Of a stretch of 64,000 nt of DNA, positions 1-64,000 are shown piece after piece. The DNA lies in the NCBI GenBank assembly GCA_040902765.1, contig JBBDWO010000007.1:20113-84112 (forward strand), given 5' to 3'. Within the stretch, counting starts at the first letter, position 1. Each line of letters starts with the position of its first letter. The DNA is from Acidimicrobiia bacterium. GTDB taxonomy: Bacteria; Actinomycetota; Acidimicrobiia; Spongiisociales; UBA11373. The notes under the pieces were generated by a model. It saw only the letters and a program-made list of their open reading frames with translations. It was not told where the DNA came from and searched no databases. The translations under genes and the position numbers were made by a program.

Positions 1-1
1 T

Positions 2-553
2 TTCCTCACCGCCTGGATCCCACAGTTGGAGCGAGTCCCGCGGGACATGACCCGAGGAGAGGAGGTGGTCGTCTTCGACATCGATGCTGCCGACGGTTCC
101 GGCCGCTTCGGCTCGGTGATCTCGTTCGAGGGATCGTTCGCCCGACATCTGCGCAGCGGGGTCACCGCCGGCGCCGAGTTGATGATCGTCCCCACCAACG
201 AGGCTTCGTTCGGGTACGGGGCGGCTTCGGATCAGCTGCTCGGCATGGTTCGCATGTCGGCGGCATCGCTCGGGATCGACGTGGTGGTGGCGGCGATCAC
301 CGGCAAGTCGGCGATCGTGCGCGCCGACGGATCCATCGAGGCGACGACCGCCCTCTTCGAGGAGGCGACGATCATCGCCACGGTGACGCTGCGTCAACAG
401 GGTCGCACGCTGTACGCACTCGTCGGGGACTGGCTGCAGTGGATGGCGATCCTCGCCCTCGTCGTCGTGGCCACCCGGGATAAGGTGATCGCCTGGTGGC
501 AACGCTCACCCGAGGTGGACGACGCGGTGATGCCCTATCGCTTGGGGGAGTAG
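2..553 (+). CDS. lnt: apolipoprotein N-acyltransferase, C-terminal part (5' end lies outside the window)
   Basis: The frame of ORF 26..553 stays open to the window edge. It shows a CN-hydrolase-type block (MIVPTNEASFGYGAASDQLL, VVVAAITGKS) followed by a terminal hydrophobic helix, as in Lnt C-termini. Confidence 0.7.
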   Translation, partial: FLTAWIPQLERVPRDMTRGEEVVVFDIDAADGSGRFGSVISFEGSFARHLRSGVTAGAELMIVPTNEASFGYGAASDQLLGMVRMSAASLGIDVVVAAITGKSAIVRADGSIEATTALFEEATIIATVTLRQQGRTLYALVGDWLQWMAILALVVVATRDKVIAWWQRSPEVDDAVMPYRLGE

Positions 554-574
554 GGAGGGGCGAGGGGCGATCGC
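554..574. repeat. heptamer array (GCGAGGG-type, 3 units)
   Basis: GGGAGGG GCGAGGG GCGATCG, directly after the lnt TAG stop. Confidence 0.6.
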
Positions 575-578
575 TACG

Positions 579-750
579 TGGGCCTCGCGACGCGTCTGGC
601 CTCCCCCTCCGTCATCGGCCTACGGCCTCTGCCACCTCCCCCTGCGGGGGAGGAGAGTCGGGGGGTGCGGTTCGCAACTCTCTCCCCCCGTAGGGGGGGT
701 ACCGCCGAAGGCGGGGAGGGGGGAGGGCGAACACTGCGTGGGCCTCGCCG
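579..750 (+). repeat. G/C-rich multi-hairpin MITE-like element, full copy (modules U1+U2)
   Basis: CCTCGCGACGCGTCTGGCCTCCCCCTCC terminus, hairpins CCTCCCCC-TGC-GGGGGAGG, CCCCCC-GTA-GGGGGG and CCGCC-GAA-GGCGG, then GGGGAGGGGGGAGGGCG. It is bounded by the direct repeat CGTGGGCCTCGC (577-588 and 737-748). Confidence 0.8.
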
Positions 751-760
751 AGGTCTGTCC

Positions 761-788
761 AAATACCAAATACCAAGTACCAGGTACC
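761..788. repeat. heptamer array (AAATACC, 4 units)
   Basis: AAATACC AAATACC AAGTACC AGGTACC. Confidence 0.8.
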
Positions 789-820
789 GCCTCTGGCCAG
801 CCAGAGCCACAAGCTCTGCC

Positions 821-1783
821 CTACGGGCCAACCCTTGTCCCCGCGGTCCCCGCGATGGCCCGATCAATCCCCTCCACACTGGTGATCAGCGCACCACGGC
901 CGGTGGCCGACACATACGCGATACACGCTTCGATCTTGGGGCCCATCGAACCCTCCGGGAACTCGCCGGCGTCGAGGTATTGGTGCGCCTCGTCGACGGT
1001 GAGGCTGAGCAGGGGGCGTTGCTCCGCGGTCCCGAAGCCGAGATAGGCGGCATCCACCTCGGTGAGGATCACGAAACCGCGAGCGTCGATGGAGGTAGCG
1101 ATGAGGGCGCCGGTGCGGTCCTTGTCGATGACGGCCTCTACGCCGTAGGTGGTGCCGTTGGGGCCGTGTGCCACCGGGATGCCACCGCCGCCTCCGGCGA
1201 TGACGATGGCCCCGCTGCGGGCGGCATCGAGGATCGCTCCGATCCCGATGACCTCGAGCGGCGGCGGTGACGGCACGACTCGTCGGACTCCCCTGCCGGG
1301 AACCTCGACCGTCTCCCAACCACGGGCGGCGGCCAGCGTTGCGGCCTTCTCAATCGGGTAGAAGGGTCCGACCGGCTTTGTGGGTCTGGTCATCGCCGGG
1401 TTCTCCGGGTCGACCACCACCTGGGTGACGATCGGTGCGACCGCCACTTCCCTGCCCGCGCCGCGCATCGCGTCCCCGATCGAGCGGGCGAGCAGGTACC
1501 CGATGCTGCCCTGTGTCTCCGCGACCAGCACGTCGAGCGGGTCTACCGGTACCTCGTGGTGGGCTGCTTCGGCACGCAGCAGCCCGCGACCCACCTGGGG
1601 CCCGTTGCCGTGCACCAGCACCACGCCCGTGTCTTCGGGGAGGAGAACGGTGAGGGCGGCGGCGAAGGCGGCGGCGTTGCGCTCGGCCCGGCCCGGGTCA
1701 CCGGCGTCCGGGAGTAGGGCGTTGCCGCCGAACGCCACCACAAGCGGCCCGCCGTGGGACGCCCACAGACGGCGGTCAGGCAT
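821..1783 (-). CDS. arcC: carbamate kinase
   Basis: 320-aa ORF with an ATG start. It has amino-acid-kinase-fold motifs typical of carbamate kinase: VVAFGGNALL, VLVHGNGPQVG, IAGGGGGIPV, VIDKD. Confidence 0.85.
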   Translation of the reverse strand: MPDRRLWASHGGPLVVAFGGNALLPDAGDPGRAERNAAAFAAALTVLLPEDTGVVLVHGNGPQVGRGLLRAEAAHHEVPVDPLDVLVAETQGSIGYLLARSIGDAMRGAGREVAVAPIVTQVVVDPENPAMTRPTKPVGPFYPIEKAATLAAARGWETVEVPGRGVRRVVPSPPPLEVIGIGAILDAARSGAIVIAGGGGGIPVAHGPNGTTYGVEAVIDKDRTGALIATSIDARGFVILTEVDAAYLGFGTAEQRPLLSLTVDEAHQYLDAGEFPEGSMGPKIEACIAYVSATGRGALITSVEGIDRAIAGTAGTRVGP

Positions 1784-1786
1784 CGA

Positions 1787-3064
1787 TCAGCGCGACTCGT
1801 AGGCGGTGAGGGCGGCGTCGATGGCGTCGATGCCCTGGTCTAGTTCCTCACCGGTCACGCACAGCGGCGGGATGAACCGGATGACGTTGGCGTTGGGCCC
1901 GCAGTCCAGGATGAGCAGTCGGCTCTCGTCGCGGCAGTGCTGGGCGAGGAACGGGAAGGCCTTGGGGTCGGGAGTGTTGCCCTCGGTCACCAGTTCGACG
2001 CCGATCATCAGGCCGGTGCCGCGCACGTCGCCGATGGTGGGATGCTGCGACTTCAGGTCGGCGAACCGGGCGAAGGCCTGCTCGGACAACGCCCCGGTAC
2101 CCGGGATCATGGTGCCGAGCACGTCGACCGTCGCCGCCGCGGCCGCACAGGACACCGCGTTCCCGCCGAAGGTGGTGCCGTGTGAGCCGGGAGTCCAGGC
2201 GTCGAGGATCTCGGCGCTGGCACCGACCGCCGACAGGGGGAGGCCGTTGGCGATCGCCTTGCCCATGAGAAGGACATCCGGGTCGACGTCATAGTGATCC
2301 GAGGCAAACCACTTCGCGGTGCGGCCGAACCCGGTCTGGATCTCGTCGAAGATGAGCAGGATGCCGTGTTCGTCGGCGAGGTTGCGCAACCGCTGCAGGA
2401 ACCGTGCTGGGGCTGGGTAGTAACCGCCCTCGCCCTGGATCGGTTCCACCAGGAAGGCTGCTACCTCACCTGGCGTCACTTCATGGGCGAACTTCATGTC
2501 GAGTTCGCGGATGGCGTAGTCGGTGGCCTCGTCCTCGCTCATGCCCCATCCGAACGGGTGCGGGAACGGGGTGACGAACACTGACGGGAGCAGCGGGTGA
2601 TAACCCTGGCGGTACTTCGCCTTTGACGTGGTGTAGGTGACCGAGCCCATGGTGCGTCCGTGGAAGGCGCCCCGGAACACCACGACGCCCTGGCGGCCGG
2701 TGGTCTTGCGGGCCAGCTTGATCGACGCCTCCACGGCCTCGGCGCCCGAGTTCATGAAGAAGAGCTTCTCGATCGGGTCGGGTGTCACCGACACCACCTT
2801 TTCGGCGGCGGTGACCAGCGAGTCGTAGCGGAAGACTCCGCCGGCGTGCCACAGGCGGTCCAGCTGGTCGCGAGCCGCGGCGAGGATGTCGGGGTGGTTG
2901 TGTCCGGCGTTGATCACCGAGATGCCGGTGGCGAAGTCCAGGTATCGCTCGCCTTCCACATCGGTAACCCAGGATCCCTGGCCGGAGACGATCTCGAGAT
3001 CCGAATCCCAGGTGATGACCGGTGCGTAGACCTTCTCGTGGCGCTCAACGATGGAGTTGCTCAT
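1787..3064 (-). CDS. class III PLP-dependent aminotransferase (GabT/ArgD-like)
   Basis: Motifs FMNSGAEAVE and FDEIQTGFGRTAK, with a length of about 425 aa. I prefer the ATG at 3064 to the upstream TTG at 3073 used by the ORF track. Confidence 0.85.
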   Translation of the reverse strand: MSNSIVERHEKVYAPVITWDSDLEIVSGQGSWVTDVEGERYLDFATGISVINAGHNHPDILAAARDQLDRLWHAGGVFRYDSLVTAAEKVVSVTPDPIEKLFFMNSGAEAVEASIKLARKTTGRQGVVVFRGAFHGRTMGSVTYTTSKAKYRQGYHPLLPSVFVTPFPHPFGWGMSEDEATDYAIRELDMKFAHEVTPGEVAAFLVEPIQGEGGYYPAPARFLQRLRNLADEHGILLIFDEIQTGFGRTAKWFASDHYDVDPDVLLMGKAIANGLPLSAVGASAEILDAWTPGSHGTTFGGNAVSCAAAAATVDVLGTMIPGTGALSEQAFARFADLKSQHPTIGDVRGTGLMIGVELVTEGNTPDPKAFPFLAQHCRDESRLLILDCGPNANVIRFIPPLCVTGEELDQGIDAIDAALTAYESR

Positions 3065-3075
3065 GGAGCGCAAGA

Positions 3076-3111
3076 GTAACGAGTAGGAAGTAGCGAGTAG
3101 CGAGTAGCGAG
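3076..3111. repeat. heptamer array (GTAGCGA, the inverse of GCTACTC; 5 units)
   Basis: GTAACGA GTAGGAA GTAGCGA GTAGCGA GTAGCGA. Confidence 0.85.
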
Positions 3112-3120
3112 ACCGAGGTG

Positions 3121-3310
3121 AGCCTCGCGACGCGTCTGGCCTCCCCCTCCGTCAGCGACCTCCGGTCGCTGCCACCTCCCCCTGCGGGGGAGGAGACCGC
3201 GCGATCAGGTCCTTTTGCGGTTCCTCCCCCCGAAGGGGGGAGTACCTGACGGCGTAGCCGTCAGGGGAGGGGGGAGGGCGATCGCTACGCAGGCATCGCT
3301 GCGCGTCTGG
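3121..3310 (+). repeat. MITE-like element, full copy (U1+U2)
   Basis: Same architecture as 579-750. Inner hairpins here are CAGCGACC-TCC-GGTCGCTG (3153-3171) and CCTGACGGC-GTA-GCCGTCAGG (3245-3265). Confidence 0.8.
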
Positions 3311-3345
3311 CCATGAGCCATGAGCTATCAGCTATTAGCTGAGTT
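3311..3345. repeat. heptamer array (CCATGAG grading to CTATTAG, 5 units)
   Basis: CCATGAG CCATGAG CTATCAG CTATTAG CTGAGTT. It contains the TAA stop (and a following TAG) of the thioesterase-like gene. Confidence 0.8.
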
Positions 3346-4027
3346 CAACCCATACCTGGCTGGACCAGGCGAGGAGCTCGCCGTCCGCTGTCGCCAGGGC
3401 GGTGCCGGCGAGGGCCTTGCGGCCTGAGCGGCTGACCGGCCAGCCGTAGGAGATCGTGGGCTCACCGATGGCGGGTGCCCGGGCCACATGGGCAGCCATC
3501 CGACCCAGCACGACCGGCTTGTCGGTCTCGGTGCGCATCGCCGTCCAGGCGCCCGGGCAGTCGATGGCGGCCCACACGATCGGGATGGTGACCGCTCCGT
3601 CCCGGTTCGGCAGCGAGGGGTCGGGGGTCCACGGTGCCGCGACGAGGTCGGTGCCGGGTATCGGACCACTGAAGATCCGCAGGTTGTCGGTGCGTCCCGG
3701 TCCGCAGGTGAAGCATCCCGGGAACTCGTGGTGGACGAGACCGAGGTAGCGCGTTGCCGCGTCCTCGGCCTGGGCTAGGGTCGGTGGCGTCGGCGGCTCC
3801 GGGGGCACTCCGGTCGGTGTCGCCTGAGCGATGAGGCGGTCGCCCTCCATGACGGCCCACCCATCGTCGGCCGGGACGATCTGTAACTCGGTGTCGAGGG
3901 ACGGGGGTTGGCGCAGGGTCACCTCGACCGGCTCGCCGATGGCCTCGGCGACGGCGCCGCACGAGTAGCCACCGTTGCCCGACCCGGGCGGTCCGAAGAA
4001 GCGAGCGGGGATCACGATCGTCGTCAT
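3335..4027 (-). CDS. hotdog-fold thioesterase-like protein
   Basis: 230-aa ORF with an ATG start. The N-terminal GSGNGGYSCGA and the overall pattern resemble PaaI-type or acyl-CoA thioesterase-like hotdog proteins. The family assignment is only approximate. Confidence 0.5.
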   Translation of the reverse strand: MTTIVIPARFFGPPGSGNGGYSCGAVAEAIGEPVEVTLRQPPSLDTELQIVPADDGWAVMEGDRLIAQATPTGVPPEPPTPPTLAQAEDAATRYLGLVHHEFPGCFTCGPGRTDNLRIFSGPIPGTDLVAAPWTPDPSLPNRDGAVTIPIVWAAIDCPGAWTAMRTETDKPVVLGRMAAHVARAPAIGEPTISYGWPVSRSGRKALAGTALATADGELLAWSSQVWVELS

Positions 4028-4114
4028 GTGCTCATTCTCGCCGATCAGGTCCGAGTCAGGGCTGAACCGACGCGGACGGATCGTTCTCGGGCGTGCGGTC
4101 TATGGCCGGAGGCT

Positions 4115-4852
4115 TCAGAGGATACGACGCAGGAAAGCCCGGGTGCGGTCGTGCGTCGGGTTGCTGAGCACCGTGGCGGGGTCGCCTTCCTCGAGGATCA
4201 CGCCTTCGTCGATGAACATGAGCCGGCTGGCGGCGTCGCGGGCGAAAGCCATCTCGTGGGTGACCACCACCATCGTCATCCCGTCGTCTGCGAGCTGGCG
4301 GATCACCGCCAGGACCTCACCGACCAGTTCCGGGTCCAGTGCCGAGGTCACTTCGTCGAAGAGCATCACGGCGGGACGCATGGCGAGCGCTCGGGCTATG
4401 GCAACTCGTTGCTGTTGCCCCCCGGAGAGCGCTGCCGGGAAGGCAGTGATCTTGTCGGCGAGTTCCACCCGGGCCAGCTGTTCGTGGGCGAGTTTGACCG
4501 CGTCGGGCTTGCTCATCTTGAGCACCTTGAGGGGGGCGAGGGCGACGTTCTCCGTGGCGGTCAGGTGGGGGAACAGGTTGAACGCCTGGAACACCATCCC
4601 CATGTGCGTCCGCACCTCGTTGAGGTTGGTGCGGATGTCGGTCAGGTCGGTGTTCCGGAAGAAGACCTGGCCCTCGGTGGGCTCTTCGAGCATGTTGATC
4701 GTTCGCAGCAGCGTCGACTTACCCGACCCGGATGGGCCGATGATGGCGACCACTTCGCCCTCGTGGATCTCGAGATCGATGTCCTTGAGGACGTGGAGTT
4801 GGTCGAACCACTTGTTGATCCCGACCAGCCGGACGAGGGGCGCACCGCTCAT
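4115..4852 (-). CDS. polar amino acid ABC transporter ATP-binding protein
   Basis: Walker [10 protein letters not shown], signature LSGGQQQRV, Walker [12 protein letters not shown]. The start is the ATG at 4852, which overlaps the permease stop (ATGA). The long upstream ORF extension lies over the permease gene and is rejected. Confidence 0.9.
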
Positions 4853-6162
4853 CCGGTCACGCTCGACAGTCCACTGCGCATCCGCTTCTCCACGATGGTG
4901 ACCACCCGGATCAGGGGAAGGGTGATGATCAGGTATCCGGCGGCGGCTCCGAGCCAGGCGGTGGCGTCGAAGCTCTGCGAGTAGAGGCTGCGACCCATGC
5001 CGAGCAGCTCGCGCTGCGCCACGGTCAGGCCGAGGATCGACACCAGGGCGGTGTCCTTGATGAGGATGACGAACTCGTTGAGCAGCGGCGGGATCACCCG
5101 GCGCACCGCCTGGGGCACCACCACGAACCGCATCGACTGGCCGTAGCTGAGGCCGAGGGATCGCGACGCCTCCATCTGGCCGCGTTCGAGCGACTGGATG
5201 CCCGACCGATACACCTCCGCTGAATAGGCGGCCAGGTTGAGGCCGAGGACCAGAATCGCCACCGTGTACATCGAGATCGGGAGACGCAGCGCCGGGACGA
5301 TGCCGATGCCGAAGAACGCGATCTGCCAGATGAGCGGCGTGCCGCGGAAGAAGTTGATGTAGACGCGTGCCGGGGCGCGGACCACCGATCGCTTGGACAG
5401 GGCGAACAGGGCCAGCACCAATCCCAGGGCGAAGCCGAGCCCGGCACCCGCCGCCGAGAGGAACAGCGTGTTCTGAGCGGCCAGCGCGAACGATCTGACT
5501 GCGGCGGTGCTCATCACCGCCCACATGGCGCCCAGGCCCCCGGCGATGAGCCCCGACCACAGCACCGTCTTTGGGTTTCCGTGCCTCAGCCGTACCCAGG
5601 CGTAAGCGGCGAGCGCCGCCGCGCCGCCCCACAGCGCGGCGAGGGTGAGGATGGACCCCAGATCGTCGGCGATCGCCGAGGCCGACAGGCCGATGTTGTC
5701 GCCGATGCGCCGGAGGTTGAGGAAGTTGCGGGCGAACAGCTGGAGGTCGGTACCCCGGAACCAGGCGAAGGCGAGTGCCAGTAGCAGGCCGAGCACACCG
5801 AGGACGCCGCCGGACACGACGGCCTCGCGGGCGGGTCGGTTGGGCATGCGGCGATAGGTGAGGACGCTGGCGGCCGCGATCAGCGCGCCAGCGATGCTGA
5901 CGATCCCGATGATCGACCCGATCTCACGCGATCCGAGGCCCCGTGCCAGCGGCTCCGATGGGGAGCACTGGGCAACCGGAATCCCCTCGGGGCAGGTCTG
6001 GGTCCACCCATAGGAGTCGATGACGACGACGCTGCCGATGAACAGCAGGGCGAGCACCGCGGCGCCGCTCACCAGGACCGTGGCCGACCACCGGGTCTGG
6101 GACCGAAGGAACCACCGGAACCCGCGGTCGGGGGGCGAAACAGCGGCAGGCGTCAGGGTCAT
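4849..6162 (-). CDS. amino acid ABC transporter permease with a long N-terminal membrane extension
   Basis: The C-terminal half is a His/Glu/Gln/Arg-type permease domain ([33 protein letters not shown]). The N-terminal 200 aa or so carry extra TM helices. Confidence 0.8.
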
Positions 6163-6207
6163 CTGGCGTCCGACTCTAGGTGGAGCGCCACGGCCGTCTC
6201 CCGCCGA

Positions 6208-7902
6208 TCAGGACTCCTTCTCGAGCGCCAATTCTCTCTGGAGTTCGTCGGGGTAGGCGAACCAGCGCAGCGTCTCGAACTCGTCACTCACCTCGGGACG
6301 CGGGCAGTCGTCATCGGCGGTGGCCTCGTCCATGATGCGTTCTGCTTCGGCCAGGTAGTCGCTGAGACGGCTGACAGGCTCGGTGGACCGCACATCCGGG
6401 TGGGCGAGCTCTCCGGAAGTGAAGGTGACGTCATCGAGGCTCAGGGTGTCCTCGGGCGGTACCGATGCATGGCGCCATATCCCGGTGACCGGGTCGAACC
6501 CGTACTGCGGGGCAATGCGCCAGCCGTAATCGGCGATGAGGTGCACTGCCCTGAGGATGAACTGGAACGTGTCCTCGTCGATGAAGTAGTTGAAATTGAC
6601 CCGCACCCACCCCGGCTTGATGCCCTCACACCCCAGGACGACCTCGCGTTCGATGGCGTCGGCGGTGGGCTCGTCGATCCGCAGGAGGCGGTGACCATAC
6701 GGTCCAGCGCATGAACAACCCCCCCGGCTCTGAATCCCGAACAGGTCGTTGAGCATGGCCACCACCAGGTTGTGGTGTAACGCCCGCTGGCCGTGCCGGA
6801 TCACGAACGACACGATCGACAGGCGATCGGCAGTCGGGTTGCCGAGGATCTCAATGTTCGGGTTGCGCGACCAGGATTCGACGGCACGCCCGATGAAGTC
6901 CTTCTCCAGTGCCCGGATCGTGTCGGCGCCGACTGCTTCCTTGAGGGCGAACACGAGGCCGGCGCGGATCGACTCGACGATCGCCGGTGTGCCCCCCTCC
7001 TCGCGGTGCTCGATGTCCTCGACGTACCGATGGCGGGAGGGGCCGACGTAGGTGACCGTCCCGCCTCCCGGGACGGTGGGAACCCGATTCGTGAACAGCT
7101 CACGGCGTGCCACGAGGAGCCCTGGCGTCCCCGGGCCACCGATCATCTTGTGGGTGCTGATGAAGATGGCGTCCTTGTAGGAGAGTGGGTCCGTCGGATC
7201 GACCGGGCCCATCGTGATGCCGACGTACGGCGCGGCTGCGGCCATGTCCCAGAAGGACAGCGCTCCATGACGGTGCAACAGCGACGACACCGCCGCGGTG
7301 TCGCTGGTGATGCCGGTGACATTGGAGGCGGCCGAAAACGAGCCGATGCGGACCGCCCGGTCGGCGTAGCGGACCAGCTCCTCTTCCAAGTGCGCCAGGT
7401 CGATGTGGCCGTCGGCGTCTTCCCCGATACGCACCACCTCGGCGATCGACTCGCGCCAGGGCAGCTCGTTGCTGTGGTGCTCGAACGGTCCGACGAAGAC
7501 CACCGGCCGCTCCTCAGGTGGGATGTGCTCGCTGAGCCGGTAGCGGTCCTCCAGTTGGTCGGGGATGCGCAGCCCCATGACCCGAACCAGCAGGTCGATC
7601 GCCCCGGTGGACCCGCTGCCGGCGAACACGACGGCATGGGAGTCGTTAGCGCCCACGCAGCGGCGGATGATCGCCCGGGCATCCTCGCGGAACCGGGTGG
7701 TCTGGCGCCCGGTTCGAGACGACTCGGTGTGGGTGTTGGCGTACAGAGGCAGCACCTGGTCGCGGATGAAGTCCTCGATGAAGGTGAGGGACCTCCCCGA
7801 TGCCGTGTAGTCGGCGTAAGTCACGCGACGGCGTCCGAAAGGCCCGTCGACCGTGTCACTGTCACCGATGACCGAGTCCCGAATCAACCCGAGGAGGGTC
7901 AT
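6208..7902 (-). CDS. class V aminotransferase / cysteine desulfurase-like PLP enzyme
   Basis: Motifs YADYTASG, NTHTESS, FSAASNVTG and STHKMIGGPG (PLP lysine). I place the start at the ATG at 7902. The ORF-track extension to 8058 only translates intergenic heptamer repeats and overlaps the rhomboid gene. Confidence 0.8.
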   Translation of the reverse strand: MTLLGLIRDSVIGDSDTVDGPFGRRRVTYADYTASGRSLTFIEDFIRDQVLPLYANTHTESSRTGRQTTRFREDARAIIRRCVGANDSHAVVFAGSGSTGAIDLLVRVMGLRIPDQLEDRYRLSEHIPPEERPVVFVGPFEHHSNELPWRESIAEVVRIGEDADGHIDLAHLEEELVRYADRAVRIGSFSAASNVTGITSDTAAVSSLLHRHGALSFWDMAAAAPYVGITMGPVDPTDPLSYKDAIFISTHKMIGGPGTPGLLVARRELFTNRVPTVPGGGTVTYVGPSRHRYVEDIEHREEGGTPAIVESIRAGLVFALKEAVGADTIRALEKDFIGRAVESWSRNPNIEILGNPTADRLSIVSFVIRHGQRALHHNLVVAMLNDLFGIQSRGGCSCAGPYGHRLLRIDEPTADAIEREVVLGCEGIKPGWVRVNFNYFIDEDTFQFILRAVHLIADYGWRIAPQYGFDPVTGIWRHASVPPEDTLSLDDVTFTSGELAHPDVRSTEPVSRLSDYLAEAERIMDEATADDDCPRPEVSDEFETLRWFAYPDELQRELALEKES

Positions 7903-7940
7903 AGAAAGATCGTACCGGCCGAAGGCCGGTCCGATCCGGC

Positions 7941-7970
7941 GCGATTCGCGGTTCGCGGTTCGCGATTCGC
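7941..7970. repeat. heptamer array (GCGRTTC, 4 units)
   Basis: GCGATTC GCGGTTC GCGGTTC GCGATTC GC. It is inverted relative to the 7984-8013 array. Confidence 0.85.
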
Positions 7971-7983
7971 CAGAACGCCTCTT

Positions 7984-8013
7984 GCGAATAGCGAATAGTG
8001 AATAGCGAATAGC
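7984..8013. repeat. heptamer array (GCGAATA, 4 units)
   Basis: GCGAATA GCGAATA GTGAATA GCGAATA GC. Confidence 0.85.
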
Positions 8014-8029
8014 GCCTAGGGTTTTCCCT

Positions 8030-8869
8030 GTGTCCGATCCCGGCTCCTCGTCCGCCATCCGCTCCTGTTACCGGCATCCCCACCGCGATACCCGGTTGTC
8101 GTGTTCTGAGTGCGGGCGGCCGATCTGCGTCGACTGCGCCATCGATGCCGCGGTGGGTCAGAAGTGCGCCGAGTGCTCGGCACCCGATGGTCGGCACCGG
8201 GTGATCGACCGGGCCCAAATCAAGGGCCATGTGCGCGGCGCCACGCCCTTCACCTACGCATTGATCGTGATCAACGTCGTGGTGTTTCTGGCCGGGCAGT
8301 CGAACCCCGACCTCGGGAGGCGGCTCATCCTCGACTTCGCCCACCACCCGGAGCTGGTCTCGGCGGGTGACTGGTACCGGCTGGTGACGGCGATGTTCCT
8401 CCACGGCAGCGTCATGCACCTGCTGTTCAACTCGTGGGCGCTCTGGCTGTTCGGTGCGGCGATCGAGCGGCGCTTCGGGTCGCCCTCCTTCCTGGCCCTC
8501 TACCTCGCCTCCGGGATCGCCGGGAGCACCGCGTATCAGCTGACCGGCTCGTCGTTCGCCGTGGGCGCCTCCGGCGCCATATTCGGGCTGTTTGGCGCCC
8601 TCCTCGCCGCCACCTACCGCCAGCGGCACAGCCCGGCGGGTCGTGCCGCCTTCGGCCAGTTGGCCATGCTGCTCGCCATCAACCTCGCTCTCCCGTTGCT
8701 CGTCCCGAACATCGCCTGGCAGGCCCACCTCGGGGGGCTGGTTGCCGGCATGGTCACCGCCGCCGGCTGGGACCGACTCCCTCTCACCGGCGGCGGCTCC
8801 GGCGGCAGACGCGTCGCTGTCGCCTTTGCCGTCCTGGTAGTCGCCGCCGCCATCGCCCTCCTGTTCTGA
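8030..8869 (+). CDS. rhomboid family intramembrane serine protease with an N-terminal zinc ribbon
   Basis: N-terminal CYRHP..CSECGRPICVDC, catalytic-Ser block VGASGAIFG, a His in QAHLGGL, and multiple TM helices. Confidence 0.85.
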   Translation: MSDPGSSSAIRSCYRHPHRDTRLSCSECGRPICVDCAIDAAVGQKCAECSAPDGRHRVIDRAQIKGHVRGATPFTYALIVINVVVFLAGQSNPDLGRRLILDFAHHPELVSAGDWYRLVTAMFLHGSVMHLLFNSWALWLFGAAIERRFGSPSFLALYLASGIAGSTAYQLTGSSFAVGASGAIFGLFGALLAATYRQRHSPAGRAAFGQLAMLLAINLALPLLVPNIAWQAHLGGLVAGMVTAAGWDRLPLTGGGSGGRRVAVAFAVLVVAAAIALLF

Positions 8870-8950
8870 GGGCCTCGCGACGCGTCAGCCCTCCCTCTCC
8901 GTCATCGGCCGGCGGCCGATGCCACTTCCCCCTTCAGGGGAGGGGACCGT
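8870..8950 (+). repeat. MITE-like element, U1 half copy
   Basis: GGCCTCGCGACGCGTCAGCCCTCCCTCTCC terminus, inner hairpin CATCGGCC-GGC-GGCCGATG (8903-8921), then CCACTTCCCCCTTCAGGGGAGGGG. Confidence 0.75.
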
Positions 8951-9005
8951 GAGTTGGCCCTGGCTGCTCGCTGGGCGCGTCCCCGCTGCGCCCTAACCTG
9001 CCCCC

Positions 9006-10220
9006 ATGGACTTCGCCTTCAGCGACGGTGCGCTCGACTGGCAGCGGCGGCTTCGTGAGTTTCTGGACGATCGGGTCTTTCCCGCCGAGGCCGAGTTCAA
9101 CCGGCAGGTCGCCGACAGCGGCACCCCCTACTTCGATCCACCGGTCCTCGACGAGCTGAAGGCCGAGGCCCGTTCCCTAGGGCTGTGGAACTTGTTCCTG
9201 CCCGACGAGGAATGGGGAGCCGGCCTGTCGGTCCTCGAGTACGCCCCGCTCGCCGAGATGACCGGCTGGCAGCCCCATTACGCCCCTGAGGCCATCAACT
9301 GCTCGGCACCCGACACCGGGAACATGGAGATCCTGGCCATGTTCGGCACGCAGGAGCAGCAGGAGCGGTGGTTGGTGCCGCTGCTCGAAGCCGAGATCCG
9401 TTCGTGTTTCGCCATGACCGAACCGGCGGTGGCGTCGTCCGATGCCACCAACATCGCCTGCCGAATCGACGACGATGGCGACGACTTCGTGATCACCGGC
9501 ACCAAGTGGTGGTCCAGCGGAGCCATGTCGCCACGCTGCAAGATCGCCATCGTCATGGGGGTCACCGACCCCGACGCCGACGTGTACCACCGGCAGAGCA
9601 TGGTGCTGGTGCCGATGGAGGCTCCGGGAGTCCAGGTGGTCCGCGACCTCACCGTGTTCGGCTACCACGAGCGCGGGGGTCACGCCGAGATCCGCTTCGA
9701 CGGGGTTCGGGTCCCCAAGAGCAACCTGCTGGGCGAGCGAGGCGGCGGCTTTGCCATCGCCCAGGCGCGCCTCGGTCCCGGCCGCATCCACCACTGCATG
9801 CGGCTCATCGGGATGGCCGAGCGGGCCTTCGACGTCATGTGCCGGCGCGCTCTGGAGCGCACCGCCTTCGGCAAGTCGATCGCCGAGCAGGGGGTGGTGC
9901 AGGACTGGATCGCCGAAGCGCGCATCCGCATCGAACAAGCCCGGCTCATGGTGCTCAAGGCGGCGTGGCTCATCGATACCGTTGGGGTCAAGGGGGCGCG
10001 TATCGAGGTGTCGGCGATCAAGGTGGCGGTGCCCGAGATGGCCACCTGGGTGATCGACCGTGGGATCCAGGTGCTCGGCGGCGCCGGGGTGAGCGATGAC
10101 TTCCCGCTCGCCTCCCTCTACGCCCACGCCCGGACCCTGCGCATCGCCGATGGGCCCGACGAGGTGCACAAGCGCTCGGTGGCGCGGCGCGAGCTGCGGC
10201 GGGTGCGGGACGAGTCGTGA
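9006..10220 (+). CDS. acyl-CoA dehydrogenase
   Basis: 404 aa with an ATG start. ACAD blocks CFAMTEP, TGTKWWSSGA and a C-terminal IADGPDEVH. Confidence 0.9.
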   Translation: MDFAFSDGALDWQRRLREFLDDRVFPAEAEFNRQVADSGTPYFDPPVLDELKAEARSLGLWNLFLPDEEWGAGLSVLEYAPLAEMTGWQPHYAPEAINCSAPDTGNMEILAMFGTQEQQERWLVPLLEAEIRSCFAMTEPAVASSDATNIACRIDDDGDDFVITGTKWWSSGAMSPRCKIAIVMGVTDPDADVYHRQSMVLVPMEAPGVQVVRDLTVFGYHERGGHAEIRFDGVRVPKSNLLGERGGGFAIAQARLGPGRIHHCMRLIGMAERAFDVMCRRALERTAFGKSIAEQGVVQDWIAEARIRIEQARLMVLKAAWLIDTVGVKGARIEVSAIKVAVPEMATWVIDRGIQVLGGAGVSDDFPLASLYAHARTLRIADGPDEVHKRSVARRELRRVRDES

Positions 10221-11005
10221 CCGGGGCGGTGTTCGAGCCGGTCGGGGATGCCTTTCAGCCGCAGCCGGTGTCGCGGTCCGGGTGGGGCGAGGAGGTGCTG
10301 CACGGCGGGCCGGTGGCGGCGCTGTTCGTTCACCAGATGGAGCGGGTGCCGGCCCCGGTGCCGATGCAGGTCGCACGGCTCACCGTCGACATGTTCCGTC
10401 CAGTGCCCACCAGCCCGCTGACCGTCACCACGCAGGTGAGCAGGGAGGGCCGCCGGATCCAGACGCTCGAGGCGTCCATGACCTCAGACGGGGTCGAGGT
10501 GGCAAGGGCCACGATGCTGCGGATCAGGTCCGACGATCTGGCGGTACCCGACCACCCGACCCGTGAACCACTTCCGGACCCCGACGGGCTTCCGGTCCAT
10601 CGGATGGTCCATCCGATGCCGGAGCACGATGAGGACGATTGGTTCCACACCCGTGGCGTCGAGATGCGCCTCGTGTCGGGAGACATCGTCGAGCCAGGAC
10701 CGGCCACGGTGTGGATGCGTCTCACCGTTCCCATCGTTTCCGGCGAGGAGCCATCACCGACCCAGCGTGCAGTCGCCGTCGCCGACTTCCCCAACGGCAT
10801 CAGCCGGGTGCTGCCACCGGGATGGCTGTACATCAACCCCGACCTCACCGTGCATTTCGCTCGACCACCCGACGGCGAGTGGATCGCCCTGGGCGCCCGC
10901 ACCGACATCACCGGCGGTGTCGGCCTGGCCCAGGCCGACCTCTTCGACACCGCGGGCGCGTTCGGGCACTGCCTGCAGTCGCTGTTGGTGGCGCAGGGGT
11001 ACTGA
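10217..11005 (+). CDS. thioesterase-like superfamily protein (double hotdog, TesB-like)
   Basis: 262 aa with a GTG start that overlaps the ACAD stop (GTGA). The HGGPVAALF-type motif is typical of acyl-CoA thioesterase-like proteins. Confidence 0.6.
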   Translation: MTGAVFEPVGDAFQPQPVSRSGWGEEVLHGGPVAALFVHQMERVPAPVPMQVARLTVDMFRPVPTSPLTVTTQVSREGRRIQTLEASMTSDGVEVARATMLRIRSDDLAVPDHPTREPLPDPDGLPVHRMVHPMPEHDEDDWFHTRGVEMRLVSGDIVEPGPATVWMRLTVPIVSGEEPSPTQRAVAVADFPNGISRVLPPGWLYINPDLTVHFARPPDGEWIALGARTDITGGVGLAQADLFDTAGAFGHCLQSLLVAQGY

Positions 11006-11100
11006 TTCCCCTCTCTCCCCCCGTAGGGGGGAGTACCCGACGGCGGAGCCGTCAGGGGAGGGGGGAGGGCGAACGCTACGCAGCCCCCGCGACGCGGCCG
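11006..11100 (+). repeat. MITE-like element, U2 half copy
   Basis: CTCTCCCCCC-GTA-GGGGGGAG hairpin, CCCGACGGC-GGA-GCCGTCAGG hairpin, GGGGAGGGGGGAGGGCG, and a CGCGACGCG end. Confidence 0.75.
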
Positions 11101-11128
11101 CTCTTGGTTCTTGGCTCTTGGTTCTCCG
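11101..11128. repeat. heptamer array (YTCTTGG, 4 units)
   Basis: CTCTTGG TTCTTGG CTCTTGG TTCTCCG. Confidence 0.75.
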
Positions 11129-11140
11129 TACCATTCCATC

Positions 11141-11824
11141 ATGACCAACCCGCTCACCCGACCCCGCTGGCTCGCCGGGCATGCGCTCGCACTGGTGACG
11201 GTGGTGGCGTTCGTCAGCCTCGGGTTCTGGCAGCTGCGGCGGCATGCCGAGGTGCAGGGACTCCAGGCGGCGGTGGCTGAGGCATCCGCCCTGTCTGCTG
11301 TCGATGTCGCCGAGGCCGAGGCCGAGTTCTATCACCGGGTGTACGCCGCCGGGGTGTTCGATCACGAACGGGAGGTCCGGGTGCTTCGGTCCGAGGGGGG
11401 TGAGTCCGGAGAGCGGGTCATCACCCCACTGGTTCTGTCCGACGGCACCGCCATTCTGATCGACCGAGGCTGGGTGCCCCGGGGGGGAGGTCGGACCCGT
11501 CCATCTGAGGCGACGCGTGTCGAGGGGTATCTGTGGCCGGCCGAGCGCGGATCGTGGGTTCCGGAGTCCCTGGGAACCCGCCAGTTGGTGCGTCGTATCG
11601 ACCCGGCGGTCGTCCAGCCCTTCGTCGACTACCAGATCCTTGACGGCTATCTGATCGAGGCGGGCCCGACCGCCGAACCACCATCGATCTCGTCGGGTCC
11701 GCATCTGTCCTATGCGGTGCAGTGGTTCCTGTTCACGGGCGTGGTGCTGGTGGGCTATCCGCTGCTGTTGCGACGGGCTCTGCGGCGGGAGCGACTCGCT
11801 GACGCCCCACCTGGCTGCCGATGA
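11141..11824 (+). CDS. SURF1 family cytochrome oxidase assembly protein
   Basis: N-terminal TM helix followed by GFWQLRRH, then ITPL..DG..ILIDRGWVP, and a C-terminal YAVQWF plus TM helix. The ATG at 11141 is preferred to 11111. Confidence 0.75.
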   Translation: MTNPLTRPRWLAGHALALVTVVAFVSLGFWQLRRHAEVQGLQAAVAEASALSAVDVAEAEAEFYHRVYAAGVFDHEREVRVLRSEGGESGERVITPLVLSDGTAILIDRGWVPRGGGRTRPSEATRVEGYLWPAERGSWVPESLGTRQLVRRIDPAVVQPFVDYQILDGYLIEAGPTAEPPSISSGPHLSYAVQWFLFTGVVLVGYPLLLRRALRRERLADAPPGCR

Positions 11825-11981
11825 CGCCGACGGTGACGGCCAGGGTGCCGACAGTCTGAGTGACGCTCGGGGTCTCTTCGAGGAACACCCAGGCCAGGGC
11901 GGCGATCTGCACCAACATCGTGTTGTTGATCACCGCAGAGTGACGACGAGCGCCAGGACGATGACCCGGCGGTGCGGGTGT

Positions 11982-13292
11982 TCACCAGCCCGGCTGTTCC
12001 TTGAGCCAGTCGGTGCTGATGGTCGCCAGATGATCGACCGATGACGAGGCCGCCGCCAGGGCGGCATCCAGCGAGAACACGCTCTCCAGCATGTGCTCCT
12101 CGAGGTGGTCGGTGAGTTCGTCGCGCAGGTGGCGACCGCTGTCGAGGGCGCGAGCCGACGCCTCCTGGACGACCCGGTAGGCGGCGTCGCGGTCCATGCC
12201 CGCACGGATCAGGGCGAGCAGGACGGGCTGGCTGAACACCAGGCCGTTGCTGGCATCCAGGTTGGCCCGCATGCGGGCGGTGTCGACGACGAGACCGTCG
12301 ATCAGCCTGGTGGCGCGGGCGAGGGCGAAGTCGAGCACCTGGCAGGCGTCGGGGAGGATCACCCGTTCCACCGACGAGTGGCTGATGTCGCGCTCGTGCC
12401 ACAGGGCGACGTTCTCGAGGGCGGCGGAGGCGTATCCGCGAAGGAGGCGGGCAATGCCCGTGATGTTCTCGGCGAGGATCGGGTTGTGCTTGTGGGGCAT
12501 GGCGGACGAGCCCTTCTGCTGCTCGTGGAACGGCTCGGCGACCTCGCTGACCTCCGAACGCTGGAGGTGACGGATCTCGGTGGCCAGGCGTTCCAGCGTG
12601 GCTCCGACACCGGCGAGGGCGCCGACGAAGGCGGCATGACGGTCGCGGGCAACCACCTGAGTCGCGGCAGGCTCTGCCATGAGTCCGAGTACCCCGAGGA
12701 CGTGGCTCTCCACGTCGATGGGGACGGTGGCATGGGTGCCGACGGCCCCCGAGACCTTCCCGTAGGCCACGCTGTGCGCGGCGAACTGCAGCCGACGGTG
12801 AGCCCTGACCATCTCGAAGGCGAACCCGGCCATCTTGTGACCGAAGGTCGTGGGCTCGGCCCACATGCCGTGAGTCCGTCCGATCATCGGCGTGTCGCGG
12901 TGCGCCAGGGAGAGGCGTTGCAGCGATTCGAACAGGGCGAGTGACTTGTCGAGCAGCAGAGCGGCGGCGTCCCGGAGCTGGATTCCGAGAGCGGTGTCGA
13001 GGACGTCCGAGGAGGTGAGCCCGTAGTGCACCCAGCGACCGTGATCACCGGTGGACGAGGCCATGACGTCCACGAAGGCGGCGACATCGTGACGGGTCTC
13101 CGCCTCGCGCGCCTTCCAGACGGCCTGGTCTACCGGAGGTACCGCCGCAATGGCGCGGGCTGCGTCCTCGGGGATGTGGCCGTTGATGGCCCACGCCTCG
13201 GCGGCGAGCACCTCTATCTGCTGCCACAGCTCCAGGCGCCGCTCCTCGGACCAGAGGGCCCGCATCTCCGGAAGCGAGTACCGCTCGATCAT
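11982..13292 (-). CDS. purB: adenylosuccinate lyase
   Basis: 436 aa. MIERYSLPEM start, fumarate-lyase signature GSSAMPHKHNP, and a 4-nt overlap with purA. Confidence 0.95.
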   Translation of the reverse strand: MIERYSLPEMRALWSEERRLELWQQIEVLAAEAWAINGHIPEDAARAIAAVPPVDQAVWKAREAETRHDVAAFVDVMASSTGDHGRWVHYGLTSSDVLDTALGIQLRDAAALLLDKSLALFESLQRLSLAHRDTPMIGRTHGMWAEPTTFGHKMAGFAFEMVRAHRRLQFAAHSVAYGKVSGAVGTHATVPIDVESHVLGVLGLMAEPAATQVVARDRHAAFVGALAGVGATLERLATEIRHLQRSEVSEVAEPFHEQQKGSSAMPHKHNPILAENITGIARLLRGYASAALENVALWHERDISHSSVERVILPDACQVLDFALARATRLIDGLVVDTARMRANLDASNGLVFSQPVLLALIRAGMDRDAAYRVVQEASARALDSGRHLRDELTDHLEEHMLESVFSLDAALAAASSSVDHLATISTDWLKEQPGW

Positions 13293-14563
13293 GGCTTCCC
13301 GAACGTAGCGGCGCGCTCGGGACCCACCGAGACGATGGTCACCGGCACCCCGGCCACCTCCTCGATGCGTTCCACGTACCGCTGGGCCGCGTCGGGGAGG
13401 TCGGAGAACGACCGGACCTCGGTGATGTCGGTGCGCCAGCCCTCATGATCCTCATAGACGGGCTCACAGTCGTAGAGGACCCGGTGTTGCCGGGGGAACT
13501 CGTCGTAGGTGGTGTCGTCGGAGCGGTAGGCGTTGGCGATGCGGATCGTGTCGAACTCGGACAGCACGTCGAGCTTCATCACCGCCAGCTCGGTGATGCC
13601 GCTGACCCGCACCGCGTAGCGGAGGGCCACGCCGTCGAGCCACCCACACCGGCGGCGGCGGCCGGTGACCGTCCCGTACTCGCCACCCACCTGCACCATC
13701 CGCTCGCCGATCTCGTCATCGAGCTCGGTTGGGAAGGGTCCGGTACCGACCCGGGACACGTAGGCCTTGGTGAGCCCGAGCACCCGGTCGATGTCCTTCG
13801 GGCCGACGCCGACTCCGGTCATCACGCCACCGGCCGTCGGACTCGACGAAGTGACGAACGGATAGGTGCCGTGGTCGATGTCGAGGAGCACGCCCTGGGC
13901 CCCCTCGAAGATGACGTTCTTGCCGTCGCGGATCGCCTTCCACACCAGCAAGGATGTGTCCTCGACGTGGTCGGCGAGCTGACGGGCGTAGGCCAGGTAC
14001 TCCTCGGCGATGTCGGAGGCGTCGAACGCCAGCTGGTTGTAGAGCTTGGTGAGCTGCTTGTTGGCCTCGCGGACCGCCGCTTCGAGCTTGTCGCGGAAGA
14101 TCTTCGGGTCGTACAGGTCCTGGACCCGGATGCCGATGCGGGCGTACTTGTCCAGGTAGGCCGGGCCGATGCCCCGCTTGGTGGTGCCGATCAGGTTCTT
14201 GCCGAGGAAGCGTTCCCGCACCGCATCGAGCTTGCGGTGGTACGGCATGATCAGGTGGGCGTTCGCCGAGATCTTGAGCCGCCCGGGATCGATGCCACGG
14301 CTTCGCAGCATCGCCATCTCCTCGAGGAGCACCTGGGGGTCGATGACGCAGCCGTTGCCGATCACCGGGGTCACGGTCGGGTAGATCACCCCGGAGGGGA
14401 TCAGGCTGAGGGCAAACTTCTCGTCACCGATGACGATGGTGTGGCCGGCGTTGTTGCCACCCTGGTAGCGGACGACCATGTCGGCGTCCTGGGCGAGGAG
14501 ATTGGCGATCTTCCCCTTCCCCTCGTCACCCCATTGGGCTCCGATGACGACGGTCGTGGGCAT
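13289..14563 (-). CDS. purA: adenylosuccinate synthetase
   Basis: 424 aa. GAQWGDEGKGK P-loop, GGNNAGHT and GTTKRGIGPAY. Confidence 0.95.
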   Translation of the reverse strand: MPTTVVIGAQWGDEGKGKIANLLAQDADMVVRYQGGNNAGHTIVIGDEKFALSLIPSGVIYPTVTPVIGNGCVIDPQVLLEEMAMLRSRGIDPGRLKISANAHLIMPYHRKLDAVRERFLGKNLIGTTKRGIGPAYLDKYARIGIRVQDLYDPKIFRDKLEAAVREANKQLTKLYNQLAFDASDIAEEYLAYARQLADHVEDTSLLVWKAIRDGKNVIFEGAQGVLLDIDHGTYPFVTSSSPTAGGVMTGVGVGPKDIDRVLGLTKAYVSRVGTGPFPTELDDEIGERMVQVGGEYGTVTGRRRRCGWLDGVALRYAVRVSGITELAVMKLDVLSEFDTIRIANAYRSDDTTYDEFPRQHRVLYDCEPVYEDHEGWRTDITEVRSFSDLPDAAQRYVERIEEVAGVPVTIVSVGPERAATFGKP

Positions 14564-14601
14564 GGTCGGCTGAGGACTCCTAGCTAGTTGCAGGGGGATG
14601 G

Positions 14602-14630
14602 TAACGGAAGCGCCGAAGGCGCTTCCGTTA
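14602..14630 (-). other. perfect 13-bp stem-loop in the purA upstream region
   Basis: TAACGGAAGCGCC-GAA-GGCGCTTCCGTTA. Its 3' arm runs into the GTTATTC heptamer array. It lies 39 nt upstream of the purA ATG. Confidence 0.4.
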
Positions 14631-14650
14631 TTCGTTATTCGTTATTCGCT
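14627..14650. repeat. heptamer array (GTTATTC, 3 units)
   Basis: GTTATTC x3 followed by GCT. It is inverted relative to the 14705-14734 array. Confidence 0.8.
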
Positions 14651-14704
14651 AGGTCTCGCATACAGCAGTACCTATCAGATCAACGCCTCAGCAGGAACCG
14701 CCTT

Positions 14705-14734
14705 GCGAATAGCGAATAGCGAATTGCGAATCGC
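14705..14734. repeat. heptamer array (GCGAATA-type, 4 units)
   Basis: GCGAATA GCGAATA GCGAATT GCGAATC GC. Confidence 0.85.
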
Positions 14735-14735
14735 C

Positions 14736-14760
14736 GGGATCTGACCGAAGGTCAGATCCC
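14736..14760 (-). terminator. stem-loop overlapping the yjbQ-like stop codon (possible terminator)
   Basis: GGGATCTGACC-GAA-GGTCAGATCCC, a perfect 11-bp stem. There is no clear U tract. Confidence 0.35.
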
Positions 14761-15345
14761 CTGCACATGCACCACGACGCGGCGCTCGCGGGGCTGGTCG
14801 AGCTCTCCGAAGAGGACCTTCTGCCACATGCCGAGCAGCATCTCGCCGTCGACCACCGGGATCGTCGCCGATGCGCTGCCGACGAGCATCTGGCGGCAGT
14901 GAGCGTGGCCGTTGACCAGCTCGTCCTCCTGGAGGTTCTCGGTACGGAGGTCGGGGTCGTCGTGCTCGTAGTAGCCCTCGCATGGGACGAGGGTGTCCAT
15001 CATCCGCCGGAAGTCGTTGAGAAAGCCCGTTTCCGACTCGTTGAGGACGATGGTCGTCGTGGTGTGTGGCGTGTGGACCGTCACCTGGCCATGGCGGATT
15101 CCCGAACGGGCCACCACCTCACGGGTGAAGTCGGTGAGGTCCCAAAACTCGGTCCCGTCGGTGGTCGAGAAGTGGAGGACTTCGGTACGGATGAGGGGGC
15201 TGTCCGAGGCTGCGAGGAGGGTGATGGAGCCTTCGGGGCTCCGGGTACCACGGCGGGTGATGGCGTGTTCGTCCACGAGTCGATGTCTCCGGGTCAGGTA
15301 CTGCGCTCGCACGATAGCGGGGGACACGCGCGTATCGGGTGTCAA
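14752..15345 (-). CDS. YjbQ/UPF0047 family (secondary thiamine-phosphate synthase-like) protein
   Basis: HTTTTIVLNE and NGHAHCRQMLVGS motifs. The ORF-track start is a TTG and the family is usually about 140 aa, so the true start is probably further downstream. Confidence 0.7.
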   Translation of the reverse strand: MTPDTRVSPAIVRAQYLTRRHRLVDEHAITRRGTRSPEGSITLLAASDSPLIRTEVLHFSTTDGTEFWDLTDFTREVVARSGIRHGQVTVHTPHTTTTIVLNESETGFLNDFRRMMDTLVPCEGYYEHDDPDLRTENLQEDELVNGHAHCRQMLVGSASATIPVVDGEMLLGMWQKVLFGELDQPRERRVVVHVQGI

Positions 15346-15390
15346 GGGGAGGCGCGATTAGGGCGCGCCGGATGCTTCTGATCGGCTCGG

Positions 15391-16602
15391 TCAAAACCCG
15401 CCGGCAACCAGCGACCCGCCCCTATACACCGCCGCGATCCTCTCCCGTAGCCCGTCCAGGTCGAGTGGATCACCGTCTATGACCACCAGGTCGGCTCGTT
15501 TGCCCGCTTCGACCGTGCCGCGGTCCTCGAGGAGCCCCATGCACTCTGCGGCGTTGCGGGTGGTCGCCACCAGCACATCGGACGCCGACATGCCCCCGTC
15601 ACGCATCAGGGCCAGCTCGTCGAGGTTCTGGCCGTGCGGCGTGACGCCGCTGTCGGTGCCCATGGCGACGGTGACCCCGGCGGCGACGGCCCGGCTGAAC
15701 GAATCCCGGTGGATCTCCACCACCTCCCGCGCCTTGCGCAGCGACTCGTCGGGAACGGACGCGCCGGCTTCGGCGGCCTTGATGACGCCGGTAGGCGCCA
15801 CCAAGGTGGGGACTAGGTAGGTGCCGTTCTTCAGCATCAGGCCGATGGCCTCGTCGTCGAGGAAGATCCCGTGCTCGATCGATCGGATGCCAGCCCGCAC
15901 CGCGTTCTTGATGCCGTCGTAGGCCTGGGCATGGGCCATCACCCAGCGACCGAGGGTGGCGGCCTCTCTGACTAGGACCTCCAGCTCGTCAGGCTGGAAG
16001 TGGGCGTGACGGGGGTCGTCGCGAGGCGACAGGACGCCTCCGGACGTCGCCACCTTGATGACGTCGGCACCCATGCGGATCAGCTCCCGGACTTTGCGGC
16101 GCATCTCCTCGGGCCCATCGACGATGGTGCTTGGTACGCCCGGGTGCTCGCCGAGGAAGCGGAGATACGCTCCCGACGGCATCCAGCCGTCGCCGTGGCC
16201 GCCAGTCTGGCTGAGCATCCCCAGCGAGATCTGCATGCTCGGACCGTTGATGTAGCCCTGCTCGATGGCGGTCTTGACACCCAGGTCGGCACCGCCGGCG
16301 TCCCGGACCGTGGTGATCCCGGCGGCCAGCGTGGCCCCGAGATTGCGGGCCGCCTCATAGAAACGCATCGAGAACGGGGTCTGCAGGTGGCGGAACATGT
16401 CGACGTGACTGATGACGACGTGCACATGGCAGTCGAACAGCCCCGGCAGCAGCGCCCGCCCCCCGAGGTCGACGGCATCGTCGCCGTCGAGGCCGGTGCC
16501 GACCTCGACGATCCGCCCATCCTCGACCACGACGTCGCCGTCGGCGATGGGTGAGCCGGTCCCGTCGAAGATGCGCCCCTTGGTGAACAGTGTGCGAGTC
16601 AT
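15391..16602 (-). CDS. metal-dependent amidohydrolase
   Basis: 403 aa with an ATG start. LPGLFDCHVHV metal motif, and an imidazolonepropionase/prolidase-like layout ending in ADLVVIDGDP. Confidence 0.85.
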   Translation of the reverse strand: MTRTLFTKGRIFDGTGSPIADGDVVVEDGRIVEVGTGLDGDDAVDLGGRALLPGLFDCHVHVVISHVDMFRHLQTPFSMRFYEAARNLGATLAAGITTVRDAGGADLGVKTAIEQGYINGPSMQISLGMLSQTGGHGDGWMPSGAYLRFLGEHPGVPSTIVDGPEEMRRKVRELIRMGADVIKVATSGGVLSPRDDPRHAHFQPDELEVLVREAATLGRWVMAHAQAYDGIKNAVRAGIRSIEHGIFLDDEAIGLMLKNGTYLVPTLVAPTGVIKAAEAGASVPDESLRKAREVVEIHRDSFSRAVAAGVTVAMGTDSGVTPHGQNLDELALMRDGGMSASDVLVATTRNAAECMGLLEDRGTVEAGKRADLVVIDGDPLDLDGLRERIAAVYRGGSLVAGGF

Positions 16603-16615
16603 GAGTCCGAGGTTA

Positions 16616-16643
16616 GAGAGGGGCGAGGGGCGAGGGGCGACTG
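16616..16643. repeat. heptamer array (GCGAGGG, 4 units)
   Basis: GAGAGGG GCGAGGG GCGAGGG GCGACTG. It fills most of the 45-nt gap between two genes. Confidence 0.75.
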
Positions 16644-16647
16644 CCCG

Positions 16648-17466
16648 TCAGGAGCGACCCGCCTCGACGTTGAGGTGGAACCCCCAGCGGCCGGGAGACC
16701 GATTCATACGCAGGATCGTAAATCCGGATTCGGTGAGAACCTCGGTCAGTTCCTCGGCGGTGAACTGGTAGATGTGTCGGTCCTCGGTGGTGACCGCCGG
16801 GTCTGCCGGTGGCATGTCTCGCCAGTCGCTGTAGGAGTCGGGCACCCGACCCCACGAGTCGGCGTCGGGAGTGGAGAGGAACAGTCGGCCGCCCGGTGTC
16901 ATCGCATCGTGGATGCGCCTCATGGTCGGGACGGGCGCGAAGTTGAAGTGCTCGATCACCTCGGTCATGACGACCCCGTCGTAAGGCGGGTTGGGGACAT
17001 CCGCTATCTCGACGTTGGCTTTGACGACTACCAGGGCATGCGATGCGGCCAGTGCGGTCGTGATGCGGCCGGGGTCGATGTCGACGCAGGTGATCGTCGC
17101 CGGAGTGGCCATGTCAGCGAACACGGCGAGGGCACCGTATCCGGAGCCGATGTCGATCATGCGTTGCGGAGCGGCTCGTTCGGACCATTCGAGGATCCAC
17201 GCCGGCAACCGGAGCCAATAGAGCGTCTCCTCCGCCCGGTACAGGTCCGTGTAGGCGTCGGGCGGAGCGTGCTCGGTGACGGCTCGCTGAGCGGCCACCA
17301 CCAACTGCCCGGCTGGGGTGAGGGGGAAGTCGACGAGCGTTGGGAGATCTGCGCGCACTTCCGTCAGGTCGTTCTCGAGGCTGGCGATTCGACGATGAAG
17401 CGCCCGGTACTCGGATCGGAGTCTGGTCAGCAGTCTCAGCCGCGAGGCGAGTCGGAGCGGGCTCAT
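16648..17466 (-). CDS. class I SAM-dependent methyltransferase
   Basis: 272 aa. Motif I IDIGSGYG, then an acidic residue (CVDID) and a VVMTEVIEH block. Confidence 0.75.
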   Translation of the reverse strand: MSPLRLASRLRLLTRLRSEYRALHRRIASLENDLTEVRADLPTLVDFPLTPAGQLVVAAQRAVTEHAPPDAYTDLYRAEETLYWLRLPAWILEWSERAAPQRMIDIGSGYGALAVFADMATPATITCVDIDPGRITTALAASHALVVVKANVEIADVPNPPYDGVVMTEVIEHFNFAPVPTMRRIHDAMTPGGRLFLSTPDADSWGRVPDSYSDWRDMPPADPAVTTEDRHIYQFTAEELTEVLTESGFTILRMNRSPGRWGFHLNVEAGRS

Positions 17467-17526
17467 GGAGTGCGGGATGGCAAGGCGGGCTTCATCGGAG
17501 GAGAGCCTAGGGACGGCGTGTCGTCC

Positions 17527-18681
17527 CTACCCCGGCTGTCTTGCCCCGCTGGCCCGTGGTACTAGGAGCACCGCGGCGGCGACGAGGACGGCGGCGAGTC
17601 GGTAGGGACTTGCCGTCGAGATGCCGAAGAGCACACCGCCGATCACCGGTCCCACGGCTCGGGCGAGTCCGCCCGCCGATGCGTGGGCACCGAGTGCCGC
17701 TCCCGACCCGTAGCTCCCGGCGGCGCCGGCGACGGCCGATGACACCACGGGCACCAGCAACCCCTGACCGAAGGCGAGGAGGGCCAGGCCCGAGGCCAGC
17801 ACGCCGGCGCTCGCCGCTTCGGAGAGGAGCAGGAACCCCACCACGTTGATCATCAGGCCCAGGCGGATGCTTCCGGTGTCGCCGAGGCGCGTGGCGAGGC
17901 CCCCGGCAAGGACCGCCTGCGTGAGGACCAGGATCACACCGACGCCGGCGAAGGCGAAGGCGACGGAAGACGGCGTCATCGCGAGGCGCTCCTGGCCCAG
18001 CAAGGCGAAGGTCGCTTCGAAGGCACTGAAGGCGACGACGCTGACGAAGGTGAGGGCCACCAGGCGGCGCACCCGTGCCGGGATCGACCGCGGTCCTTCT
18101 GTCGCTGGCCGGATCGCAGACGAGCGTGTCTCGGCGATGCGTGCCCAGCCGACGATGAGGTTGATCGTCGATAGCGCCGCCGCCACGAAGAACGGAAGGG
18201 AGCGCCCGCCGAGCGCCGCCAGCCCTCCGATCAGCGGTCCCACCACCAAGCCGACGCCGAAGGCGGCGCCGAGCAGTCCCATCAGCCGGGGGCGGTCGGC
18301 AGCATCGGAGGTGTCGGCGATCACGGCTCTCGCAACGGACACACTGGCTCCAGATGCCCCGTCGAGGACCCGGCCCACGAACAGCATCACCAACCCGCCC
18401 GCCAGTCCGAGGATCAGGCTGCCCACCGCCGATCCGGCGATGGTCAGCAGCAGGATCGGTCTGCGGCCGAACCGATCCGACAGCCGCCCCCAGACGGGCG
18501 CGAGGGCGAACTGGGCGAGCGAGTAGGCGGCGACGAGCAGGCCGATCGTCCCGGGCGTGGCGCCGAAGTCCTCGGCGTACAGGGGGAGGATCGGGATGAT
18601 GATGCCGAAACCGAGCAGGTCGATGGCCACCGCCGCCCAAACGGCCCAGAAGCCAGGGGGGTTTGGATGCCGCCGACTCAT
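17527..18681 (-). CDS. MFS transporter, last gene of the heme operon
   Basis: Multiple TM helices and the MFS loop GRLSDRFGRRP. The start is the ATG at 18681, which overlaps the hemY stop (ATGA). The ORF-track extension to 19128 overlaps hemY and is rejected. Confidence 0.8.
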   Translation of the reverse strand: MSRRHPNPPGFWAVWAAVAIDLLGFGIIIPILPLYAEDFGATPGTIGLLVAAYSLAQFALAPVWGRLSDRFGRRPILLLTIAGSAVGSLILGLAGGLVMLFVGRVLDGASGASVSVARAVIADTSDAADRPRLMGLLGAAFGVGLVVGPLIGGLAALGGRSLPFFVAAALSTINLIVGWARIAETRSSAIRPATEGPRSIPARVRRLVALTFVSVVAFSAFEATFALLGQERLAMTPSSVAFAFAGVGVILVLTQAVLAGGLATRLGDTGSIRLGLMINVVGFLLLSEAASAGVLASGLALLAFGQGLLVPVVSSAVAGAAGSYGSGAALGAHASAGGLARAVGPVIGGVLFGISTASPYRLAAVLVAAAVLLVPRASGARQPG

Positions 18682-19997
18682 GGCGCGGTGACGCGGTCCG
18701 CCACCGCGACGGCATCTGCGGCGAGGTGAGAGAGTCCGACGCCTCGGTACCCCCACCCTGCGAGATGGATTCCAGGCGGTGTCGCCGCCGCCACCGTCGC
18801 CACCCAGGATTGGTGCCCCACCTCGTACTGGGGGATCCCGTCGGCGTGTCGAACGACTCGTGTGAAGTCGGGGGCGAGGTCGCGACCGAGTATCCGTGAC
18901 GCCTCCGAGACGACCGCCTCGATGACACGGTCCGTGTCCCACGCAGCCACGTCGGGGTTGGTGGCTCCCCCCACGATGATCTTGGCGAGATTTTTCCCTT
19001 CGGGTGCCCTGCTCGGCGCGTAGGACGACTCGAACAGTATCCCGAGTAGCTTGGTGCCGGTGTCGGGACCGACGAGGGCCCCGAACCCATCCGGCAGTGG
19101 CACGGCGTCGTCGTTCCCTCCCAGCCACACCACCGTGACCGGGGCGGTGACGGACTCATTCAAACTCGCGGCCACGCCTCCTTGGAGGATTCGGGCGGCG
19201 ACGGAAGGGCTGGTCGCGATCACCACGTGCTGTGCTCGAACCCTCTCCAGCCCGTCGATCGTCACCGTGGAACCGCCTGCGGTGACGGCCGCAACCTCGA
19301 AGGACGTGCGCAGGCGGACTCCGAGCGCGGAGGCGAGCCCATCGGCTACTCCGGCCATATCGGGTACCGGGAGGTGGGGTTGGGGAGTCTCGTCCGTCCT
19401 GGTGGCTGTCCGCCTGCGCCGGAGGGCACTGCGAACGATCGATCCGGACTCCTTCTCGAGCGCGGCGAGCAGGGGGAACGACGAGCGGGCCGAGAGGCGT
19501 CGCGGGTCCCCGGCGAAGACCCCCGAGGCCGCCAGCCAGGAGACAAGGCGCCCCGTCTCGCGGCCGAAGCGCCGCTCGAGGAGGTCGGCGAGGCTTTCGT
19601 CGTCGGACCGCGGCCGCGATCGGACGACCGGCTCGAGAGCGGCGCGTGCCTTGGCCCTCCACCCCAGGATTGGTGCGAGTGCCATGCGTGGCGATCGACG
19701 CACGGCGACCAACCGTCCGCGGGCGTAGACGTAGCGATCGGACGCCACTGGCTCCGCCTTGGCGATCGCCACTCCCGCTTCCTCGAGGAGGGGACTGAGG
19801 TGGCGGTGCGGCAGGAGGAACGTCCCGGCCCCCGGCTCGAGCGTGTATCCCTCGGCGTGAATCGTGCGGGTTACCCCTCCGACGTGTCCGGCGGCTTCGA
19901 GTACCAGGATGTCATCGACGCCGCGGCGGCGCAGTTCGGTCGCAATGAGCAGACCCGAGAGGCCGCCGCCGACGATCGCAACGCGCACCTCCATCAC
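18678..19997 (-). CDS. hemY: protoporphyrinogen/coproporphyrinogen oxidase (HemY-type FAD enzyme)
   Basis: 439 aa. N-terminal VAIVGGGLSGL dinucleotide fold, a C-terminal AGWGYRGVGL block, and position within the hem operon. Confidence 0.85.
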   Translation of the reverse strand: MMEVRVAIVGGGLSGLLIATELRRRGVDDILVLEAAGHVGGVTRTIHAEGYTLEPGAGTFLLPHRHLSPLLEEAGVAIAKAEPVASDRYVYARGRLVAVRRSPRMALAPILGWRAKARAALEPVVRSRPRSDDESLADLLERRFGRETGRLVSWLAASGVFAGDPRRLSARSSFPLLAALEKESGSIVRSALRRRRTATRTDETPQPHLPVPDMAGVADGLASALGVRLRTSFEVAAVTAGGSTVTIDGLERVRAQHVVIATSPSVAARILQGGVAASLNESVTAPVTVVWLGGNDDAVPLPDGFGALVGPDTGTKLLGILFESSYAPSRAPEGKNLAKIIVGGATNPDVAAWDTDRVIEAVVSEASRILGRDLAPDFTRVVRHADGIPQYEVGHQSWVATVAAATPPGIHLAGWGYRGVGLSHLAADAVAVADRVTAP

Positions 19998-21376
19998 AGG
20001 GCTCGAGAGAACGTCGGGCGGTCCGTGGACCGACGAGCGGTGTGAGCGTCGAACACCTGAGCGAGACGCCGCACGAATGGGCGGCCCTGCTCGGTGAGTC
20101 GGATCTGAAGCCCATCGACCGTGGCCAGCTCCTCGTCGACGAGCCCGCCCGCTTCGGAGAGAGCGGTGAGCTCATTGGAGAAGTAGTTCGACGCCTCCAC
20201 TCCGTGTCGACGGGCGACCTCGCCGAGGTCGACACCCCAGCGGCACATGACCGCGGTGATCACCTCACGCCGCAGGAGGTCGTCGGCGGTGAGCCGGTGG
20301 CCACGCTCCACCGGGAGCTCCCCGGAGTCCACCGCCGCCAGGTACGAGGCGAGGCGTCGGTGGTTCTGTGCGTACGCGCCGTCGATGTCAGAGATCCCTG
20401 AGGTGCCGAGGGCAACCACCTCTGCCGATGCCGACGGCGTATAACCCATGAAAGTACGGCCGAGCGTGCCGGCTGCGTCGGCCACTGCGAGGTCGTCGTC
20501 GGGGAGGGCGAAGTGGTCCATGCCGATAGGTCGGTAGCCGGCGTCGACGAGGGTGTTCCTTGTCTGGGCGAATAGGCGCAACCGCGTCGACGTGTCCGGA
20601 ATGAGCGTCTCGTCGATCCGCCGCTGATGCGGTCTCATCCAGGGGACGAACGCAAAGGGGTAGACGGCCAGCCGGTCCGGCCTCATGGCGAGCACGGTGT
20701 CGAGAGTCTGCCTCATGGTGGTCTCTGTCTGGCCGGGCAAGCCGTGGATGAGATCGAGGTTGATCGAGCGAAACCCCGCTGAGCGCGCGGCCGCGTAGAG
20801 CGCCGTCGTCTGCTCGGGGGTCTGATTCCGTCCGATCAGCACCTGTACCTCAGGGTCGAGATCCTGGACGCCCATCGAGAGGCGGTTGAATCCCAGCCCG
20901 ACAAGCGTGTCGATGTGCTCGATCGTGGTGATCCTCGGATCCACCTCGACCGCGAGCTCGGCATCCGGAGCGATGTCGAAGCAGCGCTCGAGGGCACCGT
21001 GGAGCAGCTCCAACTCGCTCGGCTCGTAGGCCGTCGGCGTGCCGCCGCCCCAGTGCATTTGGTCGACCCGTCGCCGGCCACTGAGCCCGTTCGCAACGAG
21101 CGAGGCCTCGGCGATCACTCGATCCAGATATCCGGTGACGAGCCGTGGATTGCGGGCAACGACGACGTGGCACGCACAGAACGCGCAGCGGGCCTTGCAG
21201 AAGGGAAGATGAACGTAAAGCGACAGTGCCTCGTTCGGTCTGTCCCTCGCCGCGGCGCGTAACCGGTCTGCGTGCTCGTCGGGTCCGAAGGCGTCGGTGA
21301 AGTCGACGGCGGTCGGGTACGACGTATAGCGGGGGCCGGGGCGGTCGTGCTTCGCGAGGAGCTCGGCGGTGATCAC
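19994..21376 (-). CDS. hemN: oxygen-independent coproporphyrinogen III oxidase (radical SAM)
   Basis: 460 aa, which is full HemN length. YTSYPTA, the CxxxCxxC motif in HLPFCKARCAFCAC, and the C-terminal HemN domain. Confidence 0.88.
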   Translation of the reverse strand: MITAELLAKHDRPGPRYTSYPTAVDFTDAFGPDEHADRLRAAARDRPNEALSLYVHLPFCKARCAFCACHVVVARNPRLVTGYLDRVIAEASLVANGLSGRRRVDQMHWGGGTPTAYEPSELELLHGALERCFDIAPDAELAVEVDPRITTIEHIDTLVGLGFNRLSMGVQDLDPEVQVLIGRNQTPEQTTALYAAARSAGFRSINLDLIHGLPGQTETTMRQTLDTVLAMRPDRLAVYPFAFVPWMRPHQRRIDETLIPDTSTRLRLFAQTRNTLVDAGYRPIGMDHFALPDDDLAVADAAGTLGRTFMGYTPSASAEVVALGTSGISDIDGAYAQNHRRLASYLAAVDSGELPVERGHRLTADDLLRREVITAVMCRWGVDLGEVARRHGVEASNYFSNELTALSEAGGLVDEELATVDGLQIRLTEQGRPFVRRLAQVFDAHTARRSTDRPTFSRAL

Positions 21377-22371
21377 GCCCGGATTTCCTCGACGAGGGCT
21401 GCCACGTGCTCCGGCGGGGTGGTTCGATCGATGCCGTGGCCCAGGTTGAAGACATGGCCGGGCCGGTCACCGACCGCGTCGAGGACGCGCCGGGTCTCGG
21501 TGCGGATGGTGTCGGGATCGGTGAGCAGCACCGCAGGATCCAGGTTGCCCTGAATTGCCCGGTCCTCACCGATACGCCGCCAGGCCTCATCGATGGGCAG
21601 GCGCCAGTCGACTCCGTAGGCGTCCGCCTCGGCGGCTCGCTGGCGCTCCAGCGTGTGGCCGGCCCCCGGAGCGAAGTAAATGCGCGGAGCGTCTAGGCCG
21701 TGGATGCTCAGCCGGGCGGCGGGCACGGCGAGGGCGTCGTAGGTCTCCACGTCGAGCAGCCCCGCCCAGGTGTCGAACAACTGCACTGCGTCGGCTCCCG
21801 CCTCGACCTGGAGGCCGAGGTACGCCTGCATGGCCGTTCCCAGAGCGGTGAGCGCCTCGGTGGCAGCCGGGGGATCTGCCCGGATGGCTCCGCGAAGGCT
21901 CATGAAGTCCTTCGACCCACCGCCTTCGACGAGATAGGCGAGCAGGGTGAACGGCGCTCCGGCGAATCCGAGGACCGCGGTGGTCTCGGGAACCTGCTGT
22001 CGGACGAGCCGGATGGTCTCTGCCACGAATCCGACCCGCTCGGTGTCGAGCTGACCGAGACGAGCGATCTCAGCGAGGGTGTGCGGACGGAGCCTCGGGC
22101 CCGGATCGAAGGTCATCTCGACACCCATCGCCTCGAGTGGCGTCATGATGTCGGCGAAGATGACCGCGCCGTCCATGGCGAAGCGTCGGATGGGTTGGAG
22201 CGTGATCTCGGCGGCGACTTCGGGGGTCGACACCGCCTCCTGGAAGGCGTAGCGCTCCCGGAGTTCCCGGTACTCGGGAAGGTACCTCCCGGCCTGACGC
22301 ATCACCCACACGGGGGTCCGTTCGACGCCCCGGCCTTTCAGGGCCTCGACCAGAGGACGGACGAGTTTCAC
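21373..22371 (-). CDS. hemE: uroporphyrinogen decarboxylase
   Basis: 332 aa. PVWVMRQAGRYLPEY signature and 4-nt overlaps on both sides. Confidence 0.92.
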   Translation of the reverse strand: MKLVRPLVEALKGRGVERTPVWVMRQAGRYLPEYRELRERYAFQEAVSTPEVAAEITLQPIRRFAMDGAVIFADIMTPLEAMGVEMTFDPGPRLRPHTLAEIARLGQLDTERVGFVAETIRLVRQQVPETTAVLGFAGAPFTLLAYLVEGGGSKDFMSLRGAIRADPPAATEALTALGTAMQAYLGLQVEAGADAVQLFDTWAGLLDVETYDALAVPAARLSIHGLDAPRIYFAPGAGHTLERQRAAEADAYGVDWRLPIDEAWRRIGEDRAIQGNLDPAVLLTDPDTIRTETRRVLDAVGDRPGHVFNLGHGIDRTTPPEHVAALVEEIRA

Positions 22372-23651
22372 TTCACCTCGGCGAGCGCGTCGACGAGCGC
22401 CTCGATGGTCGAGTCCAGTGCGTCGCGGTGTGCCTCCATCACGAACAGGGCTTCGAACGGCGACGGGGGCAGCAGCACGCCGTTGCGCCGCGCCGCTCTG
22501 AAGAAGGCGCCGAACCGGTCGCGGTCCACGGTGGCGGCGTCATCCCACGAGCGCACCCGATCGGGTCCGAGGAACAGCGTGAGCATGCCGCCGACCCGCT
22601 GCACGCAGCCGGGGATGCTCAGGTCGACGAGCGCCCGGGCCAGGGCGTCATCGAGCGCCGCTCCGATCTCCTCGATCCGATCGTAGAGGTCGTCCCGAGC
22701 GACGATCTTGCGTAGGCAGGCGAGGCCCGCGGCGACCGCGATGGGATTCCCCGCCAGGGTGCCCGCCTGGTATACCGGCCCGCTCGGAGCCACCATGCCC
22801 ATGAGATCGGCTCGTCCCCCGTAGGCAGCCGCCGGCGTGCCTCCGGCCACGATCTTGCCCAGGGTGGTGAGGTCGGGCGTGACGCCGTAGCGCTCCTGTG
22901 CGCCGCCGCGAGCGACCCGGAAACCCGTCATGACCTCGTCGAAGACGAGCAGCGCCCCGTGTTCGTCGCACAGTCGACGCAGACCCGGCAGGAACTCGGG
23001 TTCGGGCGGCACCACTCCCATGTTCCCGGCAACCGGTTCGACGATCACCGCGGCGATGTCCTTTGCCGCGAAGTGCGACCGCACACTGTCCAGGTCGTTG
23101 AACCGCGCCACCCGGGTGTCGGCGACTGTGGCCGCTGGAACGCCGGGGCTGTCCGGCTCCCCGAGGGTCGCCGCCCCGCTCCCCGCCTTCACCAGGAAGG
23201 GGTCGGCGTGGCCGTGGTAGCAGCCCTCGAACTTGACGATCCCGGCCCGCCCGGTGGCGGCCCGAGCCACCCTGATCGCCGATGCCGTCGCCTCGGTACC
23301 CGAGTTGACCATCCGAACGACGTCCACGGCCGGAACCAGGGACACGATGAGTTCGGCGAGCTCTACCTCGAGGGTGGTCGGCACACCGAACGAGGTGCCC
23401 TTGCGAGCCGCATTTGTGATGGCGTCGACGATGTCGTCGTCGGCATGTCCGAAGATGAGCGCTCCCCACGAGGCGATGAAGTCGACGAGAATCTCACCGT
23501 CGATCGTGGTGATCGTGGCGCCCTTGGCGCTGGCGGCGAAGGCCGGGTGGTCGGCGACGGACTCGAAGGCACGGACTGGCGAGTTGACGCCGCCGGGGAT
23601 CACGGCGGTGGCGCGTCGCAGCCAGTCCTCGGCGGTGGGGTCTGCGGTCAT
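22368..23651 (-). CDS. hemL: glutamate-1-semialdehyde 2,1-aminomutase
   Basis: [22 protein letters not shown] and LGKIVAGG motifs. The start is the ATG at 23651, which overlaps the hemB stop. Confidence 0.92.
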
Positions 23652-24625
23652 GAGTTCTCCAGTGCGCGTGCGGCTTCGACGGCGAAGTAGGTGAGTATCA
23701 CGTCGGCCCCGGCGCGGGCGATGCCGGTGAGCGACTCGATCATGATCCGCTCCCCGTCGATCCATCCGCGCTCGGCGGCGGCCCGGATCATCGAGAATTC
23801 CCCGGACACCTGATAGGCGGCGACCGGTACGTCGACGCGGGCTCGCACGTCGGCGACCACGTCGAGGTACGGCCCCGCCGGTTTCACCATCACCATGTCG
23901 GCGCCCTCGGCGAGATCGCGTTCCACTTCGACCCGCGCTTCGCGCCGATTGGCGGGGTCCATCTGGTGGCTTCGCCGGTCGCCGAACGATGGTGCCGACT
24001 CGGCCGCTTCCCGAAACGGCCCGTAGTAGGCGCTGGCGTACTTGACCGCGTAGGAGCAGATGGCCAGCTCGGGATGCCCGGCGCCGTCGAGAGCGGACCG
24101 GATCGCCCCGACCCGTCCGTCCATCATGTCCGAGGGTGCGATGACGTCGGCCCCGGCGTCGGCGTAGGCGACGGCTGTCTGGGCGAGCAGCGGCAGGGTG
24201 GCGTCGTTGTCCACGGTGTCACCGGCGATCACCCCACAGTGGCCGTGGTCGGTGTACTCGCACAGGCAGACGTCGGCCCACACCACGAGGTCGGGAACGG
24301 CCTCTTTGAGCGCCCGGATGGCCGTGGGGACCGGGCCGTCGGGATCCCAGGCCCCGGATCCACGGGGGTCTTTGGCCGTGGGGATCCCGAACAGCATCAC
24401 CCCGCCTACTCGGGCGTCGCGGGCGTCGGTGGCCACCTCGACGAGTCGGTCGACGGAGAGTTGCGCGTGGCCGGGCATCGAGTCGATCGGCTTGCGGACG
24501 TCGGTGCCAGGCACGGCGAAGAGCGGCAGCACGAAGGACGCCGGATGGAGCCTCGTCTCGGCCACCATGCGCCGCAGCGCCGCCGAGCGCCTCAGCCGTC
24601 GCGACCGGCCGACCGGGTAGGTCAT
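23648..24625 (-). CDS. hemB: porphobilinogen synthase (delta-aminolevulinate dehydratase)
   Basis: [13 protein letters not shown] start region and the active-site lysine block VMVKPA. The start is the ATG at 24625, which overlaps the hemD stop. Confidence 0.92.
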
Positions 24626-25308
24626 CTGTCGACCCTTTCTGTGAGATGCGCGGCCATCAGCGTCGCCAGCCCCTGATGACTGGGAGGCTCGGCGATCAGG
24701 TCGGGAACCCCGCCGTACTCTGCCAGCGCCCGGGCCGTCGTGGGGCCGATGACACCGATCACCAGCCCTTCGAGCGGCTTCGCCATCGACCATCCCCGGA
24801 TGGACGACGGTGAGGCGAAGGCCACGGCGTCGACGTCAGCGTCCGGCGGCGCGACCGGCATCGTCTCGTACACCGCCCGCTCGAACAGGTTCCACCCTGC
24901 CGAGGTGATCGCATTGAAGACGCCGGGATCGGTACCGGCGGCGTGGGGGAACACCACCGTGCCGTCACCCTCACCGAGTCCGGCCGCCAGCTCGAAGGCG
25001 CCGACCGATCCGACGAGTCCCACCGTCCCGCCGGCGTCGGTGACTGCCCGGGCGGTTACCGACCCGACGGCGGCGACCGGGACTGACGGCATCGCCCCGT
25101 CGGGCCACACGATGGCGATGGCTCGTGGCGAGGTCGCCACCAGCCAGGTGGCTCCGGCTGCCTGGTGGCGGATGTCGGAGATCACGCTTTCCGCAGCGGG
25201 TGCGATGCGAACGCACGGCAGGAGGACGGGCTCGAGGCCATGAGCGCGGTAGGGGGCGGCAGCCGCTTCGGCGCGGTCCGGGGCGGTGGTGATGGCGACC
25301 CGGCTCAC
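24622..25308 (-). CDS. hemD: uroporphyrinogen-III synthase
   Basis: 228 aa with a GTG start that overlaps the hemC stop. The call rests on a position between hemC and hemB and HemD-like size and composition. Sequence motifs are weak, as is usual for HemD. Confidence 0.7.
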
Positions 25309-26162
25309 AGGCCGAGCCTTTCCTGTGCGAGTCGGCTCGCCTCGTCGGGGTCCGAGCCGGTGACGCGGGCTCGGCGGGTCCCGGCTTCGTCGTGGACGAA
25401 GGCGGTGAGGGTGATCCCACTGTCGTCAGTGGTGGCGAGGGCGCCCAGCGCGGCACGGCATCCCGCTCCCGTGCGCGCCAGCAGCGACCGTTCGGCCTCC
25501 ACGGCCCGCCGGGTGGTGGCATCGTCGATGGCGGCGGCGAGTTCGGAGGCGCTCGACCCCTCCCGTCCTTCGACGGCGATCGCTGCCTGGGCGGGGGCCG
25601 GGACCATCTCCTCGAGGCTGAACCGATGAGCGATCCGGTCCTCCATGCCGAGCCGGCGCAGTCCGGCTTCGGCGAGGACGATGGCGTCGAAGTCGCCGCG
25701 GTCGACCTGGTCGAGCCGGGTGCCGACGTTGCCCCTGATCTCCGCCATCTCGACATCCGGACGCAGCACGCCGAGCTGGGCGGCTCGTCGCGGGCTACCG
25801 GTTCCGACCCTCCCACCCCGCGGCAAGTCGTCGAGGGTGGTGCCGCACAGCACGTCCCACGGCGCAGCCCGCTTCGGGTAGAAGGCGACGAGGCCGTCGG
25901 GGCCGGCGGTGGGCAGGTCTTTGCAGGAGTGGACGGCGAGGTCGGCGGAGCCGTCGAGTACCGCTTGCTGCACCGCCCGGACGAAAGCCCCCATTTCGGT
26001 CAGTTCGGTCACCGGCGTCGTGCGGTCGCGATCGCCTTGTGTGGTGACTTCGAGGACGGTCACCGTCAGACCCCGGTGAGCCGCCTGGAGCGCCTCGGCG
26101 ACGAGACGGGTCTGGGCCAGCGCCAGGGCCGACCCGCGGGTTGCGAGCACCAGGTCACTCAT
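25305..26162 (-). CDS. hemC: hydroxymethylbilane synthase (porphobilinogen deaminase)
   Basis: 285 aa. LATRGSALAL, HSCKDLP and GTGSPRR motifs. Confidence 0.9.
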   Translation of the reverse strand: MSDLVLATRGSALALAQTRLVAEALQAAHRGLTVTVLEVTTQGDRDRTTPVTELTEMGAFVRAVQQAVLDGSADLAVHSCKDLPTAGPDGLVAFYPKRAAPWDVLCGTTLDDLPRGGRVGTGSPRRAAQLGVLRPDVEMAEIRGNVGTRLDQVDRGDFDAIVLAEAGLRRLGMEDRIAHRFSLEEMVPAPAQAAIAVEGREGSSASELAAAIDDATTRRAVEAERSLLARTGAGCRAALGALATTDDSGITLTAFVHDEAGTRRARVTGSDPDEASRLAQERLGL

Positions 26163-27306
26163 CGGCGACCCCGAACGCCTCGGCGAGGGCTTCGAGTGTT
26201 TCGTTGCTGTCCGCCCGCTTCACGTACTCGATGGGACCCGCCAGCAAGGTGCGCGACACGGTGTGGGCCGCCTGGCGCAGTACGGCGATCTCCTCCTCGG
26301 ACTGGAGCCGTCCGGCGAACCGCTGGACGACCCGCTCGACGATGTCGTCGGCCGAGGCGACCATGCCGCTGATGATCGGGGCGATCTCGTGGTGGTCGGC
26401 GAAGCGGTGGTGCGCCTCGGCGGCGGCATCGGCGACGAAGGCGTCGGCGTCCTCCCCCCGGGGCCGCCGATCGGCGACGCGAGCCAAGGCATCGATGTCG
26501 ACGTACTCGACCATGGATCCGTCGGGGGGCACAAAGTCGGGGGGCATCGCCATGTCGACCAGGACGAGCGGCGAGGTGCGCGCCGACAGCACGCCGCGCA
26601 GGCTGTCGTCGTCGATGGGCCGCTGCTTCGCCGAGGTGGCCGAGACCACGGCGGGGAAGTGCTCGAGTGCTTCGAGGACCCTCTCGAACGGCCACACCTC
26701 GACGCCGGTGATGGTGACCGCCGAGGGTCGGCGGGCCAGGAGGGTCACCCGCGGCGGCGCCGGGAGCGAGCGCAGGGCGGTCGCCACGGCGGTCGCCATC
26801 GTCCCCGATCCGAAGATGGCGACCTCGGTGGCGGCCCCGACGGCTTGGGCGGCGATCATCCCCATCGAGGCGTGTGCCGACCCGGGGATGAGATCTCGTC
26901 CGCGGCGTCCGATCGAAACCAGCGCCTCCATGAGCCTGGCGAAGATCCCACCGATGCGTCCCGCCTTCTCGGCCTCGTTCACCGCCTGCCTGAACTGGGA
27001 GAGGATCTCGACTTCGCCGAGGATCGGCGACTCCAGCCCGGCGGCGACGCGGGCGAGGTGTACCACGGCTGCTCGGTCGGAGCGTATCTGCCCAGGGATC
27101 TGCTCGGTGAGTTCTTCGCCGAGGATCGAGTGCAGTACCCGCCGGAGGTGCTTGGCATCTCCGCTGGTCACGATCTCCACCCGCAGGCACGTCGAGAGGA
27201 CCACGGTGTCGTCCGGGACTGGGCTCGTCAGGAGTCGGCGCGCGATCGTGGCGCGCGACTCGGTATCGAGGCGCGGGTAGGCGTAACTGGCAGAGGAAAT
27301 GCGCAT
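26155..27306 (-). CDS. hemA: glutamyl-tRNA reductase
   Basis: 383 aa. STCLRVEI (catalytic Cys), an NAD fold IFGSGTMA, and first position in the hemACDBL block. Confidence 0.85.
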   Translation of the reverse strand: MRISSASYAYPRLDTESRATIARRLLTSPVPDDTVVLSTCLRVEIVTSGDAKHLRRVLHSILGEELTEQIPGQIRSDRAAVVHLARVAAGLESPILGEVEILSQFRQAVNEAEKAGRIGGIFARLMEALVSIGRRGRDLIPGSAHASMGMIAAQAVGAATEVAIFGSGTMATAVATALRSLPAPPRVTLLARRPSAVTITGVEVWPFERVLEALEHFPAVVSATSAKQRPIDDDSLRGVLSARTSPLVLVDMAMPPDFVPPDGSMVEYVDIDALARVADRRPRGEDADAFVADAAAEAHHRFADHHEIAPIISGMVASADDIVERVVQRFAGRLQSEEEIAVLRQAAHTVSRTLLAGPIEYVKRADSNETLEALAEAFGVADE

Positions 27307-27398
27307 CGTGGGTCCGCGCGACGATACGGCCGCGTCATCCCGACACGGAGTCGTAATGCTCGGCGCTGGCGCCCCGGAGCGCTATGCCTCCCGGGTCA

Positions 27399-28286
27399 TC
27401 ACCAGTCGCGGGGCTCTCCCCGGACCATCTCCAGCAGTTCGGCCTCCGGTGAGCCGCGTTCCGGTTGGTGGTCGTACACCCAGCGGGCTCTCGGGGGGAG
27501 GGAAGCCAGGATCGATTCGGTGCGCCCGTCGGTCTCGATGCCGAACCTCGTCCCGCGGTCCCACACGAGGTTGAACTCGACGTAGCGGCCCCGCCGGACC
27601 TCGTGCCACTCGATCTGTTCCGCTCCATAGGGGGTGTCGATCCTGCGTTCGAGGATGGGGATGTAGGAGGCTGCCAGGTGGTCGCCCAGGTCCTGCTGGA
27701 AGGCCCACACCGCCGGGAGGTCGTCGGTCAGGTGGTCGAAAAAGATGCCACCGACCCCCCGGGCTTCCCCCCGATGCCGGAGATGGAAGTACGCGTCGCA
27801 GGCCGTTTTCCACGCCGGGTAGTCGGCCACGGGGTGGCGGCCGCAGGTCTCTTTGAGCACCCCGTGGAAGTGGCGGGCGTCCTCGTCGTAGAGGTAGTAC
27901 GGGGTCAGGTCGGAACCGCCCCCGAACCAGGCGGCGTCATCGGTTTCGAAGTAGCGGATGTTGGCGTGGAAGGTGGGGGCGTGGGGGTTGGAGGGGTGGA
28001 CGATCGTCGACAGCCCGCTGGCGAAGAACTCTTTGGCACCTGCCGCCATCCCGTCGGCGAGCTGTTGGGGAGGTGTCCCCCAGACCGCGGACACGTTGAC
28101 CGCCGCCTTCTCGATGGGGCCGTCTCCGGTGAGGATCCGGGTGGTGCCACCGCCGCCACCGGTGCGCTCCCAGGTGTCCGTCGTAAACCGGGACCCACCG
28201 TCGATCTCCTCGAGACTCCGGCACAGGACGTCCTGGAGGTCGCGGTACCGGGCCTCGACGCTGGTGCGGTCGATGGGGGTGCTCAC
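27399..28286 (-). CDS. hemF: oxygen-dependent coproporphyrinogen III oxidase
   Basis: Blocks VHPSNPHAPTFHANIRYFE, WFGGGSDLTPYY, RGEARGVGGIFFD and VEFNLVWDRGT. The GTG start at 28286 overlaps the hemH stop (GTGA). The longer ORF-track version overlaps hemH. Confidence 0.87.
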   Translation of the reverse strand: MSTPIDRTSVEARYRDLQDVLCRSLEEIDGGSRFTTDTWERTGGGGGTTRILTGDGPIEKAAVNVSAVWGTPPQQLADGMAAGAKEFFASGLSTIVHPSNPHAPTFHANIRYFETDDAAWFGGGSDLTPYYLYDEDARHFHGVLKETCGRHPVADYPAWKTACDAYFHLRHRGEARGVGGIFFDHLTDDLPAVWAFQQDLGDHLAASYIPILERRIDTPYGAEQIEWHEVRRGRYVEFNLVWDRGTRFGIETDGRTESILASLPPRARWVYDHQPERGSPEAELLEMVRGEPRDW

Positions 28287-29320
28287 GCCCGCATCCCGAC
28301 CGACTCGACCATCCCGGCGAGGCCGTCCACCCACAGGGGGTGCGTATTGACGCAGGGCACTAGGGCTAGCGACTCTCCGCCCAGGTCGGCCCACTGGTTG
28401 CGGAGCCGGATGCCGATCTCCTCCAGCGTCTCCAGGCAGTCGGTGGTGAACGAGGGCGTCAACACGGCGAGGCGCCGGATGCCGCGCTCGGCGAAGTCGA
28501 CGATCACCCGATCGGTGTACGGCTCGATCCACTTCTGGCCGGCCAATCTGGATTGGAACGCCGTCGAAAAGGACCCGGGCTGGAGTCCGAGGCGCTCGGC
28601 GATGACACGCGTCGTGACATGGCATTGGGCCCGGTAGCAGAAGCGGTTCTGGGTGGTCATCTCCGACGAGCACGTGGCCGATGCCAGGCACCAGCTGCCG
28701 GTCGTGTCCGAGGTGCGGATCTGCTTCTCGGGGAGCCCGTGGTACGAGAACAGCACGTGGTCGGGGCGGTGCTCCTCGATCATCGGTGCGGCCAGCGCCG
28801 CCTGGGCCTCTACAAAACCGGGATGGTCGTAGAACGCCGGCGCCACGGCGATCCCCGGGACATTGACCCGTTGGCCGATCTCGTCGAGCGCTCGTTGCAC
28901 CGCCGATCCGGTGGCGGCCGATGAGTACTGGGGGAACAGCGGGATCAGGACGAGTCGTTCGCACCCGGCGTCGAGCAGGTCGGTCACCGCCGCTGCAACG
29001 GGGGGGTTGCGGTACCGCATCCCCAGCGCCACCCGGTACGCCGGGCCGAGTCGCTGGGAGAGGGCGTCGACGAGGTCGTTGCTGAGGGCGAGCAGCGGCG
29101 ACCCGCGGTCGGTCCAGATCTGTCGGTAGGCGTGGGCGGAGCGGCGGGGCCGGAAGGGGAGGATCACCAGCTCGAGCAGCGCCCGTCGTGCCACCGCGGG
29201 CATGTCGAGTACCCGGGGGTCGGAGAGGAACTCCCGGAGATACCGGCGCACGTCCCGGGTCGAGGTCGAGTCGGGGGTGCCCAACTGGAGCAGCAGGACC
29301 CCGGTCGGGCGGGCGGTCAT
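28283..29320 (-). CDS. hemH: ferrochelatase
   Basis: 345 aa. LLLQLGTPDS, LFPQYSSATTGS-like LFPQYSSAATGS, and FSYHGLP. Confidence 0.9.
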   Translation of the reverse strand: MTARPTGVLLLQLGTPDSTSTRDVRRYLREFLSDPRVLDMPAVARRALLELVILPFRPRRSAHAYRQIWTDRGSPLLALSNDLVDALSQRLGPAYRVALGMRYRNPPVAAAVTDLLDAGCERLVLIPLFPQYSSAATGSAVQRALDEIGQRVNVPGIAVAPAFYDHPGFVEAQAALAAPMIEEHRPDHVLFSYHGLPEKQIRTSDTTGSWCLASATCSSEMTTQNRFCYRAQCHVTTRVIAERLGLQPGSFSTAFQSRLAGQKWIEPYTDRVIVDFAERGIRRLAVLTPSFTTDCLETLEEIGIRLRNQWADLGGESLALVPCVNTHPLWVDGLAGMVESVGMRA

Positions 29321-29326
29321 CGGGGG

Positions 29327-29941
29327 TCAGCGGTCGGCTGCGAGACCGTCGAAGACGAAGCGGACCAGGGTGTCGGCGACCTCATGGACGCGCTGCTTGG
29401 CATCACGGTCCCGCAGCAGGGCCTGTGAGGCGGACATCATGATGGTGAAGACGATGCGGCTGGCGTCTGCGGGGTCGAATGCCCGAAACTCGCCGTCGCT
29501 GATCCCGACGCGACAGAGCCGGGTCACCTCGTCTTCGAGCCTGCCGTGGGCCGCGCGCACCCGGGCCTGGGCCTCGGGACTCAGCTTGGGGAGCTCCCGC
29601 ATCAGCGTGCTGCCGAAGTCGGCGTCGCTGGAGACGAACTCGAGTCCTCGGATGATCAGCTCACCGAGTCGCTCGCGATGTGTGAGGCCGTCGGGGAGGC
29701 CGTCGACCATCTCGTCGACGGCCTCGGGCAGCGACCGCTCGACCAGGTGGACGAGTACGTCCTCCTTGTCGACGAAGTACTCGTACAGCGTGGTTCGCCC
29801 GATGCCGACGAACCCGGCGATGTCCGCGAGGGCGGTGTCGCCGTATCCCTGGGCGCGGAAAAGTGCCGCGGCCGCATCGAGGATCTCCTCGCGGGTCTGG
29901 CGCTTGTGTTCGGCGATCGTGGCCGCGCGAATTCGGGGCAT
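29327..29941 (-). CDS. TetR family transcriptional regulator, first gene of the hem cluster strand
   Basis: N-terminal HTH (REEILDAAAALFRAQGYGDTALADIAGFVGIGRTTLYEYF). The ATG at 29941 is preferred to the TTG at 29962. There are only 6 nt between its stop and the hemH start. Confidence 0.85.
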   Translation of the reverse strand: MPRIRAATIAEHKRQTREEILDAAAALFRAQGYGDTALADIAGFVGIGRTTLYEYFVDKEDVLVHLVERSLPEAVDEMVDGLPDGLTHRERLGELIIRGLEFVSSDADFGSTLMRELPKLSPEAQARVRAAHGRLEDEVTRLCRVGISDGEFRAFDPADASRIVFTIMMSASQALLRDRDAKQRVHEVADTLVRFVFDGLAADR

Positions 29942-29991
29942 GACCCCCTGAATGTAACTCAATCGGGCGTGGATCGTCCTCGACGGCGCGT

Positions 29992-30027
29992 CGGAACATG
30001 CGGCCGCGGCCGGTGCGCTATGTTCCG
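29992..30027. promoter_or_regulatory. candidate TetR operator / divergent-promoter inverted repeat
   Basis: CGGAACAT (29992-29999), 20 nt, then ATGTTCCG (30020-30027), in the gap between the tetR start and the divergent small ORF. Confidence 0.3.
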
Positions 30028-30309
30028 CAGGTGACCGACATCGGCATCGAGACCCTCGACGAGTGGTCGTTCCGGGTCGACCTCAGCGATGGTTCCAGTT
30101 CGAGTTCCCACACGGTGACGATCGACCCTGACTGGTACGAAGACCACTTGGCCGACGCCCCCAAGGAGGCGGTGGTGCGGGCGTCGTTCCGCTTCCTCCT
30201 CGATCGCGAGTCGCGGACCTCGATCCTCCCCAAGTTCGACCTGGGGTCGATCTCCTGGTACTTCGACGACTACCCCGCCGAGTTGGGCCGATACCTCGAC
30301 GATGAGTGA
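29998..30309 (+). CDS. hypothetical protein
   Basis: 103-aa ORF divergent from the tetR gene. I recognise no family. The start is uncertain (ATG 29998 or in-frame GTG 30031). It overlaps the next ORF by 8 nt. Confidence 0.4.
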   Translation: MRPRPVRYVPQVTDIGIETLDEWSFRVDLSDGSSSSSHTVTIDPDWYEDHLADAPKEAVVRASFRFLLDRESRTSILPKFDLGSISWYFDDYPAELGRYLDDE

Positions 30310-30562
30310 GGTGCCCGTCGATTTCGCCGCCGAGGGGCTGGAGTCCTATCGGTGGTCGAACGGTCCGGGCCACCGGTACGCCGCCCACAGCCACCCGTAT
30401 CACAAGGTGCTGATCTGCGACTCGGGGTCGATCACCTTCCACACCGCCGACGGTGACATCGTGCTGCGCGCCGGCGATCGCATGGACCTCCCCGCGGGCA
30501 CCGAGCACTCGGCGTCGGTCGGCGAATCCGGCGTGGTGTGCTGGGAGGCAGCCCGGTACTGA
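30302..30562 (+). CDS. cupin domain protein
   Basis: 86 aa. The two-His cupin motif region HSHPYHKVLICDSG and the second motif GDRMDLPAGTEHSA. Confidence 0.65.
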   Translation: MSEVPVDFAAEGLESYRWSNGPGHRYAAHSHPYHKVLICDSGSITFHTADGDIVLRAGDRMDLPAGTEHSASVGESGVVCWEAARY

Positions 30563-30563
30563 C

Positions 30564-31733
30564 TCAGGCGTTCGGCTGCTGGAGGTCGCCCCAGCGTTCG
30601 TCGACGGCCAGGTCGATCACCGTCCATGCCATTGACAGGGCCGCATCGCGCAGCGCCTTCTCACCGTCCGGGGTGATCGTGTGGGCGGCGAACTCGGGCT
30701 GGTGGTTGACCGCACCGTCGGTGGCCATGCCGACGTAGGGGTGGATGCTGGGCACCACGTTGCTCACGTTGCCCATGTCGGTGCTCCCGGCGCTCAGCTT
30801 GTCGGCGTCGCTCTGTCGGCGCAGCGGGCGGCCCAGGGCCTCGGAGTTGGCGGCATACAGCTCGACCATGGTCGGCTCGTGGGTGAGGTGCTGGAACTCG
30901 TTGCTGATCCGGGTGAAGGTGACCTGGCACGCCGTGGACGCCGCTGCGGCCTCTGCCATGGTGCGGAAGCGCTCCACCAGTTCATCGAGGCGTGCCTTCG
31001 TGGCCGCCCGCACGTACCACTTGGAGGCGGTGTACGACGGGATGATGTTGGGGGCGTCGCCGCCCTTGGTGACGATGCCGTGCATCTTGTCGCTGGGACG
31101 CATCTGCTGACGGAACGTCGACACGTTGACGTACAGCTGGACGAAGGCGTCGAGGGCGTTGCGGCCCTCCCAGGGCGAGGCGGAGGCGTGGGCGTCCTTG
31201 CCCCGGAACTCGACCATCAGGTCGATGATCGCCAGCGCACTCGGATCGACCACTTCTTCTGGGGTTGGCACAGGGTGCACCATCATCGACGCGGCGGCAC
31301 CTTCGAAGGCGCCGGCGTTGATCAGGTCCACCTTGCCGCCACCGGCCTCCTCGGCGGGCGTTCCCAGCACGGTCACGCGGATCCCGAGCTCATCCGCCAT
31401 TCCGGCGAGGGCGATGCCGGCGCCGGCGCTGGAGGTGGCGATGATGTTGTGTCCGCAGGCGTGACCCACCCCGGGGAGTGCATCCAACTCGGCGCAGATG
31501 ACCACCTCGGGGCCGCCCGATCCCGCTCGGGCGGCGAATGCCGTCTCGAGCCCGAATGCCGGGTATTCGACCTCGAAGCCATGACCGGCGAGCAGCTCGA
31601 CTAGGCGACGCGACGCCTCGCGCTCCTCATAGGCGATCTCCGGGTTCTCATACATCCACCGGCTCAGATCGCGGAGATCCTGCTCCACGGCATCGAAGGC
31701 CTCACGAGCCCGCTGCTTGAGGTCGGTCGCCAT
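30564..31733 (-). CDS. M20 family amidohydrolase/peptidase (AbgB/HipO-like)
   Basis: 389 aa. AELDALPGVGHACGHN metal motif and an M20D-like layout. Confidence 0.85.
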   Translation of the reverse strand: MATDLKQRAREAFDAVEQDLRDLSRWMYENPEIAYEEREASRRLVELLAGHGFEVEYPAFGLETAFAARAGSGGPEVVICAELDALPGVGHACGHNIIATSSAGAGIALAGMADELGIRVTVLGTPAEEAGGGKVDLINAGAFEGAAASMMVHPVPTPEEVVDPSALAIIDLMVEFRGKDAHASASPWEGRNALDAFVQLYVNVSTFRQQMRPSDKMHGIVTKGGDAPNIIPSYTASKWYVRAATKARLDELVERFRTMAEAAAASTACQVTFTRISNEFQHLTHEPTMVELYAANSEALGRPLRRQSDADKLSAGSTDMGNVSNVVPSIHPYVGMATDGAVNHQPEFAAHTITPDGEKALRDAALSMAWTVIDLAVDERWGDLQQPNA

Positions 31734-31769
31734 CGGGTTGCATGCTCCTTGGTGGACTCAGCAGGAGGA

Positions 31770-31797
31770 GGCTACCTGCTGCCGGCTACCGGCTACC
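31770..31797. repeat. heptamer array (GGCTACC, 4 units)
   Basis: GGCTACC TGCTGCC GGCTACC GGCTACC. Confidence 0.75.
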
Positions 31798-31837
31798 GCC
31801 GAAGGCGGGGAGGGGGGAGGGCTTACGCGTCGCGAGC
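31795..31837 (+). repeat. MITE-like element, 3'-terminal fragment of U2
   Basis: ACCGCCGAAGGCGGGGAGGGGGGAGGGCTTACGCGTCGCGAGC, which is identical in its core to 701-727. Confidence 0.7.
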
Positions 31838-31842
31838 AAGCG

Positions 31843-31894
31843 GCTACGACTCGCTACTCGGTAACCGCTACTCGCTACTCGCTACTCGCTACTT
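31843..31894. repeat. heptamer array (GCTACTC, about 7 units)
   Basis: GCTACGA ctc GCTACTC GGTAACC GCTACTC GCTACTC GCTACTC GCTACTT. It overlaps the lgt 3' end and stop codon. Confidence 0.85.
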
Positions 31895-32693
31895 CGTCCC
31901 TCGGCCCTCTCTTCTCCCGCCACACCAGGAAGGCCACCGCGCCGAGGGTCACCAACAGTGACACCCACCCGTTGCGGCTGAGGCCAAACAGTCGGAAGCT
32001 GGTGTCGGTGCGCAGCAGCTCGAGGCCGAAGCGGATGGTGCCGTACGAGATGAGGTAGCACAGAAACAGGCTGCCGCGGCGTAGGGTGAAGCGCTTCTCT
32101 ACCCACAGCAGGGCGAAAATGGTGGCGACGCTCCACAGCGACTCGTACAGGAACGTCGGGTGGAAGGTGGCGAATTCGGCGAACTGGGGAGGCCGTCGAT
32201 GCGGGGCGATCTCCAACGCCCACGGCAGGGTGGATGGCGTGCCGAATAGCTCCTGGTTGAAGTAGTTGCCCCAGCGCCCGATCGCCTGGGCCGCGGGTAG
32301 TCCGAGCGCCACCGCGTCCAAGAACGCCGGAAAGTCGCCCTTGTGACGCCGGATGGCCCACACCGCCCCGAGGATGCCGCCGGTGAGGCCACCGAACATG
32401 GCGATGCCGCCCTCCCAGATGCGGAACACGCCGAGCCAGTCACCCTCGAAGCGGTCCAACCGGTTGATCACATAGGCGAAGCGGGCGCCGGCGAAGCCGA
32501 TGACGATCGCCCACATGGCCGTCTTACCCGCCACCTCCGGGTCCCCGCCGAATCGCTCGTAGCGCCGCACGGTGATCGTGTAGGCGGTGGCGACGGCGAT
32601 CCCCATGAGGATGCCGTAGATGTGGATGGTCAGCGGGCCGAGGTCGATCGTGTTGAACGGCGGCGACGGGATCGATGCGAGCAGCGTGGTCAC
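31875..32693 (-). CDS. lgt: prolipoprotein diacylglyceryl transferase
   Basis: 272 aa. IHIYGILMGIAV, GARFAYV and the Lgt signature GRWGNYFNQELFG. The last three codons and the TAG stop lie inside a GCTACTC heptamer array. Confidence 0.9.
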   Translation of the reverse strand: MTTLLASIPSPPFNTIDLGPLTIHIYGILMGIAVATAYTITVRRYERFGGDPEVAGKTAMWAIVIGFAGARFAYVINRLDRFEGDWLGVFRIWEGGIAMFGGLTGGILGAVWAIRRHKGDFPAFLDAVALGLPAAQAIGRWGNYFNQELFGTPSTLPWALEIAPHRRPPQFAEFATFHPTFLYESLWSVATIFALLWVEKRFTLRRGSLFLCYLISYGTIRFGLELLRTDTSFRLFGLSRNGWVSLLVTLGAVAFLVWREKRGPRDEVASSE

Positions 32694-33040
32694 GACTCGT
32701 CCGCCCGGAACTCCTGATACGCCTCCCAGGCCCGGGGACCGTAAGTGGCTGCCGGCCCGCCGCCCATCGACAAAGCCACCGCCAGGCCCTCAGCCACCTC
32801 TTCGGGCGTGGCGCCAGCCCGTGCTGCCTTCTTGGCATGGGAGGCTATGCACCCGTCACACTGCTCGGACACGGCGATGGCGAGCGCCATCACCTCCTTG
32901 AGCCGGGCGGGGATCACCCCATCCTCGGTGGCAGCGGAACTCATCGCGACGAACCCAGACCACGTCTCACCCATCGCCTCGCGCAGTTCCAACGCCGGTC
33001 CCCGCAGATCGGCGAGCACATCGTGCCAGTGGGTGGTCAT
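32690..33040 (-). CDS. carboxymuconolactone decarboxylase family (AhpD-like) protein
   Basis: 116 aa. AhpD-type CxxC in SEQCDGCIASH. 4-nt overlap with lgt. Confidence 0.8.
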   Translation of the reverse strand: MTTHWHDVLADLRGPALELREAMGETWSGFVAMSSAATEDGVIPARLKEVMALAIAVSEQCDGCIASHAKKAARAGATPEEVAEGLAVALSMGGGPAATYGPRAWEAYQEFRADES

Positions 33041-33086
33041 GAGCGGGGATGGTAGAGGTCAAAGAGTGGCCAGTGGTCCAGCCACC

Positions 33087-33110
33087 GGCTACCCGCTACC
33101 GGCTACCGGC
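33087..33110. repeat. heptamer array (SGCTACC, 3 units)
   Basis: GGCTACC CGCTACC GGCTACC GGC. It contains the TAG stop of the four-helix-bundle gene. Confidence 0.8.
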
Positions 33111-33465
33111 GACGGGGTGTGAGGCGCTGACCGAGAGCACCCAGCATCGACCGAACGAGTCGTACATTCTCGCGCAGGTCGGCGTGGGTGGCGGGGTCGA
33201 CATACCCCAGGTCCGCAGCCAAACGGAGCTGGTACTCGACCTCGTTCGCCGATCCGACTGAGTAGCGAACAAAGCGAGCAAAGTCCCTATCAGAGCCGCG
33301 GCCTGCGCCCTCCGAGATGTTCGACGCGATCGAGGCGGCCGCCCGACGAGTCTGCTGAGTCAGGCTGAATCGCTCGGCCTTCGGATACTTCTGAGTGACG
33401 GCATACACCCGCAGTGCAACCCGATGCGCTTCTTGCCAGACCCTGAGCTTCTCGTAATCGGCCAC
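33103..33465 (-). CDS. four-helix-bundle protein (23S rRNA intervening-sequence protein / Avd-like family)
   Basis: 120 aa. Characteristic pattern L.VWQ.A....VY..T..YPK.ERF.L..Q.RRAA.SI..NI.EG, then GSANEVEYQL. The GTG start and the TAG stop both lie next to or inside heptamer arrays. Confidence 0.8.
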   Translation of the reverse strand: MADYEKLRVWQEAHRVALRVYAVTQKYPKAERFSLTQQTRRAAASIASNISEGAGRGSDRDFARFVRYSVGSANEVEYQLRLAADLGYVDPATHADLRENVRLVRSMLGALGQRLTPRRR

Positions 33466-33507
33466 GCCCGCTTCGTCGCATACCGATCGACCAAAGTCAA
33501 GATGCTC

Positions 33508-33557
33508 GGTGCTGGTAGCTGGTAGCTGGTAGCTGGTAGCTGGTAGCTGGCAGCTGC
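33508..33557. repeat. heptamer array (GGTAGCT, 7 units)
   Basis: GGTGCT GGTAGCT x5 GGCAGCT. It is the inverse complement of the 33087-33110 array (AGCTACC vs SGCTACC). Confidence 0.9.
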
Positions 33558-34490
33558 CTACTTCTTCTTGCCCCCGTCGTCCTCGAACACGCCCTTGATG
33601 GCTCCCAGGCTGCTCAGGATGCCGCTGGCTTCGTAGGGGAAGAACAGCTTGGTTGCCTGACCGTCGGCGATCTTGGGTAGCGCGTCCAAGTAGCGAATAG
33701 CGATGAGGTCGGGCGACGGGTCACCGGCGTGGATGGCGGCGAACACTCGCTCGATCGCTTGCGCCTCACCGTCGGCCACGGTGTGCAATTGGAACTTCTC
33801 CGCCTCGGCGACTTCCTTGATCGCCTGCGCCTGGCCCTGCGCCTCCAGGATGCGGGCCTCCTTGATGCCTTCGGCGCGAAGGATGGCGGCACGCTTCTCA
33901 CCTTCGGCCTCGGTGACGGTGGCACGACGATCACGCTCCGCCTTCATCTGACGGTGCATGGCCTCGGTGATGTCCGGTGGCGGGTCGATCCGCTGGATTT
34001 CGACGCGGACCACCCGGGTGCCCCACACGTCGGTGGCCTCGTCGAGGACGCTGCGTAGCTGGGCGTTGATCATGTCGCGAGAGGTGAGCGCCTCGTCCAA
34101 CTGGAGTTCGCCGACGATATTCCTCAGGTTCGTCTGGGCCAGCTTGGTGGCGGCGAGGATGAAGTTCGCCACGTTGTACTTGAGCTTCACCGGGTCGGTC
34201 GCCTGGTAGTAGACGACGGCGTCGACGGTGACCACCACGTTGTCCTTGGTGATGACCTCCTGGGGTGGAACGTCGACCACCTGTTCGCGCATGTCGATGC
34301 GGCGGATGCGCTCGATGAACGGGATGATGAAACGCAGTCCCGGGTCGACCATCCGGTCGAACCGGCCGAACCGCTCCACCAGTCCCTTTTCGAACTGGGT
34401 GACGATCTTGAGGGCCTTTGCTGCATAAATCAGCACCGCCAGGCCGATGACGATCAGTACCAGGAGTACCGGGTCTATGTCGAAGTTCAT
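33558..34490 (-). CDS. SPFH/band 7 (stomatin-like) protein
   Basis: 310 aa. N-terminal TM helix, then the SPFH core ([29 protein letters not shown]) and a coiled-coil A/E-rich tail. Confidence 0.9.
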
Positions 34491-34526
34491 CTCACCTCTC
34501 CTCGAGGGCCGGTGGTGTCGGCCCGA

Positions 34527-34961
34527 TCAATCGACTTTCTCGACGACAAGGCGGGTTCCCCGGATACCGGTGACCCGCACGGCGGCGCCCACCTCGAGGT
34601 CGTCCCCGTCGGTGGTGGCCCGCCAATCCTCGGTTTCGACGCGCACCCGTCCGGTGCCGGACTGTGGGTCGATGATCTCGGTGACCTTGCCTCTCTGCCC
34701 GAGCATGCGGTTGGAACCCATGAGGGGCGTGTCCTTGTCGATCTTCTTGACGAACCGCTGCAGCACGAAGAGTGCGATGAGGGAAACGGTGAGGAAGGTG
34801 AGCAACTGAACCAACGGCGCGACGCCAACCCAGGCGAGAACGGTGGCGACGAGGGCCCCGACGGCGAACGGAAGCATGAAGAACCCGGCGGTGACGATCT
34901 CACCGAATCCGAGGACCAGGGTCGCGATGACCCACACCCAGCGCCAGGTCTCATTGTCCAT
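34527..34961 (-). CDS. NfeD family membrane protein
   Basis: 144 aa. Two or three TM helices followed by an OB-fold tail (GRVRVETEDWRATTDGDDLEVGAAVRVTGIRGTRLVVEKV). This is the classic partner located upstream of an SPFH gene. Confidence 0.8.
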   Translation of the reverse strand: MDNETWRWVWVIATLVLGFGEIVTAGFFMLPFAVGALVATVLAWVGVAPLVQLLTFLTVSLIALFVLQRFVKKIDKDTPLMGSNRMLGQRGKVTEIIDPQSGTGRVRVETEDWRATTDGDDLEVGAAVRVTGIRGTRLVVEKVD

Positions 34962-35000
34962 GCGGTGCTCCTTATGTCCCTGCGCAAAGGGTAGCCAAGC

Positions 35001-35091
35001 GGGAAGGGGCGAGGGCCAGGAGGAACGATGGGCGAGGGACGAGGGGCCAGGGGCGAGGGGCCAGGATGGCGATGAGCGAGAACGAAGGCAG
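35001..35091. repeat. heptamer array (GGGGCGA/GGGGCCA-type, about 13 partly decayed units)
   Basis: GGGAAGG GGCGAGG GCCAGGA GGAACGA TGGGCGA GGGACGA GGGGCCA GGGGCGA GGGGCCA GGATGGC GATGAGC GAGAACG AAGGCAG. Confidence 0.7.
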
Positions 35092-35299
35092 GGCCTCGCG
35101 ATGGGTCAACCCTCCCCCTCCGTCTCGGCCCTTCGGGCCGATCCACCTCCCCCTTCGGGGGAGGGAACCGCGTTGGGAGGTCCCGCTTTGCGGTTCCTCG
35201 CCCTGAAGGGGTTGGGAGGTCCCGCTTTGCGGTTCCTCCCCCTGAAGGGGGGAGTACCGCCGAAGGCGGGGAGGGGGGAGGGCTGGCGCGTCGCGAGCG
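35091..35299 (+). repeat. MITE-like element, full copy with an internal 39-nt tandem duplication
   Basis: The termini GGGCCTCGCGATGGGTCAACCCTCCCCCTCC and GGGGAGGGGGGAGGGCTGGCGCGTCGCGAGC are mutually inverted. The inner hairpin is TCGGCCC-TTC-GGGCCGA (35125-35141). The duplicated unit GTTGGGAGGTCCCGCTTTGCGGTTCCTC.CCCTGAAGGG occurs at 35172-35210 and at 35211-35250. Confidence 0.8.
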
Positions 35300-35309
35300 G
35301 GGGGTTGCG

Positions 35310-35337
35310 CCCTCGCTACTCGACCCTCGCCCCCTAA
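35310..35337. repeat. heptamer array (CCCTCGC/TACTCGA, 4 units)
   Basis: CCCTCGC TACTCGA CCCTCGC CCCCTAA. It is inverted relative to 35001-35091 and contains the TAG stop of the 35334..36017 gene. Confidence 0.65.
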
Positions 35338-36017
35338 GACGCGATGTCGATGACTATCCGCAGGGGGTCCTGCAGGATCTGCACCCGGAAGCCCTTCTGG
35401 CCGGTGAGGCCGATGATCCAGGTCATTTGGGCTTCGAAGTCGCCGGTATTGATCACCTCGACAATCGGGTCCAGGCCCGGGTACAGCTCGCGATCGCCTG
35501 TGTACACCAGCTCGAACTCCTCCGACTCGGTGTCGTAGGACGACACGGGGCTCATGGTCACCACGAGGAAGGCACTGCCGTTGATTTCGACTTCGGCTCC
35601 CTCACCGTCGGTGTAGAAGGGCGGGTCCTCGTAGCGCACGTGATACATCGGTGTGCCGCTGCCGGTGAGGTCGAACACGATGCGGGCGTAGCCCGGGTGA
35701 GCGCCGAATCGGATATCCGTCAGGCTGGGGCCGGGGTTGCCGGTGATCTCCGTATTGAGTACCTCGTCGAAGTCGTCGGCGAAGTCGACGTCGGCTGCGG
35801 TCGTGGTCGTCTCTGCGGTGGTGGTGGTCGCCGGCTCCGTCGTGGTGGTCGTCTCCGGTGCCGCCGTCGTGGTGGTGTCGGCGAGGGCGGTCGTCGTGGT
35901 CGCATTGGGGTCGTGCGGACCGGTGAGGGTGACGATCAGCAGCATGACACCGAGGGCAAAGGCAACGCCAAGGGCGACCGGGACCACGATGTTCCACGGA
36001 CTCTGGAGACGCTCCAT
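35334..36017 (-). CDS. membrane-anchored hypothetical protein with a Thr-rich linker and an AMIN-like beta domain
   Basis: 227 aa. One N-terminal TM helix, a T/A/E/P low-complexity linker, then a domain with ARIVFDL and RIVIDI strands. The family assignment is tentative. Confidence 0.55.
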   Translation of the reverse strand: MERLQSPWNIVVPVALGVAFALGVMLLIVTLTGPHDPNATTTTALADTTTTAAPETTTTTEPATTTTAETTTTAADVDFADDFDEVLNTEITGNPGPSLTDIRFGAHPGYARIVFDLTGSGTPMYHVRYEDPPFYTDGEGAEVEINGSAFLVVTMSPVSSYDTESEEFELVYTGDRELYPGLDPIVEVINTGDFEAQMTWIIGLTGQKGFRVQILQDPLRIVIDIAS

Positions 36018-36084
36018 CGGATGATTCCTCCCTCGGTGTGCTACCGGAATCTAGCGATGGAGCGTGAATATTCTCGCGATCCGG

Positions 36085-36247
36085 ACCTCAGTGAATCACC
36101 AGCTCCCCCCGGCCGCGTCGACGGTGATCACGAGTACGGGCGGCGGCAGACCGCTTCGGTCAGCTGCCCGCCTCTGAGCCGATGTCGACCTGCCGGCGAC
36201 GCCGCTCCAACTCGTCGATCTCCCCGGGTACCGAGTCGATCTCGGAC
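36085..36247 (-). pseudogene. clpB-like relic: three collinear fragments of a ClpB paralog fused together
   Basis: My hand alignment to the resident clpB gives three matches. 36181-36244 vs 39373-39436 has about 56/64 identical and encodes [21 protein letters not shown]. 36131-36172 vs 38620-38661 has about 39/42 identical and encodes [14 protein letters not shown]. 36085-36125 vs 38071-38112 is the C-terminal end including the stop, with a 1-nt deletion. Confidence 0.6.
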
Positions 36248-37786
36248 TCAGGGACTTATGTCCCCCACCACTTGGAACGTCCTGATGATCTCGTCGAGTG
36301 CAGCCACGTCGGCGTCGGTCGCCACCGACACCTGCAGGTAGACCAGGAAGCTGAAGTCCGGCGGCTCGGCGGCGATGACGTAGAACAGACTGCCCTCGGG
36401 GCCGCAGTTCTCGTACGAATCGAAGACGCCGACGTACAGTCCGTCGTCATACTCGAACCGCCCCAGATAGTCGCATTGGTCGTCGAAACGCCCAGCGTCG
36501 AGGACTTCGTCGGGACTCATGCCGAGCAGCTGGGATGCGCCGAAGAACAGCCCGGGGATGCCCCAAGATTCTGCCCACATGGCGAGGTCCGGAGAGGCGC
36601 TCAGGAAGCGTCCCGCCTCGAACCCGTTGTAGTTCCAGATGCCCGACGCCACGTCGAACCACTGATCGGGCACGCTCACCTGGAGCGAACCGGAGTCGTC
36701 GGTGATGATTGAGTAGGTGTACGCGTCCGTCCCTGGGGGTTGTGGGTCTTCGTTGCCGGTGCCCTGGCCGGGGAGGTTGACCTCCTCCAGTTCCCGCCCG
36801 TTGATCTGGCCGCGCAGCACCTGGTCGGTCGCTGGCCGGTACACGTCTATGGCGAGCACGTCGTCCACCAAGCGGGTGCGCAGCACGTCGCAGTAGTCGC
36901 CCATGGTCCCGTCCTCGCCGAGCCGCAGGCCCTCCAGGGAGGTGACCAGATCACCGCCCTGGACCCCGGCCACGTCGGCGGGAGAGCCCGACTTCACCGA
37001 GAACACCCAGATGCCGGAGAACCCCTCGACGATGAACGCCTCGCCGTTGATCCCAAGGCTCTCGACGTCGGTCCCCTCGCTGAGTTGGTCGATCACCGGC
37101 CGGGCGATGTCCCGGGCGAGAGCGAACCGCTGGCCCACGTTGTTGTTGGCGTAGTGGACCGCCACCACCCGGCCGTCTTCGCTGACCACCGGCCCGCCCG
37201 AGTTTCCCCCATGGGTGGCAGCGGTGTGTTCGATGACGGCGTCGTTGGAAGACCACGGGGTGTTCCCGTCGACCCGGTCCTTGGAAACGATGCCTTCGAG
37301 GAGGGTGTACTCCGGGTCGCCCAGGGGGTATCCGGCGGCGTAGACCCTCAGGCCGGTGGTGATCGGCCCGTCGTACCACTCCAGGTAGGGGAACCCGTCT
37401 CCGGCGATGTCGATGACCGCCAGGTCGTTGCACTCTGAGACCCCAACGATCCGGGCGTTGAGCGGCTGGTCGTGACCCTGGACGTACACGTCGAGGGTGG
37501 CGGCTCCGGTGACCACGTGGTTGTTGGTCACTGCCAACCCGCTGGGGTCGATGATGAAGCCCGAGCCGGCGCCGGGGACGTTGATCTGGGTCCCCTCGAA
37601 TGGGTCGACGAAGGTGCCTCGGGCGACGATCTGTACGGTCGCCGACCGCACGCCTTGCAGGCTGGTGACCGCCCCTCCCGAATCCGGCGTGGTCGTCGGG
37701 GCGGTGGACGTGGTGGTGGTTGCGCCGTCGTCGCCACAGGCGGCGACGACCAGCAGCATCGCCATCATCAGAGCAAAGCGTCTCAC
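36248..37786 (-). CDS. trypsin-like serine protease (S1C/HtrA-like) lipoprotein with a PDZ domain and an extra C-terminal domain
   Basis: Catalytic blocks TNNHVV, DLAVIDI and GNSGGPVV, and a PDZ-like GSPADVAGVQGGDLV. I prefer the GTG at 37786, which is preceded by GGGAGC and gives the lipobox signal MMAMLLVVAAC. The ORF track starts at 37870. Confidence 0.8.
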   Translation of the reverse strand: MRRFALMMAMLLVVAACGDDGATTTTSTAPTTTPDSGGAVTSLQGVRSATVQIVARGTFVDPFEGTQINVPGAGSGFIIDPSGLAVTNNHVVTGAATLDVYVQGHDQPLNARIVGVSECNDLAVIDIAGDGFPYLEWYDGPITTGLRVYAAGYPLGDPEYTLLEGIVSKDRVDGNTPWSSNDAVIEHTAATHGGNSGGPVVSEDGRVVAVHYANNNVGQRFALARDIARPVIDQLSEGTDVESLGINGEAFIVEGFSGIWVFSVKSGSPADVAGVQGGDLVTSLEGLRLGEDGTMGDYCDVLRTRLVDDVLAIDVYRPATDQVLRGQINGRELEEVNLPGQGTGNEDPQPPGTDAYTYSIITDDSGSLQVSVPDQWFDVASGIWNYNGFEAGRFLSASPDLAMWAESWGIPGLFFGASQLLGMSPDEVLDAGRFDDQCDYLGRFEYDDGLYVGVFDSYENCGPEGSLFYVIAAEPPDFSFLVYLQVSVATDADVAALDEIIRTFQVVGDISP

Positions 37787-38007
37787 TTGGTTGCTCCCAT
37801 CGGTGTCGCGAGGCGACTGTTCGAGCGTCCCCCGGCTCTTGTTCCGCCGACTGTACACCGCGGCCCCCATCCCTGGCGTGCGTTCACTGAGCGGCCGATG
37901 GGGGCTTGGCGGCGCCCCACGACCCGAACGGATGTCGCGCTCCGATCGCGTCGGTTTTGGCAGGTGTCAGGCATGTAGCGAGCAGGTGGTTGGAGGTCTG
38001 CCGAGGG

Positions 38008-38059
38008 TTAGCCCTCCTCCGTCCGAACCCTTCGGGCCGATCCCCCCTCTTCGGGAGTC
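38008..38059 (+). repeat. MITE-like element, decayed U1 copy
   Basis: TTAGCCCTCCTCCGTCCGAACCCTTCGGGCCGATCCCCCCTCTTCGGGAG resembles 35107-35165 with several changes. It lies just downstream of the clpB stop. Confidence 0.5.
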
Positions 38060-38073
38060 AGCCGCCCCCGACC

Positions 38074-40641
38074 TCAGCGAATCGCCAACTCCTCACCATC
38101 CACGTCGATGGTCACTGTCGACTCAGCAGTCACCCGGCCCTCTAGCAACTCGAGCGCGAGCCGGTCCTCGATGGCGGTGCGGATGAGTCGTTTTAGCGGC
38201 CTCGCCCCGTAGTCCGGGTCGTAGCCGTGCTCGGCCAGCCAGGTCATCGCGTCTTCGGTGACTTCGAGACTGATTTCCCGCCCGGCGAGGCGGCGGCGCA
38301 GGCCCTCCATCTGGATGGCGACGATCTGGCGCAGATTCTCCTGGGTGAGGCGACGGAACACGATGGTGTCGTCGAGCCGGTTCAAGAACTCGGGTCGGAA
38401 GTGCTGCCGCACCACCGCCATCACCCGCTCGGTGATCTCCTCGTCGTCGATCCCGTGGGTGATCAACTCGGACCCGAGGTTGGATGTCATGATCAGGATG
38501 GCGTTGGAGAAGTCGACCGTGCGGCCCTGCCCGTCGGTGAGTCGCCCGTCGTCGAGCAGCTGGAGCAGTGTGTTGAACGCATCGGGGTGTGCTTTCTCCA
38601 CCTCGTCGAGCAGGACCACCGAGTACGGGCGGCGGCGTACCGCTTCGGTCAGCTGGCCGCCCTCCTCGTAGCCGATGTAGCCGGGCGGGGCGCCGATGAG
38701 GCGGCTGACGGCGTGGCGCTCCATGTACTCGGACATGTCGATGCGGACCATGGCTCGCTCATCGTCGAACAGGAACTCGGCCAGGGCTCGGGCCAGCTCC
38801 GTCTTGCCGACGCCGGTGGGGCCGAGGAACAGGAACGACCCGATGGGGCGGCCCCGCTCAGCGAGCCCGGCGCGGGAGCGTCGGATGGCGTTGGCGACGG
38901 CGGCGACGGCGGGGTCCTGGCCCACGACACGCTCGTGGAGTTGCTTCTCCAGGTGGATGAGCCGCTCGACCTCGCCCTCCAGGAGCCGCGACACCGGGAC
39001 CCCGGTCCAGCGGCTCACCACCTGGGCGACGTCCTCCTCGTCGACCTCCTCCTTGAGCATCGTCATCTCCGCCTGGAGGTCGGCGAGAGCTTGGTGCTGC
39101 TCGTCGAGGGAGGCCTCGAGGTTGGGGATGGTCCCGTAGCGCAATTCGGCGGCGCGCTGTAGGTCGCCGGACCGTTCGGCCCGCTCCGACTCGGTACGGG
39201 CGCTCTCAACCCGCTCCTTGGTATCACGCAAAGCGGCGATCGCCTCCTTCTCGGCGCTCCAGTGCTCCATGAGGCGGTCCATCTCGGTGGAGAGTCCTTC
39301 GTACTCCTCGGCGAGCGCTTCCAGGCGCTTGGCCGAGGCGGTGTCGCTCTCCTTGGCGAGGGCGGCGCGCTCGATGTCGATCTGGCGGCGGCGTCGCTCC
39401 AGCTCGTCGATCTCCTCGGGCATCGAGTCGATCTCGATGCGCAGGCGGCTGGCGGACTCGTCGATCAGATCGATGGCCTTGTCGGGGAGGTGGCGGCCGG
39501 TGATGTAGCGGTCGGAGAGCACAGCGGCGGCGACCAGGGCGGCATCGGTGATGCGCACGCCGTGGTGGACCTCGTAGCGGTCCTTGAGACCGCGCAGAAT
39601 CCCGATCGCCTCTTCGACGCTGGGCGGCTCGACGAGCACCGGCTGGAAGCGGCGCTCCAGGGCGGCGTCCTTCTCGATGTGCTTGCGGAACTCGTCGAGG
39701 GTGGTGGCGCCGATCATGCGCAGCTCACCGCGGGCCAGCATCGGCTTGAGCATGTTGGAAGCGTCCATGGCACCTTCGGCGGCGCCGGCACCGACGACGG
39801 TGTGCATCTCGTCGAGGAAGGTGATGATCTCGCCGGCGGCGGCGCGGATCTCATCGAGTACCGCCTTGAGGCGCTCCTCGAATTCCCCGCGGTACTTGGC
39901 GCCGGCCACCATGGCGCCTAGGTCGAGGGCGATGACCCGCTTGCCCTTGAGCCCCTCTGGCACGTCGCCGTCGACGATGCGAGCGGCGAGCCCCTCGACG
40001 ATGGCGGTCTTGCCGACGCCGGGCTCGCCGATGAGGACCGGGTTGTTCTTGGTGCGGCGCGTGAGCACTTGGATGACCCGGCGGATCTCGTCGTCACGAC
40101 CGATGACCGGGTCGAGCCGACCGCGGCGTGCCTGTTCCACCAGATCGCGGCCGTATTGCTCCAGGGCGTTCATCGGCGCCTCGGGGTCGGCGCTGGTGAC
40201 GCGATGCGGTCCGCGCTGCTCGGCGATGGCGGCGAGCATGGCGTCACGGTTGCCACCCAGCGTCTGCAGGGCTTCGGCGCTGGGGGTCTTCGAGGCGGCG
40301 AGAGCGAGCAACAGGTGCTCTACCGAGACGAAGTCGTCCTTCATCTTGGTGCGTTCCCGGTCGGCGTCCTCGAGCACGGCAACCGATGCCTTGTCGAGCG
40401 CGGCCTCGGCTCCGCCGTGCACGCGGGGGAGGGCGTCGAGGGAGTCGGTCACCCGATTGCGCAGCGACAGGGGGTCGACCCCGACCCTCTCGAGGATCGG
40501 GTGGACGAGACCGTCCGACTCGCCAAGCAGGCCGAGGAGCAGATGCTGCGGCGTGATCGCCTGGTGAGCACGGCGGGTCGCCTCGTCCCTGGCGATGACG
40601 AGCGCCTGGCGCGCCTTGGTGGTGAGCGTGTTCAGGTCCAT
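38074..40641 (-). CDS. clpB: ATP-dependent chaperone ClpB
   Basis: 855 aa. Two AAA+ modules ([16 protein letters not shown]), a long middle coiled coil, and the canonical MDLNTLT start. Confidence 0.96.
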
Positions 40642-40674
40642 GGGAGTGTCAACACATATCTTATTCGTGGTGTT

Positions 40675-40693
40675 CCACTAAATATGAGTGGAG
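40675..40693. promoter_or_regulatory. inverted repeat upstream of clpB
   Basis: TCCACT-AAATATG-AGTGGA, with 6-nt arms and a 7-nt spacer. It shares the core TGAGTGG/CCACTCA with two sites upstream of dnaK (54765-54771 and 54795-54801). Confidence 0.3.
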
Positions 40694-40705
40694 AGGGCGC
40701 AATGC

Positions 40706-40726
40706 GCGTTTCACGATTCGCGGTTC
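40706..40726. repeat. short heptamer array (GCGNTTC, 3 units) upstream of clpB
   Basis: GCGTTTC ACGATTC GCGGTTC. Confidence 0.5.
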
Positions 40727-40787
40727 GCCTGAGTTCTCGGAATGCTCGGGTCCCCGGGCCGGTTGGCCCTGAGAAAGAGGAGTCCCA

Positions 40788-41072
40788 TTGGCCAAGGCAT
40801 ATTGGAACGACACGCTGATCGCTGAGAGTGATGACACCGTCGTCGTCGAGGGCAACCACTACTTTCCCCGAGCCGCCATCGACGACACCTACTTTCGGGA
40901 GACCGACCATCACACGGTGTGCTCGTGGAAGGGCGTCGCCTCGTACTTCGATGTGACCATCGACGGCGAGATCAATTGCAATGCCGCCTGGTACTACCCG
41001 GAGCCGTCTCCGGCGGCCGAGCACATCCGCGGCCGGGTCGCCTTCTGGAAGGGCGTCAGGGTCGAGCAGTGA
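40788..41072 (+). CDS. DUF427 domain protein
   Basis: 94 aa. TTG start behind AAGAGGAG. Hallmarks VVEGNHYFP, TVCSWKG.ASYF, AAWYY and RVAFWKGV. Confidence 0.8.
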   Translation: MAKAYWNDTLIAESDDTVVVEGNHYFPRAAIDDTYFRETDHHTVCSWKGVASYFDVTIDGEINCNAAWYYPEPSPAAEHIRGRVAFWKGVRVEQ

Positions 41073-41096
41073 CCGGCGCAGGCAGAACGCCGGGGA

Positions 41097-41333
41097 ATGT
41101 CGAGTTCGAGAACTAACCGGCCGACCTCACGACGCGACCGTCCCCCTCCGTTCTTGGTGGAAAACGACCAGCACAGTGTGTGTCCCTGGAAGGGCACGGC
41201 CGCGTACTTCGACATAGTGGTCGACGGCCAGACCAACCGTGGGGCTGCCTGGTACTACGCCGATCCCAAGCCAGCCGCCGAGGAGATCCGAGATCGGGTC
41301 GCCTTCTGGAAGGGCGTGGCAGTCGAAGCCTGA
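41097..41333 (+). CDS. truncated DUF427 paralog (C-terminal half only; possible pseudogene)
   Basis: 78-aa ORF. Residues from FLVENDQHSVCPWKGTAAYFD onward align to the neighbouring DUF427. The N-terminal beta strands are missing, and the 5' part is replaced by a sequence resembling the repeat-element terminus. Confidence 0.5.
   Translation: MSSSRTNRPTSRRDRPPPFLVENDQHSVCPWKGTAAYFDIVVDGQTNRGAAWYYADPKPAAEEIRDRVAFWKGVAVEA
41125..41151 (+). repeat. terminus-like fragment of the MITE-like element at the 5' end of the truncated DUF427 copy
   Basis: CCTCACGACGCGACCGTCCCCCTCCGT compared with the element terminus CCTCGCGACGCGTCTGGCCTCCCCCTCCGT. Confidence 0.45.
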
Positions 41334-41383
41334 ACGAGGGTGCTGGCGAAGCCGCTCGCACCGGAATAGTCGGGGGAGTGTTG

Positions 41384-42142
41384 CTAGCCGTGGTCTCCAG
41401 CCACGACCCGGGCCAGCGCGGCCGAATCGTCGACACGGATCACGCGGTATGCGGTCGACACCGCTCCCATGTCCCGCAGGGAGGCGAGTGCTTCGTTGAC
41501 GCTCTGCCGGCTGGTGCCCAGCAGGGACGCGATCTCAGCCTGCGACATGCGGACCTCACCGTGGATCGCGGCCTCTTCAAGGATGAGGTCGGCGACCTGA
41601 GCTACCACCGTGCCATGCATTAGACGAATGATCCGCCGATGTGCGGACTCGAGTTGCCGTAGACCGGCGACAAGCCACCGCAGGCACAGTGCGGGTTGCC
41701 GAGCAAGTTCGGGTACGAGACGATCCCGATCGAAACGCAGCGCCCGCACCTGCGTAACCGCCCGAGCCCCGGACAGGTAGAGCCCCTCGCCGAACATGGC
41801 GATATCGCCGAGCACCGCGCCCGGTCCGACCCTGGCCACGACCCGGCGGCGTCCCGCATGATCGCGGTACAGGTGCACGGTGCCGTCGCGGATCAGGTAG
41901 GCGGCGCTCGCCGGCTCCCCTTGACGGAACAGGTGCGATCCGACGAACCGAGAGATTGGCTCGGCGACCGCCTCGAGAACCTCTAGATCTGCCGGCCCAA
42001 GAGGCAGGTAGTCAGGGTGCCCGAACGATCGTGCCATCCACGCCAGGTGCTGGTCATCTGAGAGGGTCACGGCATCCTCGGGTGGCTGGCTGTCCTGCTC
42101 GTCAACCATAGACTCGAACCGGGTTGGGTGATCTCGGTTCAT
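41384..42142 (-). CDS. Crp/Fnr family transcriptional regulator
   Basis: 252 aa. A cNMP-binding-like beta barrel (LFRQGEPASAAYLIRDGTV) and a C-terminal HTH (SQAEIASLLGTSRQSVNEAL). 4-nt overlap with ccdA. Confidence 0.85.
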   Translation of the reverse strand: MNRDHPTRFESMVDEQDSQPPEDAVTLSDDQHLAWMARSFGHPDYLPLGPADLEVLEAVAEPISRFVGSHLFRQGEPASAAYLIRDGTVHLYRDHAGRRRVVARVGPGAVLGDIAMFGEGLYLSGARAVTQVRALRFDRDRLVPELARQPALCLRWLVAGLRQLESAHRRIIRLMHGTVVAQVADLILEEAAIHGEVRMSQAEIASLLGTSRQSVNEALASLRDMGAVSTAYRVIRVDDSAALARVVAGDHG

Positions 42143-42999
42143 TCCTTGTGACTCTTGCGTTGTGAGGGATTGTGAGGGAGGGGCGGGGCGCCGTTATCCG
42201 CTGCCAGCCCGACGCCGAGTGCGACGATGGCGATGGCGACCAGTCCCGCGACCATCGGCTGCGCGGCAACGATGCCTGCGACCGATGCTGCGGTGCGTTC
42301 GATCCACCGGACCAGTGGGCTACCGGTGAGCGCGACCGCACCCGACGAGAGGACCGTTGCCCAGTGCCAGGCGATCAGCCCACCGGCGCCGATCAGCGTC
42401 ACCCCGGCGATGATGTGCAGTCGCGCTGCCAGAGGCCGAATGCGCTCCACGATCCGGTCGCGACCGAGCCCGATCGCAACGGTGATCACCGTGACGGACA
42501 GCGCCATACCCAATCCGTAGGCAGCAAACGTGATCAGTCCTTCACCGACCGAACCGCCGGCGATCGCACCGGCGGTCAGGCTGAGGAAGATGGGCAGGGT
42601 GCACGCCAGCGAAGCCACTCCATAGGACGCCCCGAAGGTGAACATGCCGGCGAAGGTGCGGTCCTTGGTGCCGCGACCACCCGGCCTGAGTGCAGGCAGC
42701 AGATCTCGCCCGGCGACCATGGCAATCCCAAGGACCACGAATCCGATGCCGATCACGAGTGCGATCCACGGGATCCACGTGATGATGGCGCGTACGCCGA
42801 GGGTCACGAAGGCGCCAGCGACGACAAACACGACGACAAAGCCAGCAGATACGGCTCCGGCGACGGCAAGCACCGGCCGGCGCAGATCCGGCCCGTCGCC
42901 GATGAACAGACCCAGATATGCGGGGAGCATGGCGAACCCGCACGGGTTGACGGTCGACACCATGCCGGCGGCGAATGCCGCCGCCAAGACCGCGCTCAC
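42139..42999 (-). CDS. ccdA: cytochrome c biogenesis protein CcdA (DsbD-type transmembrane thiol electron transporter)
   Basis: 286 aa. Conserved Cys in TM1 (VNPCGFAMLP) and in TM4 (VASLACTLPIF). GTG start overlapping the tlpA stop. Confidence 0.85.
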   Translation of the reverse strand: MSAVLAAAFAAGMVSTVNPCGFAMLPAYLGLFIGDGPDLRRPVLAVAGAVSAGFVVVFVVAGAFVTLGVRAIITWIPWIALVIGIGFVVLGIAMVAGRDLLPALRPGGRGTKDRTFAGMFTFGASYGVASLACTLPIFLSLTAGAIAGGSVGEGLITFAAYGLGMALSVTVITVAIGLGRDRIVERIRPLAARLHIIAGVTLIGAGGLIAWHWATVLSSGAVALTGSPLVRWIERTAASVAGIVAAQPMVAGLVAIAIVALGVGLAADNGAPPLPHNPSQRKSHKE

Positions 43000-43508
43000 G
43001 ACAGCAGCTCACTCTCGATGATGCGTCGGAGATCGTCCGCAAAGAGCACACCGTTGTGCACGCGCACCACGAGCCCATCGCTGTCGATGAACACCGTGGC
43101 TGGCATCGCGATCGCCCCAAACTCTCGATAGAGAGCTCCGTCGCGATCGTGGACCAGCCGGTAATCCACGCCGGTCTCCTCTATGAGATGCATGGCACCA
43201 TCGAGGCTGATCTCCTGCACGTTGAATCCGAGGAACACGACGTCGCCGGCCGTTTCCCGGGAGACCTCGGCAAAGTCGGGTAACTCGGCGATGCAGGCTG
43301 GGCACCACGACGCCCAGAAGTTGATAACCACCGGCGTGCCAGCGAAGTCCGCCAGGTCGCCGGTCGCGCCGTCGAAAAACTCGATCGGGGCACGTACCGG
43401 GTCACCCCGGACATCGTGGCGCGACGCGGTCCAGTTAGAGACCACGGCTGCTGCAATGACGGCGGTGGCGGCGACGGCGAAGGCGAGGCGCCTGTTGACT
43501 CGGCTCAT
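42996..43508 (-). CDS. TlpA/ResA-like membrane-anchored thioredoxin
   Basis: 170 aa counted from the ATG at 43508. Signal anchor, then VINFWASWCPACIAE (WCPAC active site). Confidence 0.85.
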   Translation of the reverse strand: MSRVNRRLAFAVAATAVIAAAVVSNWTASRHDVRGDPVRAPIEFFDGATGDLADFAGTPVVINFWASWCPACIAELPDFAEVSRETAGDVVFLGFNVQEISLDGAMHLIEETGVDYRLVHDRDGALYREFGAIAMPATVFIDSDGLVVRVHNGVLFADDLRRIIESELLS

Positions 43509-43668
43509 GGTGTGTTCTCCGGTGGGGGTGTCGTGGTGGAGCTTTCGCCTGGTTGGCCAGGGTGTTGGTTGTCGTTGAGGACAACCGCCCCGAATGCGAG
43601 TCCCGTCCCTGACTGTCCGGTACCCGACATTCGGGGCATACGGTGTGGATGCCGGGGTTTGTCCTGAT

Positions 43669-44865
43669 ATGTCAGCACGCCCATCCCCACTGCTCGGTCT
43701 CGCCGCGTTGGTATCGCTCGTCGGTACGGCTTGCACCACGAGCGAGACACAGCCTTCGGCACCCAACGGCACGACGGTCGAGGAGATTGCCAGCCCGGTC
43801 GGCACGCTTCCCGATGGCCCGTCGGCTCTCCAGAACATGTTCGACCCGGAGTTCCCCGAGCCCCTCGTCGACCCCGAGCAGATCATCTCGGGAGGTCCTC
43901 CCCCTGACGGGATCCCCCCGATCGATGATCCCCACTTCGTACCGGTCGCCGACGTCGACTGGCTTCGGGATCAGGAGGGTGTGATTGCCGTGGAGATCGA
44001 TGGCGACGCTCGCGCTTACCCGGCGCAAATCCTCATCTGGCACGAGATCGTGAACGACACCGTCGGGGGTGTCCCGGTCTCGGTGACCTACTGCCCCCTG
44101 TGCAACAGCGCGGTGACGTTCGTCCGATCGGTAGAGGGCGTCGAGACGACCTTCGGCACATCGGGTCGGCTGTTCGCCTCCGCGCTGGTGATGTACGACC
44201 GCGCCACCGAGTCTCTGTGGACCCACTTCGACGGGCGTGCGGTGGTCGGCGTACTCGCCGGACAGCGTTTGCAGCCCATTCCATCGCCGTTGCTCTCGTG
44301 GGGCGAGTTCCGCGCTGCCTACCCGGATGGGTTGGTCCTCAACAAGTTCCGAACGGGACACTCCCGCCAGTACGGGTCCAACCCTTACGTGGGATATGAC
44401 GATCCGGACGGCCATCCCTTCTTGTTCAACGGGATCGTCGACGATCGCGCCCGCGCCATGCAGCGAGTCGTCGGGATCGAGCTCGATGGGACGGCGCGAG
44501 CGTGGTCCCTCGACGCGATCTCTGATGGTGAGGCGTCAGTGACGCACGACCAGATCGCAGGCCGCTCGTTGGTCATCTTCTGGCGCGACGGGCAGGCCAG
44601 CGCACTCCACCAGTTCCTGACCGACATCGGGCGAGTGGTGGGCACGGTGGGTGTCTTTTCCCCGCTACTCGAAGGCCAGGAGCTCACCTTTCAGGCGCGA
44701 GAGGACGAGTTTGTCGACGACCAGACCGGTTCTACCTGGGACATCACCGGACGAGCCGTTGCAGGTCCCCTGACCGGAGCGACCCTCGAGCGCCTCCACC
44801 ACCTTGACACGTTCTGGTTCGCCTGGTCGACCTACCAGCCCGATACGTCGCTAATCGAGCCGTGA
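43669..44865 (+). CDS. DUF3179 domain lipoprotein
   Basis: The ATG at 43669 gives a lipobox signal (LAALVSLVGTAC). The DUF3179 core is PPPDGIPPIDDP, WHEIVND and VTYCPLCNS (a CxxC motif). Confidence 0.8.
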   Translation: MSARPSPLLGLAALVSLVGTACTTSETQPSAPNGTTVEEIASPVGTLPDGPSALQNMFDPEFPEPLVDPEQIISGGPPPDGIPPIDDPHFVPVADVDWLRDQEGVIAVEIDGDARAYPAQILIWHEIVNDTVGGVPVSVTYCPLCNSAVTFVRSVEGVETTFGTSGRLFASALVMYDRATESLWTHFDGRAVVGVLAGQRLQPIPSPLLSWGEFRAAYPDGLVLNKFRTGHSRQYGSNPYVGYDDPDGHPFLFNGIVDDRARAMQRVVGIELDGTARAWSLDAISDGEASVTHDQIAGRSLVIFWRDGQASALHQFLTDIGRVVGTVGVFSPLLEGQELTFQAREDEFVDDQTGSTWDITGRAVAGPLTGATLERLHHLDTFWFAWSTYQPDTSLIEP

Positions 44866-44903
44866 CCGCTGCCAGTAGCCCTCGACAAGGAGATTTAGCG
44901 CCC

Positions 44904-46325
44904 ATGTTGGAATATGACGTCGTCGTGATCGGCGCCGGTCCGGTTGGCGAGAACGCCGCCGCGGCTGCGGCACGAGAAGGTCTGAGAACCGTCATCGTCG
45001 AGCGTGACCTCGTCGGCGGGGAGTGCTCGTACTGGGCGTGCATGCCGTCCAAGGCACTGTTGCGCCCCGGCGAGGCGGTTGCCGCGGCGCGGCGGGTTCC
45101 CGGGGCCGCGGAGGCGGTCGCCGGATCCATCGATGTCGACGCTGCCCTTTCAAGGCGCGACTCCCTGGCGTCGGATTGGGACGATTCGGGGCAGGTTCGG
45201 TGGCTGGAGGGCGAGGGTATCGATCTCGTGCGCGGCCACGGGCGAATCGCCGGGGAGCGGGCCGTCGAAGTGGAGCACACAGACGGGTCGTCGACCTCGT
45301 TGCGGGCAGGACGAGCCGTGGTGGTCGCCACCGGCACCGGCGCTTCGTTCCCGCCGATCCCCGGCCTGGATCAGATCAGCACATGGGACAACCGCGATGC
45401 CACCACGGCCAAGGACGTGCCCCGACGCCTCGCCATCCTCGGCGGGGGTGCCGTAGGAGTGGAACTCGGACAGGCATGGCGGGCGCTCGGTGCCGAGGAG
45501 GTCACCATCATCGAACTCTTCGACCATCTCCTCAGCCGTGAAGAACCGTTCGCTGGCAAGGAACTCGCCGAGTCATTGCGAGGCATGGGCATTCGTGTGC
45601 TGGTGGGCGCCAAGACGTCACGGGTCGATCGTCAGGGCGGCGACGGTCCGGTCGTACTAACCGTCGAGGTGGATGGCGAGGTCGAAACGATCACCGCCGA
45701 CGAACTCCTGGTGGCTACCGGCCGTCGCGCGTTGACCGAGGACCTTGGACTGGAGACGATCGGGCTCGATCCCGGCGGCTTCTTGGAAGTAGCCGACGAC
45801 TTGCGGGTCAAGGCGGTGCCAGACGGTTGGCTGTACGCCGTCGGCGACGTAAACGGCCGGAGCCTGCTCACTCATACCGGCAAGTATCAGGGGAGGCTCG
45901 TCGGTCAAGTGATCGCTGGCCATCAGGTGACGGCCTGGGCGGATACGGCGACACAGCCACGGGTCGTCTTCACCGATCCCCAGGTGGCCGCGGTCGGACT
46001 CCTCGAACAGCAGGCGCGAGACCAAGGACTCGATGTCCGGGTGGTCCGCTACGACATCGGCAAGACTGCCGGGGCCGGTGTACTGGGGCGCGGATACCAC
46101 GGCACGTGCCAGTTGCTGATCGACGCAGCCCGCGACCTGATCGTGGGAGCCACCTTCGTGGGTCCGCACGTGGGGGAGATGATCCATGCCGCGACCGTCG
46201 CCATCGTCGGTGAGGTGCCGTTGTCTCGGCTATGGCATGCCGTGCCATCCTTCCCTACGCTCAGCGAGGTCTGGCTCAGACTGTTGGAGACCTATCGGGA
46301 CGAGTATGGAGAGGAGTACCGCTGA
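44904..46325 (+). CDS. FAD-dependent pyridine nucleotide-disulfide oxidoreductase (class I, lipoamide dehydrogenase/mycothione reductase-like)
   Basis: The ATG at 44904 follows AAGGAG. VVVIGAGPVGE FAD fold, redox disulfide GGECSYWACMPSK, and a second Rossmann fold LGGGAVGVE. There is no C-terminal Cys pair, so it is not MerA. Confidence 0.85.
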   Translation: MLEYDVVVIGAGPVGENAAAAAAREGLRTVIVERDLVGGECSYWACMPSKALLRPGEAVAAARRVPGAAEAVAGSIDVDAALSRRDSLASDWDDSGQVRWLEGEGIDLVRGHGRIAGERAVEVEHTDGSSTSLRAGRAVVVATGTGASFPPIPGLDQISTWDNRDATTAKDVPRRLAILGGGAVGVELGQAWRALGAEEVTIIELFDHLLSREEPFAGKELAESLRGMGIRVLVGAKTSRVDRQGGDGPVVLTVEVDGEVETITADELLVATGRRALTEDLGLETIGLDPGGFLEVADDLRVKAVPDGWLYAVGDVNGRSLLTHTGKYQGRLVGQVIAGHQVTAWADTATQPRVVFTDPQVAAVGLLEQQARDQGLDVRVVRYDIGKTAGAGVLGRGYHGTCQLLIDAARDLIVGATFVGPHVGEMIHAATVAIVGEVPLSRLWHAVPSFPTLSEVWLRLLETYRDEYGEEYR

Positions 46326-46452
46326 CGCTGATGCACCCCGCTGAGGTTGCACTGGCGCGCTAGGTGCGGTCGGCGCTCATGCGGCACGTGCTTCCCTACG
46401 ACATGGCTGCCGCGGCGGTAGCGCTGGCGTTCCTCTTTGCCGGCGCGCGTCG

Positions 46453-47244
46453 TCAAGCCACCGTACAGCCGAGCGCCCAGTCGTAGGGAAGGAACTCGAC
46501 GCGGGGACGCGTAGCGACGACCCAGGCGGCAACCTCGGCTTCCAGCCATGGGATCAGGGCCAGGGCCACCGCCCTGGGGCGGGCGGGAAGCATCGTGGGC
46601 ATCTTCGACGGTCGTGTGAAGTCGCCACCGAACCAACGGAAGATGCGTGACAGGCGGAGCACACCGGAATCGGGATCGGCGCTGGCGCCGCCCTCACGGA
46701 GAAAGCGCTGCATCTGGTCGTCGAGTTGATGGTTGAGTGCTGGCCCCGCATAGGGTTCGGAGCGCAGCGTCGGACATGACACCGCGCCGCACATGAGCGC
46801 AGCATGGACGCGGGGGTCACTGAATCGACGAATCTTGGCGTGCTCGATCGCGTCGAGGGACAGCGTCTCGTCGGAGATGGTGAGGACGGGGCGCTGAAAC
46901 CCACCGGGGACCCGTAACACCGAGGTCGTATCGCTTCGACCCGCTTCGACCGCAAGACCGATGGCGGCCGCGTTGTAGAGGTTGATCCAAAAGGCGAGGG
47001 CGCCGTCTTTGCCGAGTCGGTCTGGCTCGACCTCGGTGGCGTGCTGAATGAAGGCGGCGACGGACCCTGGATCCACGGCCCGGATCCCGCGTTCGGCGAT
47101 CGTGGCGAGGATCGGTCCTAGCGCTGCTTGATCGACGTGCCCTGACCCGGAAGGTCGGGGAGCACGGACGCTGCGAAGTGACTGGCCGATCGACCAGAGG
47201 ACCGCGAGGGGGTTGGGCGATGGCGATTGGGTCACCCCATGCAC
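46453..47244 (-). CDS. DUF547 domain protein
   Basis: 263 aa. DUF547 hallmark AFWINLYNAA, then HAALMCGAVSCP. Confidence 0.75.
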   Translation of the reverse strand: MHGVTQSPSPNPLAVLWSIGQSLRSVRAPRPSGSGHVDQAALGPILATIAERGIRAVDPGSVAAFIQHATEVEPDRLGKDGALAFWINLYNAAAIGLAVEAGRSDTTSVLRVPGGFQRPVLTISDETLSLDAIEHAKIRRFSDPRVHAALMCGAVSCPTLRSEPYAGPALNHQLDDQMQRFLREGGASADPDSGVLRLSRIFRWFGGDFTRPSKMPTMLPARPRAVALALIPWLEAEVAAWVVATRPRVEFLPYDWALGCTVA

Positions 47245-47284
47245 AACCGCCGGGCGGTGTCGGCTGTTCCCGTTGTGTGAACCG

Positions 47285-48042
47285 TCAGGCTGGAGCGGGC
47301 CGGATACGCACGGACACGATCGGGCCCGGACCGAATGGATCGGATACCTCTAGGCCCACGGATCGGTAGGCCGAAGCTGGCACCGAGATGTCGGCCAAGT
47401 AGATGTCCCCGGTAATGGCCGCTGGCGCAGCCATCAGCCCGGTCTTCGGGAGTCCAAGCGTCACCGTCACCTCGGCGTGGATGCACGGACTCCTTGCTTC
47501 GCCGGTCGTAGCGTCAGGCCGCTGGGGATGTCGACCGAGATGATCGGACTGGCGGCGCTGTTGGCCCACTCGATGAGATCGGCTGCTCGTTGGCGGGGGT
47601 CGCCCGATAGGGAGTATCCGATGATCCCATCGATGATCACGTCGCCCGGTGTCGGTGCGTCCTCAATGGGTATGCCGAGCCGGTTTGCGATCGTCAACTG
47701 CAAGGTGGGGACGGGTCCCATTCGATCTGCGGAGGTTGCCGTCACGGCAACGCCAACTCCCCTGTTGACCAGGTGTCGCGCCGCCACCAGTGCGCCACCG
47801 CCGTTGCCCCCGGTTCCCGCCAGGACGGTGACTCGTTGGGGGTTCCACAGCGTCATGGCGAGGCGTGCGACGGCAGCACCGGCATGCTCCATCATCATCG
47901 GCAACGCGACGCCGAGGTCCTCGATCATCCGCCGGTCGATGTCGGCCATCTGGGCAGCGGTCACCGCGGGGAGGCCGGCCGAGGCGGGTGGAGGCAGCAT
48001 CGACATCGTCCGTAAGTGTCGCATGGATGGGACGACCCTCAT
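47285..48042 (-). pseudogene. nnrE: NAD(P)H-hydrate epimerase (YjeF N-terminal domain), interrupted by a -1 frameshift
   Basis: ORF 47467..48387 carries LAGTGGNGGGALVAARHL and VDIPSGL and then stops. The expected continuation, DATTGE...VTVTLGLPKTGL, is in ORF 47285..47569. One G appears to be missing in GGCCTG(G)ACGCT near 47514-47518. Confidence 0.65.
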
Positions 48043-48044
48043 GC

Positions 48045-48075
48045 TTGACCTTCGAGTGACTCGAAGGTGTACGGT
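48045..48075 (+). promoter_or_regulatory. MerR-type promoter/operator with a 19-bp spacer
   Basis: TTGACC (48045-48050), a 19-nt spacer, then TACGGT (48070-48075). The spacer holds the perfect inverted repeat ACCTTCGAG-TGA-CTCGAAGGT (48048-48068). The merR-like ATG lies 7 nt downstream of the -10, so the transcript would be leaderless or nearly so. Confidence 0.65.
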
Positions 48076-48081
48076 CCGCTG

Positions 48082-48477
48082 ATGCGGATAGGAGCGTTGG
48101 CCCGCGTTACCGGTCTCGATCGGTCGACGATGAGGTTCTATGAGCAAGTCGGTGTATTCCCGTCGCCGCCGCGTCTCGACAACGGCTATCGCGACTATGA
48201 CGAGCGCCTGGTGGAACTCGGACGATTCGTACGGGCGGCCCGCTCGCTGGGATTCACGCTCCACGACATCCGGGAAGTCGTACGGCTGCGGGAGTCGGGT
48301 ACCGCGCCGTGCGCGCAAGTGCGCCGGGTCATCGACGCCCGCATCGCCGGTGTCGGGCAGCAGATCGCGGACCTGCTGCGAGCCCATGAGGAGCTCATAG
48401 CGCTACGCGACGAAGCGGCGTCGTTGGACGATCGGTGGGAGGAGGCATCGTGCGTTTGCCATCTGGTGACCGGGTGA
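48082..48477 (+). CDS. MerR family metal-responsive transcriptional regulator
   Basis: 131 aa from the ATG at 48082. N-terminal HTH (MRIGALARVTGLDRSTMRFYEQ). Cys77 plus a C-terminal CVC (Cys124/126) give the three-Cys pattern of heavy-metal MerR/ZntR/CadR-type sensors. Confidence 0.8.
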   Translation: MRIGALARVTGLDRSTMRFYEQVGVFPSPPRLDNGYRDYDERLVELGRFVRAARSLGFTLHDIREVVRLRESGTAPCAQVRRVIDARIAGVGQQIADLLRAHEELIALRDEAASLDDRWEEASCVCHLVTG

Positions 48478-48767
48478 CCATTGAGGTCCGGTACTTCGAT
48501 TCGTGCCCCAACTGGAAGCGGACGCGCCGCCTGATCGAGGGGATCACTGGTGAAGCACCTCGGCTGCTTCTGGTGGAGACACTCCAGCAAGCCGAGGAGC
48601 TCGACTTTGCCGGATCCCCGACCGTGTTGGTCAACGGGGTCGATCCGTGGTCGGACCAAGCGGCTGCTGCTTCGATGTCGTGTCGCATCTATCGAACGCC
48701 TGACGGTTCGCTCGTCGGCGGACCCACCGAGGCGATGCTCCGCGATGCCCTGAAACCCGACGCCTGA
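48435..48767 (+). CDS. small thioredoxin-fold protein (single-Cys SCPNW motif)
   Basis: 110-aa ORF overlapping the merR-like 3' end. YFDSCPNW and GSPTVLVNG resemble glutaredoxin/thioredoxin-like proteins found in actinobacterial metal-resistance loci. The start is uncertain (48435 or GTG 48450). Confidence 0.5.
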   Translation: MGGGIVRLPSGDRVTIEVRYFDSCPNWKRTRRLIEGITGEAPRLLLVETLQQAEELDFAGSPTVLVNGVDPWSDQAAAASMSCRIYRTPDGSLVGGPTEAMLRDALKPDA

Positions 48768-48788
48768 CGGTCGCGTATCCTCGGACCC

Positions 48789-49469
48789 GTGATCGAGCCG
48801 CAGTTCATTCCGTACCGCCCGACGCGGCCGCCGATCGAGGAGGTTGCGGCTCGAGCGCACGACCTGTACCAGGCTCTAGATACGCGCCGCAGCGTTCGCA
48901 TGTTCTCCCCGGACCCGGTGCCGCGGGCGATCATCGAAGATGTCGTTCGCGCCGCGTCCACGGCTCCGTCGGGGGCACATCGCCAGCCATGGCGGTTCGT
49001 GATCGTCGGTGATCCTGGTACCAAGCGTAAGATCCGCGCCGCCGCTGAGGCCGAGGAGGCCGAGAACTATGGCGGAAGGCTGCCCGAGGATTGGCTGGAG
49101 GCGCTGGCCCCACTCGGTACCGACGAACACAAGCCGTATCTGGAGATCGCACCGTGGATCGTCGTTCTGTTCGAGGAGCGCTACGGCATCAACCCTGATG
49201 GCTCTCACCGAAAGAACTTCTACGTGAAGGAGAGCGTTGGGATCGCCGCCGGGATGTTCGTGGCAGCCGTTCACCTGTCGGGCCTGGCGACCCTACCTCA
49301 CACCCCGAGTCCGATGGCGTTCCTGTCGAAGACGCTGGAGCGGCCCGAGAACGAGCGACCATTTGCGCTCTTTCCCGTCGGGTATCCGGCCGACGATTGT
49401 GTGGTACCCGACCTCGTTCGTAAACCTCTCGCAGAGGTGGCGGTCGAGTTCCCGCCTCCTGTGGGGTAG
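48789..49469 (+). CDS. nitroreductase family protein (iodotyrosine deiodinase/BluB-like subgroup)
   Basis: 226 aa with a GTG start. RRSVRMF, APSGAHRQPWRF and the C-terminal LPHTPSP block. Confidence 0.85.
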   Translation: MIEPQFIPYRPTRPPIEEVAARAHDLYQALDTRRSVRMFSPDPVPRAIIEDVVRAASTAPSGAHRQPWRFVIVGDPGTKRKIRAAAEAEEAENYGGRLPEDWLEALAPLGTDEHKPYLEIAPWIVVLFEERYGINPDGSHRKNFYVKESVGIAAGMFVAAVHLSGLATLPHTPSPMAFLSKTLERPENERPFALFPVGYPADDCVVPDLVRKPLAEVAVEFPPPVG

Positions 49470-49571
49470 GGCGTCACCGCGCGAGAGAGTGTCGGCCGCA
49501 CGACATTGCGTCGCCCGCCGATGGGTCCAGGGCGTTGAGATGGGTATGACTACACCAGCGAGGAGAAACCG

Positions 49572-49988
49572 ATGTCGTACCTGATACCGATCAGCGAACA
49601 GCCCGGCTCTGTCGACGCCATGTCGCATGCCCGGCGCTTCGATAGGCTGTTTAGGGTGGCCGCGGTCGCCAACGCCATGCTCGAGGAGGTGCGCGACGCC
49701 CCGTGTGACCCACCGGGCTGCGGGCGCCTGCGCGACTCCTATCTGCGCACCGTGGACGAACTGCGCGATGTGCTCGGCGGAGACCTCAGGGATGAGCTGG
49801 GCCGCCGGGTTGTCGCATTCGGACGAGGGGCCCCCACCCCCTCTGAGCTGCGAGTAGCGCACGCCGAGCTTGTGGGGTGGCTGGACGGCCTCCTCGGGGG
49901 TCTTGCCGCCGCTGTCGACACCATTGAGGCACCGTCGGTGCGGGACGAAGAGGACCGCGCCGACATCATGCCAGGGCAATACCTGTGA
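49572..49988 (+). CDS. bpa: bacterial proteasome activator Bpa/PafE
   Basis: 138 aa. It aligns by eye to M. tuberculosis Rv3780 (LEEVR.AP.D, RLRD, ELR.A.A.LVGWL.GL) and ends with the proteasome-docking GQYL motif. Confidence 0.85.
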   Translation: MSYLIPISEQPGSVDAMSHARRFDRLFRVAAVANAMLEEVRDAPCDPPGCGRLRDSYLRTVDELRDVLGGDLRDELGRRVVAFGRGAPTPSELRVAHAELVGWLDGLLGGLAAAVDTIEAPSVRDEEDRADIMPGQYL

Positions 49989-50051
49989 ACACCATCGAAT
50001 ACCGGGTCGGCCCGTCGAGACCGACCGGCCAGTCCTGGGCCGAGGACTGAC

Positions 50052-50672
50052 ATGGACATAGCCGTGAACCTCGTGGAGTCCTATCTCCGGCTCAATGGCT
50101 ATCTGACGCTGACCGAGGTCGAGGTTCAGCATCCTGGAGCGAGCGGCCTTTACGAGTCGATCACCGACATCGACGTGGTGGCAATCAGGTTCCCCGGGGA
50201 CATGTTCGCTGCCGACCTGCATGGTGAGGCGGACAGTCGGATGCTTCTCATCGAGGACGATGGACTGTATCTCGGACCAGAGATGGTCGACGTGATCATC
50301 GGCGAGGTCAAGGAGGGACCCGCTCGGCTCAACGCTGCGGTTCGGCGGCACGAGGTTCTTCATATGGTTCTTCGCCGCTTGGATTGGATCTACGAGTCGG
50401 GGGTTGATCCAGTCCTCGCCGATCTCCAGCGCCGCGGGTTGTCCGAGGCTATGGGGAGGTCGGGAGCGGTCATCCGTACCCGACTGGTTGCCTTCGGTGC
50501 CGACCCCGGCGAACCCACGCTCCATCTGGTGCCGCTGTCACATGTCTTGGAGCGAATGGTCGAATTCATGGAACGTTTCGACGACGTACTGCGTCCCACC
50601 CAGTTCAAAGAGCCCGCCCCCGCACTACTGCGGCTCCTCGTGAAATGCGGTTTTCGTCTCACGAATCGATAG
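50052..50672 (+). CDS. hypothetical protein with a PD-(D/E)XK nuclease-like motif
   Basis: 206 aa with an ATG start. VESYLRLNGY, then D-I-D-VVAI, then VIIGEVKEG. This is a D...ExK arrangement typical of restriction-endonuclease-fold proteins. Confidence 0.55.
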   Translation: MDIAVNLVESYLRLNGYLTLTEVEVQHPGASGLYESITDIDVVAIRFPGDMFAADLHGEADSRMLLIEDDGLYLGPEMVDVIIGEVKEGPARLNAAVRRHEVLHMVLRRLDWIYESGVDPVLADLQRRGLSEAMGRSGAVIRTRLVAFGADPGEPTLHLVPLSHVLERMVEFMERFDDVLRPTQFKEPAPALLRLLVKCGFRLTNR

Positions 50673-50780
50673 AGAGGGCGCTACGAGGTGCCGCGATCGT
50701 CTACCCGACTGTCGGCGTGCTGACAGATCGGGAGTCGGGGGGAGTGGGGTGTTTCACGGGTGACACTAGAGGAGGTCCCT

Positions 50781-50930
50781 ATGGCCGTTCAGGCCATGCC
50801 CGCACTCGCCGGACTCATTCCTACTGTTGTGATGTCGACGATGATGGCCGTCGCTCGTCGTATCGGTTCCGCCTACTCGAGGTTGAGCGGACAGGCTGGC
50901 GTCTCGACTCGGCCTATGGCGGGCGTGTGA
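50781..50930 (+). CDS. candidate small membrane protein (49 aa), not in the ORF track
   Basis: The ATG is preceded by AGGAGG at a 6-nt spacing. Translation: MAVQAMPALAGLIPTVVMSTMMAVARRIGSAYSRLSGQAGVSTRPMAGV. It has one hydrophobic helix followed by a basic stretch. No homology was recognised. Confidence 0.3.
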   Translation: MAVQAMPALAGLIPTVVMSTMMAVARRIGSAYSRLSGQAGVSTRPMAGV

Positions 50931-51013
50931 ACAGTCTCCCTGACCGCACCGGTGGGCGTACCGGCGTGGAGGCTGCCGTGAGCACTGGACAGGACGCGGC
51001 ATATGAGCCAAGT

Positions 51014-51048
51014 CTTGCTGCTGGCTACTTGCCGCTTCCTACTTCCGC
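51014..51048. repeat. decayed heptamer array (CTTSCYR, 5 units) at the hspR 3' end
   Basis: CTTGCTG CTGGCTA CTTGCCG CTTCCTA CTTCCGC. It has a 7-nt periodicity of CTT and contains the hspR TAG stop. Confidence 0.5.
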
Positions 51049-51407
51049 CTCACATCCGGCAGGTTGCCGCTGGTCGGTGGCACCTCTCCTCGGATCCTCG
51101 CCTCGGCCTCGCCCAGGAGGCGTCTCAAGCGCGTCACCTGATGCTGCAGGCGGTCGGCATCATCGCGGAGTTCGAGGATCATCCGCACACCCTCGAGGTT
51201 GACGCCGGCGGCGGTGAGCTCCTGGATGAGCTGGAGGCGCTCCACGTCCTCCTGTGAGTAGCGACGGGTCCCGCCGGGGGTGCGGTACGGACTGAGGAGG
51301 CCGCGCCGCTCGTAGATCCTGAGGGTCTGTGGGTGCATGCCGACGATCTCTGCAGCCACCGAGATGATGTAGACGGCGTCTCGTTGTCGGTCGGTCATCG
51401 CGCTCAC
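51039..51407 (-). CDS. hspR: heat-shock transcriptional repressor HspR (MerR family)
   Basis: 122 aa. ISVAAEIVGMHPQTLRIYERRGLL.P.R..GG.RRYS signature. It is the last gene of the dnaK operon. The TAG stop sits in a decayed heptamer array. Confidence 0.87.
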   Translation of the reverse strand: MSAMTDRQRDAVYIISVAAEIVGMHPQTLRIYERRGLLSPYRTPGGTRRYSQEDVERLQLIQELTAAGVNLEGVRMILELRDDADRLQHQVTRLRRLLGEAEARIRGEVPPTSGNLPDVRRK

Positions 51408-52303
51408 ACTCCCAGGTGCTGCCGGGGGTCGTCGTCGTCGAGTTCGGCGAGCTTGGCGATCAGATCTCGTTGTTCGTCGGTTGACTTCTCGGGGACGCGC
51501 ACGGTCACCGTCACCAGCAGGTCCCCGGTCGCCGACGGCGTCTTGACGCCCTTGCCAGACACCCTGAACGTGCGACCTGTTTGAGTTCCCGGCGGGATCC
51601 GGAGCGTCACCTTCCCGTCGAGCGTCGGAACGGCGATGTCGGCGCCGAGGGCTGCCTCGGCAAAGGTGATGGGGGCCTCGAGGGTGAGTTGCTTCCCCTT
51701 TCGGCCGAAGATCGGATGCGACCCGACCCGAACGCGCACGAAGAGGTCTCCGGGCTGCCCGCCGCGGGCGCCGGGGTGGCCCTTGCCGCGGACGCGAATC
51801 CGGGCACCGTCATCGACCCCCGCCGGCATTTTCACCTTGACCGTCTTTCCGGCGATGTTGAGCGTCTTGGTGGTGCCGGCGATCGCCTCGTGGAAGGTGA
51901 GATCGATCGCGGCCTCGAGGTCTGCGCCGCCCTGGGGTCCTCGTCGTCCGAACATGTCCCCGAACCCACCGAAGCCTCCGAGCAGATCGCCGAGGTCGCC
52001 GAGGTCCTCCACCCGGATGTACTCGGTGCCACCACCCGGTCCGCCGGCGTAGGCGCCCCGGGCGAATGCCTCCCGGGCCTGGTCGTACTCGGCGCGCACC
52101 TTCGGGTCCGTGAGGACGCCGTAGGCCTCGGTGACATCACGGAAACGCTGCTCGGCCGCCTCATCATCCGGGTTGTTGTCGGGGTGGTACTGCTGGGCGA
52201 GCTTGCGGTACGCCTTCTTGATGTCCCGCTCGGTGGTGGAGCGGTCGACGCCGAGGACCTGGTAGTAGTCCTTCTCGAGCCACTCCCGGCGGATGGCGTT
52301 CAT
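51404..52303 (-). CDS. dnaJ: J-domain co-chaperone DnaJ (short form without the zinc-finger domain)
   Basis: 299 aa. J domain DYYQVLGV..AYRKLAQQYHPD, a G-rich linker and C-terminal beta domains. No CxxCxGxG repeats. Confidence 0.85.
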   Translation of the reverse strand: MNAIRREWLEKDYYQVLGVDRSTTERDIKKAYRKLAQQYHPDNNPDDEAAEQRFRDVTEAYGVLTDPKVRAEYDQAREAFARGAYAGGPGGGTEYIRVEDLGDLGDLLGGFGGFGDMFGRRGPQGGADLEAAIDLTFHEAIAGTTKTLNIAGKTVKVKMPAGVDDGARIRVRGKGHPGARGGQPGDLFVRVRVGSHPIFGRKGKQLTLEAPITFAEAALGADIAVPTLDGKVTLRIPPGTQTGRTFRVSGKGVKTPSATGDLLVTVTVRVPEKSTDEQRDLIAKLAELDDDDPRQHLGV

Positions 52304-52853
52304 GACCCGGTGCCCAAGTCCTCCGACGCCACACCGACCATCGCCGGCCTGAGCAGGCGGTCACCGACGCGGTAGCCGCGACGCATCACCGAGGTGACGA
52401 TCAGACGACCGTCGCCGCCGCCACTGACCGCTTCGTGGATGGCCGGGTCGAAGTCGTCACCGTCGGAGACGTCGATCGGATGGACGCCCTCGGAGGCGAG
52501 CATGCTGATCAGTTGCTCTTTCGTCGATGTGAGGCCCGAGCGGAACCGTTCCTCACCGGAAGTCTCCGGGTGGCTGGCGGCGGCGGCATCCAGCGAGTCG
52601 AGGACGGGCAGCAGCGCCTCGGAGACGCGTCGTGCCGCCGAGGCGACCACTCCCTCGCGGGCCCGCTCCGAGCGTTTGCGGTAGTTCTCGTAGTCGGCGG
52701 CGACTCGCTGCAGATCCACCAGGTGGGAGGCCGCCTCGCTGCGTGCCTCGAGCAGGTGCTCGGCGAGGACCTCCAACGCCTCCGCCGGGTCGTCGGGCAG
52801 GTCCAGGTCGAGCGCGTCGAGCGCCCGGTCCTCGGTCACGTCGGGGAGGTCGG

Positions 52854-52857
<4 letters not shown>
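52300..52857 (-). CDS. grpE: nucleotide exchange factor GrpE
   Basis: 185 aa. [12 protein letters not shown] signature, FDP..HEA, and a position between dnaK and dnaJ. Confidence 0.9.
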
Positions 52858-54686
<1,829 letters not shown>

Positions 54687-54753
54687 GAATGCGCTCCTTC
54701 TCGTCGGGAGGCGATCTGAGGATCCTCCGCGATCAAGTTCTTAGTCAGTACGG

Positions 54754-54783
54754 AGAGTAGAACCTGAGTGGGGCTATATCAAT
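54754..54783 (-). promoter_or_regulatory. candidate dnaK promoter overlapped by a degenerate HAIR-like (HspR operator) repeat
   Basis: On the minus strand: TTGATA (54782-54777), 17 nt, then TACTCT (54759-54754). On the plus strand, 54763-54783 reads CCTGAGT-N7-TATCAAT, which matches the HAIR consensus CTTGAGT-N7-ACTCAAG at 10/14 positions. Confidence 0.35.
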
Positions 54784-54793
54784 TCCCAAGAGT

Positions 54794-55252
54794 GTGAGTG
54801 GCACGCTGTTCTCGGGGGGAGGCACTGGCGATCGGCTCAGGCCTGGTCGGATACGATGCGCCACCTTGGGCGAGATCACCGACCGATCAGTGAGTGACCA
54901 CGGCGCCGGGTGGCCACAAGCCGTTCTCGTGGTCCTGCTGCTGTATCTGTTCCTGATCGGCGTGAAGGCATTGGAGTCGGGGATCAACGGGCTCGGATCG
55001 GGGTTCACCGATGCACTCTTCGAGGGCGTCAGTCATCCGCTCGCCGGCCTGTCCGTGGGCATCCTCGGCACGGTGCTGGTGCAGTCGTCGTCGGTGAGCA
55101 CGGCGACCATCGTTGGTCTGGTCGGTGCCGGGACGCTCGGATTCGAGGCGGCGATCCGGGTGATCGCCCACCTGATGAACATTCTGACGTCGCTGGTGAT
55201 GCCGATCGACCGGCTGGACTACTACGACGAGAAGAAGGCCGATCGCGAGTAG
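54794..55252 (+). pseudogene. Na/Pi cotransporter family protein, N-terminal remnant
   Basis: LFLIGVKALESG, LAGLSVGILGTVLVQSSSVSTATIVGLVGAG and FEAAI match the first Na_Pi_cotrans repeat. The usual GANIGT block is degenerate (AHLMNILT). The ORF ends after about 150 aa, whereas the family is usually over 500 aa. Confidence 0.45.
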
Positions 55253-55277
55253 CGCACCACGGCGGCGGCCTAGCCTC

Positions 55278-56312
55278 GTGACGATGAGCCATCCCTTCGA
55301 GCCGCCGATCACTCCGATGGAGGCGAAGGTCCGTGTCGAGCTCCCGAAGGGCGACTGGGCCTACGAACCCAAGTGGGATGGCTTCAGGGCCGTGGCGTGG
55401 AGCGAGCCGATCCGGCTCGACAGTCGCAACCACAAGCCGCTGCTGCGGTACTTCCCCGAGTTGGCGCCGTCGCTGACATCCATCCCCGCCAGCACGGTCA
55501 TCGACGGCGAGGTGGTGGTGGTCAACGAGCACGATCGGCTCGACTTCGACCTGCTCCAGAACCGAATTCACCCGGCCGCCTCCCGGGTGGACCGCCTGGC
55601 GGAGGAGACCCCGGCATCGCTCGTGGTGTTCGATCTGCTCGCCGACGACGGCGACGACCTGCGCCCTTCACCGTTCTCGGAGCGTCGCCGCCGCCTGGAG
55701 GCCCTGTTCCCGAAGCTCGACGGTCGCTGGCACCTGACCCCGTCGACCACCGACCGCACGGTCGGTGAGCGCTGGTTCCACGAGTTCGAGGCGGCCGGCT
55801 GCGACGGCATCGTCGCCAAGGCCCTCGACGGTGCGTACGCCGAAGGCAAGCGCGAGATGATCAAGGTCAAGCACCGCCGCACCGTGGACTGTGTGGTCGG
55901 CGGATACCGGGTCCACAAGGACGGCAAGGGGGTCGGCTCGATCCTGCTCGGCCTCTACGACGGCGACGCCCTCCATTTCATCGGCCACTGCTCCGGGTTC
56001 GCCGATCATGACCGGGTCGCCATCCTCCGACTGCTCGAGGAGATTCGCTCAGACGACTCGTTCGGCTCGGCCGATCAGGTGCGCCGCCCCGGTGCCGAGA
56101 GCCGCTGGAGTGGTGACAAGGACCTGTCCTGGGAGCCCGTCGAGCCAGGCATCGTCGCCGAGGTCTCCTACGACCAGCTCACCGCCAACCGATTCCGCCA
56201 CGCCACCCGCTTCGAGCGCTGGCGCCCCGACAAGGACCCGCAGCAATGCACCATGGACCAGTTGAAACGCCCCGAGGGGACTGGGTTTGGTGGGGTGGTT
56301 GGGAGCGGGTAG
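55278..56312 (+). CDS. ligC: ATP-dependent DNA ligase (LigC-type, ligase domain only)
   Basis: 344 aa. Adenylation motif I EPKWDGFR, motif DGEVVV, GIVAK and KVKH. The start is GTG 55278 or ATG 55284. Confidence 0.85.
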   Translation: MTMSHPFEPPITPMEAKVRVELPKGDWAYEPKWDGFRAVAWSEPIRLDSRNHKPLLRYFPELAPSLTSIPASTVIDGEVVVVNEHDRLDFDLLQNRIHPAASRVDRLAEETPASLVVFDLLADDGDDLRPSPFSERRRRLEALFPKLDGRWHLTPSTTDRTVGERWFHEFEAAGCDGIVAKALDGAYAEGKREMIKVKHRRTVDCVVGGYRVHKDGKGVGSILLGLYDGDALHFIGHCSGFADHDRVAILRLLEEIRSDDSFGSADQVRRPGAESRWSGDKDLSWEPVEPGIVAEVSYDQLTANRFRHATRFERWRPDKDPQQCTMDQLKRPEGTGFGGVVGSG

Positions 56313-56313
56313 C

Positions 56314-56341
56314 AGCCAGTGGCGAGGGGCGAGTGGCCAGG
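56314..56341. repeat. heptamer array (GGCGAGK, about 4 units)
   Basis: AGCCAGT GGCGAGG GGCGAGT GGCCAGG, directly after the ligC TAG stop. Confidence 0.7.
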
Positions 56342-56342
56342 G

Positions 56343-56550
56343 TCGCGTCATGGGGTCCACGTAGGGTTTGCCCTCCCCCCTCCCCGCCGCTCGCTTCGCT
56401 CCCGGCGGTACTCCCCCCTTCGGGGGGAGGGACCGCAAGAGAGAGGTGATGACCGGGAGTGCCGCCTCTGTTTGCGGTCCCCTCCCCTGAAGGGGGAGGT
56501 GGCAGCGGCCTCTGGCCGCTGACGGAGGGGGAGGGCTGACGCGTCGCGGG
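56343..56550 (-). repeat. MITE-like element, full copy in inverted orientation (left of DUF559)
   Basis: The reverse complement of the U2+U1 architecture. GCCCTCCCCCCTCCCC, CTCCCCCC-TTC-GGGGGGAG, linking stem GGGACCGCA...TGCGGTCCC, CCTCCCC-TGAA-GGGGGAGG, CAGCGGCC-TCT-GGCCGCTG (56503-56521), and a GGAGGGGGAGGGCTGACGCGTCGCG end. Confidence 0.8.
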
Positions 56551-56589
56551 GGGCTGGCAACTCGTTGTCAGACGAGACATTCTCTACGG

Positions 56590-56958
56590 ATGGCAAGGCC
56601 CCCTCGTGATCCGCTCGCCGCTGAGCGTGCCCGAACACTGCGGCGTAGGCAGACCAATGTCGAGGCTCGTCTCTGGGTCCGTCTTAGGGGCGGTCAGTTG
56701 GGCGTCCGATTCCGACGGCAGGTGCCGATGGGTCAGTGGATCGTTGACTTCGCCTGTTTCGCCCCCAAGCTCGTCATCGAAGTGGACGACGGGTCTCACG
56801 ATGGCCGGGACGAGTCGGAACGCACTCGGTACCTGGAGTCCTTGGGTTTTGCAGTGGCTCGTTTCGACAACAGGGACATCTTCGAGATCGACGTGGCGGT
56901 CCACGCCCTCGAAGTGGCGATAGCGGCACTGCGGAAGGGTGAACCGCTCCCTTGGTGA
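56590..56958 (+). CDS. DUF559 endonuclease domain protein (Vsr-like PD-(D/E)XK)
   Basis: 122 aa. LRRRQT..E..LW..LR, FRRQ..., YIVDF-like WIVDFAC, LVIEVDG-like LVIEVDDGSH, and G..V.RF.N. Confidence 0.85.
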   Translation: MARPPRDPLAAERARTLRRRQTNVEARLWVRLRGGQLGVRFRRQVPMGQWIVDFACFAPKLVIEVDDGSHDGRDESERTRYLESLGFAVARFDNRDIFEIDVAVHALEVAIAALRKGEPLPW

Positions 56959-56965
56959 TCGGTCC

Positions 56966-57333
56966 CTCTCGCGGGCCGACGCGTCGCGGGGTCTCCGTAG
57001 TGTTTGCCCTCCCCCCTCCCCGCCGCTCGCTTCGCTCGCGGCGGTACTCCCCCCTTCGGGGGGAGGGACCGCAGGAGAGAGGTGATGACCGGAAGTCCTG
57101 CCTCTGTTTGCGGTCCCCTCCCCTGAAGGGGGAGGTGGCAGCGGCCTCTGGCCGCTGACGGAGGGGGAGGGCTTCCTGCGGTCCCCTCCCCTGAAGGGGG
57201 AGGTGGCAGCGGCCTTGCCGCTGACGGAGGGGGAGGGCTTCCTGCAGTCCTTTCTGCGGTTCCCTCCCCTGAAGGGGGAGGTGGCAGCGGCCTCTGGCCG
57301 CTGACGGAGGGGGAGGGCTGACGCGTCGCGAGG
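56966..57333 (-). repeat. MITE-like element, inverted orientation, with the U1 module triplicated (right of DUF559)
   Basis: 56998-57172 is a near-direct repeat of 56361-56535. The U1 module recurs at 57111-57172, 57179-57238 and 57257-57318, separated by 6 nt and 18 nt. Confidence 0.8.
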
Positions 57334-57342
57334 CCCAATGAC

Positions 57343-57384
57343 TCCTGGTCCCTCGCTACTCGCTACTCGCTACTCGCTACTTCC
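57343..57384. repeat. heptamer array (TACTCGC, 6 units)
   Basis: TCCTGGT CCCTCGC TACTCGC TACTCGC TACTCGC TACTTCC. It is the inverse of the 56314-56341 array (AGCGAGT vs GGCGAGT) and contains the primase-polymerase TAG stop. Confidence 0.85.
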
Positions 57385-58363
57385 TCTTCTTGCTGGGCTG
57401 GACCCGACGCGGCTCTCCGGGTTGCTTTCGGTAGTGGGGGGGCCAGGGGGCGTCGCCCAAGCCGCGTTCTTCGTCGGCGGCCACCATGTCGAGGAGCGGG
57501 GTCAGGTCGCCCGGGTCGTCGTCGATGCCATCGGTGAGGTCCCCGACCTCGGCGAACCGGTCCTTGAAGCCCATCAGGTCGAGTGCCTGAGGGTCGATGC
57601 TGTCGAGTTCGTCCCAGGTGAAGGGGACCGAGACCAGTCCTGTCTGGCGAATGCTGTACGCCGAGGCGATCGTCTTGTCGCGGGCGTTCTGGTTGTAGTC
57701 GACGAACACGCCGCTCCGCTCCTCCTTCCACCATTCGGTGGTGGCGAGGTCCTCGGTGCGGCGTTCCAGTTCCCGACCGACCGTCAGAACAGCCCGACGC
57801 GCCTGGAAGTAGTCCCAGTCGGGCCGGATGCGCGCGTAGATGTGGATGCCGCGTGACCCGGACGTCTTCGGCCAGCCGACCAGGCCCTTCTCATCGAGGA
57901 GCGCCCGCGTGGCCCTGGCGACCTCCCGGCAATGGTCGAAGCCGAAGCCCTCGGTGGGGTCGAGATCGAAGCGCAGTTCGTCCGGATGGTCCAGGTCGTC
58001 GACTCGGGCCGTCCACGGGTTGAGGTCGATGACACCGAGTTGGACCTGCTCGACGATGTCGGCGACATCCTCGACATACGGCATCACTCCGGGCTGCGCC
58101 GACGGGAACTCGACCGGCGCCGAGTGAGTGATCGTCGACGGAGCCCGCTTGTTGAAGAAGAAGTCACCGCCGACACCATCCGGCCAGCGCTTCAGGGAGG
58201 TGGGCCGCCGGTCCACGCCTCGTACCGCGCCGTCGGCGCACATCAGGTAGTGCTCGGCCACGTCGAGTTTCGTCCAGCCGTGGTCGGGGAAGAGCACCTT
58301 GTCGGGACTGCTGACCCGCACGGCCCGCCCAGCCGCCTCCACCGTCGTTTCACTCTTGGCCAC
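57377..58363 (-). CDS. LigD-like primase-polymerase domain protein (Prim-PolC-like)
   Basis: 328 aa with a GTG start. SSPDKVLFP, LKRWPDGV.G..FF.KR, KTSGSRGIHIY and DYNQNARDKT motifs of NHEJ/BER archaeo-eukaryotic primase-type polymerases. The TAG stop lies in a heptamer array. Confidence 0.85.
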   Translation of the reverse strand: MAKSETTVEAAGRAVRVSSPDKVLFPDHGWTKLDVAEHYLMCADGAVRGVDRRPTSLKRWPDGVGGDFFFNKRAPSTITHSAPVEFPSAQPGVMPYVEDVADIVEQVQLGVIDLNPWTARVDDLDHPDELRFDLDPTEGFGFDHCREVARATRALLDEKGLVGWPKTSGSRGIHIYARIRPDWDYFQARRAVLTVGRELERRTEDLATTEWWKEERSGVFVDYNQNARDKTIASAYSIRQTGLVSVPFTWDELDSIDPQALDLMGFKDRFAEVGDLTDGIDDDPGDLTPLLDMVAADEERGLGDAPWPPHYRKQPGEPRRVQPSKKRK

Positions 58364-58371
58364 GCTCTGAG

Positions 58372-58419
58372 GCTATCGCTACTCGCTACTCGCTACTCGC
58401 TACTCGTTACTTGCTACGG
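58372..58419. repeat. heptamer array (GCTACTC, 7 units) filling a divergent intergenic region
   Basis: GCTATC GCTACTC x4 GTTACTT GCTACGG. It occupies 48 of the 64 nt between the primase-polymerase start and the hdeD-like start. Confidence 0.9.
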
Positions 58420-58427
58420 TCCCCGCC

Positions 58428-59144
58428 GTGGTGCTGTCGAGATTCCGGCGTGCTTCGACGCGCATGTGGCTCATCGCCTATCTCTTGCTGCGCGCCGTGG
58501 TCATCACGACGCTCGGCATCCTCCTGCTGATCCGGCCTCACGAGACCGTGCACCGGGTGGCAGCCTTCGTCGGCTGGGTGCTCATCGTGCTCGCCGTCAT
58601 CGACGTTCTCGCCGCGGCCTACGGGCCCGATCGCGTCACTCGTCGGCTGCTGTGGGTTCGCGCCGCCTTTACCGCGATCGTGGGCCTGGTGTTGGCGCTA
58701 CTCACCACGGTGAGTGTCACCGCCGTCGCCGTTCTCATTGCCATGTACCTGGTGGTGACCGGTGGGGTCAGCGTGATTCTCGGTATCCACCTGCGGTCCG
58801 AGATCAAGGCGTGGATCGGCATGGCAGTGCGGGGCGGTCTGGCATTGGTCGCCGGCATCCTGGCATTGGTGTGGCCGAGGCTGACCATCGTCGTCGTCGC
58901 CGTGATCCTCGGTGTGCACTGGCTGGTCGGCGGTCTCGTGTCCTTGTCCACCGCGGTCGGAGTGTGGCTGGAGTCGCGTGGTGCTGGCGGCAAGTCCGCG
59001 CCGTCGCAGCCGGAGCCTTCTGCGCCGGCTGGAGATCCCGCCGTGACTTCCCCGTCAGAAGGGGATTCGGACAAAGCGCCCCAGGGCGGCGGGGTCGAGA
59101 CGAGCAGCGATCAGCGGCAGGACGTCTCGCTGGAGGATCGGTAG
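58428..59144 (+). CDS. HdeD/DUF308 family membrane protein
   Basis: 238 aa. Repeated DUF308-type TM pairs (GILLLIRP, GILALVWP) and a low-complexity acidic/Pro tail. The last 90 nt overlap the convergent cutinase ORF. Confidence 0.65.
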   Translation: MVLSRFRRASTRMWLIAYLLLRAVVITTLGILLLIRPHETVHRVAAFVGWVLIVLAVIDVLAAAYGPDRVTRRLLWVRAAFTAIVGLVLALLTTVSVTAVAVLIAMYLVVTGGVSVILGIHLRSEIKAWIGMAVRGGLALVAGILALVWPRLTIVVVAVILGVHWLVGGLVSLSTAVGVWLESRGAGGKSAPSQPEPSAPAGDPAVTSPSEGDSDKAPQGGGVETSSDQRQDVSLEDR

Positions 59145-59900
59145 CACGTCGCCGATCCCGTACGAGCGGTGCACGTCGATGGCGCCGTTCCAATCGAGCA
59201 GCGCCAACGGGAGCGGGCCCCGATACATCTGACACACGATGTCGCCTGCGTTGCAGAGTGAGAAGGTCCGCTCGGCGATGCCGGTCGGGGTGACCAGGCT
59301 CAGCGTGGAGCGACGCACGCCGGTACGGCTCGACGAGTAGGTGCCGCGCAGGTTGACACCGGAACGGGCGTCGGCGGCATTGAAGCCGGGGTCGGACACG
59401 AGCACGACGGCGGCGATGTCGTTGTCGGCGACAACCACGCGGCGCGACAGGGCCAGGCGGATGACTTCCGCCCCCTGCGAGTAACCGACCAGGACGATCA
59501 CGGCTCCGGGACATCGGCTTCGCACCTCGGTGACCAGGTGGCCGAGGTCGGTGACACCGGCGTCCACCGAATCGTCGTAGCCCTTCGGCTCGAACGAGAA
59601 CACGCTGCGGGCCGCATCGTCGACACCGATCGCCGGGTAGTCCACCGACGCAGCGGCGAGTCGGATGCCTCTCGACAGCAGCATCTGGGCGGCGGCGTCC
59701 AACAGGGCAACCGCTCTTGGGCCGAATCCGCGCTCGGCGTCGTCGACCCGGCGATCCTCTCCGCTCCCGCGGACCCCGATGACGAACACGTCGGCGCAGG
59801 CGACGCGCTCGTCCCAGTGGGGTGGACGCTCGGCAGCCGCGGGAAGGGCGGTCATGGCCACCAATGCGACCGCGATGCTCGTCGCGGTGGTTCGTCTCAT
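59055..59900 (-). CDS. secreted cutinase family hydrolase
   Basis: 281 aa. Signal peptide, VIGVRGSGE, nucleophile motif GYSQGA, and a DIVC....H.SY catalytic Asp/His region. Confidence 0.8.
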   Translation of the reverse strand: MRRTTATSIAVALVAMTALPAAAERPPHWDERVACADVFVIGVRGSGEDRRVDDAERGFGPRAVALLDAAAQMLLSRGIRLAAASVDYPAIGVDDAARSVFSFEPKGYDDSVDAGVTDLGHLVTEVRSRCPGAVIVLVGYSQGAEVIRLALSRRVVVADNDIAAVVLVSDPGFNAADARSGVNLRGTYSSSRTGVRRSTLSLVTPTGIAERTFSLCNAGDIVCQMYRGPLPLALLDWNGAIDVHRSYGIGDVLPILQRDVLPLIAARLDPAALGRFVRIPF

Positions 59901-59927
59901 GGGTGACAGTGTCGTCGTCAGCGACGC

Positions 59928-60905
59928 CTACGCCGCCGCCACCAGGGCGTCGAGGCGGTCGAAGGACGCTTCGATGGTGTCCGCCTGCTCAGCCCGGTGC
60001 CTGACCAGCAGGCTGGCGTGGCCGGCATTGATCCAGTTCATCTGCGACCCCGGCCAGTGGCGATGGATGGCGAGGGTGGCCGAGGTGGGTACGAAACCGT
60101 CCCGGCTCCCCGCCAGGATCGCCGCTGCCCGCATGTGCGGCGGCGGGGGATGGTTGAGGATCGACCCGGCGGTGAGGACTCGCTGCAGACGGTCCACCGT
60201 CGCCCCGTTGTCGCCGCCGAGGGCATCCCAGGCGATGGTGTGACGCAGCACCCCGTCGAGGAAGACGGGTCCGGCGGCGTAGGCCGCGGCGATGGGTGCG
60301 ATGGCCACGGGGACGTCGACGAGGCTGGCGACGAAACCGGCGATGTTGCCACCCATGCTGTACCCGGCCACCCCCATTTGGTAGCCGCGCCGGTCCAGTT
60401 CGGTGACCAGCGACCGGCCCTCGAGGACGGCAGCCCGGCCCATCAGACAGAAGTCCGAGACCCTCGGGACCGGGTAGTCGACGCCGGTCGTTCGCCGCCG
60501 GTCGCCGTACAGGGGGTGCTGGATCATGATGCTGGCGATGCCGCGATCGAGGAGGTCCCGGGCGATGCGGCCGCGGGTGGAGTAGTCCTCGTCGTTCCAG
60601 ACGGGATGGAGCACGACGAGCCGCTCCGGCTCGGGATCGGTAGTGAGCCACCGGGCCCGGACGACACGGGACTCCTTCGGCAGTAGGTCGAACGGGCTCT
60701 CGAACTCGATGTCGCGCATCACCAGGTCGCCATTGCGGCGTGCGGGTCGTCGGATCAGCTCGATGTCGGCCACCGGTGGGGCAGTGGCGGCGTTGTCGAT
60801 GTACCAGTCGACGACGTCCCGATCACCCCACCCGAGGTGGAACGGACGCCGCCCCGTCGGGGTGCGGGCGATGGTGAGCGTGGTGGCGCGATCGAGCCAA
60901 TGCAT
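59928..60905 (-). CDS. alpha/beta hydrolase
   Basis: 325 aa with an ATG start. Nucleophile elbow GYSMGG. The fold is assigned by pattern only. Confidence 0.7.
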   Translation of the reverse strand: MHWLDRATTLTIARTPTGRRPFHLGWGDRDVVDWYIDNAATAPPVADIELIRRPARRNGDLVMRDIEFESPFDLLPKESRVVRARWLTTDPEPERLVVLHPVWNDEDYSTRGRIARDLLDRGIASIMIQHPLYGDRRRTTGVDYPVPRVSDFCLMGRAAVLEGRSLVTELDRRGYQMGVAGYSMGGNIAGFVASLVDVPVAIAPIAAAYAAGPVFLDGVLRHTIAWDALGGDNGATVDRLQRVLTAGSILNHPPPPHMRAAAILAGSRDGFVPTSATLAIHRHWPGSQMNWINAGHASLLVRHRAEQADTIEASFDRLDALVAAA

Positions 60906-60971
60906 CCCTGACGACGATACCGGGGGGTTGGTCGCTATCAGTGGCGATCGGCGCCAGACAGCGGCGACCGA

Positions 60972-62558
60972 CTATTCGGGTTGACGGCACCGAGGGTTGG
61001 GGGCGGTGGGCAGACCGTGGAGGTCGCCGTCGGCGTCCGCACAGCGCCACGGCGAACGCTCGAGTGCGGTCAGCTCGTACCACACACCCGGATGGTGGGT
61101 CGATTGCCCGCCCCGGTACATCACGGTGGCACCGTCGGGCCCGGTTACGAAGATGTCGGGGTGACCGTCGCCGTCGAGGTCGGTGACGAAGAACGCATCG
61201 TCGGCAGCGAGCCGGATCTCAGTGTCGGTGACCGTCGTGCTCGTGAAGTCGGGTCCGTGGTGGACGACGAGACGCCCGCTGCCGTCGATGGCGAAGAGGT
61301 CACGATGGCCGTCGAGATCACGGTCTCCCGTTGCGAAGTGGTGACCGGCGCCACTCACCGCTAGGGGGATCGGCCCGACGGAGTCGCCGAAGTCGGGGCC
61401 GTGCCATACGACCAGCCAACCCGGGTCGCCGGACTCGATCACGAGCACGTCGGTGGCGCCGTCGAGGTTCACGTCGTCGAGGAGCACCACCTCGCTCCCC
61501 GCGTAGGGGATGGTCGTCTCGATCGTCGATGGCTCCAGCCGGTACCCCTGGACGAGTTGGAAGACCCTAAGGACGAGGGTTTCGTCTCCGGCACGGTCCA
61601 GGAGCACCAGGTCGGGTCGAGCATCTGCGGTGACGTCGACGAGGAGTCGGGGCGCCAGGTGGTCGACCAGCGGGGTGTCGGTGAAGGCGAGGAGACGCCC
61701 ACCGGTGTGCCCATGACGCGCCCGAGCGACGAGGAGCGACATCCCCATCGGCTGCCTCGGCTGGATCCGCACGATGTCGACAGCCCCGTCGCGGTCCACG
61801 TCGGCCATGTGGTGGCTGGCCATGGTCACGGCGGGGACCCCGAAGTCGATGCCGAGGTCGTAGCGGTCGTCGTACGGGGCGGGGTCGACGAGGGCAGGCT
61901 GCGGAGGAGGCATTTCGTAGCCCGGCGTGTGGATCGGTCCCATCCATGAGAAGTGCATGGTGTCCTTGATCCTCAGCCAGTCTCCTCCCCAGCACCATCC
62001 GGCCGAACGCCAGGCGTCTACGTACCACTCGGGCATGTCGGTGATCAGCTCGTTGTCCGACCGGTACGGGTTGGCGTGTGAGTTGATGTCGATGGCGGCG
62101 CCGATGGCATGGAAGGACATGCGGCGGTGTGGCGGGATCGTCGCCGGCGAGAACGACCCGGCGGCGTTGGTTCGGTAGACGTGCTCGGGGTCCTCCCCGG
62201 CGGCACGGGCCAGGTTGTCGAGGACGAGCTCGATTGCCGGGACCACCCGCTCGTGGATGACCACTGTTCGGTACTGGCCGGGAATGCCGGGAAGGCGCAC
62301 GCTGACGAGCTGGTCCCGTACGTCGCCCACCGTCCGCCCGAAGAAGTCGCCCCAAGGCCCGTAGATCGGGGTCGAGTCCGGCAGGTGACCCGGCACGGCC
62401 GCGTGGGGACCGCGGACCCCACTGAGGGCGCCGCAGCCCGAAGATTCGTTGAACGAAGGTACCGGGGCGGCGTCGCTCGGTCCCGCGACTAGGAGTAGCG
62501 CGACGAGGGTGGCGCCGATGACGACCCCGATCGAACCCACGGATCGGGCTGAGTCCAC
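60972..62558 (-). CDS. secreted M15-type peptidoglycan peptidase fused to FG-GAP/VCBS-like repeats
   Basis: M15 metal motifs SFHAIGAAID and DTMHFSW, followed by five or more D.D.DG..D repeats (DVDRDGAVDIV, DVNLDGATDVLV, DRDLDGHRDLF, DLDGDGHPDIF). The GTG at 62558 is the proposed start because an M20 gene starts at 62613 on the other strand. Confidence 0.72.
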   Translation of the reverse strand: MDSARSVGSIGVVIGATLVALLLVAGPSDAAPVPSFNESSGCGALSGVRGPHAAVPGHLPDSTPIYGPWGDFFGRTVGDVRDQLVSVRLPGIPGQYRTVVIHERVVPAIELVLDNLARAAGEDPEHVYRTNAAGSFSPATIPPHRRMSFHAIGAAIDINSHANPYRSDNELITDMPEWYVDAWRSAGWCWGGDWLRIKDTMHFSWMGPIHTPGYEMPPPQPALVDPAPYDDRYDLGIDFGVPAVTMASHHMADVDRDGAVDIVRIQPRQPMGMSLLVARARHGHTGGRLLAFTDTPLVDHLAPRLLVDVTADARPDLVLLDRAGDETLVLRVFQLVQGYRLEPSTIETTIPYAGSEVVLLDDVNLDGATDVLVIESGDPGWLVVWHGPDFGDSVGPIPLAVSGAGHHFATGDRDLDGHRDLFAIDGSGRLVVHHGPDFTSTTVTDTEIRLAADDAFFVTDLDGDGHPDIFVTGPDGATVMYRGGQSTHHPGVWYELTALERSPWRCADADGDLHGLPTAPNPRCRQPE

Positions 62559-62612
62559 GCACGCAGCGTACCGATGGGGTCGCTTTCCGGACCGTCGCGT
62601 ACCATCGGGTGC

Positions 62613-64000
62613 ATGTCGAAGCGCAGGACCGCTGGGATCGTCGCCGGTGCCGGGTTGGGTGTCGCAGCCGCGGCTGCCCTGCGCCGGTTCTGGTCGAGGG
62701 GTGACCCGGGTCCCGACGACACGGGCGATGCTCCGGTTGGGTCCGCTGGCGCCGCGTTCCTCGAGCACCTCGCCGAGGCCGTTCGGATCTCTACCGTCTC
62801 CTACGAGGACCGATCGCTCATCGACCAGGCTGCCTTCGTCGAGTTCGGCCGGTTCCTCGAACGCACCTACCCGCTCGTGCACGCGCACCTCGAGCGGGAG
62901 GCGGTCGCCGAGCACTCGCTGCTCTACGCCTGGCACGGGTCGGATCCGGCCGCCCAACCGTTCCTGCTCCTCGCCCATCAAGATGTGGTTCCGGTGGAAC
63001 CTGGGACCGAGGACGCCTGGCCATACGCTGCCTTCTCAGGCGATGTCGCCGACGGGTTTCTGTGGGGCCGGGGCGCTATCGACGACAAGGGTTCGCTCAT
63101 CGGAATCCTCGAAGCCGTCGAGTCGCTGCTCACCGGGGGCTTCCAACCGTCCTGCACCGTCTACCTCGCCTTCGGGCACGACGAGGAGATCGGTGGCTCC
63201 GCCGGGGCCGCGGCGATCGCCCAGACCCTGGCAGACCGCGGCGTGGCCCTGTCGTTCGTCCTCGACGAGGGCGGCGCCGTCGCCAGCGAGTTCTTCCCCG
63301 GCCTAGACGTCCCCGTCGCCCTGCTCGGGATCGCTGAGAAGGGCTACCTCAACGTGCGTCTCAGCGCCACCGGTACCGGCGGGCACTCGTCGGTGCCCCC
63401 ACCTTCGACGGCGATCGGCAAGGTTGCCGCGGCGATCGCCCGCTTGGAGGCGAACCCGCTGCCGCCGCGGCTGGAGGCGCAGGGTCCCTTTTTCGCCGCT
63501 CTGGGTGCCGCCATGGGCGGGGTGAAAGGGCGACTGCTCTCCAACGCCGATCGTTTCCGCTGGCTGATCACCAGGCGGATGCTGGCCTCGCCCCAGACGG
63601 CGGCGCTCGTCCGCACCACGGCGGCGGTCACCATGGTGTCTGGAGGGGTGAAGCCCAATTTGCTGCCTCAGGATGCGTCGGCCGTGGTCAACTTCCGCAT
63701 CCTGCCCGGCGAGACAGCGGATCTGGTGCTGGAGCACGTTCGGTCCGTCGCCGGCCCCGAGGTGTCGGTGTCGGTTCTCGATGGTGGGTTCACATCGGAG
63801 CCGTCGCCGATGTCGTCGACCGAGTCGCCGGCGTTCGGCGACATCACGGCGACGATCACCGAGGTGTTCCCAGGCGTAGCCACGGTGCCCTGGGTGCTGA
63901 TGGGCGCCACCGACTCGCGTTACTTCGCCGGCGTGGCCGACAACGTGTATCGGTTCGCCCCCTTCACCGTCACTGCCGACGACATGAGCCGGATCCATGG
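62613..64000 (+). CDS. M20/M25/M40 family metallopeptidase (3' end lies outside the window)
   Basis: This frame is open from ATG 62613 to the window end and is not listed in the ORF track. MSKRRTAGIVAGAGLGV anchor, then LLAHQDVVP, GRGAIDDKG, FGHDEEIGG and GGHSS motifs. Confidence 0.8.
   Translation, partial: MSKRRTAGIVAGAGLGVAAAAALRRFWSRGDPGPDDTGDAPVGSAGAAFLEHLAEAVRISTVSYEDRSLIDQAAFVEFGRFLERTYPLVHAHLEREAVAEHSLLYAWHGSDPAAQPFLLLAHQDVVPVEPGTEDAWPYAAFSGDVADGFLWGRGAIDDKGSLIGILEAVESLLTGGFQPSCTVYLAFGHDEEIGGSAGAAAIAQTLADRGVALSFVLDEGGAVASEFFPGLDVPVALLGIAEKGYLNVRLSATGTGGHSSVPPPSTAIGKVAAAIARLEANPLPPRLEAQGPFFAALGAAMGGVKGRLLSNADRFRWLITRRMLASPQTAALVRTTAAVTMVSGGVKPNLLPQDASAVVNFRILPGETADLVLEHVRSVAGPEVSVSVLDGGFTSEPSPMSSTESPAFGDITATITEVFPGVATVPWVLMGATDSRYFAGVADNVYRFAPFTVTADDMSRIH

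Follow-up and report, generated by a model that had tools for sequence, protein, structure and literature searches.

Introduction

BoxC/PIT/triplex motifs have been known in Escherichia coli since the 1990s and are present in hundreds of bacterial genomes, and DUF559/YcjD is a very common family of small proteins with a solved structure. The Vsr-like homing endonuclease I-Bth0305I is borne by an intron and carries an extra N-terminal DNA-binding region. We know of no transposition chemistry for the Vsr-like PD-(D/E)XK fold and, also to our knowledge, no association with repeats has been reported for Vsr. The RAYT transposases, which go together with REP/REPIN repeats (Nunvar, 2010; Bertels and Rainey, 2011), are HUH Y1 transposases.

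The BoxC/PIT/triplex motif (TM; TMECO) repeats have been described in E. coli and many other bacteria (Bachellier et al.; Hoyne et al., 2000; Holder et al., 2015, PMC4666352; Kaplan et al., 2016, PMC5100583). In E. coli the TM loci are reported to be hypervariable, and according to the main survey no mobility-related gene was ever found near them (PMC4666352). NMR of the E. coli TM indicated that a triplex is favoured on single strands and that there is no stable structure in vivo (PMC4666352). Caulobacter VsrA, the only relative of the DUF559 proteins with genetic data, points to a link with cytosine methylation, not with repeats (PMC12907096).

Here we describe a block within a 64-kb stretch of DNA from an Acidimicrobiia bacterium (the window), in which a DUF559 gene lies between two repeat copies, and compare it with homologous loci in other bacteria. 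From the letters alone, the original prediction had taken this block for a composite element with a nuclease, inserted between two co-acting genes. The tie between nuclease and repeat has held, whereas the MITE family, the split gene pair, the 1.07-kb unit and the arrays as termini have not.

Organization of the Block

The left-to-right order predicted for positions 56314-57384 was recovered in full, with every part in its place: the ligC stop codon, a weak heptamer array, copy A of the repeat, the DUF559 gene, copy B of the repeat, a heptamer array without mismatches and then the stop codon of a primase-polymerase gene (primpol). The features of the block and its neighbours are as follows.

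55278-56312, + strand: LigC-type ATP-dependent DNA ligase gene (ligC; Pfam DNA_ligase_A_M 7e-34, DNA_ligase_A_C 1.8e-14)
56321-56342, no strand: left heptamer array (GGCGAGG/GGCGAGT), 3.1 degenerate copies, 80% match (TRF)
56343-56550, + strand: repeat copy A, an inverted doublet of triplex-type motifs
about 56370-56438: C-rich rc-TM module of copy A
56479-56534, + strand: TM(+) module of copy A, CCCCTCCCC TGAA GGGGGAGG TGG [CAGCGGCC TCT GGCCGCTG] AC GGAGGGGGAGG
56538-56551, + strand: upstream member of the 14-nt direct repeat GACGCGTCGCGGGG, read from the sequence
56590-56958, + strand: intact gene for a 122-aa DUF559/YcjD-family, Vsr-like PD-(D/E)XK predicted nuclease (Pfam PF04480, E=8.7e-29, 100 bits versus a cut-off of 20.6)
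56966-57333, + strand: repeat copy B, an A-like doublet with the TM(+) module in triplicate
56978-56991, + strand: downstream member of the 14-nt direct repeat, read from the sequence
57352-57381, no strand: right heptamer array (CTCGCTA)x4.3, perfect (TRF)
57377-58363, - strand: primpol, LigD_Prim-Pol domain (Pfam PF21686 1.9e-71)
58372-58417, no strand: third heptamer array (GCTACTC)x6.7 (TRF)

The left neighbour, ligC, lies outside the element, and LigC proteins of relatives are up to 93% identical. The left heptamer array starts 9 nt after the ligC stop codon, the right array overlaps the stop codon of primpol, the right neighbour, which is convergent with ligC, and the third array directly precedes the primpol start, in the gap from which primpol and a DUF308 gene diverge. 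The 14-nt direct repeat brackets the DUF559 gene, and the same bracket was found at the locus of its closest homolog (L001). A scan of the block for promoter and terminator consensus sequences gave no match, nor did PADLOC match a defence system on it. The DUF559 gene had been thought to split a co-acting pair, but in most relatives ligC and primpol are convergent and separated by spacers of 25-100 nt, by a 2OG-Fe(II) oxygenase gene or by inserts of 1-2.7 kb. The pair is ancestrally convergent and, being convergent, was never one transcription unit in this lineage, so that the DUF559 gene splits no operon.

The right heptamer array had been described as the inverse of the left one. In the window this is only approximate (5/7 bases), whereas the arrays are perfect inverses in the relative L085, which has (GAGTAGC)x5 at the left position and a conserved right array. 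Perfect arrays of period 7 number seven in the window, versus 0-1 for periods 5, 6, 8, 9, and 10, and heptamer arrays adjoin ORF ends throughout the window and in relatives, with a heptamer that differs from site to site. They are a genome-wide feature at ORF ends and not specific to the element, contrary to the idea that they belong to a composite unit. They were also considered as element termini and rejected as such, because arrays are found where the repeat is missing, stand at ORF boundaries and carry a heptamer that changes between sites. An inversion between heptamer arrays was considered for the opposite orientation of primpol in L132, and the sequence downstream of that primpol does not fit it.

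The Repeat Family in the Window

The direct repeat of about 175 nt that had been noted (56361-56535 and 56998-57172) is present and is longer than proposed, 56344-56537 matching 56980-57173 over 194 nt with 95% identity. In copy A a spacer separates the rc-TM module from the TM(+) module. The 3' module of copy B occurs three times (57104-57187, 57172-57255, and 57250-57333; TRF period 68, 2.9 copies), with TM(+) modules at 57115-57170, 57183-57236, and 57261-57316. Folded as single-stranded DNA, with Watson-Crick pairing only, copy A reaches -76.6 kcal/mol (z=-4.35), and in the computed fold the whole element is one multi-branched hairpin with terminal inverted repeats, the outer arms being GCCCTCCCCCC and GGGGGAGGGC.

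Rather than an undescribed "MITE-like" family, the repeat is an enlarged inverted doublet of the known BoxC/PIT/intrastrand triplex motif (PMC4666352). Its modules fit the published TM consensus CCCTCNCCC N3-6 GGGNGAGGG N3 GGGNGAGGG, except that loop 2 contains an additional hairpin. The C/T block, 3-6-nt loop and complementary G/A block that characterize a TM are seen as CCCCTCCCC TGAA GGGGGAGG at 56479-56499 and in other copies, and the mirror G-rich block GGAGGGGGAGG follows after 24-27 nt with a hairpin, versus the 3-nt loop of the TM definition. This variant with an inserted hairpin also occurs at loci in other phyla (L018, L032, and L070). A plain G-quadruplex was considered as one candidate structure of the motif, beside the triplex that published NMR of the E. 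coli copies indicates for single strands, with no stable structure in vivo (PMC4666352).

Seven loci of the family, with doublet architecture and all between putative genes, occur in the window. Those outside the block are listed here.

586-744, - strand: solo copy of the same repeat family, without DUF559
3126-3293, - strand: solo copy of the same family, lying between (GAGTAGC)n (3074-3111) and (GCCATGA)n (3310-3325)
8876-8949, - strand: solo TM module consisting of the 3' half, with 92% identity to copy A
11012-11096, - strand: solo rc-TM module, 5' half only
about 31800-31845: further locus of the same family
35097-35295, - strand: solo copy, inside which 39 nt are duplicated in tandem (35172-35250)

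A structural motif finder gave 17 matches in the window and 0-3 in 20 shuffles, and a chance origin of these matches and of the period-7 arrays is excluded. Searched against Rfam, the repeat gave no match at gathering thresholds and, at E<=1, only spurious matches to miRNA-precursor hairpins, so that no known RNA family fits it. No short identical target-site duplication is visible at the element ends, which adjoin heptamer arrays that differ between sites. No recognised transposase is linked to the repeat, its sole associated gene being the Vsr-like nuclease gene, which lacks a transposase domain.

The DUF559 Protein

From its sequence, the product is a predicted nuclease of the YcjD type, with a PD-(D/E)XK fold like that of Vsr and I-Bth0305I. 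It matches PDB 3HRL with 47% identity (E=4e-36), and its AF2 model (pLDDT 89) retrieves the same structure in Foldseek (E=5.4e-9, TM(target) 0.85, rmsd 1.9). The predicted active-site residues and the FRRQ motif (E25, F41-R42-R43-Q44, D53, E64, D66, and H70) are invariant in 34 homologs. The gene is intact and constrained, with dS 0.81 and dN/dS 0.12 against the L001 homolog. The protein matches NCBIfam PRK09767 (2.8e-18) below the YcjD equivalog cut-off (66 vs 218 bits), and groups with an Acidimicrobiia subclade that has the motif EVDDxSH. It has no match to Pfam Vsr (PF03852), only to DUF559 and, below threshold, to MTES_1575. Its nearest structural relative of known function is the homing endonuclease I-Bth0305I (PDB 3R3P; Foldseek 8.5e-4, hmmsearch 7e-4); the Foldseek match to E. 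coli Vsr (1VSR) is weak (E 0.24). No C5-cytosine methyltransferase gene lies beside the nuclease gene here, where the neighbours are ligC and primpol, or at L001-L003, where they are unrelated genes. Pfam recognised no transposase features in the protein, and a nuclease of 110-120 aa without a strand-transfer or ligation function is no transposase by itself.

Association of the Nuclease Gene With Triplex Motifs Across Bacteria

As had been proposed, DUF559 is tied to the repeat family, and homologs at other loci are also flanked by repeats. With the structural finder, a TM lies within 200 nt of the gene in 71 of 83 small DUF559 loci, about 30 times the background of 0.056 TM loci per kb; it was found upstream in 61 loci, downstream in 54 and on both sides in 44, and this finder gave no TM in 12 of the 83. 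By self-BLAST, a repeat pair straddles the gene in 52/83 loci (31 inverted, 21 direct), compared with 44 of 2292 control positions in the same loci (1.9%). In the commonest layout the upstream TM(+) provides the ribosome-binding site, its third G block containing GAGG, and a TM(-) downstream often holds the stop codon (17/53 loci). The distance from the end of the upstream TM to the start codon has a median of 8 nt and is at most 15 nt in 36/54.

The pairing was found in at least eight phyla. In E. coli, TMECO no. 9 lies ~170 nt downstream of ycjD and a degenerate TM extends over the ycjD stop codon; with 18 TM loci in 4.6 Mb, the chance expectation near this gene is ~0.003. E. coli TM doublets are mostly in (+,-) order with spacers of 16-27 nt. 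The direct repeats of ~100 nt that flank NGO0050 of Neisseria gonorrhoeae (3HRL) contain a TM, and on plasmid pAQ6 of the cyanobacterium Picosynechococcus PCC 7002 arrays of TM variants lie on either side of the DUF559 gene. TM loci are mostly solo (17/20), with 17 solo TMs to 3 genes in 526 kb, and E. coli has one ycjD gene to its 18 loci. The association of YcjD-type genes with TM thus extends across phyla, the partnership of nuclease and repeat is well supported, and the DUF559/YcjD enzyme may be the missing partner of the BoxC/triplex-motif repeats. A role of DUF559 with these repeats had been called undescribed, in agreement with our finding no paper that links DUF559/YcjD with BoxC/PIT/TM repeats in the literature searched.

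Empty Sites and Mobility

The uninterrupted state that had been suggested as a check exists, since the closest relative (LigC and PrimPol 93% identical) is without the gene at this site. In L085 and L169 (LigC 93%) the ligC-primpol spacer holds heptamers and one doublet and no DUF559 gene, and the variable parts of the L085 element differ from copies A and B more than the flanking genes do. The closest DUF559 homolog, L001 (85% aa identity), is at a different locus, where the part homologous to the window spans precisely TM(+) to TM(-). Hence it is this unit of ~550 bp, and not the whole 1.07-kb block, that the two have in common. Where L001 carries the cassette, L173 and L174 (APH 85%) have a 72-nt spacer without TM and without the gene. 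Two empty sites are therefore seen, one for the window (L085/L169) and one for L001 (L173/L174). By parsimony, the comparison fits gain of the gene in the window and its loss in L085, for example by recombination between A and B, alike. Upstream of the gene, the window and L001 have 90% identity over TM and leader, and synonymous sites differ by ~50%; the window TM stops ~55 nt short of the ATG, and the leader of L001 has the same length.

A DUF559 gene of a different subclade (43-46% identity) occupies the same ligC-primpol spacer in L100, and L098 has a pseudogene. A common vertical ancestor of these and the window gene was considered and is unlikely, given this identity, the different subclades and the dozens of closer homologs in other contexts. 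E. coli ycjD occurs as a single chromosomal copy, at the same locus in 3378 of 5426 genomes. It is carried by lineages A, B1, and C, and lineages without it (B2 and others) have eefRABCD at the site. Relatives of the gene occur in only 18 of 72,556 plasmid records. This fixed locus and the scarcity of plasmid copies imply that mobility is rare at best. In Dehalococcoidia, three loci (L012, L017, and L034) have one orthologous site in common, which points to vertical inheritance. We can only infer the mobilising or homing activity that the original prediction ascribed to DUF559.

Discussion

We lean towards the reading that the block is a YcjD-type nuclease cassette bounded by BoxC/PIT/TM repeats, whose predicted nuclease recognises and cuts TM DNA and so drives its copying; that TM is the substrate and cleavage the driver of spread is what we infer. 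The core unit would consist of TM(+), a short leader, the nuclease gene and TM(-), ~550 bp in all (about 56474-57025 in the window). In the window it would be enclosed by the outer halves of a pair of TM doublets, so that the whole reads as repeat A, gene, repeat B. A genome would typically hold one or a few YcjD-type genes between TMs and many gene-less TMs and doublets in intergenic DNA. The nuclease would recognise TM DNA, possibly as a hairpin, triplex or G-quadruplex folded on single strands, and would nick or cut at the TM, after which TM units, and occasionally the gene as well, would be copied, duplicated or deleted by host recombination and repair. Such a homing-like break-and-copy process would account for the triplicated module, for presence and absence between relatives and for the reported instability of TM loci.

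The window repeats share with BoxC/PIT/TM the order of C/T block, short loop, complementary G/A block and second G-rich block mirroring the first, and they too are intergenic, multi-copy, often inverted doublets with local sequence instability. They differ in loop 2, where a 19-nt hairpin, variable among copies and with compensating changes, takes the place of the 3 nt, in their arrangement in ~200-nt doublets and tandem arrays with heptamer arrays alongside, and in having a YcjD-type gene as a recurrent neighbour, whereas no enzyme was found for the published motif. With E. coli YcjD (b1289) and NGO0050 the window protein shares the PF04480 family, its size, the E...D...ExD...H residues and flanking repeats of TM type, although it belongs to the EVDDxSH subclade and falls below the YcjD equivalog cut-off. 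The layout resembles that of RAYT/REPIN, in which a single-copy gene lies between inverted short structured repeats, with many gene-less copies and doublets and mostly vertical inheritance; here, TM is + upstream and - downstream in most loci and most TM loci are solo. Unlike RAYT, however, the enzyme is a predicted Vsr-like PD-(D/E)XK nuclease and not an HUH Y1 (IS200/IS605-like) transposase, and the repeat is a triplex/G-rich motif and not a REP palindrome. As with I-Bth0305I, encoded in a phage group I intron, a selfish type of gene is present or absent at a fixed site, but the window gene is free-standing between repeats. Vsr and VsrA are of the same superfamily, and the spacing of the putative catalytic residues E73, D102, D115, and H119 of VsrA equals that of E25, D53, D66, and H70 here (PMC12907096). 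Unlike Vsr, the window protein has neither a Pfam Vsr match nor an adjacent cytosine methyltransferase gene, and its Foldseek score against E. coli Vsr is poor.

More tentatively, and with somewhat less confidence than doubt, we consider that YcjD-family nucleases could be the long-missing partner of TM across bacteria, in the manner of RAYT, their putative nicking generating, spreading and destabilising the repeats. E. coli ycjD with its 23 TMECO copies would then be a domesticated case and the window block an expanded example from the Acidimicrobiia.

It seems unlikely, by comparison, that the flanking TMs are merely cis-acting expression parts, with solo TMs as relics of decayed cassettes, a substrate elsewhere and relocation by host recombination only. 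The upstream TM would then supply, or perhaps mask, the ribosome-binding site, the downstream TM would be a 3' stabiliser, and the substrate might be T:G mismatches or sites that lack methylation, in keeping with the proposal for Caulobacter VsrA. The position of the third G block with its GAGG, at a median distance of 8 nt upstream of the start codon, is what such parts would show, as are the stop codons inside 17 of 53 downstream TMs, and the E. coli (+,-) doublets with their 16-27 nt spacers resemble cassettes without a gene. The genetics of VsrA also tie a relative to cytosine methylation, and the gene is immobile in E. coli. However, in the window and L001 alike the TM ends some 55 nt before the ATG, which shows that masking of the ribosome site is not universal, and PIT/TM had neither promoter nor terminator activity in earlier work (PMC4666352). 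Furthermore, solo TMs are more numerous than genes, with 17 against 3 in 526 kb and, in E. coli, 18 loci against one gene, and their sequence is very conserved across phyla, unlike that expected of relics, while no cytosine methyltransferase gene lies beside the nuclease gene here.

Still less probable is that the nuclease is a bystander, i.e., that TMs mark unstable intergenic DNA where dispensable small genes gather or survive, DUF559 being an ordinary Vsr-like repair nuclease. TM loci are indeed hypervariable in E. coli (PMC4666352), the ligC-primpol spacer is a hotspot of insertions and deletions, and another small gene of selfish type (four-helix-bundle, Avd-like; 33103-33465) also lies in a repeat-bracketed spacer. 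Yet the ~30-fold enrichment is specific to positions around the gene (1.9% at control positions of these loci), is seen again in at least eight phyla as well as in E. coli, Neisseria and a cyanobacterium, and comes with a consistent orientation (+ upstream, - downstream), with start and stop codons integrated in the motif and with flanking TMs more conserved than synonymous sites.

The literal form of the original prediction, a 1.07-kb composite transposon or MITE pair running from array to array, with DUF559 acting like a transposase and separating a functional ligC/primpol pair, has the 95% identity of the flanking copies, the inverted arrays and the gene-less closest relative in its favour, but is very improbable, because L085 has both arrays and one repeat copy without the gene, so that arrays and repeat did not arrive with it, arrays with differing heptamers stand at ORF ends throughout the window and in relatives, the window and L001 have no more than TM(+)-gene-TM(-) in common, a target-site duplication is not visible, the protein lacks recognisable transposase features, and ligC and primpol are convergent.

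If nuclease and TM belong together, as in the cassette reading that we favour, two open questions would become one hypothesis that is testable in E. coli K-12, namely whether YcjD cuts or binds TMECO DNA and drives the instability of those loci. If true, a second and mechanistically different class of enzyme with dispersed repeats would stand beside RAYT/REPIN, and YcjD-type proteins would include a natural nuclease that may read non-B DNA structure.

The nuclease gene and its repeats

The block between ligC and the primase-polymerase gene (primpol) is well supported as a YcjD-type nuclease cassette, i.e., a small DUF559 (PF04480) gene like E. coli ycjD with repeats of the BoxC/PIT/intrastrand triplex motif (TM) type as its bounds, and as an instance of a nuclease-repeat partnership that is widespread. 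The original prediction described a DUF559 gene between two MITE-like copies, splitting ligC and primpol. Each part was indeed found in the order described, and the overall interpretation is partly supported.

Features of the ligC-primpol block (window positions)
Stop at 56312: LigC-type ATP-dependent ligase ORF
56321-56342: left heptamer array, three degenerate GGCGAGG/T units
56343-56550: repeat copy A
56538-56551 and 56978-56991: 14-nt direct repeat GACGCGTCGCGGGG, one unit on each side of the DUF559 gene
56590-56958: DUF559 ORF, 122 aa, intact (Pfam DUF559, E = 8.7e-29)
56966-57333: repeat copy B
57352-57381: right heptamer array, (CTCGCTA)x4.3, perfect, overlapping the primpol stop codon
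57377-58363, minus strand: primase-polymerase gene, convergent with ligC (LigD_Prim-Pol, E = 1.9e-71)
58372-58417: third heptamer array

The third array, the 14-nt repeat around the gene and six further loci of the repeat family in the window, none of which has a DUF559 gene, had not been listed previously. Copies A and B have 194 nt in common at 95% identity (56344-56537 versus 56980-57173), and the 3′ module of copy B occurs three times in tandem (TRF period 68). The convergent arrangement of ligC with primpol, shared by most relatives, means that nothing is split transcriptionally. In the relative represented by L132 (1-1600; LigC 90% identical) primpol follows ligC on the same strand in an operon-like arrangement, with a gap of ~70 nt that contains degenerate heptamers.

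Each repeat copy comprises two oppositely oriented modules, a C-rich 5′ module of reverse-complement type and a 3′ module with the order CCCCTCCCC TGAA GGGGGAGG TGG [CAGCGGCC TCT GGCCGCTG] AC GGAGGGGGAGG. Comparison of the flanks of DUF559 homologs across other phyla revealed that this is the architecture of the known TM, with the consensus CCCTCNCCC N3-6 GGGNGAGGG N3 GGGNGAGGG (PMC4666352). The window variant differs in an additional hairpin within loop 2, the arms of which vary among window copies with compensating changes (CAGCGGCC/GGCCGCTG, CATCGGCC/GGCCGATG, CAGCGACC/GGTCGCTG, and TCGGCCC/GGGCCGA). The “MITE-like element” is, therefore, read not as a new family but as an enlarged inverted TM doublet. 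Every copy is palindromic and folds strongly (z = -4.35 for copy A as single-stranded DNA); the equivalent spacer of a relative (L085) reaches z = -8.6 because its heptamer arrays pair as a 30-bp outer stem. A repeat at 35097-35295, without a DUF559 gene, contains a tandemly duplicated 39-nt unit (35172-35250, 97% match), so module duplication occurs away from the DUF559 gene too.

Holder et al. (2015, PMC4666352) counted 23 TM copies in E. coli MG1655, spread over 18 loci of which five are inverted doublets, demonstrated triplex formation in vitro on single strands as well as hypervariability of the loci, and noted that no mobility-related gene was found near them. The same motif has been described as a hairpin/G-quadruplex switch (Kaplan et al., 2016, PMC5100583).

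In the DUF559 protein, residues E25, F41-R42-R43-Q44, D53, E64, D66, and H70 are invariant among 34 homologs. A profile search gave 4e-36 for PDB 3HRL, the N. gonorrhoeae protein NGO0050 of unknown function, and 7e-4 for the homing endonuclease I-Bth0305I (3R3P, catalytic domain). The AlphaFold2 model (pLDDT 89) matched 3HRL at E 5e-9 and I-Bth0305I next at 8.5e-4, with E. coli Vsr at only E 0.24. The protein matches the NCBIfam YcjD model below the model cut-off, and PADLOC returned no defence-system match. Purifying selection follows from a dN/dS of 0.12 against the closest homolog, L001 (85% amino acid identity). The best named matches of LigC, DUF559, and the APH kinase that neighbors the L001 gene are Acidimicrobiia MAGs, which makes an Acidimicrobiia source probable.

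Generality of the pairing

The DUF559 homologs of the window, L001, L002, and L003 (52-100% identity) all adjoin arrays of this repeat type in mutually unrelated gene neighborhoods. A scan with one genome per species added 80 small DUF559 loci from Acidimicrobiia, Dehalococcoidia, Alpha- and Gammaproteobacteria, Binatia, Nitrospirales, Planctomycetota, and others. Self-BLAST detected repeat pairs with the gene between them in 52/83 loci (31 inverted, 21 direct), compared with 44 of 2292 control positions within the same loci (1.9%). A structural motif finder placed a TM within 200 nt of the gene in 71/83 homologous loci (61 upstream, 54 downstream, 44 both) against a background of 0.056 loci per kb. 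The commonest orientation is + upstream and - downstream. The gene is physically integrated in the motif: a median of 8 nt separates the end of the upstream TM from the first in-frame start codon, the last G block of that TM provides a GAGG ribosome-binding sequence, and in 17 of 53 loci the downstream TM contains the stop codon, resulting in C-termini such as ...PPSP*. Most TM loci are solo, i.e., without the gene: 17 of 20 across 526 kb of Acidimicrobiia-like DNA, while in E. coli one ycjD gene compares with 18 TM loci.

Three independent cases agree with the pairing. E. coli ycjD (NC_000913 1351407-1351760) has a degenerate TM spanning its stop codon and TMECO no. 9 ~170 nt downstream. Downstream (1351200-1351420) lies a ~70-nt copy of the gene's own 3′ end, after which come a degenerate triplex motif and the intact TMECO no. 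9, in that order; the arrangement looks like what is left of a second cassette, or of an event of repair or copying. NGO0050 of N. gonorrhoeae is flanked by direct repeats of ~100 nt with a TM in each, and the DUF559 gene on plasmid pAQ6 of Picosynechococcus PCC 7002 lies between TM arrays of the CCCCC/GGGGG/GGGGG type. The ycjD gene is located at the fabI-sapF site, which in other phylogroups holds eefRABCD (PMC12817139). Frequent mobility is disfavored because ycjD is single-copy and fixed in position in 3378/5426 genomes and relatives occur in only 18 of 72,556 plasmid records.

Among genome-collection matches to the window DUF559, the best one (58% identity; L004, 3700-4500) is labeled a Gammaproteobacteria MAG and has 65% G+C, Acidimicrobiia-style composite repeats, and a 141-nt direct repeat (99% identity) surrounding the gene, a discrepancy that may reflect a binning error or horizontal transfer.

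Core unit and site history

Homology between the window and L001 starts at the TM(+) module and stops at the start of the TM(-) module (~56474-57025), which therefore defines a core unit of ~550 bp (TM(+), leader, gene, TM(-)). The upstream TM and leader are 90% identical whereas about half of the synonymous positions in the gene differ, so the non-coding flank itself is constrained.

Comparison of ligC-primpol spacers among relatives, as the original prediction proposed, uncovered a gene-less state. In L085 and L169, the closest relatives (LigC and PrimPol 93% identical), the ligC stop, (GAGTAGC)x5, one doublet, (CTCGCTA)x4, and the primpol stop follow each other and DUF559 is absent; the window has the gene and a second doublet in addition. 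This fits either insertion in or beside a resident doublet, or loss via recombination between copies A and B, and outgroups give no direction. The spacer is a site of recurrent gene gain or loss: relatives with 84 and 81% LigC identity have a 2OG-Fe(II) oxygenase gene there and no repeats (L165/L166, 5115-6056; L167, 3807-4751). In the same spacer, L100 holds a DUF559 of another subclade (43-46% identical) with TM modules. Many other relatives have spacers of 25-100 nt. The cassettes also decay in place: relative to L100 (4396-4725), the spacer DUF559 of L098 (2435-2737) shows an in-frame TAG together with a deletion and is, therefore, a pseudogene. The L001 cassette lies between the convergent APH kinase gene and gpsA, where a relative (APH 85% identical) has 72 nt of spacer and neither TM nor DUF559. 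The two closest DUF559 orthologs thus occupy non-homologous sites, both empty in near relatives.

Relatives encode a complete Na/Pi cotransporter (379 aa) and PhoU (224 aa) between dnaK and ligC (L165, 2092-3920), whereas the window has only a 152-aa Na_Pi_cotrans fragment (54794-55252) and no phoU, which looks like a deletion.

Heptamer arrays

The arrays, originally taken as part of the element, are not specific to it: many intergenic regions of the window carry tandem heptamers (2-8 copies) at 1-16 nt from ORF starts or stops, frequently as inverted pairs bracketing the intervening sequence.

Heptamer arrays and an array-bracketed gene in the window
555-570, 759-788, 3074-3111, 3310-3325, 7940-8014, 11102-11125, 14626-14731, 16618-16640: heptamer arrays
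31770-31893, 33084-33110, 33511-33556, 35005-35065, 56321-56342, 57352-57381, 58372-58417: heptamer arrays
33103-33465, minus strand: gene for a 120-aa four-helix-bundle protein (TIGR02436, E = 7e-34)

The heptamer varies by site, with GCTACNN, GCGAATA, and GAGGGGC as recurring types. Seven perfect period-7 arrays occur in the window, compared to 0-1 for periods 5, 6, 8, 9, and 10. Relatives (L085, L122, L128, L172, L174) have the same array habit with other heptamers. To the best of our knowledge, such ORF-adjacent, site-variable arrays have not been described. The gene at 33103-33465, alone between the inverted arrays (GCTACCG)n and (GCTGGTA)n (33084-33110 and 33511-33556), encodes a relative of the Avd protein of diversity-generating retroelements and is a second small selfish-type gene within a repeat-bracketed spacer.

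Proposed mechanism and significance

Most likely, the nuclease would recognize and nick TM DNA, perhaps in a folded form, after which host recombination and repair would duplicate, delete or copy TM units, and now and then the DUF559 gene itself. Such a mechanism would account for the locally tripled module, for the long direct repeats that surround many of the genes, for the empty sites, and for the instability published for TM loci. The principal alternative is that TMs are expression parts of the DUF559 gene and that the nuclease acts elsewhere, for which Caulobacter VsrA, a family member that is toxic upon loss of a cytosine methyltransferase (PMC12907096), can be cited. A DUF559 gene functionally independent of the repeats fits poorly with a 30-fold, orientation-specific and cross-phylum enrichment.

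The pairing is best classed with known systems in which an enzyme has its own dispersed structured repeats. As with RAYT genes and REP/REPIN, a single gene is enclosed by structured repeats in inverted orientation, copies and doublets lacking the gene are numerous elsewhere, and inheritance is mostly vertical, although the kinds of enzyme and of repeat differ. Our literature search found no paper linking DUF559, YcjD or COG2852 with TM repeats; the pairing appears to be undescribed, with the instance in the window as a new member. It connects two puzzles of long standing and can be tested directly in E. coli K-12.
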